NCBI RefSeq assembly: GCF_000315625.1
Contig: NW_005434596.1
Span: forward strand, 88,615-152,614
DNA: 64,000 nucleotides
Source of the DNA: Guillardia theta CCMP2712
Lineage: Eukaryota; Protista; Cryptophyta
Direction: 5' to 3'
Both the position numbers and the translations under genes were made by a program. The notes under the pieces are model-generated. The model searched no databases, was not told the DNA's origin, and was given only the letters and a program-made list of their open reading frames with translations. Of this stretch, positions 1 through 64,000 are shown piece after piece. Every line of letters begins with the position of its first letter. Position 1 is the stretch's first letter.

Positions 1-394
1 CTCAGTCCACCAGGGACATCGTGGAAAAAGAATTGCACTGACTGTCAGGACCGGAGTCGTATACAAAAGAAAGGAAGAGATCAAAGATATGGACATGAGG
101 ATATGAAAGGAAAACGGTGAAGGTGCCGCGAGGCTCACTCGATCCACCCCTCTGCGCTCGGATTCCTCATGACCTCCTGAGGATATGCAGCGGCGCATGG
201 CGTGCAGTATGGTATGCGGCTCTAGCGGACCCCAGTGAATCTCCGAGTGTCAGGGGAAAATCATATGGTAGGGTGGTGGTATGTTGTCTCCTTATACTGA
301 GCTCACCTCGGCGAGACCCTTACGGCAGCAAGTTCTGCTTACTAGCTTCACCCCCTCACTCAAGGAGGCATTGAAACCTCCGGCACTCGCGGTC

Positions 395-431
395 AAAAAG
401 AATTCTCATGGTGGATTCTACAAAGAATCCA
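395..431 (-). terminator. tRNA 3' trailer hairpin plus Pol III T5 terminator
   Basis: TGGATTCT-TTGT-AGAATCCA hairpin (412-431), followed by TTTTT on the minus strand (395-399). Confidence 0.6.
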
Positions 432-432
432 T

Positions 433-505
433 TGCCCACGACCAGAGTCGAACTGGCGACCTTTCGCTTACAAGGCGAACGCATTAACCACTTTGCTACG
501 AGGGC
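433..505 (-). tRNA. tRNA-Thr(UGU)
   Basis: Reverse complement is GCCCTCGTAGCAAAGTGGTTAATGCGTTCGCCTTGTAAGCGAAAGGTCGCCAGTTCGACTCTGGTCGTGGGCA. It folds as a cloverleaf with anticodon loop CTTGTAA (TGT) and a T-loop GTTCGA. A TATA-like run lies ~25-30 nt upstream and T5 lies downstream. Confidence 0.93.
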
Positions 506-734
506 GATGACAGCAGGAGTTCCTCAATATATATATCCAACGCAGACAATTTGCGAACACAGGGTTGTTTTCATGTTGAACATTTTAATTAGACCTCGTC
601 GACCTACTCTCTGCTGGTGTGTCCGGAAAGATATCTCTCAAGCTCCATGCTCGCGTTGACCTGGACCACAGTCACTACTGATTACGCAAACCTCTCCACT
701 TAGGGAAGATGTGTACGAGATGATGACAAGCAGG

Positions 735-960
735 AGATGGAATGAAGAAGGAGAGGACAGGAGGGGAGGGGAGGGGAGAGCAGGGGAGGGGAGGAGAGGG
801 GAGGACAGGAGAGGAGGGATGAAGGGATGAAGGGATGAAGGGATGAAGGGATGAAGGGATGAAGGGAGATGGATGGATGGATGGTGGGAGGAAGTTTGGG
901 GAGTGAGTGAGTGAGTGAGTGAGTGAGTGAGTGAGTGAGTGAGTGAGTGAGTGAGGGGGA
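735..960. repeat. Compound purine-rich microsatellite: GGGGA-rich, (GGGATGAA)n, (GGAT)n, (GAGT)n
   Basis: Directly visible tandem repeats. Confidence 0.9.
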
Positions 961-1025
961 GAGGATTGAATTGGTCGGCAAAGTGAACATCTTGGACGCG
1001 CTGCTCACTTAGCTTTCTGCAGGAG

Positions 1026-3215
1026 ATGGGGGCTGACGACGACTTCCAGTTGTTGTTGCTGGCGATCTCAGACGAGACTCTCCTCAAGAGTATGGACCTC
1101 TCTGTCGTCTCGAGCGCCAACTCCCTTCAGAAGGTGAAATTCCTCCCGGCAGTCAAGGAGCTCTCTGGTGTACTCCAGGAGGCAGGACTCCGCCCTTCGC
1201 TGGGGTTCAACGTGGGATCAGGAGAGCTCTCGTTCACGTGCCCTGTGTTCTGCGAGGATGTCGCGGAGAGGAGTAGGCTCAGCGTCCTGGTGCTGACCAT
1301 GCTCGGGCTGATGCCGAATCAAAATGCTCTGGAGGAGGCCTTCCTGCAGCGGCAGCATGACGAGGCAGTGTCCTGCGTGCTGGGGGCCCGCAAGTCCTCC
1401 AACCTGGCGAATCTCTGCCTTGAGGTGTTTGCACACAAGACCAACGTCGGGATCTCCCAGAGGAAGGTCTGCGGGAGAAGCAGGACGATCAAGATCGTGG
1501 TGGGGAGTTACCAGGAGCTTTCAGTGGGGAAGGTGAGAAGGGTTTACTCCTACGCCCCCTGCTACTACGATCTGTCTGGATGGTCTGACAACGAGACGCA
1601 TGCGAGGCTGAGGGAGGACACCTCCTGCTCCTTCGCTGAGATCCTGCTCAACGCTAAGACGAAGCTGATAGAGGAGATGATGGAGCACTTCTGGTTGACC
1701 ATGGACAGCTTCCCCTACGTCAGCAGCTCCGAGCTGAGAGTCCAGCTGGGGGAGATCCTCTCCTCTTACCTCTCCTCTGGGATCTCTGACCAGAGCTCTG
1801 GCTTCTTGCCCTCCCAGCAGGAGGCGATGTCTCTCTTCCTCTGCGGCAGCGCCGGGACTGGCAAGTCGACGCTGGTCCAGGCGCTCTCCGTCTCCCTGCA
1901 GTCAACCCTCAACAAGTTCCTTGACCCTGAGAGGAAGGTGAGCATCGTTAAGGTGCCTCTCAACGGCCTCACCCCCGACAGCCTCCGGATGATCTTGTGC
2001 GTTCAAGGGATCTCCGACTGGAGCATCGAGCGCATGCTCGAGCAGGCGATCGCCAAGGGAGGGACCGCAGTGCTGCACCTCGAGGAGGTGCCGGAGGAGC
2101 CGAAGCTGCAGGAGGATCTCTACAAGTGCGTCAGCAGCATGCTTGAAGTCATGATCCGCCGGTATCCCAAGTTCGGAGGGAACTTGATCCATGCCTTCAC
2201 CTCCAACTACCCCCCAGCTGACGCGATCCGAGCCATCTCCAAGGAGCTGGTCATCGTGGCCCCGTCGGGGAGGAAGCAGGAGGAGCACTGCCTGCGCATG
2301 CTGGAGCGAGGGCTGAGGAGGAGGAGCGGGATCCCGCACGTGTCGATGAAGTTGAGCTACGAGCTGCCAGCCATGCTCGACATGCGTCCACTCTTTCAGT
2401 GGTGGACGACCCTGACCTTCCACATCTCCAGCAGCGTCGAGAAGCTCTTAGCCGAGCTCGGGGGGAGCAAGCGAGCGGCTGGACTGGACGGGGACCTGTC
2501 GAGCGACAGCGAGGGGAAGGCAGTGGAGGTTCGACTGCTGGTTTACGTGGGAGACGGGGAGGAGGAGGATAGCCTCTCCGAGGCCCGAGCTGGAGAGGAG
2601 CTGGGGGTGAGCAAGGGGGTGCCTGATGCAGTGGTCGGCAGGACAGAGAGGAGGGAGGTCAAGTTCACAGTCAAGTCGTCCGATGGATTCTTCTTCCTGC
2701 ACACGCAGGATGTGATAGTCGAGCACGCGGATCGGGAGTACAAGAACGCTGCGCTGATTGACATGTGCTCGTCGGGCTTCCTGAAGCCCTGCGTCATCGT
2801 CGTGAAGGGAGGTGGGAAGGGGAAGCAGCTTGACTTTGAGGCAGCTCTTCTCCAGCAGCTGCGCCAGCAGGCAGGGGACGGGGAGGACGTGGCACATACT
2901 AGTGTGGAGCTGAGAAAGGAGAGTGACAAGGAGCAGGTCAACGGGCATCAGTCGCAGATCAGGGGAGGGCTCTTCAAGTTCATCGACGACTGCAACAACC
3001 CCAACAGGAAGTCCAGCAGGATGTGCCTGGTGACGTGTCATGTCAATGAGGTGGGACAGTACATGCTGAGGGAGCTGCTGGAGACTAATGGGGAGTCGCG
3101 GACCCATCGCTATGCCATCCGCAAGGACCGCGTGATGTTCCTGCTACTGGTGGATGAAGAGTCTGCGCTGCAGGAGATGACTCTTTCTCGTGCACATGAC
3201 ATTGTCCAGCTCTAG
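1026..3215 (+). CDS. Tandem AAA+ P-loop ATPase-like protein (one intact and one degenerate module), long single exon; a 5' exon may exist
   Basis: 729-aa ORF with LFLCGSAGTGKST (Walker A), VLHLEE (Walker B-like) and AFTSN (sensor-1-like). The C-terminal half has VIVVKGGGKGK, LRELLE and TLSR. A splice-acceptor-like ctgcag ends at 1022. Confidence 0.7.
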   Translation: MGADDDFQLLLLAISDETLLKSMDLSVVSSANSLQKVKFLPAVKELSGVLQEAGLRPSLGFNVGSGELSFTCPVFCEDVAERSRLSVLVLTMLGLMPNQNALEEAFLQRQHDEAVSCVLGARKSSNLANLCLEVFAHKTNVGISQRKVCGRSRTIKIVVGSYQELSVGKVRRVYSYAPCYYDLSGWSDNETHARLREDTSCSFAEILLNAKTKLIEEMMEHFWLTMDSFPYVSSSELRVQLGEILSSYLSSGISDQSSGFLPSQQEAMSLFLCGSAGTGKSTLVQALSVSLQSTLNKFLDPERKVSIVKVPLNGLTPDSLRMILCVQGISDWSIERMLEQAIAKGGTAVLHLEEVPEEPKLQEDLYKCVSSMLEVMIRRYPKFGGNLIHAFTSNYPPADAIRAISKELVIVAPSGRKQEEHCLRMLERGLRRRSGIPHVSMKLSYELPAMLDMRPLFQWWTTLTFHISSSVEKLLAELGGSKRAAGLDGDLSSDSEGKAVEVRLLVYVGDGEEEDSLSEARAGEELGVSKGVPDAVVGRTERREVKFTVKSSDGFFFLHTQDVIVEHADREYKNAALIDMCSSGFLKPCVIVVKGGGKGKQLDFEAALLQQLRQQAGDGEDVAHTSVELRKESDKEQVNGHQSQIRGGLFKFIDDCNNPNRKSSRMCLVTCHVNEVGQYMLRELLETNGESRTHRYAIRKDRVMFLLLVDEESALQEMTLSRAHDIVQL

Positions 3216-3449
3216 AGTCGTGGAAGATTCTGCCTAGCTGCTTGTTTGACATCTTTTTGTGACTGGTCATGTCTTGTCCTTTCATGTTTGACAGCGGCTG
3301 CAACCGTAACTTCGACGTGACCTTAGCTGTGTCCTGTTGGGCCCGTTCGAAGCTTATGTGCTGACCTCGTTTTAACATTCTTGTAGAGTTACAAGTTACA
3401 ATCTCAACCTTGCACCAAGAATCGAAGTAAAAGTCGACACCCTGCCCGT

Positions 3450-5567
3450 CTACTTCGCCAGCATCTTCTCGCTGATCTCGTGGATAGAGTCGATGAAGGT
3501 CGCAACCTGCACGCACAACCCATCACTCCTCCTCCCACCCATCGTCACCTCCACCAGCTCCTCACCAGCTCGGGGTCTTCCTTCCCCGTCAGCCCCTCTC
3601 CCAAGTTGGCGATCAAGGCCCCGGCTCCCAGCTCCTCCAGCAGCTTCCTAGCTGCCTCCCTCACCTGCTCTCACGTCAACTGCCGTTGCGGGAGAGTAGG
3701 AGCTCTCACCTCTTCCTTGGTTGATGCCCCACGAGCAAGGAGCTTCACGTCGAGGTTCCCCTGCAGAGCAGCAGGAGCTCGAGCGAGATTGGGGGGAGTG
3801 TTCTTGTCTTGCTCTTCAAGTCAGAGAGGGAGGAGGTGAGGGGGAAGGGAGCAGAGAAAGAGGAAGGAGGGTGCACCTGCTGCGAGCTTGAGGGCAGTTC
3901 GCGTCTCCTCCCTCGGGCAAGCTGTGTCCATCGTGACCACATCGTATCCTACTTGCTGCATGCCAAAAGTAAGTAACAGGACTGATCATGGTCGTCCTGC
4001 CCTCCTCCCTCCCGCCCTTGCCCCTGCCCCTGCCCTGCCCCTGCCCCTGCCCCTGCCCCTGCCCTGCCCCTGCCCTTCCCACCTGCAGATCGACGAGGGA
4101 GTAGGTAGCTCCACGCGGGAAGACAAGAAGAGGGACGTTCTGCCAGCACATGAGCAAGGGGCAAGTCGACAGCTCTCCCTCACAGGATGGCGAGCACGCA
4201 GCTCCTTGGCGATCTTCTCCATGCAGGGCATCGCGTACTTGTAGAAACTATCCCTGCTAATGAAGTCGCCCATGGCCTCGAACACCTGATAGACAAATCA
4301 TCTCTTCCCTTCCCATCCCTTTCCTCTCCTCCTCCTCCTCCTCCTCCTCCACACTTCCTCCTCTTCTTCCTCCTCCTCCACGTTATCTCACACCTGCAGC
4401 ATGTCTGCTCCAGCCTCCACCTATCAGCCGTCGAACGTCAGCTTCTCCTTCCACTCGACGCCTCCTCTTTTGACCTGAGCAGACATGTAGTCGATGACGG
4501 TGCTCGTCAAGATGTCAAGCAACTTCTGAGACTCAACAGGGTGTTCCTTCAGCCACCTTCATACCTCCCGTCACTCTCAATCCAGACCCCTATCTCCTTC
4601 TTCCACTTTTCCCCTCCCTCCCTCCCCTCCTCCCTCCGTCTCTTCCCCGTCCCCCTGCTCCTCTCCCTCCTCCACCTACCTCTCTCCGTTCTCTTGGTTC
4701 TTCTTGGAACTTCCACCGACCATGTAGTACATCAACGTCCACGGGGCGGCGCTGAACCCAATCAGAGGAACTTTGCCGTCGAGCTCCTTCTTGATCAGTT
4801 TGACAGCGTCGATGACGTGCGACAGTTTGTCTTTCACATCGATGGACGCAGGAATCCTGGTGGACACCTGCTGGGCGGTGAGGTCCGAAGGAGGGAGGGA
4901 CGGGTATTTCACCTCTGAGGGAGAGGCGAGAGGATGAGGGACAGTGATACCCTTTCCTCCTGGCATCTCCACCTTGATGCCCAGTGCCTCGGCAACAACG
5001 AGGATGTCTGAGAACAGAATGGCAGCGTCCAGGTTGTATCGTCGGATGGGCTGAGGGCAGGGGGTGTGAGCAGCGTCAAGCGTGCGATGATAGTCGCCTG
5101 ACCTGCATGGTACACTCGGCGACATGCTTGGGATCGTCCAGGAGCTGCAGGAAGTTGCACCCTGTCTCCTTCTTGTACGCCTCGTACTCCGGTAGATGCC
5201 TACCTGCCTGCCTGTAATCAAAACCCGTCACAAACGACGGGAGGGGAGAAGAAGGGAGGATGAGAGACCTGAAGAGCCAGACTGGCGTCTTCTCAGCCTT
5301 CTCCCCTCGAGCCACTCGAACCATGAGGTCGTTTCTCAGCTTCGCCGGCGCATGCTGGGCCGCGCTCAGACTCAAGGCTCCCCGACCGACCGACCGAGCA
5401 CGGCACGCCCTCGAGGAGAGAGGGAGCCCAGTGAGGGAGGAGGAGGAGGAGAAGGTAGAGAGACCGGATACGAAGTTCGCTCCTCCTGCTCTCGTCATCG
5501 CGTACCCTTGGACCTCCGCCGCCATCGCCAGCGCTACCGCTATCACGGCCCCCACCGCCATGACCAT
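3450..5567 (-). CDS. hemE: Uroporphyrinogen III decarboxylase, plastid-targeted, multi-exon
   Basis: PVWLF|[32 protein letters not shown] and IANLGEG motifs across exons; last exon [18 protein letters not shown]. The N-terminus is a signal peptide plus Ser-rich transit peptide. Confidence 0.93.
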
Positions 5568-5826
5568 CCTGACAGTCCACCTCCCCCCGCAGACCCATGG
5601 GGTACAAATGGAAGCGACGGAGGGGTGGGTAGACCCATCGTGTGGTCCTGCACCTCTGGGTGGGGTGGTGATGGTTGAAGGGGTACTTTCGCCTTGGAAA
5701 AGAAGGGTTATTAAGGAGTATCCCCGTCCTGGTCGGAAACCTGCGGGGTCTGGTGAATGGGTGGGGTGGGGTGGTTTTAGAGGTGGAAGAATGCAGGCAG
5801 ACTCGCGGCATGTGTTTGTGCTGCGG

Positions 5827-8800
5827 ATGGCGGGAGCGGCGGTGGACGAGAAGGACGAGAGCTCGACGACTACACATCACATCTTAAAGTTCCATCAGAT
5901 GGATGTGAAGGTCCGATCTTTCCCTCCTCCTCCTCCTCCTCCTCTCCCTTCTCGTCCTCTTCCTCGTTCTCTTTAATTTTCGTACCCGGATCTTTCTGGC
6001 CCTCAGCGCCAATGCTCTTCCTTGCGCGATGAGGATGCTGAGATGTGCTGGTTTGATCAGAGCTTGGAGAGCTCGCATGGTCAAGCCTGGCTGTTCAGGA
6101 GAGATCCAGTGCAGGAACTTGCGGACGACAAGAAGAAGAAGAAGAGTTTCATATCGGAGATGCTGTTTGAAAACCGAGTGGTACTTGATTCCTGAACTTT
6201 CAACTGGTCATGGCTGATGGATGAAAATTACAGAGAAGAGAATGGAAACGAAACTGGATGATCGCAGACAGTGAGGACAAGGATTTCGAACATGCTTTCG
6301 AGGCGAGGCAGGAGGCGGATAAGGTGATTTGGGCTGGTTCGACAATTAGACGCTCATCTCTCCGCAGCGATCTTCTCTCAACCAAATCATCAACGCACAA
6401 CTCAACTGCGTTGAGGTGAAGCCGACCAAGGAGTGGTCAACACCAGACAACATTCGCGTGTACTGTCGACAATGGCAGTGGTCGCATGACTGTAATGACC
6501 TGCCTGACAGGAAGGACCTGAACGAGAGGTTCCGAAGGCTCTACTTGTAGCTCAGACGTTCTATGGCGGCACATGTTTGGTCTGATTGTTGCTGTTTGCA
6601 CAGACAATGCAAGACTTTGCTCATCGGACCGGGCACCGACGTGATGTCGAAGAAAGTTCTTTACAGGAAGAAGAACGAGGATGGCAAGGGCTCGGACGGC
6701 TTCGAGTCATTGGAAGTCATGGTCCGTGTGCCCACAAGTAGAGTCCTTGCTGTCTGCGATGTTGCCTGTGCTAATCTCAACCTGCGATGGTCAGAGCACT
6801 TGAAGGTTCTGGACCAGTTGAAGAAGGATGAAGACGACCTAATCAGGATCCTCAAGGTCGGAGAACCTCCTTGCAGTCAGCCAGTGCGCCTCACCTCAAC
6901 ATCTTGCAGGATGAGATGAAGAATGGCTTCGTGGAGGTGCATGGCAACACCTGCTCGTACAAGGTGGGGCTGCGCCGGGGTTGGAAGAGTTTGCGAGAGG
7001 TGACTTGCACTGTCAGATCGAAGAGGAGGGGAAGAAGCAGTACTGTTACTTCTGGCTCGAGGGAGGTGAAGAAAGTGAGGGAAGGAGGCTGGGAAAGTCA
7101 GAAGTTCCGCAGGAGAGACGGTCGATGGGACGAAGGAGCTCCTTGTCAGGCCGGTGAACGGAGACTGGTGAGAGTGCTGCACGTCGTTACGAAGTTCTTG
7201 GCGAGGAGAAGGAAACCGAGGAGGAAGAGAGTAGGAGGAACAAGTTGGTGAAAGAAGAACGAGAGTAGGAGGAAGAGAGGGGAGGAGGAAGAGAGGGGAG
7301 GGAGGAAGAGACGGGAGGGGAAGGAGGAAGAGGTGGGAAGGAGGGAGTGAAGTCAGTGCAGGTGGAACGTGAGAAAGGACGCGACAAGGAGAGGAGTCAA
7401 GGTGGACTCCACAGAAACCAAAGAGACGAACTCTCGCGGAAACAAGGTTGACCCCTCCTTTCCTCTGCTTCACCAGTGGACCCCTGGTTACCCCAGGAAA
7501 CTGTGGAATCTCTCTTCAAGACAGGCAACGCATTGAGGGATCGACTGATGATCAAGGAACCCAGAGGGTCGTCCGGCCGTTGGGGATGTTTGACGTGTTG
7601 GAGCAGACGGAGATGGCGAAGGAGGTTCAAGGCTTCAGACAAGGTGAGGGAGGATGTGGTTGCTTCTGTCTACTCCTCCTCACATCTGACCAGATCACGG
7701 CAACAACAAGAAGACCATCAAGCGCGAGCCTGGTTATGGCAGTGAAGACGTGAGTCGTTTCCTCTCTCTCTTGGGATCCCGCCGGCCCGGCCCGGCCCTC
7801 CGGCCTTCAACTCAGTCTCTTCGTAGGCTCTTAGGCAGCAGTGGCGAGAAGAAAGTCACGAGGCCGACGATGACATGGACTGCCAGTGAGACTTTGACAA
7901 GCAGCCTGTCAAACTTGACACCCTGACCGGCAGACAATGTGGAGACATCGATGACGACGACTATGACATGGCGATGGCGGCAGCAGGCGAGCAGCTGAGA
8001 TACAGCCGAGCTTTCACTGACAGATGCTGACAGGAGACGATCTCTCGTTGAACCCCGAGTATCATCTCAAGCCCGACCCCGGTCAGCTGAGTTTGCGGTG
8101 ATTTCTCAGCTGAAATGTTGACTCTGGGGCAGATGAGGATGTACTGGATGAGCTTGTGAAGCAGCTCAGCGACGAGTCGGAGGAAGAGGAGGAGAACGAG
8201 TTGGTACGAGGGAGGAGGGAGGAGGAGGACGAGGAGGAGGTGGCTCGACTTGATGACCTTGCCCTTGACAGGATGACACTGGGAAGAGGATGGATGGCTT
8301 GCTGAAGGGAAAGAAAATGGTCAGAGATGAAACGAGCAGCCGCTAAACTCTGCGATGCTTGACAGGACATGACAGGACGCGGAGCCGGAAGAAACGAAGG
8401 CGGAGAGCAACAAGGCAGACTCTACGCCTCCTCCAAAACCAACCAAGCAGAAGGTGATGTCTTCCTCCTCCTGCTTGTACTCGTGCACCCTAACCTGCTC
8501 GTGCTCCTCTTGGCCCTCCTACCCCTTACAACTTATTCTCAATCCTCTTCTTCACCGATCTTCCTGACTTTGTTTCCTTCTCTCTCAACAGGCGAACGAG
8601 GGAGTGATAAAGATCAAGAAGGAGGCTGATGCTAACGTGAGCTCTCCTCCTCTCTTGTCCTCCTCCGACCCGCCCCCCTGCAGAAAGACAAGGAGAAGGC
8701 CCCGGAGAAGACGGGCTTGACCCTCAAGATCCGCCAGGACCTCGGCAAGCGCGCTGCTTCCTCCGCTCCCGACTCGGACGCGGCTGCCGGAGCCAAAAGG

Positions 8801-9792
8801 TCAGTCGCCTCCTCGTCTTGCCTGCAGCTCACCGCTCCTCAGGCCGAAGGTCGCCGCCGCCGCTGCCTCATCTGCTCCTGCAGCAGCTCCTGCAGCAGCA
8901 GCTGCTGCTGCAGGTGGAGGAGGGGCGTTCAAGTACACAGAGGATCAGGTAAGAGCTACGAAGGTACTCATTGTTGCTGACGTCACTGACCCCTTTCCCC
9001 TTGTCAGATCCGAGAGACGATCGACAAGGATACGACCATGACGACTAAGAAACTTGTGGCCTCCTCTCCCTGCTTCTTCTTCTCGCTGCTCAGCTCTCCC
9101 CCACCTGATTTGCTCTCTCCCTCTCCCTCTCCCTCTCCCTCTCCCTCTCCCTCTCCCTCTCCCTCTCCCTCTCCCTCTCCCTCTCCCTCTCCCTCTCCCT
9201 CTCCCTCTCCCTCTCCCTGTCCTCTCTTTGTCCTCTCCCTCTCCCTCTCTGCTCACACTCGTCCCCCCCCCTCCCCTTCTTCTAACCTCCTCCCTCATGT
9301 TTTTCTCTCTCAGATCGCGGTATACGATGTCAAGGGCATGTCAAGAGAGGATCAGGTCCCAGCTGAATTTTCCCTTTCACCCCAGCTGACATCCAAGCTG
9401 CAGCAACGCTTCATGAACATTGTGAAGAAAGTTTGTCTCAAGACGCAGAAAGTGGTGAGTATGAGAGATGGAGGAAGAGGGGAGGAGGGGAGGAAGGAAT
9501 TGTGAGATTTGAGGTCGAGGAGTATGGTTGAATGTCGTGTTTGAGTCGGAGGACAAAGAAAGGAGAGCAACAGGATGTGGGAAAGGGAAGCGGGGCGGGA
9601 GACTGAGGGGACAGGTGGAATGAAGAATGGAGGAAGAGAGAAGAGGAGATGAGAGAAGAGTGAAGGAGGAGAGTAGAGGAGGAGAGTGAAGCGAGGATGA
9701 GAGCAGGGCCGGCTCGCTACTTGCTAAAGTTGGCGCAGGTGGAGGACGGGCCTTACAAGGGCCAGCAGATCATTCGAACCAAACAAAAGTAG
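5827..9792 (+). CDS. Probable transcription initiation factor IIF alpha subunit (RAP74/Tfg1-like), many exons
   Basis: N-terminal HHILKFH, long charged and acidic middle, and C-terminal [17 protein letters not shown]...[13 protein letters not shown] resembling the RAP74 winged helix. Exon chain only partly resolved. Confidence 0.45.
9117..9250. repeat. (CTCTCC)n intronic microsatellite
   Basis: Directly visible. Confidence 0.9.
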
Positions 9793-10094
9793 GCGAGGAG
9801 GAGGAGAGGAGAGGGAGGAGGAGGAGAGGAGAGGGAGGAGGAGGAGAGGGTGGTGGTGGCAGAACACGAGCGGTTGCTAGATGATGGCGGGTCATCAGTG
9901 CATACAACAAGTTTCTTTCCTTGTTAGATATGTTACTTAAAACTTCTACTTGAACTAACAACCTTTCCCTCCACCTTTCCTCTCCTCGTCCTCCCCTCCT
10001 CTCCAACTCCTGTCGCCATACCTTCTCACCTTCCTCCAGCTCCTCCCCGTCCAGCCGTCCCTCAACTCGTTCCTCCTCTTCTCCCTCCCCACCT

Positions 10095-10341
10095 TCATCT
10101 CGATCTCCACGCATGCCATCGTTCATCTTCAAGCATCAGTTCAAGTTCGCCGCTGTGCAGCAGTGCCAGCGTCTCGTCGCACCTGCCGACATGTCAGCTA
10201 GCATCTCCTCCTGCACCCACCCACCCGCCGATGAATCTTCCTTTCACAAACACTTGCGGGCTTGTTCGATGCCCTGAGACAAATCATCATCGTACAATTC
10301 CTCCTCCTCCTCCTCCTCCTCCTCCTCCTCCTCCTCCTCCT

Positions 10342-10375
<34 letters not shown>

Positions 10376-12020
10376 TTCCCAACCCCCAAAATCTCTCTCC
10401 TCCTCCTCCTCCTCCTCCCATCCCCCAAAATCTCTCTCCTCCTCCTCCTCCTCCTCCTTCTCTGCCTTCCTCCTCAATCACTACCAGAAATCTTGACCTT
10501 CCCCTCTCTACTTCTCTGCCTGCCACGCCCCTCGTACACTCGCCCCTCCTCATCTGCACCACCTGTTGTTTGCGCGATAACCACCTGCATTCTCAGACCG
10601 TCCTCCACCTAACGGCCATCAACGTTAACATCATCAACATCAACATCAACAACGTCAACACCATCTGCTCTCCTCCTTGCTCCAACTCACCTCGTCGCAC
10701 TCTATGCACTTGAAGGGAATGTTTGCCATCTTCAGCGCCCGTTTCAGCTTGATACAGAAGCTGCAGTAGGACTTGCTGAAAATCTGGAGGAGGACGAGGA
10801 GGAGGAGCCAGGAGGGCGAGGAGGAGGAAAAGGAGGAGACGAAGGAGGAAGATGGCGAGAGGGAGGAAGAGGAGGAGGAGTCAGCAGCTCGACTACCAGC
10901 ACACCGGCAGCATGCTCACCATGAGCGCGTCCTCCCTCGACGAGGATCCGCCCAGGTGGCGGTCCAGCTGGCGACAGATCTCCTCCCTGTCCATCTCACT
11001 GTGCAAGTGGCCGAAGCGCGAGACGACCTCGTCCCAGTCGTCTCCGTTGAGGAACTTGCACATATGATCGTTACAGATCTGGCGCAGCTTCGGCTCCTGG
11101 TCGGACTCGTTGGAGATCCATGCAAGGAAGTCCACCTCCGACGCTAGCTGCTCCACAGCTAGCGGGACCCTCCGCAGAGAGTCAAGGATGTCCTTCTCAG
11201 GCACGACCCTCCCCGTCAGCCTCCCCCTCAGCTTCGCCCTCTCCAGCACCGAGCCCATGGAGGCATACACGTACAGGATGGCGATGCGGTACTCAGGGTG
11301 TCTCTTCTTGATATCGTTGAACACTCTCGTGTACCACTCCGCATCCCTCAGGCTCCCGTCCACCCAGATGTGCTTCCTTTGCCGCAGCGCTGCCTCCTGT
11401 GCAATCTCCACACACAGCCCGCACTCCTTGTGCGTTAGCCGCCCCGCCATGCTCGGGTCACGCTCGATGTACCCCTGCCATTCCGGCAGGCGCTCCCGGA
11501 AGGAGTCCGGATCTATCTGGACGATGTCGGGGAGCGGGAACAGCCCCTGCTCCGACATCCAGTGAATCGTCCTACTCTTACCAGCTCCCATCGCCCCTGC
11601 CGTGTAGACTATCCAGGGGTGCTGCCGGTTGGGCGTGCCCCCTCCTATCACGTCGTGGATCAAAATGTCCTGCAGCAGCTGCCTGGACTCCACGTAGTTC
11701 CCGTGCCATTCAAAGTCCCGCGTGCTCCGGATGTCGCTGAAGGGGCCCCAGACCTCGTGGCTATCCAGGTGATAGTTGCTGCAGGTGGGAAGAGAGAAGT
11801 TGTAGGAGGGAGGCACTTGAAAGTGGAAAGGAGTCAGCTTCTCCCTTGACTTCCAGATGCTGAAGAACTTGCAGTGCCAGTGAGGATCGGCCAGCGAGCC
11901 ATGGCCGCAGTGGGGCCCCTGGTGAACGGTAGGACCTGCCATGGGGTTTGCGCGGGAGTTTCTAAGGAGGACCAAGTTGATGGCGCAGAGGTTCAACAAC
12001 CTCTTCGCTGAAACGCGAAT
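10095..12020 (-). CDS. Zeta-toxin-family P-loop kinase fused to a C-terminal glutaredoxin domain; 5' end unresolved
   Basis: Main exon (to 10920) has PWIVYTAGAMGAGKS, IDPDSFR and IWVDGSLR. In-frame GT-AG exons 10691-10783, 10563-10608, 10225-10273 and 10095-10182 give LMIFSKSYCSFC...QTTGHRTSPQVFVKGRFIGGCDET...SR*. Confidence 0.85.
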
Positions 12021-12811
12021 CTGAGAGGAGAGCAGTCAGGACGATGCACAGAATGGAGCGATTGCGCAGAATGGAGCGATTGCATGAATCTCTAAGGAAG
12101 GAGCAAGAGTGGGAAGGGAGAACAATGACATCGGCGTTGGACATGGAGGTGGAGGCAGAGATGGCATTTGAGGGATTCCTGGAGGAAACTAGAGGGGCAT
12201 TGAAGAAAGAGGGTCAAGAGAAATGAAGCTGCATGAAGAAGGTGTAGATTTGGCGGAATCTTCAGACTCAAGAGACTAACTCTAGGAAAAGTTTTGAAGA
12301 GCAGGCACACCTGCATCTGACTTAGGTTCATCTCCTTTCTTCCTAACTCTCCTCCATACTTCTACGCTTCTCTCCTCTCATCACATCTGATCGCCTCTGA
12401 ATCTCCCATTCTCCTGTCACCTCCCTCCCTCTCCCGTCCTCTCCCCTCCCCTCCCCTCCCGTCCTCTTCCCTCTCCTCTCCCAGCGCCATATTCTTCGTT
12501 CTTCATTATTGCTGGTCATTGTTCTGTCCAAGTGAGGGTGGGGGTATGCAATGGAGGGGTGCGATCCTGAAAAGCAACAATAGGGGGTGATCTAACGCAT
12601 TCATGTGAGGGAAAAGGGGTGGGTTAAGAATATATATTGAAGGGGTAATGCATCTTATGGAGGGGTCCAACATAATTATCAAGGGGTGGATGAATACGAC
12701 GTGAGGTGGGGGGTTACCGCCTAAAAGGTTTTTGGAGTAATAAAGTAATAGAAAAGTGGGTGGTGACATGTGGGAGTTGGGTGGGGTAGGGTGGTGGTGG
12801 AGCAAGGCAGC

Positions 12812-13858
12812 ATGGTGGTGAGCGCGTATGAGGAGGAGAGGATGGCGAGGATGGCGGAGAATAAGAAGATCATGATGAGCTTGGGGATAGAGGACAACAT
12901 GATCCCTCTCGATCCTCTCCAGAGCAGGAGGAGGGAGAAGAAGAGTTCGTCTGTGGCTGAAGGAGGAGGACATTGCGATCTCTCAGGCGAGTCTACGACC
13001 GAGGCGGGGAACAAGAGGCTGCCCGCGAAGAAGAAGTTGAAGCGAGAGGAAGACTGGGATATGGAGCCTCTAAGACGTTCTACAAGGCTCAGGACCCGAG
13101 GGGAACTTGTGAGCCTGCCTGATGACTGGAAGGAAGGGACCTTCAGGGGTGACGTCAGCGATGATGAACTGGCAACAGATCACAAGAGACAGAGGTCAAC
13201 GGGCAAGAGAGCTGTCTACGTGAAAAGAGAGAACGGAGGCGATGAACATGATGACGACGTGAAGGAGGTGACGCCGTCGATCGTTGAGGACAGGAAACCT
13301 GCCTCCTCGGACTCTTCGAGGAATCTCCATGCTGACCTTCACTTGCTAGAGCCCGTGGTCGGCCGGAGAGTTCCGGGGGGACATGTGAAGGCTGGAGTGA
13401 TGGAATTCGTGAGCCCGAAATGTCGACCCAAGTTCAGCAAGTATGTAGGAGTGCAAGAATGGAAGAACGCCATCTTCCTGATGATGAACATCGCCTACGG
13501 GAACAGCTATGCAAACACCTTCATCGACATGGACAGCAGGATGCAAGTCACTTACTACCTGAGTGAGAAGACCAAGCCTGAAGCTCCGATCATCCCGAAA
13601 CTCGTCAAGTTCTCCAAGTACAACGGTGAAGCCGACAAGGGGCAGCCCTTCTCTGTACATCTCTTCTGCCGGCCCGCCCCGGAGTCAGTGAAGCTTGCCA
13701 ATCTCGACAACTCGGACTATGTTTATTGCGGGCGACTGAAGTTCCTGAAGAATGACGTGAGCAGATGCCCCATAGAGTTCTTGTTTGAGCTTGTAGACTA
13801 TGCTGCCCTCAAGAAGAGTCCAGATTTCCAAGCACTTCTTGATTTGCTCAAGGAATAG
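12812..13858 (+). CDS. Nuclear protein with SAYExxR...ENxxxxxSLGI N-terminal motif and C-terminal DUF3427-like (SRA/PUA-like) domain
   Basis: Single-exon ORF with KKKLKR and RRSTRLR basic motifs; C-terminal GVQEWKNAIFLMMN..Y.N.F...VHLFCR...YVYCGRL...PIEFLFEL pattern. Confidence 0.6.
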   Translation: MVVSAYEEERMARMAENKKIMMSLGIEDNMIPLDPLQSRRREKKSSSVAEGGGHCDLSGESTTEAGNKRLPAKKKLKREEDWDMEPLRRSTRLRTRGELVSLPDDWKEGTFRGDVSDDELATDHKRQRSTGKRAVYVKRENGGDEHDDDVKEVTPSIVEDRKPASSDSSRNLHADLHLLEPVVGRRVPGGHVKAGVMEFVSPKCRPKFSKYVGVQEWKNAIFLMMNIAYGNSYANTFIDMDSRMQVTYYLSEKTKPEAPIIPKLVKFSKYNGEADKGQPFSVHLFCRPAPESVKLANLDNSDYVYCGRLKFLKNDVSRCPIEFLFELVDYAALKKSPDFQALLDLLKE

Positions 13859-13995
13859 CGAGCGAGTTGAAAGATGGAGAGTGCGAGGACAGAGTGGAGC
13901 ACAACGAGGAGCAGGCGACCGTGCACAACTTTCACTGACCCGGCATCGGAATCTCCCGTCAAGCCCTCACGCAAATCTTTGACGGAAGCAATGGT

Positions 13996-15682
13996 TCACT
14001 CTTCGTATTCCTGAGAGCAGCTCTCGACGTCGAAGCACCTGGAAAGAGGGGTCAGCTGTCTGTGCCTGTCAGGCTCCCTTGCAAACCTCTTGGTTCCCGC
14101 TTTCCCGCTCGCCTTCGAGGAGCTTGCAGCCTGTGAAGTGTTGGAAGGAAGAAAACAGAACCAGGGGAGGAGACACAACATCCCATGGAGAAGAAAGAGG
14201 GCATGGACTGACCTCCTTGGCAGCAGCCAGGCGTTTCTTAGCGAACTCAACCTCAGCTGCCAGCCTCCTCTTGATCGCCATGTCCTCGAGCATCTCTTTC
14301 TCTCTTCCTCCCTTCGATTTCTTCGCTTCTTCGCTCCCCGCTGCCGATCTCTGGCCCTGTGTGCTCCTGCACTGCTGGGTTGACTTCGCAAGCTGCTCGA
14401 CGTCTTTCTGCAGTTTCTCGTTCACTTTTGCCAGAAGCTTGTTGGCCTTGATAAGGTCTTCATTTTCCGCTCGGAGTGCCATGGCCTGCAGATTTCAATC
14501 AATCGATGAGGGTTCAGAGTCTTGTACCCATCCACCTGCTGTTCGGCCTTACGGCTCTTTGGCGGCTCATCATCCTGATACTGATGTATCGCTGCGCTGT
14601 GAGATCAGAACCAAAATATCTTCGAGTAAACTACTCCACAGACCTGAACAAGTGAACCACATTGCAAGGACATATCGCGTTCCCTCAGTCACTTTCCTAA
14701 CTCTGTGTAAGTTCTCGGGACCGGAAGTGAAGAGGAGGAGCCTCCCAGCCCGCGGCTCTACGACTCGATTGACATCATCGTCGATGAACTCGAACTCGCC
14801 TCCCTCAAAGTCCTCGTGGCAGTCGTTGAGGTACAGGAGTGCTGAGTAGTCGTAAGTCGGGATGTTGGCCTTGTCCACATGAGCATTCCAGTAGATGTGA
14901 TTCGGATCCATCTCCCAGTCATCCTTCGGCACCTCACCCTTGAGCCTCGTCAGCAGAGCGCCGCTGTTGTAGAGGAAGTCGAGATCGAACTCCTGCATGA
15001 CCTGGAGCCGAATCTTGTTGATGAGGTAGTCGAACAGAGTCTTTCCCTTCACGCCAAGGCGCTCCGCACTGGGGCCATGCACAGGAGCCAAGCTGGTGGA
15101 TCCTCCCCGGTGGAAGAGGTTCTTCATCGCGACTTCCGTGGCGTCAAGGAGCAGCTTGCATTCTCGGGTGGTGGCAAAATCATCCCGCACTATCCGACGG
15201 CAGGACGACGCAGAAACAGGTGTACACTTGTCGATGATTCCATAGGCTTTGGAGTAGAAGTCAATGTCGCAGTCTACCAGGAACTCCATGTTCTCAGCTC
15301 GGTCCTGCGCTCTCAGCAAGTAAACGTCCTCCTTCCCCTCTCGATCCGCCGCTCGGATCCTCTGCCGCTGAGCCTCCTGGAAGATCGCCTGAGTTTTGAG
15401 GCTCTCGCGATCAGTCGACTCTTTTTTGTATTGGTGGGGGTTCATGTTTGCCGCCTTGGTACGTCTCTTGCGGTTCATCGCAGCCTCCTCACCCAAAAGG
15501 GTTGCTGAAGTTCTTCTCCTGTCCTCATTGGCCCGTGCTTGCCGTGCCAAAATTCTCTCCAAGAGCTGGTCGTCGTCGTCGTAGACTCTCTCCTTGGCAA
15601 AGGAGACAAACATGACGAGAAGGAGAGATATAGTGAAGAGGTGCCTTCTGGAAGCATGATGTATGCACATGGAAAACGCCAT
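13996..15682 (-). CDS. 2OG-Fe(II) oxygenase (OGFOD3/prolyl-hydroxylase-like) with N-terminal hydrophobic anchor and C-terminal coiled coil
   Basis: HVD...YSALLYLN...FEGGEFEF...EPRAGRLLLFTSGPENLHRV...GTRYVLAMWFT. It splices to AIHQYQDDE and the coiled-coil exons. Confidence 0.85.
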
Positions 15683-17618
15683 CTGTGACAAGAAGTGAAA
15701 TGCTGTAACACGTGGAGGATGCAGTGGCTCTCAGTGCTCTTGATGTCCTAGCTCCTCCTAGCTCCTCCTCTTCGTCTCTTCAGAGCTGTCTAGTTTCGCC
15801 TCTTTCCCTTGCGACTCGTCGCTACCGAACCTTCACAAGCACGGTCGCATGCGACTGGTGAGCGAAGGAATGAGGGGGATGATATATTACGCGGCTAGAC
15901 CCCGGGCCGGGAAGTTCGGAAGTTCGGACTCGGAAGTGACTGCCGGCGGCACGCCCGGCCCGGGCTCGGCCATGCTCGGCCATGACTCAGTAGCGATGCA
16001 CTAGTCTGGAAGACAGCAGTTGGCAGGATTGGGGGACTGTTTGGTTCTCGTTGTCTTATCTCTTCTCGCCCGGTGAGTGGGCAAGCGTATCAAATGGCCC
16101 GGGCCCCGGCCTGCTGCCGGGCGGACTCCAGGAGCACGGCACAAACCGAAAAAAAAGCCTCAGAATTGACTAGCCGGGTCAAGTTTTCCCAGTCCATGCA
16201 AAATAGATCCATGCAAAGGAAAGGCATGATTGCTTGTTCGCTGGTGCTTTTGAGCATGGCACTATATGGTGAGGCGGGAAGGGGAAGAGAATGCAGGAAG
16301 GCAGGAGAGCAGGAGGAGAAGCTCGCAGCCCACTCGATCTCGACCCGGATCTCGTCAAACAGGGTAGTGACTGATCAAACTTGTTCCCTGAGCATTATCA
16401 GATAAACCCCCTGATGAGAACTATCTTCCTTAGTTCATCTGTGCCCTGGCAACCTTCCTTCCTCCCGAGGACTCCTCATCGTGCGAGGTCAGTGAAGTGA
16501 ATCCCTTCCCGTTCGCGCCTCAGTCTCGTGCTCTCGTTCCTCAGTGGAGGGAGTGGACGAGGATATTCGGAGCAACGAGGTGCGGCGTCCTGGGGTACAC
16601 ACACGGCATCGGTATGCGACCGGCGTCGTTGCATGCATGACAACGCGATGTCTCTGATGTCTCTGTGCACGCTGCTCAAGCTCGGATGCCGTTCAAGGGA
16701 TGGAGCATGGAAGTGCTAAACGCCTACCAGCGGTCGAACTCCTGTCCTGATTTTGTCTCTGCCTACTCACATTGCTTGCGTTTAGTTGGAGCCCTCGATC
16801 CACCCTGCCGGACTCCGTATCAGACGCAGACTCCGACAGTTTCCTGTATAGACAGCATCCTGAATGCGTCGACGGTACCCGACGGTCGCAAGGGTGTCAT
16901 ATCGCACTGAAAGTGGTTGCAGCGGACGGGGGGCCCTTGAGAGGGTTTTGTCGACATGCAGGGCAAGTTCAAGTTGCAGCTCTATCGGTGAGGAGGGACG
17001 AGTGATGCCTGCAGGGCAGACTGACCTTTGAGCCCTTCAGACGCGAGAAGGAAACGAGACTCTCAAGGTGCTAGAAGGGGTCTGGAACTATTCGATCCCA
17101 TTCCTCTTTAGAATCAGGAAGGAGCCGTTATCGACCACATTCGGTGAATGTGCTGCTCTGTCTCTTATCCTTGCTCACTGCCTCTTGTTGCTTGCTCCTT
17201 GTTGATCGAGCAGAAGTCTTCGACAACGTTGGTCAGTCTCTGCTCGCAAGCACCCGTTTGAGTCAAAGGGAGTGTAATCATTGGAACATGGGGAGGAACC
17301 TGGTAATGGACCTGAATAGGATGGAATGAGGCCTTGCACTCACGACTGGCAATCAGGGAGCTCTGCAGATGTCAAGAGAGTGTAAGAACAGCAGCTATAG
17401 TGTCTGCATTTCCCCCTTACAGGTAAGGGATATTCAAGTGTCATCGGTATCAATCGACCTGATATTGCTTGACAACCAGCAAAAGGATCTTGACAGATGC
17501 GACGAGTATTTCATCACTTAAACATGTTTCCCTTTACTCCTTGCAAAAGCAATCTTCTTGTATCATAGCAGTACTGTTTAAAGTTCATGAACTTCAAATT
17601 TTGCCTGAGGCTATGTAA

Positions 17619-19024
17619 TCAGTTTTTGACCTCTGCAAACAGAGAGAGGTATATTCTTAATCTTACCCGATCGGCGAGTGCTGCAGAGCTAAGGTTGTAC
17701 AACTGCAACAAGTCAGCAGCTCTCCCTTCTGCTCAAGTCGGCCTACATTGTCGATCAAATGCACCCTATGGGTACCTGGACCCTTCACCTCCACCATTTC
17801 CTGTCATCAAGATCTTAGGGCAGCATCTGCGTCAGCAGAGTTTCCTACCGCCGTCATATCTGAAGCGATGCAGAAGTGCAAGAAGGCAGCTGTGACCGCG
17901 TCCAGGGCCGAGTTGCAAACTGCACAGTAGGCAGCGCTGCAAACTTGATGGTCAACAGACAATATCAGCACGCTCAGCTGGCCTCTGACCATAGCGTGCT
18001 CAGAGAGCAGCCAGCTGCTGTGATCTTGGTCAAGATCTCCTGACAGCCGAACGTCACTGCGCGGACCGCAGCTGTGGCAGCGGCCCTGCTGCCTCCCTTA
18101 CCTGGCCGTTGCGTATCAGCACCTTGGTAGACCCGTCTGTGATGATGTCGACAGCTCCGGATATGGCAATCACGCACTTGAAGCGCTTCGCCAGGGCTAT
18201 CCCCGCAGGAAGGGCCTCCTCCGACCCCGCGGTGCTGTCAACTCCCTTCCCGCCCCCAGCGCTGCCCCCACCCACTACTTCCACCTTGCAAGCGTTCGCC
18301 TGCAGGCAAGTCGTCAGGCATACCAAGAGCACCAAGCCTGAGTCACCAGAGCCATGATCTCGGAGGCGTTGCCACGGACGACCGTAGGCCGCCGTTCCAT
18401 GAGCATGGCACACTGCTCGTTGCGATGTGCTGTTGCCCCACAGCCAACAGGATCAAGGACCCAGGGCTTCCCGCAGTCATGGGCGGTGGACGCTGCGAGC
18501 TCCATCGCCTTGATCCAGTGCGGCGTCAGCGCAGTGCCCACGTTTATCGAGAGAGCGGAAGAGATCTTGGTAAACCCCTCAGCTTCTTCTACAGCATTGA
18601 CCATGGCAGGAGATGCCCCAGCCGCTGAGCAACGGGGGGTAAGGAGAAGTGCAATGGCAAGAGGGCAAGTCACCGAGCAAGACGTTAGCGGAGAAGTCCA
18701 TGGCGACGTAGTTCTGGATGCACATAACGAGGGGGTTTTGCTCCCGTAGGGAATTGATCAGCTCAGCAGGCTGGTGCAGCAACGGCATGATGGATTTAGC
18801 TGCAAGCCGATTCAGAGGTGGGATGTGACCCGAGGATCTTTAGTCTCCTCCCTCACTGATACCGAAATGCTGTCTGCTGCCTACCGTCAGTTTGTGCTTC
18901 ACGCTGCTAGGAAAATTTCTACCACCCTGGACATACACACTGTCCCTGATGCTGTCGTTGCACCCAATATCGCTGTTGTTGGTTGTTGTTGTTGTTGTTG
19001 CTGCTGCTGCTGCGTACTACTCAT
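17619..19024 (-). CDS. thiM: Hydroxyethylthiazole kinase (thiamine salvage); start uncertain
   Basis: PLVMCIQNYVAMDFSANVLL, GASPAM, INVGT, VLDPVGCGAT, RGNASEI, KGVDS, ITAAGCSL and GPGT motifs over several exons. Confidence 0.92.
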
Positions 19025-19842
19025 TCGCTCTGCTCTCCTACCTCTCCTCCTCCCGATCTCTCTCAGCTGTGCTCTCCCTCCCGTGCCTCGATCACCATTA
19101 CAGTCCTCAGTATGCCCTCATCCCTCCCGCCAACCCCACCACAACCCCACCCCACCCCCTCTTCTAAATACACTTCACAGATGACACCCCTGGTTTTCAA
19201 TCTGCATTGGTGGAGGCTACCCCGTATGGCAGAGATTTTTGGGAGTAATCAATGAGGGTAGGTAGTCTGATGGGGTCCGGTACCCTACCCCCAGACATAA
19301 TCCGTACCGAGTCATGAAAAACTCCGATGCCATGTTTCCAATATGCGCAATTGAGGGGGTAGTGGTACTTTACGTTTCCTTGGATGGTGGGTACTTAAGT
19401 ATACAAAGGAGGGGTCCCTCATGAAAGCTACAGGTATTTTCAAAACCTTGGGATTTTGGATCATCATTGAAATAATCCAATGATTTTCGCCTTACCGAAA
19501 AAGCTATTTGTTCTTTATCAAAAACCTTCACCCCCCCCCTTTACCGTTCAAAGTACCACCAATAGATGTCATTGTTAGGTCATAATTTATTTAATATAAT
19601 TATCGAAGGGGGTACTAAATTCCCACGCCCTGTGCGCCCGTCCTTCCCACATGTCCCTGGACCGTACCCACAAGCTCGATACGCATTACCCACCCCTTGC
19701 TTTCCTGTCCAGAAGGGGTGAGTACCCTACCCTACATTTTAACCCCTGTCAAATGGAATTAGAACCCGTTTATTGAGTACCCCTACCATGACTCTATATC
19801 AACCCCTACCCCTTCGTCACCTGCAAGCATTGCGATCGGGGA

Positions 19843-22800
19843 ATGCCGCTGGTGATGCGAAAGCCGCGGGGAGGGGCAGGGAGAGAGGAGGAGGACGAGG
19901 AGAGCTGGAAGAAGAGGAGAAAGAGCCAGCTCTACATATCTGATGAAATCATGAGGAAGCACTTCAATGATGTTGGCTCAGAAGACGGGCTGAACACCAG
20001 GGAAGTCCTGATGCTTGCGGACAAGCTATGGGCGACTTTCATGTCAGGATATCCTGCGTTCAGCTACGAGATCAGGAAAGAGATGGTCAAGGAAGTGATC
20101 AGCCTCTCCGAGAAGTCAGAGGACAAGCTGATCAGTTATGAGGTGTTCGCCGAGTTCTTCAGAAATCGCAGGCAAGCCTATCGCGCCTTGCATTTCGATC
20201 TTCATCATATCATTACTTGCATGAGTTCCCCTCAATCTCCTGCCATATCTTGCGATGTACTGTCCTTCTTGTATCAAATCTCTTCTTCATATGTGGATGC
20301 TTGCGGTTTCACCTCCACCTTCCTCCTCCCGTGAGACTGCTCATGTTACGTCCCTTACTTCCCTCCCCAGCCGCCAGTACTGGATTGAGTGCAACGAGCG
20401 GATCGACCAGGCAAGGCCATCATCGCCCGCAGCCAAGCAGCTCATGATGGGCGCGTCTCCTGGCCGTGCCCGGGAGTTGACAGGAGGAGTTGGACTGGAA
20501 CTTGTGCAAGAGGAGTCGACGGGTTACATCCTTATCAACTCAATGTCGCCTTGCGTGCCGCAGAGCACCAAGGTATCGTTTCCCTGGGTCTTGTTGTGTT
20601 TCTTGGCGGTTATACGACATCCTTCATGACTTTTAGTTGTGTTTCGCGTTGTGATGATATGTACTGTAATCTCGTTCACCCTGTTCGTTATTTCTGTACG
20701 ATTTCATCCCAGTTTTGTCCTCGCCACACCATACTGTCTGCAAACAAGATGTAGGGCTGAAATAATGTCTTGCAGAATCTAGTGCATCAAGGAGATCGCA
20801 TCTTGTTCGTGGACGGGGTCGACGTGGCGACTGAATCGCTCTCTCGCATCAAGTCCCGCTTCCTAGGGGAGGTTGGCACAAAGGTTCGAAGGAATGGCTG
20901 AAGGCAACAGCAATCTCGTGACGCGTTCCTGCCGTAGGTTACCCTTATCATCGCCTCGTCCAAGACCGACAAGCAATCTCGTGAAGTACTGCTGGAGAGA
21001 GTCTCGCTCGCGACCCTCTGCAGGCCCGTGGAGTCCCCGGCCGACATGAAGCTCGGTTACTCCCCCATTGCACAGTCGAGTGCCAACGGCTACTCGTCGG
21101 CTATGTCCTCGAGGAGTGCCGGAGGAGCTGAGAACGGAGAAGTTCGCCAGCAGTTGTTCCCTGATCTGTTCACAGCGCCAGGAGATTTCTGCACGAAGAT
21201 CGGAGGGCTTCTTGAATCCTCTCACGCATCCAGCCAGAGGGAACAGGAATCTGCATCCGTGCCCGGGAAAGTGAGCTCCACAAGTCGGAGAGGTCAGCAA
21301 CAACTTGCGGCCGAGCAAGGAGCAGGAGAGCAGGCAACTCGTGGGGCAGAAGCTGAAGATGTGGGGAGTGCGGAGACGAACCATAGCGACGTGAAGAGCA
21401 AGAAGGGAGGCGTCAGGCTTGCTCACAAGACGCCGTTGTTAGAAGCGACATCAGCGATCGAGAAGCTGGGCGACATGATCTCCAAGTCGATATCAGAGCA
21501 AGACAAGAAGGAGCAGCAGGATGTGCGAGACGCGCAGGCTGCCAACAGCTCGCACGAGCTTGAGAGGAGGCCGTTGGTGCACGAAATTAGGACGAGCCAG
21601 GACGGGCGGCTCCCTGCGCACCTGTACTCGGAGAATCCCAACGCCATCGACCCGGTCAAGTCTGCCTCAGGAGTTTTCCTCTCTGTTGGCGACTTCCTGA
21701 TGAAGAAGACCCCAGAGAAGGAGAAACCGGCGAAACCTCTCCAACCCCCTCCATCTCAGAGAGATGCCGAGACTCCTGAAAAGACCTCCTCTGTGGCGAT
21801 GGGCAAAGACCTGACCAACACGCTCATGCTCGTCCTGGACCCCTCGCTCCATGCTCGGTCAAGCCAGGTCCCTTGGCTCCCCGAATGATTCTTCAAGTTG
21901 AGTTGTTGCAGAATGTCAAGAAGGACGGGGAGCTGACGCAGAGAGATAGCGTTCCTTCAGAAGCCGGGGTCAGTGAGGAAGAGGGAGGGAGGGAGTTGGG
22001 GAGGGAGGGAGGGAGGGAGGGACAAGATGCTGAAAAGTGGGGCGAGTAAAGGAATCGACTAATAGAGGATGACGTTTCTTGTCTTGTGCAGGTTGGGTTG
22101 ATCCTGAAGAACATGGGGAAGGGATGCGCCGTGCAGCGCCTGCTGAATGGTGGGGCTGCTGCAAGATCCGGGGATGTGCAGATAGGAGACAGAATGTCGG
22201 TGGGAGAGGAAGCGATTACTGGTCCCTTACTTGCTACTTAACAGTGTGGCGGTAGACGGAGAGAACGTGGAGGATTTGGGGGGGAAAGAAGTCTCGTGGA
22301 AGCTGTGGGGGAAGACCGGGACAACGGTGATGGGAGAAGGAAGGGTGAGGGGAGGATGACGATGGCGCAGGTCAATGTTTCCATCCAGCGCGACAAGGCA
22401 TGGTGGAGCGTGATGGTAATTCGATGACATGAGGAGGGAGGGGTGAGGGAAGGAGCAAGCAGAGATTCTAGTGTGGATGGAAATACGATGACAGCGCAGG
22501 GGCAGAAATGACTTTTTATTTTGCAGCCTGTCCGCTTCAATGTTGTCCTCAAGCGATTGTACCACGAGAACGAAGTCAAACCGTCGGACACAGAGCTGGA
22601 CGAGGAGGAGGTTGCGGCGATCCGGAGGGAGGCACTCAAGATGGATTCAAGGCTGGTGGAGGCCACTCCGACCAAGATCGTCAGGAACATGTTCGCGCAA
22701 GCAGATCGTGCGCCAGCTGCGCGAAAGGAGGAGGAGATGCGGCAGACTGAGAGCAGAGGTTTCTTTCCTCTCCTCCCTTCCGCTGGTGCAAGTTTGAGAG

Positions 22801-23396
22801 AAGCAGCAGGGAACTCGACGCCCCCCGAGAACGCGCGGGGAAGGCCAGCCAACGTCCCCACGACGACTCCTCCTGCCTTGTCTTTCAACTCGAGGGAGTC
22901 GACTCCGACCAGCGCTCGGTCAGCCTCGTCCTCGTCCTCCCTTCCATTATCCTGCTCCTTCTCTTGCTCTTGCTCCTCTATTCTCTAGAAGGCCTCGTCG
23001 TGCTCGAGCTCGTTCTCATCCTTATCCTCGTCCTCCTCGTCCAATGCTGCGACCTTGCGAGCCTGACAGGGTTGTAGGAGGGCTGGTGTTGGATTGGCCC
23101 TTGGGAATCCTTCGGATGACCCGGACGAGGTTGTCGTGGTCGCGGTAGTCTTCCTCCTCCTGAGAAAGTCCGACCATAACGAGCTTGCAGATTCATCCTC
23201 AGTCACCTGCTGCTGAGTGTGGTTTGATCTCCCCCGGAGACAAGCTGGTAGGAGGAGGAGGGGGCTCGCGATGATGATGGAGATGACGACGATGATGACG
23301 AGGAAGAAATTGATGATGGAGATGATGATGGAGATGATGATGATGGGGATGATGATGATGATGATGATGATGACGACGACGACGACGACGACGATA

Positions 23397-23433
<37 letters not shown>

Positions 23434-24907
23434 CGACGACGACGACGATGATGGTGTGAGCGGAGGATCAATGGAGCTGACACCTCAACGTAGATCGCAG
23501 TTGGAGGAACCCAATGCTTGCATTTAGACTTCGACGTGATCGGTATTGACTTTCCTTTCCTCCTCCTTCACAATCCTCGTACTCTCGGCACCTCTAGCAC
23601 GGTCTCCTGGCTTTCGCTCTACCACTGCCCGCCTTGTTTCTCCTCCGACCTCTGATCTGTGAGCAGGGAGTTTAATCAGCGGCGAACCTGAAAGTCTCGT
23701 CAGCCTCACTCTATGGTCCTCTTCATATCCTCTCTCCTCCCCATCCCCCTCCTCCTTCTCCTTCCCCGTCTTGCTCTGCCCTCTCGACTGTTCGTCCCTC
23801 CCTCCCTTGCTGGGTTTGCCTCCCCCTGACATTCCGCAAGCAACGACAAGGCTGGATCGTACTCTGTGAGCTTGAAGCGACGGATCTTGAGGGAGCAAAC
23901 GTAGGGCATGTAGAGTAGAGAAGAGGAAATGATGGTATTTCAGGCCGAGACTGGAGGCAGCGGGGAAGATGGGAGGTGTCAAGGAGGCGGAGACGAGCGA
24001 CAGATCTCTCAATGGGAAGGAGGAGGAGGAAGCAGAAAGAAAAAAGCCTCCCTCGCAGGTAATTCTCTTGAGAGAGGAGAGAAGAGGAGAGGAGTGTGAA
24101 AGGCCATGCAGGGGGGGATCGGGTTAGCGATCGCACTAACCTCCGACAACAAGATCGTGGTGAGTTTTCCTCTTCGTTCCAACGCTCTCTCCCCTCTCTT
24201 CTTTTTTAGTTTCTCCTCCTCTGAGTCTTTTCGCCTACCATCTTCACCTCTTCGTGACTTGCCGATTCCTGGCCTGCTATCATTCTCCCGACCCTTCTCC
24301 TCCTCCTCCTCCCTCACCTTGTAGTCAGGTTGCAGACGTCAAGCCCGATTCCTCGGCAGGACGAGCAGACCCGCCGATCAAAGTCGGAGACGAGATCTTG
24401 AAGTGAGGGAGCGGAGAGAGGAGGGGAGACGAGGAGGCGAGGAGAGGAAGAGTGGGGGAGGAGGAGGAGGAGAGGAAAAGGAGGAGGGGGAGGAGTGAGG
24501 GGAGGAGGGGATGACAGCAGGGGCATGGAAGGAGCAGGGGAGCTGACGCAGAGTGCAGGATCGGAGGGGTTGATATTGGGACGTCATTGAGTCTTGTCTA
24601 CCGACTGATTGCAGGTGAGGAAAGTCAAGGAGAAGTAAGGAGCGAGGGAGCGAGGGAAAGGAGAGAGGGAGGGAGGGAGAGGGAGAGGGAGAGAGAGAAA
24701 GAGGGAGAGGAGGAGGAGTGGGGTGTTGGTCGCTATGAGTTGTTCGAAGTCTGATTCTTCTGCTTCAGACAAGGAGGACAGCTTCGTGACCTTCAACAAC
24801 AGGAGAGCTTCCGATGGCTCCTTGTACAAGTATCGCTCCTCCTGCCTCCCCCTTCCCGGCACTGACGATCATGCAGGGTCAAGGTTTTCTCATGGAAGAG
24901 GAAGTGA
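19843..24907 (+). CDS. Multi-PDZ-domain scaffold protein with EF-hand-like N-terminus, many exons
   Basis: GVGLEL...GDRILFVDGVDV...GEVGTKVTL; VGLILKN...GGAAARSG...VAVDGENV...GKTGTT; GIGLAIAL. Last exon KVKVFSWKRK*. Confidence 0.6.
23270..23455. repeat. (GAT)n/(GAC)n microsatellite
   Basis: Directly visible. Confidence 0.9.
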
Positions 24908-25189
24908 GTTTTTCCTGCCTGTCTCCTCTGACCGGTAAAACACACCTTCACCAACTTCTCTGCCTCCTTCGGTGTGAGAGGAGGATGGGAGGAGGGTGGT
25001 TGAGCCGCAGCAGAAGGAGCATGAAGTCGGAGGGCAGGAGGGCAGGGGACAGAGTTCAGCTGGGGGGGGGGGACAAAAAACGAATTCAAAATTTCTTAGA
25101 TTGACAATATTCAAAGTGTTGGAGGAGAAGGTCAGGAAGGGAGGGGAGGAGGCAGGGAGCTAGCAGCAGTCACCATGTTCCTTCCCCCC

Positions 25190-26348
25190 TCACCTCCTCC
25201 TCCTTATCTCCGCCAGGAGCGCGAAGTGATCAGACGGGTAAGACCAGCTCGGGAGCCTCTCGGGCCCCACCTCCCCCTCGTCCGGCAGCTCCAGGACCCG
25301 GGTGGCCTCCAGCTCCCCAGTCATGAAGATGTAGTCGATGGTGTGTTTGGCCTCTACCTCTCCCCGTAGCTTCCACGTCGTGAAGGGGGGCTCCTCCCCC
25401 ATGACCTCCTCGTACGCGCTGGAGAGTCCCAGAGGATGCTTCCTAGCCGCCTCGTACGCCAAGGCGGGGTAGCTCGCCAGACCGTTGGACTTGGGGGCCG
25501 CGTTCATGTCCATGGCAAGGAGGCAGGGGGAGCGCTTGCTGAGCAGGCGGTCGAGCAGCTGCTGGATCTGCTGACATCGGACTTTCTCTCCCTCCTCGCT
25601 CTTCTTCGCGTGCAGGTGGGTCACGGCGAACCAGAAAGGAGTTACCCCCTCCTGCTCGAACTCTGCGAGGATCGCGACCTGTCGGACGCGTCATGTGAGC
25701 CTTGGATTCCTCCTCTCCCTCCACCCCCGCCCTTCCATCCCCACTCGCTCCTCCTCCTCCTCCCATCACTTCATCAATTTGTCCTCACTCCCTCAAACGT
25801 CTTCTGCCTGCCTTCAGCCCCCTCCTCCCCCTCCTCTCCCCCTCCTCTCCCCCTTCCTCAACGTGCTCCTGCCTCACCTGGTTGGTTTTCATCGGGTTCT
25901 TGTCATGGCCGAGGACCTCGTAGTTGACCATCTCGCTCTCCTTCAACTTCACCGTCTCTCTCCGCCAGAACAGCGCACAGCCATCCTGCAGGCTCGGGTC
26001 CATGCTCCTCCTGCATGGCGAGTCGGGCTTCGGCAAGAAGATCCCGTCATATCCCATCCTCCCCAGCACGGGTTCGAACCAGTCATGGAAGTGATCCACT
26101 TCCTGGAGCGCCACGATATCCGGCTGAACGCCATGCCGCATGATCTCGTCGACAAGCTTCTGCCGGCGATGCTCCCATGCCAGGCACACCGGCGACGACA
26201 TGCAGAAGCCGCCCTTGTTGACGTCCATGCCGCTCAAGCCATCCGCCAGCACGTTGAACTGAGCCACTACCAAGCTCTTCCCTCCGCTCTCTGTTTCTCT
26301 GCTCCTCCACTCCCGCCTGAAGAAACTCGCGCTGCTCTCACCCGACAT
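25190..26348 (-). CDS. NOCT: Nocturnin (EEP/CCR4-family NADP(H) phosphatase); intron 25679-25877
   Basis: QFNVLADGL, LAWEHR, PDIVALQEVDHF, DGCALF, THL, DMNA, FTTWKLR, HTIDYIF and LPSWSYPSDH. Confidence 0.88.
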
Positions 26349-27049
26349 GTTGCTATGCAGCATCCTACGTGTCGAGCCGCCTCGGCCAGTCAGACCCCAC
26401 GACCCTGATAAGATGGACAAGAAAGTGATGCGGAAGCAATGGTGCATTACTTGAATGCCAACGACATCCAAGCATGCAGCGCAGAAGAGGCGAGACGGCG
26501 AATGAAGATCTGACCACCAGGTGCCAGTTAGAGAGAGATACTAGACCTGATATGATCGACAACACTCTACAAGTATAAGGACCCTTCCTCTCCCCCCTTC
26601 AACCCTCTTCTTCACCCCCTCGAAGTTTCGCACTGAGTGATACCCTGATCACAAATCGGACAAGAACAATCGTCTCACGTGAAAGATAGTTCCTAACGAA
26701 AGTTTTCATCTCAATCCCATCATCGCTTCTGCATTATCTCCCTTATCTTCCTCCCTGGCTGTTCTCCATCCCTTGCACTTTTCATGCGTTCTCCTAACTC
26801 CCCTGCCCGCTCCTCCTCCTCCATTCCCATCAGTCGCATCCTTTGGTTTGATCCGACTTAACCACCACCCCCTACCCCTGACTTTCGAACCCTACTCCTT
26901 ATCCTTAACCACCCTACCTACAAGAAATCAACAATTACCGCCTGAAAGTTGGGCAATTGCACCGGTATATTTAATCACGGGTACTTTCATGACCCCTTGT
27001 TAGCCTACCCAACTCACCCCCACCCCCCCCGCTACAGTGCATCATCACC

Positions 27050-31424
<4,375 letters not shown>

Positions 31425-31472
31425 ACCCCTCCTCCCTCCTCCTTGCCATCCATTCCCCAGCCCCGCATTCTA

Positions 31473-34145
31473 TCATAAGCCTAACTTCGTCCTTCTCACC
31501 TGCTGTATAGTCCCCTTCCTCCTCCTCCTCCTCCTCCTCCCCCTCCTCGTTCTCCTCCTCGCCCTCCAGCAGCAGCAGCTAGAAAGCTCTAGTTCCATTG
31601 TGGAAGTGTCGGAAAGCTCCTTCTCCGCCAGTCGACACGATCTGCTCTGACTCTCTCCAGCAGCCTGTGCTCCCGCACGAGCTCCTTGCTCGCAGCTGCT
31701 CATCACGTCAGAGGAGCACAAGGGGAATGAGATGGATGTCGGGCGGTTGGCGCAAAGAGGGAGAGGGGCAGGAGGAAGAGGAAAAAGCGGAGGAGGAGGA
31801 GAAGGAGGAGGAGGAGGAGAAGGAGGAGGAGGAGGAGGAGGAGGAGGAGGAGGAGGAGGAGGAGGAGGAGGAGGAGGAGGAGGAGGAGGAGGAGGAGGAG
31901 GAGGAGAACAAGGAGAGGGAGAGGGACGAGAAAGAGTAAGAGGAGGAAGTATTGGAAATTTCGCCCTAATCTCATCACCTCCTTATAGGCTCTTGATTGT
32001 TCGGATGGTAATAGACGTACCTGGTTCACCGGTCATGGGGAACGAGGTTGGAGTACGAAACAACCACAACAAGAACGATCGATACAGCAAAGAACAACTT
32101 CGAGACGGGGAAGAACAACTTCGAGACGGGGAAGAATATTCTTAGGAAGCACAAAAACTTTCTCACAAGTGTCCATCGATCAACTTCGTTTGCAAAGGGA
32201 GGTCAGACGCGATCTTGCTGTGGGTCGGGAACAGCGACATCAGCCCTGGCAGCATGTCAGGACCTGCGACGAGGCGGCAGATGCCAAGCCACTTGGTGCC
32301 GTGCCATCGTTCAAGATGTAAGCAAAGAGATCGAACTTTGGTAGTTTGGAGAACAACATCTCCTGCAGTCACAGCAAAGGATCACATCTGAGAACCACGA
32401 AGCCAGTCATCACCTGAATCAAACTTGCTTCTGATCCTCTCATTGCACCGGAGAGGCAGACAGCAACTTTCGCATCATCCTCATCCGCTCCCGCTCTCGG
32501 CATCTTCTCTCCTCCAGTCTCTCCTCCTTTCTCTCTTCCAGTCTCTCCACTCTCTTCCCTTCCCTTGGAGTCGCTGACAGACATCTTGGCACCTGCTTGC
32601 TTCAACAGCTTTAGGATTTACGTCAGTTCACGAGAGCCATTCTCAGCTCCATCTCCTACTCTCGTCCATTCGTCCACGAGCACGTTGGGCTCAGGCGGCA
32701 GCATTGCGAGCAGCGAGCGCAGAGACGGAACAGAGTCAAGCTCTTGCTCCTGTACCGACCAGCTCACAGACTCCTTACACCTCTTCCTCCCCCTTCCTAC
32801 CAATCTTCTCTCCGCCGCATGCGCGTCTGCTCCTTCCTCCTACGGTGCCATCAGCTCCCCAGCCTCCATTCGCCCTTCGCTCCTCCCCTCCCCGACCTTG
32901 CGAGCAGCTATGGAGGCGATTCGCTCCTGCAGGCTTGTTCTGGCCATGGAAATCACCCTGCCGCAAGGCTGAGAAGCGGGGAGGGAGAGAAGCAGCATCC
33001 TTCACTTGCGCATGTCCAGGTGTGGGCTCTCTTCCTCTCCCATCACAAACACGTCCACGTCCAGGTTCGTGACACCGCTCACCCAGGAGCTCCTCGGGCC
33101 TGCCACCCCCTCCGTTCCCCCTCCCTCCCTTACGCTGAAGCGCAGCACCTGAAGTCCAGACTGGTCTATCGCGATGCCAGCGAACTTGGCCATGTTCCAG
33201 GACAACATGCTCTCAGCTGGACCCCCCGGGAGTATGTGAGAGCCGCAAACTGACGAGCTGAGAAATTTCTCCCTGTCATCCATGAGCAACGCCGCGACGA
33301 TCTCCACCCCAGTGAAGTTTGGCACGATGACGTCGGCACCTGCAAGTGTATGCTCACATTGCAGGACCAGCACCTCCCTCGAACCACCTTGAGGCAGCAG
33401 GGGGAACAGGAGGACCCAGGGCTGCTGTAGCATCTCCTTCCCCTTCACCGCTCCCCATCTATCAACATCTCAGATTCCGGAAGTCGCCGAGCAGCAGGGG
33501 AGCAAGCGCGCTTACGGGCTTCTGACCATCTGCAGACGGACACCAAACATCGTCACAGACACCTGGAAGATCTGTGAGCAGGAGGAGGCTGAGGAGGCTG
33601 CAGCGGCTCAGACTTGATCGGTCGCACATAGGGATCCGAAGGAGGAAAGCCAGGTTACCCTGATGTCTCCTACAAGCATGAAGCTGGTCAGCTCACGCCA
33701 GCGTCGACTCACCGGCTACCTTGACCATCAGGAGGGATCATAGAGACTTCGTTCACTCCTACCTCCACCATCTCCGTCCTCACAACCTCGTCGTTCATAC
33801 GCACTATCACGTGACCCCACCCGCACTCGGCCTGGTGCATGGGCCCAGTCAGCTTCAGCACCATCTCCCAACCTCTAGCACCGAGGATTCGAAGTGATCT
33901 CCCTCCCTCACTCCAGCCTCATAGGTAACTACGAGGGGCTTCGGCGGCTCAAACTCTCCCCGCAATAACAAGAACCCATCCGTCGGGCTCGAGATGCGGA
34001 CAAACTCGGCCCTTCCCCTGTGTTGCTCGGCCTGCCTGCTGAGGTCTGGTTGAGCCATGCAGGAGCGCATCATCGCAGTGACGTGAAGAGCAAGCCATAA
34101 AGCAGCATCCCTCCTCCTCCTCCTCCTCTCTCTCGTCATCCTCAT
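31473..34145 (-). CDS. Secreted or type II membrane protein with possible glycosyltransferase-like C-terminal domain; boundaries approximate
   Basis: Signal-like N-terminus followed by VRISSPTDG; later KVAVCLSGAMR motif; several plausible exons. Confidence 0.35.
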
Positions 34146-34586
34146 CCCAAACGTTACCAGTCTGCTGCCATATCTCCAGCCATATCTCCTCCCCGACAGT
34201 GGACCCCTCATCCCCTATCATAACTTTCCGACTCTCAAACCTGTCTCCAACCACTCCGACAGACTCTCCGATCCGATCAGCAGACCGTACCGTCTCAGGG
34301 CCAGACTCAGGCTCGTCCCTGTCTCGGCACTCACTGCCGCAGTCTTCCCCCCGGCCCCTCCGAGCCTGAGTAAAAGTGTCCTCGATTCTCCTGATTGTTC
34401 TCGTACGTGCGGCAAGCGGCAAAGACCCTTAACTTCGTAATTAGCAAATCTGCATATTCCAAAGCTGCTCGTGTGTCAAAAGCTCGCCGAACATCACTAG
34501 CAATGATTTGCAAGGTCATCTTTTAATCGAGTGCACTATTGAGCCTAAACCACCAAGCGGTCATCCCTCAGTCTCCTCGCCCCCCT

Positions 34587-35537
34587 TCACACCCGCTGCA
34601 GCAGCACCTCCTTGTGCTCCATGATCCAGTCCCTCAGCGGTACCCCCCTCGGCAAGTACTTCTTCACGTCCTCCGACGACCGCAGGCTGCAGAACTCCTT
34701 GTTGTAGTCGCTGTTGAGCTGGAACATGTTGGCCAGGTCGTCGGCCCCGGGGAAGGGGAGCTTGGCGTACTCGTCGCGAGAGACCATGTTGTACCTGACC
34801 TCGATCCCCAGGGTCTCCGTGAAGAGCTTCGCCACCTCCTCCATCGTCATGGTCTGGCTCGACACCCCGAGGGTCTTGCCCATGGTGCTCTTGTCCTTGA
34901 AGACGGCGGCGGCGAAGCGCCCGATGTCCTCGACGTCGTTCATGGGGAAGGGCTCTGTGCCCAGAGGGAAGGTGATGACGGCGGGCTGGTCGGGGACGTA
35001 TCGCTTGGGGCCCATGCCGAAGTCGATGAAGTTGCTGTAGAAGAAGCTGGTGTAGATGCCTGTGGCGGGGATGCCTTGCGCCCTCATCCACTCCAGCCCC
35101 TCGCCCTTCATGTCGTAGTGAGGCACGTAGAGGCCCTTGAGCTTGGGCAGGGGGTTGTCCTCCTTGACGATCTTCCTCGTGTCCTCCAGCGCTGAGAACA
35201 CCACATGCTCCACTCCCGCGGCCTTGCAGGCGTTGCCGAGGTTCTTGATGTGCTGCAGCTCTACCAAAGGGTCCATGCCGCAGCTGGCCCAGTAGTCGGT
35301 GACGAGGAACGCCCCGTAGCACCCCTGGAAGGCAGCACGCAGAGACCCCTCGTCCGCCATGTCGGCCTTGACCATCTTGATCTTGAGCTGGTCGGCGAGG
35401 GTCTTGGCGCGCTCGCTCTGGGGGTCGCGGGTGACGCCGAGGACGTCGTAGGTGCCGTCTTGGAGGAGGGCACGAGCGACGGCTCCGCCTTGACGGCCGG
35501 TGATACCAGTGACGGCGATGAGAAGCTTGGAGGACAT
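34587..35537 (-). CDS. NMRAL1: NmrA-like NAD(P)H-binding protein, copy A (316 aa, intronless)
   Basis: IAVTGITGRQGGAVARALL Rossmann motif, GAFLVTDYW, VPHYDMK and FPGADDLANMF. Confidence 0.92.
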   Translation of the reverse strand: MSSKLLIAVTGITGRQGGAVARALLQDGTYDVLGVTRDPQSERAKTLADQLKIKMVKADMADEGSLRAAFQGCYGAFLVTDYWASCGMDPLVELQHIKNLGNACKAAGVEHVVFSALEDTRKIVKEDNPLPKLKGLYVPHYDMKGEGLEWMRAQGIPATGIYTSFFYSNFIDFGMGPKRYVPDQPAVITFPLGTEPFPMNDVEDIGRFAAAVFKDKSTMGKTLGVSSQTMTMEEVAKLFTETLGIEVRYNMVSRDEYAKLPFPGADDLANMFQLNSDYNKEFCSLRSSEDVKKYLPRGVPLRDWIMEHKEVLLQRV

Positions 35538-36045
35538 GCGTGTGTGTGGTTGAAGGAGGGAGATTCTTGTTTTCTTGTTCTTCTTCTCCTTTTTTGTATT
35601 TGGGTGAGCGCACGTTTCGTTGCATCCCTTCCAACACAGGGGGTGGGGGTCCATCAGTTTTAAAATGACCTTGGAATAGATAAACCATACCAACCCGCCT
35701 CAACAGAATTCTAGTAAAAGGAAGAGGCAGTCAAAAGTGCCTACATCACATGATCGGTTCTTTGTTCATTGGGGGTTTAATAATTGTGGGTCAATGGGGG
35801 TAGGGTCAAATGACCAGTCGGGTTAGCAAAGTGGGGTAAAGTGGTACCCCCCCTTTCAAGCATAAAAGGGTGGGTCCAAGTACGTTTCACTTTACTACTT
35901 CTGCCCGGCCCTGGTCGCATTTCAACCAAGACGCAACGAAGCGAGCAGGAGTGACCCCTACCCCTCCGAACGTCCTACTACTAACCCACCCCCCTCCCTT
36001 GTTCGGTATCAACTGCCCCCCCCCCCCCACCACGCACCCTCGCGC

Positions 36046-37298
36046 ATGTCCTCCAAGCTTCTCATCGCCGTCACTGGTATCACCGGCCGTCAAGGCGGAG
36101 CCGTCGCTCGTGCCCTCCTCCAAGACGGCACCTACGACGTCCTCGGCGTCACCCGCGACCCCCAGAGCGAGCGCGCCAAGACCCTCGCCGACCAGCTCAA
36201 GATCAAGATGGTCAAGGCCGACATGGCGGACGAGGGGTCTCTGCGTGCTGCCTTCCAGGGGTGCTCTACCGAGCCTCTATTAAGCCAGCAGCATGCCCCG
36301 ATTTCAGACACACGCACCTGTTGTCTCCTCCTCCTCCACCTCAGTGATCAGACTGTCACTCCTCCTGATTCTGCTCTCACTGATTCTTTTTCCTCGTCCT
36401 CGTCCTCTTCTTCATCCTCTTACTGATCCTCCCTCCTCTTCCTCGTCTTACTGACCTGACCTTCCCCTCTGCCAGCAGAGCCTGCACATCAAGAGTCAAC
36501 TAATCTCGCACAACTTTTCGCTAGCTTCGAAGAGCATCTCAGAATGTCTTCTACATTCACTGATGGCTAGCACACTTGATCCGTCGAACTCGTTGATCAG
36601 CTCTCCGTCGAAATCGAAGACAAAGACGCTGACACATCAATCAGTCCAACCTTTTTTCTTGCAAGGCAAATGCTACCTGCTAAGTCCTGCATCGGCCACA
36701 TAGACGAATTCGATCTCGTCAACACAAACAGCACAGAGGTTGCACATCTCTTGTGGCGACTGGATGTCTCTGACAAACCTCCCACCTCGATCCATCACCA
36801 CCACACGCTTGTTCCCGGCTGAGAACAGGAGGGTCTCAACGCTACTGTGAGCAGCAGCAGGTCTTACTGTCTGCAACACAGATGAACCCACCGTCTGTCA
36901 AGTCGATCCCTTTCGGGAAGGACAGCATTGGCATTCCATCGTCATGCCAAAGGTTGGATGTCAGTCACGATGAGCTATGAATCATGGAACCCAGGAGCAT
37001 CATGGGCAAGACCCTCGGGGTGTCGAGCCAGACCATGACGATGGAGGAGGTGGCGAAGCTCTTCACGGAGACCCTGGGGATCGAGGTCAGGTACAACATG
37101 GTCTCTCGCGACGAGTACGCCAAGCTCCCCTTCCCCGGGGCCGACGACCGGGCCAACATGTTCCAGTTCAACAGCGACTACAACAAGGAGTTCTGCAGCC
37201 TGCGGTCGTCGGAGGACGTGAAGAAGTACTTGCCGAGGGGGGTACCGCTGAGGGACTGGATCATGGAGCACAAGGAGGTGCTGCTGCAGCGGGTGTGA
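36046..37298 (+). pseudogene. NMRAL1: NmrA-like copy B, disrupted: 5' part 36046-36265 and 3' part 36995-37298, middle 427 nt replaced by 729 nt of foreign sequence
   Basis: Direct alignment to copy C (3' part offset by 1352 nt). Confidence 0.88.
36266..36994 (-). pseudogene. Captured fragment of an NHL-repeat (beta-propeller) gene
   Basis: Minus-strand pieces LSFPKGIDL, AGNKRVVVMDRGGRFVRDI, CAVCVDEIEFVYVAD and VFVFDFDGELINEF, separated by intron-like gaps. Confidence 0.55.
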
Positions 37299-37699
37299 AG
37301 GGGGGCGAGGATCAGAGGGCATGAAGGGTGAAGATGGGGGAAGGAATCATGATAGGTCGCAGGAGTAGAGATCAATACACACATCACTTGATGAGATCAA
37401 CGTTTCCAAGTCTATACCTCGACAATACCGACATCTTGGATTGTCGATTACACTTGTACACTTCTTACCAGATTTGAACTTGCCGTGTGTTGCTGCAACG
37501 TCTGGATTTGATAAGTCGCAGGTGCATTGCGATCGGATGTGCCTGGTCATTTCACCCGGGACACATTTCGTACCCCCCACCCCTGTTTCCTTCAGAGTTT
37601 CTCTCTATAACTACCACCCCCTCCTCCCCAATCCGACTCGACGTATTCCCCCTCCTCTCAAGTACCAGCACAACTTTTCCCCCACACGCACCCTCGCGC

Positions 37700-38650
37700 A
37701 TGTCCTCCAAGCTTCTCATCGCCGTCACTGGTATCACCGGCCGTCAAGGCGGAGCCGTCGCTCGTGCCCTCCTCCAAGACGGCACCTACGACGTCCTCGG
37801 CGTCACCCGCGACCCCCAGAGCGAGCGCGCCAAGACCCTCGCCGACCAGCTCAAGATCAAGATGGTCAAGGCCGACATGGCGGACGAGGGGTCTCTGCGT
37901 GCTGCCTTCCAGGGGTGCTACGGGGCGTTCCTCGTCACCGACTACTGGGCCAGCTGCGGCATGGACCCTTTGGTAGAGCTGCAGCACATCAAGAACCTCG
38001 GCAACGCCTGCAAGGCCGCGGGAGTGGAGCATGTGGTGTTCTCAGCGCTGGAGGACACGAGGAAGATCGTCAAGGAGGACAACCCCCTGCCCAAGCTCAA
38101 GGGCCTCTACGTGCCTCACTACGACATGAAGGGCGAGGGGCTGGAGTGGATGAGGGCCCAAGGCATCCCCGCCACAGGCATCTACACCAGCTTCTTCTAC
38201 AGCAACTTCATCGACTTCGGCATGGGCCCCAAGCGATACGTGCCCGACCAGCCCGCCGTCATCACCTTCCCTCTGGGCACAGAGCCCTTCCCCATGAACG
38301 ACGTCGAGGACATCGGGCGCTTCGCCGCCGCCGTCTTCAAGGACAAGAGCACCATGGGCAAGACCCTCGGGGTGTCGAGCCAGACCATGACGATGGAGGA
38401 GGTGGCGAAGCTCTTCACGGAGACCCTGGGGATCGAGGTCAGGTACAACATGGTCTCTCGCGACGAGTACGCCAAGCTCCCCTTCCCCGGGGCCGACGAC
38501 CGGGCCAACATGTTCCAGTTCAACAGCGACTACAACAAGGAGTTCTGCAGCCTGCGGTCGTCGGAGGACGTGAAGAAGTACTTGCCGAGGGGGGTACCGC
38601 TGAGGGACTGGATCATGGAGCACAAGGAGGTGCTGCTGCAGCGGGTGTGA
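37700..38650 (+). CDS. NMRAL1: NmrA-like copy C (DDRANMFQF variant)
   Basis: Full-length 316-aa ORF nearly identical to copy A. Confidence 0.92.
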   Translation: MSSKLLIAVTGITGRQGGAVARALLQDGTYDVLGVTRDPQSERAKTLADQLKIKMVKADMADEGSLRAAFQGCYGAFLVTDYWASCGMDPLVELQHIKNLGNACKAAGVEHVVFSALEDTRKIVKEDNPLPKLKGLYVPHYDMKGEGLEWMRAQGIPATGIYTSFFYSNFIDFGMGPKRYVPDQPAVITFPLGTEPFPMNDVEDIGRFAAAVFKDKSTMGKTLGVSSQTMTMEEVAKLFTETLGIEVRYNMVSRDEYAKLPFPGADDRANMFQFNSDYNKEFCSLRSSEDVKKYLPRGVPLRDWIMEHKEVLLQRV

Positions 38651-39051
38651 AGGGGGGCGAGGATCAGAGAGCATGAAGGCCGAAGATGGGGGAAGGAATC
38701 ATGATAGGCCCTATGAGTAGAGATCAATACACACATCACTTGATGAGATCAACGTTTCCAAGTCTATACCTCGACAATACCGACATCTTGGATTGTCGAT
38801 TACACTTGTACACTTCTTACCAGATTTGAACTTGCCGTGTGTTGCTGCAACGTCTGGATTTGATAAGTCGCAGGTGCATTGCGATCGGATGTGCCTGGTC
38901 ATTTCACCCGGGACACATTTCGTACCCCCCACCCCTGTTTCCTTCAGAGTTTCTCTCTATAACTACCACCCCCTCCTCCCCAATCCGACTCGACGTATTC
39001 CCCCTCCTCTCAAGTACCAGCACAACTTTTCCCCCACACGCACCCTCGCGC

Positions 39052-40002
39052 ATGTCCTCCAAGCTTCTCATCGCCGTCACTGGTATCACCGGCCGTCAAG
39101 GCGGAGCCGTCGCTCGTGCCCTCCTCCAAGACGGCACCTACGACGTCCTCGGCGTCACCCGCGACCCCCAGAGCGAGCGCGCCAAGACCCTCGCCGACCA
39201 GCTCAAGATCAAGATGGTCAAGGCCGACATGGCGGACGAGGGGTCTCTGCGTGCTGCCTTCCAGGGGTGCTACGGGGCGTTCCTCGTCACCGACTACTGG
39301 GCCAGCTGCGGCATGGACCCTTTGGTAGAGCTGCAGCACATCAAGAACCTCGGCAACGCCTGCAAGGCCGCGGGAGTGGAGCATGTGGTGTTCTCAGCGC
39401 TGGAGGACACGAGGAAGATCGTCAAGGAGGACAACCCCCTGCCCAAGCTCAAGGGCCTCTACGTGCCTCACTACGACATGAAGGGCGAGGGGCTGGAGTG
39501 GATGAGGGCGCAAGGCATCCCCGCCACAGGCATCTACACCAGCTTCTTCTACAGCAACTTCATCGACTTCGGCATGGGCCCCAAGCGATACGTGCCCGAC
39601 CAGCCCGCCGTCATCACCTTCCCTCTGGGCACAGAGCCCTTCCCCATGAACGACGTCGAGGACATCGGGCGCTTCGCCGCCGCCGTCTTCAAGGACAAGA
39701 GCACCATGGGCAAGACCCTCGGGGTGTCGAGCCAGACCATGACGATGGAGGAGGTGGCGAAGCTCTTCACGGAGACCCTGGGGATCGAGGTCAGGTACAA
39801 CATGGTCTCTCGCGACGAGTACGCCAAGCTCCCCTTCCCCGGGGCCGACGACCTGGCCAACATGTTCCAGCTCAACAGCGACTACAACAAGGAGTTCTGC
39901 AGCCTGCGGTCGTCGGAGGACGTGAAGAAGTACTTGCCGAGGGGGGTACCGCTGAGGAACTGGATCATGGAGCACAAGGAGGTGCTGCTGCAGCGGGTGT
40001 GA
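39052..40002 (+). CDS. NMRAL1: NmrA-like copy D (DDLANMFQL, LRNW variant)
   Basis: Full-length 316-aa ORF nearly identical to copy A. Confidence 0.92.
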   Translation: MSSKLLIAVTGITGRQGGAVARALLQDGTYDVLGVTRDPQSERAKTLADQLKIKMVKADMADEGSLRAAFQGCYGAFLVTDYWASCGMDPLVELQHIKNLGNACKAAGVEHVVFSALEDTRKIVKEDNPLPKLKGLYVPHYDMKGEGLEWMRAQGIPATGIYTSFFYSNFIDFGMGPKRYVPDQPAVITFPLGTEPFPMNDVEDIGRFAAAVFKDKSTMGKTLGVSSQTMTMEEVAKLFTETLGIEVRYNMVSRDEYAKLPFPGADDLANMFQLNSDYNKEFCSLRSSEDVKKYLPRGVPLRNWIMEHKEVLLQRV

Positions 40003-40175
40003 AGGGGGGCGAGGATCAGAGGGCTTTAAGGGTATACGGGATGAGGGATGGGCAGGAGTTGACATGAATGTCCAGAAGACCTGGTAAATCCCTGTTGACT
40101 GCAACCTGTATGTTAGCTGTAAAGTTCAATGAATAGGATTCTGACAGCATCTGGTAGACTCAGTCGTCCGCATGC

Positions 40176-43100
40176 TCAGTGTCTATACGTGCAGGCAGGA
40201 TGAATTTCAGACGGTTTGCGGGGAAAAGACCTTGTGTCAGAGAGATTCAACTTTGTCATCGTAAGCTTGCAAGGCTTTTGCCATCGCGTCCATCCCACTC
40301 TGCTATTTCTTGCCCCCCCGCACTTGCATATTTGCCCTCTTCGCCAGAGGTTTCCGTCCCATGAGGAGAGGACACGACCTTGTAGGTGATATAGATACAC
40401 TAGTAACACAGAGTTACCTGCTACTCATTACGTGCGCCTCTTTCTCCCTTCCCCGTTGAGGTCCCGGATGGCACTGGAGGCCTTGCGAACTAGCACACGG
40501 GCCCGCCATGCCACCAGAGGCTTCCTAAGGCTTGCCTGTAGCTTCATGAGCTGGTTCTGACATGTGAAGGCGAGACAAAATGTACCCGCTCATAGTGGAG
40601 GGAGGCGGAAAACCACTGCTCGACTGCGATCAAAGGAGTCAGGACCTGCCTCTCCCAACGTCCCAAGCACGAGTGATCTCACTGGTGAGGTTCATGTCGC
40701 AGAACGAAGGGAGCTCCTCCTCCTCCTCTCCCTCCTCCTCCTCCTCCTCCTCCTCCTCCTCCTCCTCGGCAGCAGGAGCAGGAGCAGGAGCAAGAGCAGG
40801 AGCAGCTGCCACATCCTGCAGCTCTGCTGTCTTGACAGAGCACTTTATGGCCTCAAGTTCCGAGTTGGTTTGGCTCGGCATGTCCTCTTGCTTCTTCTCT
40901 TCTCTAGCTCTCCTCCATCGCAGGAACACACTCGAAGCTTGCCTGCACGTGCTACGTCAGTGGAAATTCACGACAGTGACGGCGGTCACTTCTTCCTTTG
41001 CCGCAATCGAAAGAGACTTGACATCTGACTCATGACTCGCAGACGGGAGCGATCGCACTGCATTTCTTGTCAGCCTTTTGACAAGCAGCCATCTGGGAAA
41101 CCTGAAGTTCCAACCACAAAGAGAACGAGTTCCTCTTTCTCGCCATGGCCGTGTTTGCAAGTTTCGATAGAAGTTCGACTGATAGTGTACAATCAAGAGA
41201 GATAACGGACTGTTACAGAACAGCAAAGTCTGAAACAACCTTGGGTCAGTCGTAGTCTTTTCCACCGTCTGAATGTTTCAACTCTCAACTGAAGTTCCTT
41301 GCAGCATCTGACGCACGCTGGTCAACTACCTTTGATCTCGAGAGCATGGGTGAACCTGAGCTTGAATTGTAACTGAACGAGTTTCTTCTTGTGCTGGCTG
41401 AGTTTGACGTGTGATCTCAGATGACGGATCGATTCCTGTGGCAACGAGTGTGTCAATCAAAACATGAAAGATTCCAGCAATTTACCTCTTGCAGCTTCAC
41501 TCTCCAGTCATGCTGCTTCTTGTGGAATATCGCCATCGCCAGTCCTCTCGCCCTGCAGAGCATGTTCAGGAGCAGGAGGCGCAGAGGGCAAGGAACAACC
41601 TCCGCATGGTAGAGATGTGACATCGGATAGCAGAGATACAGTGCTGCAACAGGAGTGTGTGAGCCGAATCGATTCGTCAAGGGAGGACTTTGGTGCCTGT
41701 AGCAGCATCGGCTCGTGTCGCTGCCAGTGTTGAGCGCGAGCAATCTGAAGCATCTTCCTTGCATTGACAACTTCCTGCCGGAAGTGATTCTGGAGGAGAC
41801 GACCGAGTTACAGGAGCTCGACAGAAACTTTCCAACGCTCACCCACAAGAAGAAGTAGCAGCTCAAACATCTCTTCGCAACTCTCTTTCCCATCTGTCAA
41901 CACACGGTGATAAGGCGGAGCGGGTTTCAAGTGTTTCAGCAACCTCAACTACTATCATGTTCCACTTGAGATGCCTGAATGCTCTGCCTGTGTTCATAAA
42001 AGTCAAACTTGACACATCTGCTGACAACTACAGGCCACTTACATCTTAACCAACTCGACCAAATGAAGCTCGTCAAAAACGCTTTCTTCCGCGTCTGTTC
42101 CTCTATGCACACGTTGTCCAGAAGCACCTCCCATCCGAACATCAAACATCTTCTGTCCATCTGTCTTCTCCTACTCCTCATCGCATGCAAGACACCAGCT
42201 GTCTTTCTCCACTCTTGCAGCCTGCGCGCCACAACCCGGGCCGCAAGAATGTTGCGAAACTTATGAACGCGAACTGATTCAATCTGCTTGCAGCATTGGA
42301 AGTAAGTGAGCCAAGCTCTAGTATGTCGGAGCAGAACTTGGATCCTGAAGAGGAACGCTGCTTCGCCTCTCTGACCAATCTTGTACTTCCTGTACTGCAC
42401 GTACTTGCGGAGTGACCTAAGAGTTCTATCCACCAGCCTTGTGTATGATACCAAGACAGACTTACACACTTGCGCCCATTCGTGCATCGTTGTCTTCAAT
42501 CTTCTCTGCCTCAATTCGAGTTCGAACTCGCCAGCAACCTCATCATATCTCTTCGCTATCGCCTTCTTGTCCAACACAAGGGACCACCGAGCAAAAGAAC
42601 CCCACAAAAGCTCGACCACGACATCGTTGAGAATCCGATGCCATCTGATGAGTGTAGATCGCTGCAACCTTCTTTTCCAAGAGAAAAGGCATGACAGAAG
42701 TTTCTGTCTGCCACCTCCCTGCTCCCTCGAAGCTCTTTGCCATCCACGGAGAACCCTTCGAATGCTCAGGTCGTCAAGAGTCCTACTGCCAGCATGCAGC
42801 TCTTGCGCAGCGTTTGCAGAGCTTGAGAGTGACAGGAGAAGATCTTCAAACGGTTTCGAAGATTGAACGAAACTAAGGAGCGCAGAAGGATTGATCCTTG
42901 CATCTATCCCTGCCATCATGCTCACCACCTGTTCGACCTCCTGCTCCACCAGCGCTGCAGCATGGAAGCCGCAAGGCAGGAACTCGAAGTTCTGATCAGC
43001 CAGCATGGAGCTGTGCATGCTCAAGGACTGCTTCTGCCTTGACCTCTGCTCCTGCTTCCCTGCCTCTCCCTTCCTACCCCCCATTCCCTCCTTGTCCTGG

Positions 43101-43210
43101 CACGGGCATGAGCGCGCCAGATGCTTACTGACAGTTCTCTGCCTTGTTAATCCTTGTATTAAAGAGACTGAGGCGAGCTGGAAAATTCGTTTAGAAAGCG
43201 CAGATACCAA
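40176..43210 (-). CDS. Sfi1-like centrin-binding repeat protein; boundaries approximate
   Basis: Periodic hydrophobic-xx-W-basic repeats: VLRGWQR, LFSWKR, LIRWHR, FARWS, MHEWAQ, TRAWL, LQEWRK, YFFLWV, FLRWRR and LVAWRAR. Confidence 0.55.
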
Positions 43211-43551
43211 TTATTGAAGCCAGTCCCCCTCAGAGTATCACATATCGTCATAACAAGGCAAAACGATTGAAGGCTTCAATCAGTTCACGGTACGGTAGTA
43301 AGTGCCATTGGGCCAGTGCTGGGCCCCAGCAGCCGGGGGCAGTGGCCGCAGGGGAGGGTCTTTACTAACTGTAGTAAGTTAATATTCTGCGAACCCTCCA
43401 ACTGTCCCGGAGCTCCAGAGCCTCTCGGTAGCAGCAGGAGAGTCTCTCAGGTACCTGAAGGATGGCAGAACGATGGTCAGTCTGTGGCAGCGACAAGCAG
43501 GAGAGAAGAGGAGGGGGAAGGGAGGGAGAAGGAGGGGGAAGGGGAAGAATC

Positions 43552-46500
43552 TCACGGGTTCTCGTAGGCGCCTACGTACGCCTGCGGTGCAGCAACCTCG
43601 AGACTCTCGGGCTGTTCGACGTCCTCGACCTCATGAGGCTGCGGGAAGCATGTGTAAGGTAAGGAGGAGAAGTAGGTGGGGGAAGAGAAGACAAGAAGGG
43701 AGGGAGGGAGGGAGGGAGGGAGGGACGAGGGAGGGACGAGGAGGAGGGAGAAAAGGGAGGAGCAAGAACGAAAGGAGCAGTTGGCCCTGGAGCAGGATCT
43801 GAAGAGGCTCCAACCTCCCAGCGGGGATTCACGACGATGAGGTTGTCCCTCAGCATGGGAATGAGGAGGATCAAGATGATAACGAAGAAGCCGGCCAGGG
43901 GAGCCTGCAAGGGAGTGAGTGCTGCTGCTGCTGCTGCTGGAGAGCAGGGGCAGACGGGGAGAGGAAGGAGGAAGGAGGAAGCTGGAAGGAGTAAGCAGGA
44001 AGGAGGGAAGAGCAAGGAAGCGAGGAAGGGGCGATGCAGCAGGGCCAAGAAGGGAGAGGGAGGGGAAGTTGGCAGACTCACATAGCTGAGCAGCTCAGCG
44101 CCCTGCACTCTCAGCCAGCAGCCGAAGGCCAACTGCCTTGACAGTGAGGAAGAAGAAGAAAGAGAAAGAGAATGAGACCAGAGCAATGCCGGAGATAAGG
44201 ACGAGCGCGAAGAGAGCGGCAGAAGTCTGTCAGGAGAGGGTAAGTCAGTGCGGAGGAGGAGGAGGAGGAGGAGGAGGAGGAGGAGGAGGAGGAGGAGGAG
44301 GAGGAGGAGGAGGAGGAGGAGGAGGAGGAGGAGGAGGAGGAGGAGGAGGAGGAGGAGGAGGAGGAAAGATTGCTCAGACCTGCCACTTGTCCGTGTAGTA
44401 GCGGAGAACAAGAAATCCAGCAATGAAGGGCAGGATAAGAGGGACAGTGACCGCAAACATGATCCCACTGCGAGCATGGTACCGTCACAAGTCAGACTAC
44501 ATTTCCAACTTTCAGCAAGTCGATTCTCAGCTCACATGGCCAGGACGGAGATCATGGACGAGTAGAAGAAGGCGAAGTCGAACTCCCACGACAGCTCCTG
44601 CTCGTGCCCATCTGCACAGTCCCCTCAGTCTCACTCTCAGCTGCCGTCAGCTCCACCTGAGGCCCAGTTGATCAGGGCAGGGGTCGTCGTGTGGAAGAGG
44701 AAGTAGAAGGAAGCTGAGAGGAAAGCAGCCTGGACGTGCTGGTTCGTCAGGGTTGAAGGTGTGTGAGAGGCACAACGACCTGCGCTACGTACTCGACAAA
44801 GAAAGACGTCGAGGAGCCGTACTGCAATCATTCCTGATGTGACTGGCAGGAGGAGGAGGAGGAGGAGGAGGAGGAGGAGGAGGAGGAGGAGGAGGAGGAG
44901 GAGGAGGAGGAGTAGAGGAGGGGGCAGGAGGCTCCAAGTTACCAGGAGAATCTGAGCGAACAATTGGTCCACGGGCGTCGAGAAGATAACGTTGAAGAGT
45001 TCATCCAGACCGCTGCAGGGGAAGTGAACGAATTGAGGGCTGTAGCACCGAAGCAGCACACCTGAGAGACAGGGCAGGGACAAGAAGGAGGTTGGAAACC
45101 ATGAAAAAGAATATGAGGTTGAACGAAGATCGCCTCATGGTAGAGACTGCAAACATGCATATCGTGAGGACAGTCGATGGGAGTAGCCACGTGCGGCCCG
45201 ATCCCGTCCTCTAGGTGACCTTGTCTGTGACCGAAGAACTTCACGCTCGCATGCACCATGTATGGCATCAGGATCACGTTAACCAAAAGGACCTGAGGAG
45301 ATCGAGGTCAAGGATTATTAGAAGGAGAAGAGAGCCTCAAGAATGAGTATGAGTATGAGTATGAGCATGAGTATGAGTATGACGATGATGAGTTTAGTAT
45401 GATAGTGATGACGATGATGATGATGACAGTTGATCGGCACACTGACCAGGAAGGGCCAAAGGATATTAGCAAAGAAGAGAACAATCCTGTTGAAGCGCGA
45501 TTGCCTGTTCAATGACGTCAGACCATTGCGATGGTGTTGGGCTGAAGCTCTACGTCGAGGAGACGGCAAAGTAGCTCTCATAGGATCCTGAGCTCCTGGA
45601 GGTTGCCGAGTTCTGATGGAGGATACTTCAGGGAAGAAAAGGAAGGAGGGGAGGAAGAGCAGGAGAAAGAGAAGAGGGAGAAGGAGGACTAGGAAGGGAG
45701 AGGTGGAGAAGAAGTGATAGTCAAACGAGAAAGGTGGACTGTATCTTGGAAGGAGCAGACAGGAGACAGGAATAGAGGGAGGACTACAGAGAGGAGGAGA
45801 GGAGGCAGGAGAGGAAGGAGGGGAAGAAGAGGGAGGAGGAGGTAACCTCAATGCTTTCAACATTTTCGATCGTCTTGTCGCCGATCGCGAGGAAGAGCTG
45901 AGAATTCTCAGAGGCACGAAGAGGTCAAGAGCAAGACCCTCACTTGAAGGAGGAAGATTGGCGTCACGATCGAGCTGGACCCCAGGTGTTAGGAAGGGAA
46001 AACGTGTAACATTTCCCTCCTCCCTACCTCAGCGCCACGAAGAGGATCAGAGTCCAGGTGAAGCTCAGCATGAAGTGGTGGATCCTGCCATATCTGCACA
46101 GGGGGGCTCAACAGACCGGCAGCACGCAGGAGCTCGGCAGGAGACCTCAAGTTCCTCCAAAAGACATCCTCGGGCTAAGACAGGAGGGTTAGTTTCGGGT
46201 GTTCTGTGAGTCACAGGGAGGAGGGGGAAAGGGAAGTTGGAAGGGGGGAAAAGGGAGGCAGCAAATTCAGGAGGCACAAGGGAAGCTGACTGAGAGGGGA
46301 AAGAAGAGTACCTTGCATGCCATTGTGATAGACCAGCTCTGAGCGCTGCGGCAGAGCTGAGGAAAACAAAATCGTCAGGATGGCAATCGTCATGGATGGA
46401 TCAGAAATGAATAGCAAGCTCGTGTTCTGCTACGACCAGATCGACTACATCGGGGTCTACCTGCATCTTTCTGCCGATCGCTGGCTGGCTGAACTCACTC

Positions 46501-48390
46501 TGGGCCTTTTGGACGTTCTGCAGACCTCAAGCGTCAGCACTCAAGACTCCAACATTCGGGCTTCTTGCCCTAAATGCATTGACGGCTGCGATGGCGCTCT
46601 TGCGATCTTTGAAGACAACGAAGGCTGAAGGGACGGTAAGAGCATCGAGTTCCAGCCGCACTCCTTGTACCTGTCCCTGTTCCCATCCTCTCTTTCTTCC
46701 TCTGCAGCGCGTTCATCTGCATAATTTCAAGTGAGCCCCTTAAAAGGCGACGCAAATCGCTCCACCTCCTCCTCAGCCTTCTTAAGATCCCCTTCTAGGT
46801 GGTCGATGGCGTCGACCCATTCCCCCATGTACATGAAGGAGAAAAATCCAGTCTGGAGCACAAACACAGGACGTTTACTGCCCATGAAGTCATGGATTGC
46901 ATGCCGACCTGCATCTGCGGTCGAGTCCCGTCGTTCTCCGCCTGCTGCTTGTACCTGGCCAGCTGTATAGGTCGAGCTAAGACCAGCCGCTGCGGCAAAG
47001 GGCACAGAGGTAGAGGTAGAGGTAGACCTTCTTGTGGAGGACACGATGATTCTCCACCAGATCCACCTGCATCGATGGCGTCAGGACCAACGGCAGGTGC
47101 CCAAACCTCCAACGCACCAGGTCCGTCACGTCAAGGGAGACAGACACGTCCAGGACCTGACAGGAGCGATCTTCAAACTCCAAGAGCATCGAGGGCATAC
47201 ATCCACAACCTTCCCTTGCGTGTCCGGGCAGGCGTCGAACATGGTTCGCAGCTCCTCCTGCCTCACCGGAGGGATCAATCTCAGGCCCTGCAGATAGGTC
47301 ATGTCCTGCTGGGCGAGATTTCACAGCTGTTCAAGACCTGGATTTCGACAGTGTACGCCTGTAAAGCGCAAACGCGTCTTAGATAATTGCAAGCACTCAC
47401 TCACTCTCCTGTTCTTACCTGAACAGGAGGAATGGCTCCTTCGCCATACTCTCCCTGCCGATCACACGTCAGCTTGTGTTCAAATATGGAGGATGTGACA
47501 GAAAGACCTTGGCGTTAGCAACCATCCTCGTTCGGAGGAAGTACACGATAGCGCACAGGCTTCCTGTGGTCCAGACTAATCACACATCCTCACCAGGCAA
47601 GGTCTGAACAACCGGCCAAGAAAACAGCGACCATGGTATGAAACAGAAGCGCGCTGGAGGGCGAAGCGAATCCGTTGGAGGTTGTGATGACGAATGAATC
47701 CAGCGGATACCAAGACTGAGCAGCGACACACTGGTCACTGGCATCGCCTGAATGACAGGAGGCACTGTCCTGACCTTCTTGGTTGTGAGGAGATTCATCG
47801 GAACGAGCACAGCAACCCCTAGGAATGCAATGACCTGTCATGCACGTTCAGCCCATCAGCGCAGCATGCAGAGGCGTTACAGAGAAGAAGACAGTCATGC
47901 TCCAGGTGAAGTCGAGGTACAGACGAGCCTCCAGCCCGGCAAGATGATGGACAGTATCGTCGTCAGCCTGCCGACATGTGAGAAAAGCACTCCCACCATC
48001 TCCCGTCACACCTGCGCAGTATCGACTAGGAAGGGGACGGGGTCAGCCACGAAGGTGCCAAGTTCCTGCAAGCAGAAGTTCAAGAGAGCATGCAGTCAAA
48101 CTCGATGCTCCTCTTGCTTCACCCACCTGACAGCAACCCTCGTCCACCACGTCCTCTTCGCTCCCCGAGACAGCTTTGTCCTCTGAGGACGCCAGCGGTC
48201 TTCTCTCAGGGTTTCTCCTTCTCCTGTGTGGAGGGTTGAGCTGTGCTGCTCATTGAGGGAGAGGGCAAGGACACCTGTAGTTCCTCGCGGCGAAGAAGCA
48301 TGCGGCAGCGAAAATCAAGAAGTAGAGTACAAGGTGAAGACCGAAGTTGATCATGACCGAATGCCATGAGCCGCCCCATGGACCGATCAT
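43552..48390 (-). CDS. CSC1/OSCA/TMEM63 calcium-permeable osmo/mechanosensitive channel, many exons
   Basis: First TM INFGLHLVLYFLIF; GLEARLYLDF...LVPMN; RP...GFF...GEWVDAIDHL; WSITMACK|PEDVFWRNL; EFDFAFFYS; last exon ...GAYENP*. Confidence 0.75.
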
Positions 48391-49001
48391 GGTGATAGCT
48401 TGAGACTTGGAGGACAGTTGAGCTCAAGTGCGTCTTGATAGAGGTGCTAAGACAGGCGCTTCACTGCCGGCCTTGCTCCATCGCTAGCACAAGCCGGAAT
48501 TAGAACAAAGCACTCACGCACGTCATGGTGCCCTCTCAGACATATCTTGACACCCATGTCTCACAGCTATGACCTCTCTCTCCTCTCCTCCTCTCCTCCT
48601 CTCTTCTTCTCTCCTCTCCTCCTCTCTTCTCTCCTCCATTCTTTCATTGCCCTACAATTCCAGCATCTTCTATTTGCCTATCCTGCCTGCCATCGAAAAG
48701 GCGCTGACAACCCAACCCGTATGACCCCACTAGTAAATGTTTGACCCCTCCATTTCACAAGAAGGGTGCTATAATCGTATGGGTGTAACTACCACCCCAC
48801 CCTTCGGAAGCAAGCGTGTTTGTGGGAGCATCGAAAATGAATCAGGCAGAGGCGAGGGGGAAAGGATGGAGGGGAACAGGGAGGAGAGGAGAGGGGAGAA
48901 TGCAGCGAGAGGAGAGGAGCCAGGAGCAAGATGTTGAGGCTACGACTTTGGCCAGGAGCAGGATGCAGAGTCGTGTCCACTGACATGCTTGCAGGACCGG
49001 C

Positions 49002-53375
<4,374 letters not shown>

Positions 53376-53669
53376 AGAGAAGAGAGAAATCAAGCAGAGC
53401 AGAGTCAAGGAGGAGGGAGAGGAGGAAGAGGAGGGAGTTGGAGAGGAGGTAGCAGTGGAGGAGAGGACCCGCAGGAGCAGGAACTCTGAGGGGGAACAGT
53501 GGGAACAAAAAGAGGAGCAGGGTGATGTTGGATAAGGAGGATGGAGGAGGAGGAGGAGGATGGCAGGGAGGATAAGGGCATAAAGGTTGGGGAGGCGAGG
53601 GAAGGAGGTGGAGGGTTTCATTGTAGACAGGAGGAGGGGGTTTCTATTCTTTGATTTGTTTGTAAATTT

Positions 53670-55173
53670 TCATTCAGTCAGCTCCTCGACCGAGGTGACG
53701 ATCTTCGTCTGAACATCGTGCCTCCTCTCCTCCTCTCCACCCTTGCCCGCCGTCTCCTCCTCCTCCTTGTGCTCCTTCTTCGGAGTCTCTTGCCGTCCGG
53801 GTCTTCCTGCTGGGGCCGTCAGGCATCCAAGGTAAAGAAAGCAACATGTCACCTAGCTTTGCCATCCTGTGCACATCATACTTGTAGATTGCCTGCATAC
53901 CACCATGAATTTCGTTCTTGTCTTCTCCTCTCCTCCCCTCCCCTCCCCTCCCCTCTGCTCTCCTGCCTCCCTCCCTCCCCTCTCATTCCATCCATTCTTC
54001 CTTTCCCCTACCTTGCTAACTGTCTATGCATACATCTTCCTCCAGCACCACCACCTCGCCACCATCACATCTCCCCCACCCTCACATTCGCCTCCTCCTC
54101 CTCCTCCTCCTCCTCCTCCTCTCACTCTCGCGTCATCGGCTGTTCCCGTCAGCTCATCGTCGTCAAAGTGCAACTTGGTGAGGGATGGGATGTCGTACTT
54201 CTGTCCTCCCAGCGCCTGCAGCTGCTCTGAGCGGGGCAGACTAGAGAAGGAAGCGGGGGAAAGGGGGGGGGCGACAGGAGATGAGGACAGGAGGGAGGGA
54301 AAGAAGGAGAGGAGGTAGAGGAGGAAGGGCGAGGGCGAGGGCGAGGGCGGGGTCGAAAGAGGGAAGAGTAGGAGAGGGAGAGGGAGAGGAAGAGAGAAGC
54401 GAAGGAGAAGAGAAGGGGGAGGGGGAGCGGGAGAGAGGCGGAGAAGGAGAGGGAAAGGGAGAGGGAGAGGGAGAGGCAGCAGTAGGAGGGAAGTAGCGAC
54501 CTTTTCTTGGAGGAGAGAGCCTCTGAATGTTGCTGCTGTCTTGTTTCTGCTCTTGTAAGAGACCTTGGCGCTGATCGCCAGCTCCGGTCGGGCAACCCAC
54601 TCCCTTGCGAATGCTCGTTCCATGTCGGTCTGCCAGCAGATCAGCGGGAGAAGAAGCAGGAGGAAGAGGGAATCGAGCTGGCGATGGTGATGATGAAATC
54701 GGGAGGAGGAGGAGGAGGAGGAGGAGGAGGAAAGGGAGGAGGAGGAGGGGGGGGAAGGGGAGGAGGAGGAGGAGGAGGTTTGCCGCTGGAGAACTGCATC
54801 TCACCGACAAATTCTTCAAGTTCTGCATCAAAACGTCCTTGGCGTTGACGTAGGACTTCTCGAAGGTCGATCGAATGCCAGTAATCTGGTCGGAGAGAGG
54901 ACCAAAAGGAGAGTTTGAAGGAGGGGGCGATCAAGGGACGGGGGAGATGGGCAGGGAGGAGGGGAAGAAGAAGGAGAGGGGGAAAGAGTGAAGGACAAAT
55001 ACAACCATGATCAATATCAATCTCATCGTAAGTCACCTCACCTTCTCGTCTACATTCCGTTTCTCCTGGGCGATTTTTTGCTCGAGTTGTTTGCGTCTCA
55101 CTTCCTGCTCGCCCAAGTCAAACCCGCGGATCAAAACATTTCTCAATGACATGGTCAACTTCATCTTCAATAT

Positions 55174-55205
<32 letters not shown>

Positions 55206-56553
55206 CTACATTACGTCATTTCGACACAAGGCTGATTCGAGTGCCTCCAACACCCCCCCCCAGGTCTCACCTGCTTGTCAAGAATACTTTTCTTCCAACT
55301 TTCCTCCTCCTGCATTTTTCCAGCCTGCAAACATTCACGATATCAGCAGGAGATGAATGAAGATCAGTAGATCAGGACAGCAAGCAGTGAACTACAACAG
55401 TAAAGTAATAGTAAAGTAACATTTGAATTCATTATGAAAAGGTGAAAGGACCAAAAAGATGGTAACGATGATGATCATGAATATCGGGATAGAGTTAAGA
55501 TTTGAGAAAGGTACTTTCACTTACCTCGACTCTCTTGTGTAGCAGCAGCACATCATTGTACATCTCAGCCTGGAAGCACATCAAGGTGAGCTGAACAACG
55601 AATCCCCTCCCACTCAACCTGCGCGAGTTTCTTCCCCTGTTTGATCATGTCTCGTATGAGAGGGGAGAACTTCACAGGAGGGATCTGATGGCACAGTCTC
55701 AGCTCCTCCTCCTCCCTCCACCATTTCCCTCACCCTCTCCGCCGCCACGTGCTCCTCGAAGTGATGACGCTGCGCTTCAGCCTTCTCCTGCGGTGAACCA
55801 GTGGGGATGAGGAGGGGGTGGCAGGAGGCAGCAGCATCGTTACATTGACAGCCTCCAGCAGGCTTGCACAGTGAGTCTCCATCTCCTTCCGCTTGTGAAG
55901 CCACTCCTCTTCGAACTCCTGACAAGACAAGGCCATCAGTATCCATGCTGGAGGGGCAGGTGGCTGGTTCCAATAGCAGCAGGTCACGGGGGCCACCCAA
56001 ACACCCGCTAGAGGACGAAACGCTCGAGGCGAGGTCACGATGTGATGCCATGGAGAAGCGAGCGGGCAGGCAAGGCATGCGCATGATTCCTACCTGCATC
56101 TTGATCCCTAGCGAACGGTTCAGCATCTTGGTTTCAGACTGAGAGCACCAAGGGGTCAGTTCACGTTGCCAGTGAAACTGTTAGAAGCTTCTGCACCTCC
56201 TGCCGGCTCTTCTCGTCTGCACGCAGGATTTCCATCATCTTCTTCTCGCGCTCAGTCGCTTCCAACGCCTTCTTCTCGGCATTCATGTAGAACCGCACTA
56301 TCCACAATTGGTTCACATTAGCATAGGGAGGTAGGGGGCGGAAGGACAGAACTGACCAGCCTCTCTTGATCCTTCTGTCTCGAAGCCCTTCACCGAAGAA
56401 GCATGCGCTTCCTTCCTGATCACCCGCCTAGAAAACCCGCAGGTCATTCACGGGCTAACGTCACAAGCTTTTTTCCTCTACTTACACAGAAGGGTCTCGC
56501 CCACCATCCGGTCGGATGGTCCTCCTGCTGTAGGTCAAGTGCTTCTTCTCCAT
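53670..56553 (-). CDS. Multi-exon coiled-coil protein of unknown function
   Basis: Charged helical exons (FYMNAEKKALEATEREKKMMEIL, EFEEEWLHKRKEME, EVRRKQLEQKIAQEKR) with GT-AG borders. Confidence 0.45.
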
Positions 56554-57316
56554 CGTTCTGCTGCCTGTAGCGCCTTGTTGTATCACCCCTGTCTCCCTCC
56601 CTTCCTTCCCTCCCCTCTCTCTCCCCTCTCTCTTCCCTTTCTCGTCTTGCCTTTCAACGGCTGACGCTTGCTGAGTGACCCTCATCCCCGCTTAACAGCT
56701 GAGTCACAGCCGCCCGGGCTGCCGCCCGGGCCCCGGCGGCCTGCGGCCGGGCCGCCGTGCCGGTTCCCCCCGGGCTACCCGGCGGCCCGCCGGTGCGCCG
56801 GCCCTGGCAGCCGGCCGCGGCTGAGGCTGAGCCTCGGAGTGAGGTCCGACGGTCCTGCGAGCTACCGTACCGTGCCGCAAGTAAATATATAAACTGAGAA
56901 ATATAATAGATATATCTCGTGTGCATACTGACCGTACTATTGCACTGAATGCATATATGTAGAAATGGGAAAAAGAAGTACAAACTAGCAATAGTATGTG
57001 GTCGACAGAACTTCATCTGTTGGTACGATCATTATGGGTGGGGTACATTTTATATGCATCTTCCGTAGTGATAGTATGGTGGGGGAGATATAATCCTACA
57101 TGGATCGGGTGGGTACACAATCCCACAAACTCCTTTATCTTCAACCTACCCCCACTTCCCCCCTCCAAGTACCCATCCCTCCCTCATACACAGTACTCGA
57201 TACTCGCGAACACCGGTTCATTTCCCTGTGCTTTGACCCCTACTTACCTACCAATAACCCCTTCCCTCTTTTTAAAACTCCCCCAAGAGTTGGAGCACGA
57301 GTGTACAAACCTGTTC

Positions 57317-57895
57317 ATGCTGACAGAGCTGCTGAGGAGAATCCTGCTGTTGTTCCGTGCTGATCACAGCTTAAGGGATCCCCCACAAGAGCAGCTGGTT
57401 GAAGGATACCTAGCAGTGTATCCTGATCACGATCAGCACGATCTTCCCGAAGATCAGCTGGTCGAGGGTTATGTAGTCCTGCCTGACTACCAGGAGGATG
57501 GTCAACTGGCCACCTCCTCTGACCCAGAGCCTCAGGAAGAGAATCAAGAAGATGATGATTCTCCTTCAACAGACGATGAGGACGAGGCAGGCAGTAATGC
57601 AGAGTCTGACGACGTTGCCCAAGGGCAACCCGTCCCCATGGTGGTGCAGGCTCCCCAGCCGCCCATGGCGGTGCCACCGCAGGCTCCCCAGCCGCCCATG
57701 GCGGTGCCACCGCAGGCTCCCCAGCCGCCCATGGCGGTGCCACCGCAGGCTCCCCAGCCGCCCATGGCGGTGCCACCGCAGGCTCCACAGCCTCATATCA
57801 TAGGAGTCTGTGTGACGACAGGAAACCCTTGCAGTAGATGCGTGCATCATCACGGATGTCGATGGGCAAGGCAAGGGAGGCCTGGGCATATTTGA
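57317..57895 (+). CDS. Orphan intronless acidic/Pro-rich protein with C-terminal Cys/His cluster
   Basis: Open frame with duplicated QLVEGY, an acidic tract, QAPQPPMAVPP repeats and CVTTGNPCSRCVHHHGCRW...GH; AT-rich 3' flank with AATAAA. Confidence 0.55.
   Translation: MLTELLRRILLLFRADHSLRDPPQEQLVEGYLAVYPDHDQHDLPEDQLVEGYVVLPDYQEDGQLATSSDPEPQEENQEDDDSPSTDDEDEAGSNAESDDVAQGQPVPMVVQAPQPPMAVPPQAPQPPMAVPPQAPQPPMAVPPQAPQPPMAVPPQAPQPHIIGVCVTTGNPCSRCVHHHGCRWARQGRPGHI
57647..57792 (+). repeat. 33-bp coding minisatellite, 4 full copies plus a partial copy
   Basis: Unit caggctccccagccgcccatggcggtgccaccg. Confidence 0.92.
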
Positions 57896-59159
57896 GCATG
57901 TGCCAATGAGCTCCTTGTCTTGTTTTCGTGTGGTTGAGCTGCATGAAAAAGTATCATTAATAAACCTAACTAACATAAAAGACTCTCTGTCTGCATCAGT
58001 GAGGTTTGTTCATATTAATTCAAAGCATGTCAGTCTCAAAGTTTTAGCGTCTTTGTGTAAATCCTGATGGTCTCAGTCTTGCTTACGCATTTCTCTCCAG
58101 CAACGTTTTCTTCCCTAATCTCCTCTTCTACCTCTTTCACCTAAAAAGAGGCAGCCAGAGCGTCACCTGACCATCCTTTGCATTCTCCTTTGTATGGACT
58201 ACGTTCCCAATCGCTGCCATCGCCAGGTCCGCGACTCGCGAGCAGCAGAGAACTCGAGTGCTTGTTTCCCATGTTCAAGATCTTGCCCAGTTGTCCCGTG
58301 CCATCCCGCCACGTCAACAGAGGTAGTCTCATCTCTCCTATCGAAGCTGGCGTTCTCTGAAGCCACTGTCGAAGCCGAAGTCTTGATGCCAACGCATGTG
58401 AGGACTTGGGCTTGGCTGAGGCTGAGAAAGGACGCTTGGTCCTTACGGGGATCTGGCTGGTGGAGGACTCTGCCTGATCGGAACTGATGGGGACAAGTGA
58501 GTCGAGCACAGTAGTCTATGATGTTGCAACCTATCAAACAGCCCATGTCCAAACTCGTTCCGAAGTTCCACCTTGCAAACGTTGAGGACTGCAGCTCCTC
58601 CTCTTGCTCCTGCCACTTTGCCGTCAGCCACCCGGGCAATTGTTTCGAAGCAGACGAGCCTGTTGCTCATTAAAAATCATCTTTGCCTTTGCTCTTGCTC
58701 TGCAGCAATGCAGGAGGTGAGGAAGCACAAGTCAGATCAGATCAGGCAGCGATAAGCAGGAGCCGGAACAAGTACGCACTTGGGGCTCAGCAAGCTTAGA
58801 GCTGCTTTTTGCTTCCCCCTCAACATCAACCTTCGCATCTATCCAAGGGAGTGATGAGCAAATTTTTATGTGCGGGGAAAGCACCAAGCAAACAACTACC
58901 TTGATATCGTTCATGGGAAGGACCAACCCGATGGAGTGCATAGCATCTAAGTTTGTCTTTTTGTCCTTCTCCTTCATTCTTTATCCACCAGCATGAGATG
59001 GAGCAGCGAGTTGAGCTTCCCTCCCCCTCTTCCCCTCTCTCCTCTCCTCAAATCTTTCAATATCATCTTGATCTCGAGCAACTCATCGACTGCCTGCCTT
59101 GAGAATCAGCGATGCACAATTCAACCAATACCAGGACGGGCGGCGGCCCTGCCGCGGGC

Positions 59160-59600
59160 TACTTACTGGAACGCGGTCATCAAGGTCTTGCGGCAACTTG
59201 AAGTTCTACCCGTCATCATCATGTCACATGTTTTTGACAATGATGGGATACCGGACCTTGCTCGGAGTAAACTGCAAGCAGCAGCACAGAGGAAGATCCG
59301 AGGGCATCGTAACGCATATGCATAGCACGTCCCGCCAAAGGCCTTTCTTCCCATCGTCGCCTGCACTGATGGACTCTTGCAGGATGATGCGTTGCACTTT
59401 CTGTGCTTGCTGGCGGATCGCTCGGCGAACAGGGAAACGGCAGCGCTGGATGGTCTCTCGGCCTCGCAAGACATCTCAGGTGATCCGAATTGCAAACGCA
59501 TCCGGTCCAGGATCTTTCGTCAGCTCAAGGCCTCCCTGTCCTTCGCTGCCATCATCGCGGGTGCATTCCGGTATGCGTCTCATTCCTTCGGCGGCGGCCA
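59160..59600 (+). mobile_element. Degenerate 3' fragment of a CRE-like non-LTR retrotransposon (restriction-like endonuclease region)
   Basis: ORFs 58993-59325 and 59377-59694 share one frame split by a single TAG: AAAQRKIRGHRNAYA*...AFLPIVACTDGLL...FLCLLA...FRQLKASLSFA. This matches the K..Y...F.P....G...FL..LA...LS.A pattern of RLE C-termini. Confidence 0.6.
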
Positions 59601-62600
59601 CAGCGACGTCGCTGGCATGGCGCGGGGGAATTGTCCTGCGCGCAGTAAAGTGAAGGTATCAGTTAAGTTTGGGGGACAGCAGTTGCAGGATTAGGTTTGG
59701 TTCTCGCTGTCTTTTCGCTTCTCGCCGTTTGGCAGCGTGCGAAAAGATTGTCCTCGTACTGAACTTTAACTTAACTTTGAGTGAAGAGTGACCTGAGTCC
59801 GAGACTTGTTTACTACTGACTCGCCGCTGGGAGCAAACTTTGAGACTAGTCACGCCCAGGGGCCAGTCAACTTTACTCAGTGTAGGAGTAAACCGGCTGA
59901 CAGTACTGTCGGGGAACGTACCACCCGGACCTCTGCAGGACCCCCGCAACTCAGTAAACTGACCCCGTCCTTGCACCTTGGGAATCACTTTACTGCAGGC
60001 TGAAATCCTTGCATTTCAATAGTTACGATCCTGTGAGCTCCTCGACCAACCTGTGTCTCAATATCCTCTGTTCTCCTCCTCACTGACCCTGCTTCCTGCA
60101 GAGCTGCTGCTCTCCGGGCCCTGCTCTCCCTGCTCTCCCTGCTCTCCCTGCTCTCCCTGCTCGACCTGCTCGACCTCCTGCTTTGCTTGCATATGTCCTG
60201 TATTACCATATACACTTCTAAGTGACCTCTCATCCTGTAACCTCACACCAACCCATTCAACCATGCCGTCACAACCTTTGCGTCACGATCTTTGCGCTCT
60301 TGATGTGTGGTGGTGACCTTGGTATCAGGCACATGCGGCCAAGAGGAGCAAGCTTTTCGATCCACAAGGTCAGCGAGTGGCTCGGCCAAGATCAGCTCTC
60401 CTCTCCTGATATGGAAGAAGCCCATCGGCATCAGCGCCACAGACGTACTCAGAAGCGTGAAAGAAGGAAGGAAAAAGCCAGCCACAACTCGTGCTCGTCG
60501 TTCACTCCCGGCGATGCAAAGCTCGAAGACGTCAAACTGTCGCTGGCAGACGAGGAAAGAGAGGTCAACCTGACCGCCTTGTTTGCGCTCGTGGGGAATC
60601 TGATCGCGAACCATGTGAACGACAAGGTGGACCATAAACATGAGGTACAGGACGTGGCGTCAAGTCAGTGCGATGCGGGGGGAATGAAGCTCCGGCCGTG
60701 GGAGCGAGAAGTTGAATATGCATCGTCACGAGCTCGCGACATCTCAAGGCAGTTGCAGCTCGAGAGGACACAAGTGGTTGAACGGAGCAAACTATTCCAT
60801 TACTAATAGATATTTGTGATAGCTGTCACACTCATGGCTGGTAGAGCCGTTCATTTCCTTCACTCGCTGTGACTGGCTGCGTGTCTCCGGGTGTCAATCT
60901 ACTATGATCGCACGCACTGAGTCACGAACGGCTGGCATCGTCGAAGACCGCCGGATCACCGGATCCTTCCGATCGGTTCTGACTGAATTCGATAATCAGG
61001 AGTTGCAACTCAGATTCACCGCCGTGGTTGCAGTGACTGAACCAGAGTCGGACGTTCCTAGACGATCCACCGTTCTACGGTATCGGACATGGCGGCATCA
61101 TGCGAGCAGTAGTATCGCTCGAGACATCCAGGTTCTTGTTCCCAGAAGATTTCTTGTACCTAACAACGCACATCATCTGCAAGCAGCGCATAAATCGAAG
61201 TACCCCAAGACCTTTGCTGCCTTCTTCTGCTCCTCTGTCAACCCGTTCCAACTGAGAAGGTCGAGAGGTCACGAGCTCTTCAGGGGAGACTACTACCGAA
61301 CGAAGAAGCAAATGATAAGTCCACCTTCGCTCGTAGATATGTCCACAAAGACATCCTCGTCCCAGAATTTTTGGTTGAATTCAAGAATGGCGTCAAGTGC
61401 TAGAATCGACCATGTGTACTCATCGGTTACAAGCTCAGACCGTACACATGTTTACCGTCATTGAGCACTAGCTAGGACTCGACATACCACCATGAAATAA
61501 GCAACGCTGGCAGATCAGTGGCACTCACAAGTCTTAACCGCGCGGCAAGCAGGGGTACATAAACAAAACTAGCTTCATCGTTGCGATGGAGTCTGTTCAC
61601 TCCTGTTACGGCTGTGAGGCCGGGAGTGCCACGGTCACTGTCCGACCGGAGGACCCGCCCGTCCATGTCATCGAGTCGGGACTTGCTGCTTTTATCTTGA
61701 CGAGGTGGATTTGGGGTGGCGTGTTTGAGGATTTCAAAGAGGCTGCAAATTTGAGCAGACATGAGATGTTCACCGAACATACTCTTGGGTCATTCCTGAG
61801 ATCATCGAATATAGAGGTGATGATCCTTGAGGAGTGCTTCGTACAGTTCGTCAATCTCACGAAAAATCGTTTGATAAGCGAAGAGCATCATTTCATCAGC
61901 GGCTGTCATGTCTGCACAAATAAAGGCTCTTGATTATCCTCGTACTGATTTTTAACTTAACTTTGAGTAAAAGTTAATTGACGTAGTTCAAACTCGCCGG
62001 TTGCCACTTGCACTCTTGAATCACTGTCATGAAGTCAGCTACGAGTCAGGCCCGTCCGAACTTCGGAAGCCTCCGACGAGTCGGTGGCTCGACCGTTTCA
62101 ACGGTCTCCCGACTGATTGCCCGCGTCTGATAAAACTCAGGCAGTGGCATTCTTTACACAAAGTCACTGCCCGGCCGCACGTAGTAGTACTCCGGTATGC
62201 GTCCCCTGGGACGGTCATCCGAGAGGGCCAAACGACCGACGGTCATGGCACGATGAGTAAAAGACGGTGAGAACGGTGAGGTACCCGGTACATCGACAGA
62301 AGTATTGTACGGTGGGGGTGGCATGGTAGTCGGAAGGGGACAGCCACTGCAGCCCGCCAACCTGCAGTTCGACTGTTTTCCTGCAACTGCTGACCAAATC
62401 CCTTCCAAAACAGATTTCTTGGTATGCTCTTTGTTCTCAATCCCCGCGAAAAGTAGAGTATTGGACTTACGACTGTCATTGAGGATATCAAACATTTCAA
62501 AAACGGATCGTTTAAATAATAACAGATATATACACAAATCAAGACAGTCGACGACGGGGCCAAGGACGCAAGGCCACCGACAGAGTCAACCATCCGCCGA

Positions 62601-62699
62601 ATGATTGAACGCACACGGAGAAACTCAGCTCCACACGTTTGCTAACAAAACCATCAAGTGTACTTGATTGTTCACACGATCCTTCTCAGTGATCTCACG

Positions 62700-63218
62700 A
62701 TGTCAGAATTCTTCAGTGAGGGGCAGGCTCCTTGTGAGAGTTGGAACTTCTCGTTGCTGGACAACATTGTTGAGAAAGAGGCGTACGCGGATGTCCCGAT
62801 TGAAGATTTGGATTCCAAAGACGGGTTCAATTGTGGAGACATCTTTGAAGACAGCAGGCATTCTGAATCTGGAAGTATACAATCCAATGCCGATCATGAT
62901 ACTGAGGATTCAACTCTTGGAGTTGAGCATGGCGAATCCGAAGATGTTGTTATGGTTAGAACTAGAAAAGAAGGTCACTCTGAGACTATCATAAGGATAG
63001 ACAAAACCATGCTTGAACAACATTTTCATGAGAAAATGGAAATTGCTGCAAAAAGTCTTGTGAGTTCCCTGAATATCATTTTCCCCTTGAAGTGCACTGA
63101 TGAATCTGGGCAGGGTGTGGGCAAGTCAACGATGAAGCTTGTTTGCAGGAAACTTGGTGTATTGAAATGGCCGTATACAAGCAAAGGAGTCAGGAGAAAT
63201 CGGAGGAAAGCAAAGTAG
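62700..63218 (+). CDS. RWP-RK domain transcription factor (KWPY variant); intron 63060-63113
   Basis: IDKTMLEQHFHEKMEIAAKSL|GVGKSTMKLVCRKLGVLKWPY; acidic N-terminus. Confidence 0.85.
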   Translation: MSEFFSEGQAPCESWNFSLLDNIVEKEAYADVPIEDLDSKDGFNCGDIFEDSRHSESGSIQSNADHDTEDSTLGVEHGESEDVVMVRTRKEGHSETIIRIDKTMLEQHFHEKMEIAAKSLVSSLNIIFPLKCTDESGQGVGKSTMKLVCRKLGVLKWPYTSKGVRRNRRKAK

Positions 63219-63603
63219 ACTCCCCGAGGTTGAAATTTTGAAATTGTTTCAGTGATGGATTGACAGTGTGAAACTTGTTCTGTAATATCGTTGCTTCTTG
63301 TGATAAGATCATCGGATGCAGACTTTGTACATTTGAAGTAGTCTCTCTCTGCTTTGCAATACAAGCCAATTTGTTACCATTGATAGTATAGAGATGGTCA
63401 CCCGCATTGTTATTGTGCTGGGATCTGCTGTGACAGGCACTGCGGCACACTGTGGCCAGGCACTGTACAGTCAGGCTCTCTGCCACTCACCGTCCGGGTG
63501 GGGGTCCGGCTGGGCCGACCGACTCCCTCAATCATTGAATCATGATACTGGCCGTACCGGCGGGCCGCGCCCCGGGGCGGCGGGGGCCCGGCCGCGCGGC
63601 GGC

Positions 63604-63703
63604 NNNNNNNNNNNNNNNNNNNNNNNNNNNNNNNNNNNNNNNNNNNNNNNNNNNNNNNNNNNNNNNNNNNNNNNNNNNNNNNNNNNNNNNNNNNNNNNNN
63701 NNN
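63604..63703. other. Assembly gap (100 N)
   Basis: Run of N following a very GC-rich, palindrome-rich tract. Confidence 0.99.
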
Positions 63704-63707
63704 TCAC

Positions 63708-64000
63708 CTTTCCCTGCAGGTTCACAGACACGGTCGAGTGTCCATGCAGCGGCCCTGGCAGTGAGCAGCTGGTGGTGCCCGCAGTACAGCCAGTGGGGTT
63801 GGAGGAGCCATAGCAGTAGGTGACTGACGAGGGCGGGGAGGTGAAGTTCTGACAGATGCCTCTCATGCACGCGCCTGCACACAGATGAACCAGTCGAGTC
63901 AAGGACAAGAGGGCGCGAGCGAGGGCGCTTACCTGACTTGCAGGAGCTCAGCTGGGAGAAACTGTGCTGCTCCTCCAATCATGTAGTACTGCCCCAGATA
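63708..64000 (-). CDS. Partial exon(s) of a Cys-rich, probably extracellular protein
   Basis: CMRGICQNFTSPPSSVTYCYGSSNPTGCTAGTTSCSLPG ending at a GTGA donor next to the gap. Confidence 0.3.

Follow-up and report, generated by a model that had tools for sequence, protein, structure and literature searches.

Guillardia theta has a five-exon nuclear gene that is predicted to encode a two-domain enzyme of 432 residues, with a zeta-toxin-type kinase in the N-terminal part and a glutaredoxin at the C-terminus. The gene lies on the minus strand at positions 11942-10095 of the window, i.e. the whole stretch of 64,000 nucleotides that was analysed. Taken as a whole, the best explanation in our view is that this gene specifies an active zeta-fold kinase for which the glutaredoxin provides a redox input, and we assign this reading a probability of roughly 0.6; it combines what we observed (gene structure, domain identities, conservation and distribution) with what we infer (kinase activity, substrate and regulation by the glutaredoxin). 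The fusion in one gene of a zeta-toxin-type kinase with a complete glutaredoxin, recognizable by C-S-F-C, T-S-P and G-G-C-D motifs, had been proposed in a first-pass annotation of the window, and this proposal held.

The five exons, all on the minus strand, total 1299 nt, corresponding to 432 codons and a stop. Exon 1 (10920-11942) provides 341 codons from an ATG at 11942, the same ATG at which the GenBank model starts, and codes for an N-terminus that is disordered, followed by the conserved N-terminal subdomain, by the Zeta_toxin-fold kinase and, at its end, by helix 1 of the glutaredoxin and the beginning of its strand 1; positions 1-2 of the Pfam Glutaredoxin family and the helix before them fall within this exon. 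As stated in the first-pass annotation, the open reading frame at 10893-11999 (minus strand) ends at a TAG, and a GTGAGC donor is found in the sequence at 10919, where it begins immediately 3' of the Met codon 10922-10920. Intron 1 (10784-10919; 136 nt, phase 0, GTGAGC...AG) carries a GGA/TCC microsatellite, and its retention leads to the frame stop at 10893. Exon 2 (10691-10783; 31 codons) contributes strand 1, the C-S-F-C active site (10765-10754) and helix 2 of the glutaredoxin, and is followed by intron 2 (10609-10690; 82 nt, phase 0, GTGAGT...AG) with a 15-nt tandem repeat. The middle of the glutaredoxin is encoded by exon 3 (10563-10608; 46 nt), to which we obtained profile and in-order tblastn matches, and beyond intron 3 (10274-10562; 289 nt, phase 1, GT...AG, TCC/GCC microsatellites) exon 4 (10225-10273; 49 nt) holds the T-S-P cis-Pro motif (10265-10257) and strands 3 and 4. 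Intron 4 (10183-10224; 42 nt, phase 2, GT...AG) separates it from exon 5 (10095-10182; 88 nt including the TGA), which encodes the end of the G-G-C-D motif, spanning the exon 4/5 junction, followed by the final helix of the glutaredoxin and a short tail. The four small exons translate exactly as had been quoted, all four introns have GT...AG borders, and their phases (0, 0, 1 and 2) are compatible, as claimed. The description of the introns as microsatellites applies to three of the four, which consist mostly of tandem repeats (GGA/TCC, the 15-mer and TCC/GCC); the 42-nt intron 4 is not among them.

The splice model, predicted from homology and splice signals, was examined by searching the G. 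theta exons one by one against a profile that we constructed from the glutaredoxin portions of 47 relatives. Exons 2-5 matched this profile in order, at positions 7-38 (exon 2, E=2.8e-11), 39-54 (exon 3, E=0.6, the best match for those positions), 53-71 (exon 4, E=3.5e-8) and 67-89 (exon 5, E=2e-3), and whole relatives used as tblastn queries recovered the same exon pieces in the same order with no indels at the junctions. In an exon-by-exon Pfam scan, as the first-pass annotation had anticipated for the spliced protein, Zeta_toxin was found in exon 1 and Glutaredoxin in exon 2, both above their cut-offs; exon 2 alone reached 32.0 bits for Glutaredoxin (PF00462) against a cut-off of 22.9 (E=1.5e-7). 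Since exon 2 passes Pfam on its own and the profile and tblastn matches fall in order, the splice model goes beyond what chance would produce. Relatives derived from transcripts, namely a Hemiselmis homologue (MMETSP) and several Trinity ORFs, hold both domains in one ORF, and this, together with the location of glutaredoxin helix 1 in exon 1, argues that kinase and glutaredoxin form a single gene.

Public annotation was taken from scaffold JH993042.1, which is identical to the window over the 21,288 bases compared. The GenBank/JGI model, GUITHDRAFT_76626, is 383 aa long; it already joins exons 1 and 2 with intron 1 removed, but runs past the donor of intron 2 and stops at 10655 inside that intron. 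It thus holds part of a glutaredoxin only, while its precomputed Pfam list names both domains. The fusion had been called hidden, which is true of exons 3-5, missed by GenBank, but not of the junction of exons 1 and 2 or of the listed domains. We consider the public model to be truncated, and the predicted exons 3-5 would correct it from 383 aa to 432 aa. That the annotation is instead right, with intron 2 (or the stop at 10893) marking the end of the gene and the glutaredoxin pieces beyond it being decayed, unspliced remnants, would agree with the stop at 10655 and with the protein collections, in which we found no transcript-derived G. theta protein with a full glutaredoxin and in which the cluster of GUITHDRAFT_76626 has one member. 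We give this hardly any credence: the four pieces are all open, phase-compatible and bordered by GT-AG, retain the T-x-P and G-G-x-D motifs and tile the family glutaredoxin profile without gaps, a tail of 11 residues read from an intron and then a stop is a typical gene-prediction artefact, and a glutaredoxin fragment ending after helix 2 would not fold.

Structural modelling places the N-terminal ~310 residues of the G. theta protein as a P-loop phosphotransferase of the zeta/PezT/AvrRxo1 fold. The Pfam Zeta_toxin match (PF06414; 11130-11636, minus strand, residues 103-271) has E=3.1e-23 and 82.7 bits against a cut-off of 22.3. An AF2 model of the exon-1 product (pLDDT 87.5) was searched with Foldseek, where ranks 1-12 were all PezT, zeta and AvrRxo1 chains, with PezT best at E=1.6e-9; PFKFB came next, with a score ~50 times poorer than that of the weakest chain in this group and ~5000 times poorer than that of PezT, in a lower tier that also included polynucleotide kinase, dephospho-CoA kinase and PSTK. 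In the Foldseek alignments, zeta, PezT and AvrRxo1 were 12-19% identical in sequence to the G. theta kinase. A phmmer search of the PDB found PezT at E=0.13, the kinase sequence being far from every solved or characterized protein, and the NCBIfam PezT equivalog NF041574 gave 21.4 bits against a cut-off of 470, so that an orthology-level match to this equivalog was not reached.

The catalytic motifs, all on the minus strand, are well conserved. In the family alignment, the Walker A/P-loop GAMGAGKS (G116-S123; 11574-11597) has G116, G119, G121 and K122 in every relative with a residue at that column, and D144 and D146 of the D-P-D motif (11505-11513) are invariant in 83 of 83 sequences. K122 and D146, both invariant in the family, align with K45 and D66 of PezT (2p5t_B), and the D-G-S-L-R motif (D195-R199; 11346-11360) aligns with the E-G-T-L-R segment of PezT. 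E173, E179, D195-G196, R235, R239 and R245 are likewise invariant. The kinase core is preceded by ~100 residues without a Pfam match, of which residues 1-33 are predicted to be disordered, and this region includes the extra conserved N-terminal subdomain with invariant R72, D76, H80, R87, Q91 and D92. Because the full set of family-invariant residues is present, the protein is most likely an active, ATP-dependent kinase, predicted to act on a hydroxyl group of a small nucleotide-type molecule. For the substrate our guess is NAD+, by analogy with plant NADKc and AvrRxo1.

The C-terminal ~100 residues have the sequence of a class-I glutaredoxin with the nucleophilic Cys and the glutathione-binding motifs. 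The G. theta motifs C-S-F-C (exon 2), T-S-P (exon 4) and G-G-C-D (exons 4/5) occupy columns that are conserved in relatives. For whole-protein searches and modelling, a natural Hemiselmis homologue (P0006) served as a full-length stand-in; it scored 57.4 bits for Pfam Glutaredoxin and 82.2 bits for the NCBIfam GRX_euk equivalog (cut-off 87.25), its glutaredoxin matched plant class-I glutaredoxins and human Grx2 at E ~5e-19, and its best fold matches were dimeric Grx2 and the holo forms of GrxC1 and GrxC5. The first-pass annotation had stressed the dithiol nature of the active site, and C-S-F-C is indeed what G. theta has; across the family, however, only the first Cys is conserved (98% of fused members), the second being Cys in 59% and otherwise Ser, Thr or Gly. 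Pro occupies the second active-site position in only one of ~43 active sites, and the glutaredoxin considered here keeps a Pro-free site of the pattern C-S-[FY]-[CS]. Given this Pro-free active site, and with Grx2, GrxC1 and GrxC5 as nearest neighbours, the glutaredoxin could bind a putative [2Fe-2S] cluster or glutathione.

Fusion of a zeta-type kinase with a glutaredoxin is common in marine protists and not unique to G. theta. The architecture had been put forward as undescribed, and our literature searches retrieved no publication on a zeta-toxin kinase-glutaredoxin fusion; in the databases, however, 41 of the best 120 matches contain both domains. A search for the same architecture in other cryptophytes, haptophytes and stramenopiles had been suggested; the fused matches come from cryptophytes, diplonemids, brown algae and dinoflagellates, some of the fused proteins being named 'Glutaredoxin-C4' or 'glutaredoxin/predicted ABC-type ATPase'. 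The kinase family itself comprises 641 representatives at 50% identity (exhaustive HMMER search, E<=1e-30), and many relatives are without a glutaredoxin, some of them fragments or truncated models. EF-hands were found in 16 of 87 further representatives, and fusions to DEP and DUF218 also occur; the pairing of the kinase core with EF-hand pairs or a DEP domain in sister proteins suggests that these are interchangeable sensor modules. A motif scan of 185,579 prokaryotic species genomes did not find the family signature in any of them, and the scan of viral genomes gave no relatives. Plant sequences were sought by a search for kinase homologues, by exhaustive HMMER and among the names of 20 representatives, which returned protists only. 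A candidate plant-like relative used as a second search seed turned out to be a diatom tandem-kinase protein, and its matches, too, were confined to protists.

We propose that the glutaredoxin acts as an input module within the same chain, which would tie the output of the kinase to the glutathione redox state. Gating might occur by glutathionylation of the active-site Cys; alternatively, the protein might dimerize around an Fe-S cluster with glutathione ligands, the arrangement known from human Grx2 and poplar GrxC1. The family alignment contains no kinase-domain Cys conserved specifically in glutaredoxin-fused members, and hence no conserved intramolecular target of the glutaredoxin is visible. 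A C-G-L-C motif beside the invariant Glu173 was considered as a redox target and set aside, as it is confined to one lineage. The predicted two-domain model has a pTM of 0.84, which is no more than a hint that the kinase and glutaredoxin domains are fixed relative to each other. It is conceivable, if rather doubtful, that the family as a whole consists of NADKc-type NAD+ kinases set by same-chain sensors, with glutaredoxin responding to glutathione or Fe-S, EF-hands to Ca2+, and DEP as a further sensor.

The same architecture may be read in other ways. Rather than sensing, the glutaredoxin might be a catalytic or maintenance partner, keeping a thiol of the kinase or substrate reduced or deglutathionylating a recruited partner, in which case the fusion would combine two steps of one pathway. 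Its nucleophilic Cys is nearly invariant, and glutaredoxin fusions that relay electrons are known, in thioredoxin-glutathione reductase and the Prx-Grx hybrid HI0572, both of which are among the sequence matches. Phosphoryl transfer, however, needs no reductant, no Cys of the kinase domain is co-conserved with the glutaredoxin, and sister proteins have EF-hand or DEP, which are clearly signalling modules, at the appended position, so that regulation is the likelier role; we regard such a partnership as unlikely. A somewhat dimmer prospect still is that the kinase works on something unrelated to NAD or UDP-sugars, such as another nucleotide cofactor, a polynucleotide end or a sugar phosphate, and that the analogy to NADKc is misleading. 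The identity of the second-tier folds, the low identity to zeta, PezT and AvrRxo1 and an invariant N-terminal subdomain without a counterpart among the Pfam matches all leave room for this, but the gap of some 50-fold and 5000-fold that separates those folds from the weakest and the best zeta/PezT/AvrRxo1 chains speaks against it, as does the fact that NADKc and AvrRxo1, the two characterized zeta-fold kinases working inside eukaryotic cells, act on NAD.

Much less probable is a domesticated zeta/PezT-type toxin acting on UDP-sugars, with the fused glutaredoxin as its same-chain inhibitor in the manner of EzeT, where a zeta domain is controlled by a fused domain (PMC10532202). PezT and zeta are the nearest folds of the G. 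theta kinase, which can be aligned with PezT over its P-loop, D-x-D and G-[ST]-L-R segments. Against such an origin stand the PezT equivalog score far below its cut-off, the conserved extra N-terminal subdomain and the lack of the family motifs in the prokaryotic genomes scanned. Neither is an antitoxin-like gene found beside the G. theta gene, two of its neighbours having unrelated domains (HK and URO-D) and the rest no recorded domain, and a large, conserved and eukaryote-wide family fits a housekeeping or signalling function better than that of a selfish toxin.

Antioxidant defence and biosynthesis both depend on the supply of NADP(H). Should the kinase act on NAD+, the glutathione redox state and the size of the NADP pool would be physically linked through the fusion in protists of ecological importance, and if the family indeed consists of NAD+ kinases with sensor modules, this would represent direct thiol-redox feedback on NADP(H) supply in marine protists, a circuit so far undescribed. 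More broadly, the glutaredoxin and EF-hand fusions point to a large family of signal-gated metabolite kinases, represented in cryptophytes, stramenopiles, dinoflagellates, haptophytes and diplonemids, that has no dedicated publication in the literature searched. A practical gain is that the truncated public G. theta gene model can be corrected. In plants, the zeta-type kinase NADKc couples Ca2+ signals to NADP+ production (bioRxiv 10.1101/521658).

Among known systems, the zeta/PezT toxins (PDB 1GVN, 3Q8X and 2P5T) are the best fold matches, with E-values of 1.6e-9 to 7e-8 and TM-scores of 0.57-0.64 on the target, and they can be aligned with the G. theta kinase at the P-loop, the catalytic Asp and the G-[ST]-L-R segment. 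Unlike them, the G. theta gene is eukaryotic and nuclear, contains introns, has no antitoxin partner (epsilon/PezA), and adds an N-terminal subdomain and a fused glutaredoxin. The longest structural alignment (295-303 columns; TM-score 0.51-0.52 on the query, identity 13-14%) is to the Xanthomonas protein AvrRxo1 (PDB 4Z8Q/T/U/V), a kinase of the zeta fold with NAD as its substrate. AvrRxo1 differs in that it is an effector secreted by a bacterium, is paired with a chaperone/antitoxin of its own, and lacks both a glutaredoxin and the motifs of the family. EzeT of E. coli is similar in being a zeta-type kinase restrained by a domain on the same chain (PMC10532202), although it is bacterial, acts on UDP-GlcNAc and is regulated by an N-terminal antitoxin-like domain that is not a redox protein. 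For the glutaredoxin, the top sequence and fold matches are the class-I, [2Fe-2S]-capable human Grx2 (2HT9), poplar GrxC1 (2E7P) and Arabidopsis GrxC5 (3RHC), with which it shares a Pro-free active site of the C-[SG]-Y-C type, a T-x-P motif and a G-G motif; those proteins are free-standing and ~100 residues long, whereas here the domain is a C-terminal module of a kinase and its second Cys is replaced in ~40% of the family. Arabidopsis NADKc (At1g04280) is a zeta-domain NAD+ kinase activated by Ca2+/calmodulin (bioRxiv 10.1101/521658), whose N-terminal domain of ~200 residues carries a calmodulin-binding site and a membrane anchor and which has no glutaredoxin, in place of the short N-terminal subdomain and C-terminal glutaredoxin of the G. 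theta protein. The likeness lies at the level of the domain, both being eukaryotic zeta-fold P-loop kinases, of which NADKc is controlled by a signalling input; EF-hand-fused relatives of the G. theta protein would sense Ca2+ as well, within the same chain.

The locus is nuclear DNA of the cryptophyte alga Guillardia theta CCMP2712, neither human nor viral in origin, and positions 655-21942 of the window are the exact reverse complement of scaffold JH993042.1 89269-110556 (0 mismatches in 21,288 bases). It carries an intact five-exon gene on the minus strand (11942-10095) that encodes a zeta-toxin-type kinase joined to a glutaredoxin. The ORF at 10893-11999 terminates with TAG, while exon 1 (11942-10920) ends on a Met codon (10922-10920) directly followed by a GTGAGC donor. 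Exons 2 (10783-10691), 3 (10608-10563), 4 (10273-10225) and 5 (10182-10095), all on the minus strand, translate as the first-pass annotation had quoted them, and the stop, the donor and the matching phases that it had described are likewise confirmed, the four introns (136, 82, 289 and 42 nt; phases 0, 0, 1 and 2) all running GT...AG. Tandem repeats make up most of three of the four introns, and the exons total 1299 nt, or 432 codons plus a stop.

The splice model was searched exon by exon, with a natural full-length homologue from Hemiselmis andersenii (P0006) used to represent the protein at full length. Exon 2 alone exceeded the Pfam Glutaredoxin cut-off (32 bits versus 22.9, E=1.5e-7). We also searched all open pieces in the three minus-strand frames of 9900-11000 with a custom profile, made from the glutaredoxin regions of 47 natural relatives; exon 2 matched profile positions 7-38 (E=2.8e-11), exon 3 positions 39-54 (E=0.6, still the top match for those positions), exon 4 positions 53-71 (E=3.5e-8) and exon 5 positions 67-89 (E=2e-3). 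The order of all four matches along the profile is their genomic order, and the domain is a complete class-I glutaredoxin. The same small exon pieces were recovered by tblastn with whole relatives, and P0006 aligned over residues 346-363, 377-392 and 391-408, which indicates that there is no indel at the exon junctions.

The public (GenBank/JGI) model of this gene, GUITHDRAFT_76626 (383 aa), shares its ATG with ours and splices out intron 1; it ignores the donor at 10690 and terminates at 10655, within intron 2, from which its C-terminal tail of 11 residues derives (10655-10690, minus strand). This end is an annotation error and not a mutation. Since the public model already holds exons 1 and 2 and both domains (its precomputed Pfam list gives Zeta_toxin and a weak Glutaredoxin), the fusion was only half hidden. 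The real advance of the first-pass annotation is exons 3-5, absent from the public model, which turn a partial glutaredoxin ending after helix 2 into a whole domain, and the splice model is an improvement on the public annotation. The extension to exon 5 causes no conflict at the 3' side, as ~490 bases are unannotated between this exon and the end of the convergent neighbour. That neighbour (5791-9606, plus strand, 593 residues), whose span includes an ORF with a long Ser-Pro dipeptide repeat run (9038-9505, plus strand), and a flanking annotated gene (12812-13858, plus strand, 348 residues) both lack a recorded Pfam family. A tRNA-Thr with anticodon TGT (433-505, minus strand) was found by ARAGORN and Rfam, and genes farther out carry HK (PF02110) and URO-D (PF01208) domains.

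Kinase and glutaredoxin could in principle be two genes, the latter with a first exon of its own. This is implausible because the glutaredoxin begins in exon 1, which already encodes, ahead of the donor at 10920, both the helix before strand 1 and the residues that match Pfam profile positions 1-2. Moreover, transcript-derived relatives have both domains in a single ORF, examples being Hemiselmis andersenii (MMETSP), several Trinity ORFs, Diplonema papillatum, Ectocarpus, Pylaiella and Polarella, and we conclude that the two parts form one gene. Another reading, that the kinase is a decayed toxin relic, does not fit its invariant residues, its Pfam Zeta_toxin match (residues 103-271, E=3.1e-23) and its zeta-type fold. 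The AlphaFold2 model of the exon-1 product (69 relatives in the alignment) had a mean pLDDT of 87.5, with disorder limited to residues 1-33. Foldseek against the PDB ranked PezT first (2P5T, E=1.6e-9), followed by zeta (1GVN, 3Q8X) and AvrRxo1 (4Z8Q/T/U/V), the last giving the longest alignment (~300 columns). PFKFB came next as a fold, ahead of polynucleotide kinases, with a score ~50x worse than that of the weakest chain in this group and ~5000x worse than that of PezT. By sequence, the kinase is remote from PezT, zeta and AvrRxo1: searching the PDB gave PezT at E=0.13, and the score against the NCBIfam PezT equivalog was 21 bits, below its cut-off of 470.

Conservation was read from two alignments of 70 and 83 relatives with gapped positions left out, such that invariant means wherever a residue is present. 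G116, G121, K122, D144, D146, P153, E154, E173, E179, D195, G196, R235, R239 and R245 are invariant in both, and G119 and S197 in one and nearly so in the other; D146 and K122 align with Asp66 and Lys45 of PezT. The Zeta_toxin match, the fold ranking and these residues point to an active phosphotransferase, and the kinase core looks catalytically intact. Upstream of the P-loop lies a family-specific N-terminal subdomain (residues 72-92; 11667-11729, minus strand) that has no Pfam match and may contribute to the substrate pocket; R72, D76, H80, R87, Q91 and D92 are invariant among 70 relatives. A C-G-L-C pair directly 3' of the codon for Glu173 (11412-11423, minus strand) is enriched in glutaredoxin-fused relatives (7/46 versus 2/250 others) and is probably a single-lineage trait, not general to the fusion.

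The P0006 glutaredoxin matches plant class-I glutaredoxins and human Grx2 (E ~5e-19), its top fold matches being dimeric human Grx2, holo poplar GrxC1 and holo Arabidopsis GrxC5. The full-length Hemiselmis model (pLDDT 87.2) has a pTM of 0.84, a hint that kinase and glutaredoxin sit in a defined arrangement. Of the fused members of the family, 98% retain the first active-site Cys, whereas 59% have Cys at position 4 and the rest Ser, Thr or Gly; the conserved chemistry is therefore that of the nucleophilic Cys, and the emphasis initially placed on a dithiol site holds for the first Cys but not for the second. Position 2 is mostly Ser (Pro in 1 of ~43), which makes the site Pro-free like those of Grx2, GrxC1 and GrxC5. 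Sites of this type can bind a [2Fe-2S] cluster together with glutathione.

An exhaustive HMMER search over 1.84 billion cluster representatives returned 3066 kinase relatives at E<=1e-3 and 641 at E<=1e-30, and the named matches were all protist (cryptophytes, diplonemids, brown algae, diatoms, dinoflagellates, haptophytes and a pelagophyte). No plant proteins were returned by any of the homologue searches, and motif scans of 185,579 prokaryotic species genomes and of viral contigs found the family signature in none. The fusion is widely conserved, occurring in other cryptophytes and stramenopiles as the first-pass annotation had proposed to check. Its claim of an undescribed architecture stands for the literature, where full-text searching turned up no account of a zeta kinase joined to a glutaredoxin, but not for sequence databases, where it is abundant (41 of the best 120 matches). 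A further 87 representatives included 16 with EF-hand pairs, placed C- or N-terminal to the kinase core, 4 with glutaredoxin and 1 with a DEP domain; DUF218 fusions and tandem kinases also occur (EF-hand, DEP or DUF218 proteins: P0114, P0117, P0118, P0176, P0122 and P0019). One kinase core has thus been paired with differing signalling modules. A large diatom subfamily (P0149, P0121, P0245-P0355; Cylindrotheca, Seminavis, Nitzschia, Epithemia and others) has ~650 residues and two Zeta_toxin-type matches, i.e. tandem kinase domains.

The first-pass interpretation is partly supported, the architecture being real and conserved and the substrate and redox gating standing as hypotheses. The kinase would phosphorylate a nucleotide-type small molecule, and through the glutaredoxin this activity would follow the redox state of glutathione or Fe-S status. 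Among fused family members no kinase-domain Cys is conserved specifically with the glutaredoxin, which speaks against a disulfide switch conserved within the chain; control would instead work by glutathionylating the Cys of the glutaredoxin, by dimerisation that depends on a cluster, or by acting on a partner. The eukaryotic zeta-domain proteins that full-text search showed to be discussed in print are NADKc of plants and a protein of unlike architecture from Leishmania. Two characterised zeta-fold kinases act inside eukaryotic cells, NADKc and AvrRxo1, and because both use NAD (bioRxiv 10.1101/521658), NAD+ is our best guess for the substrate. NADKc is NAD+-specific and activated by Ca2+/calmodulin (bioRxiv 10.1101/521658); in the EF-hand fusions a counterpart of this control would sit on the same chain, and we rate the G. 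theta protein as a putative variant of the signal-gated zeta-type kinase.
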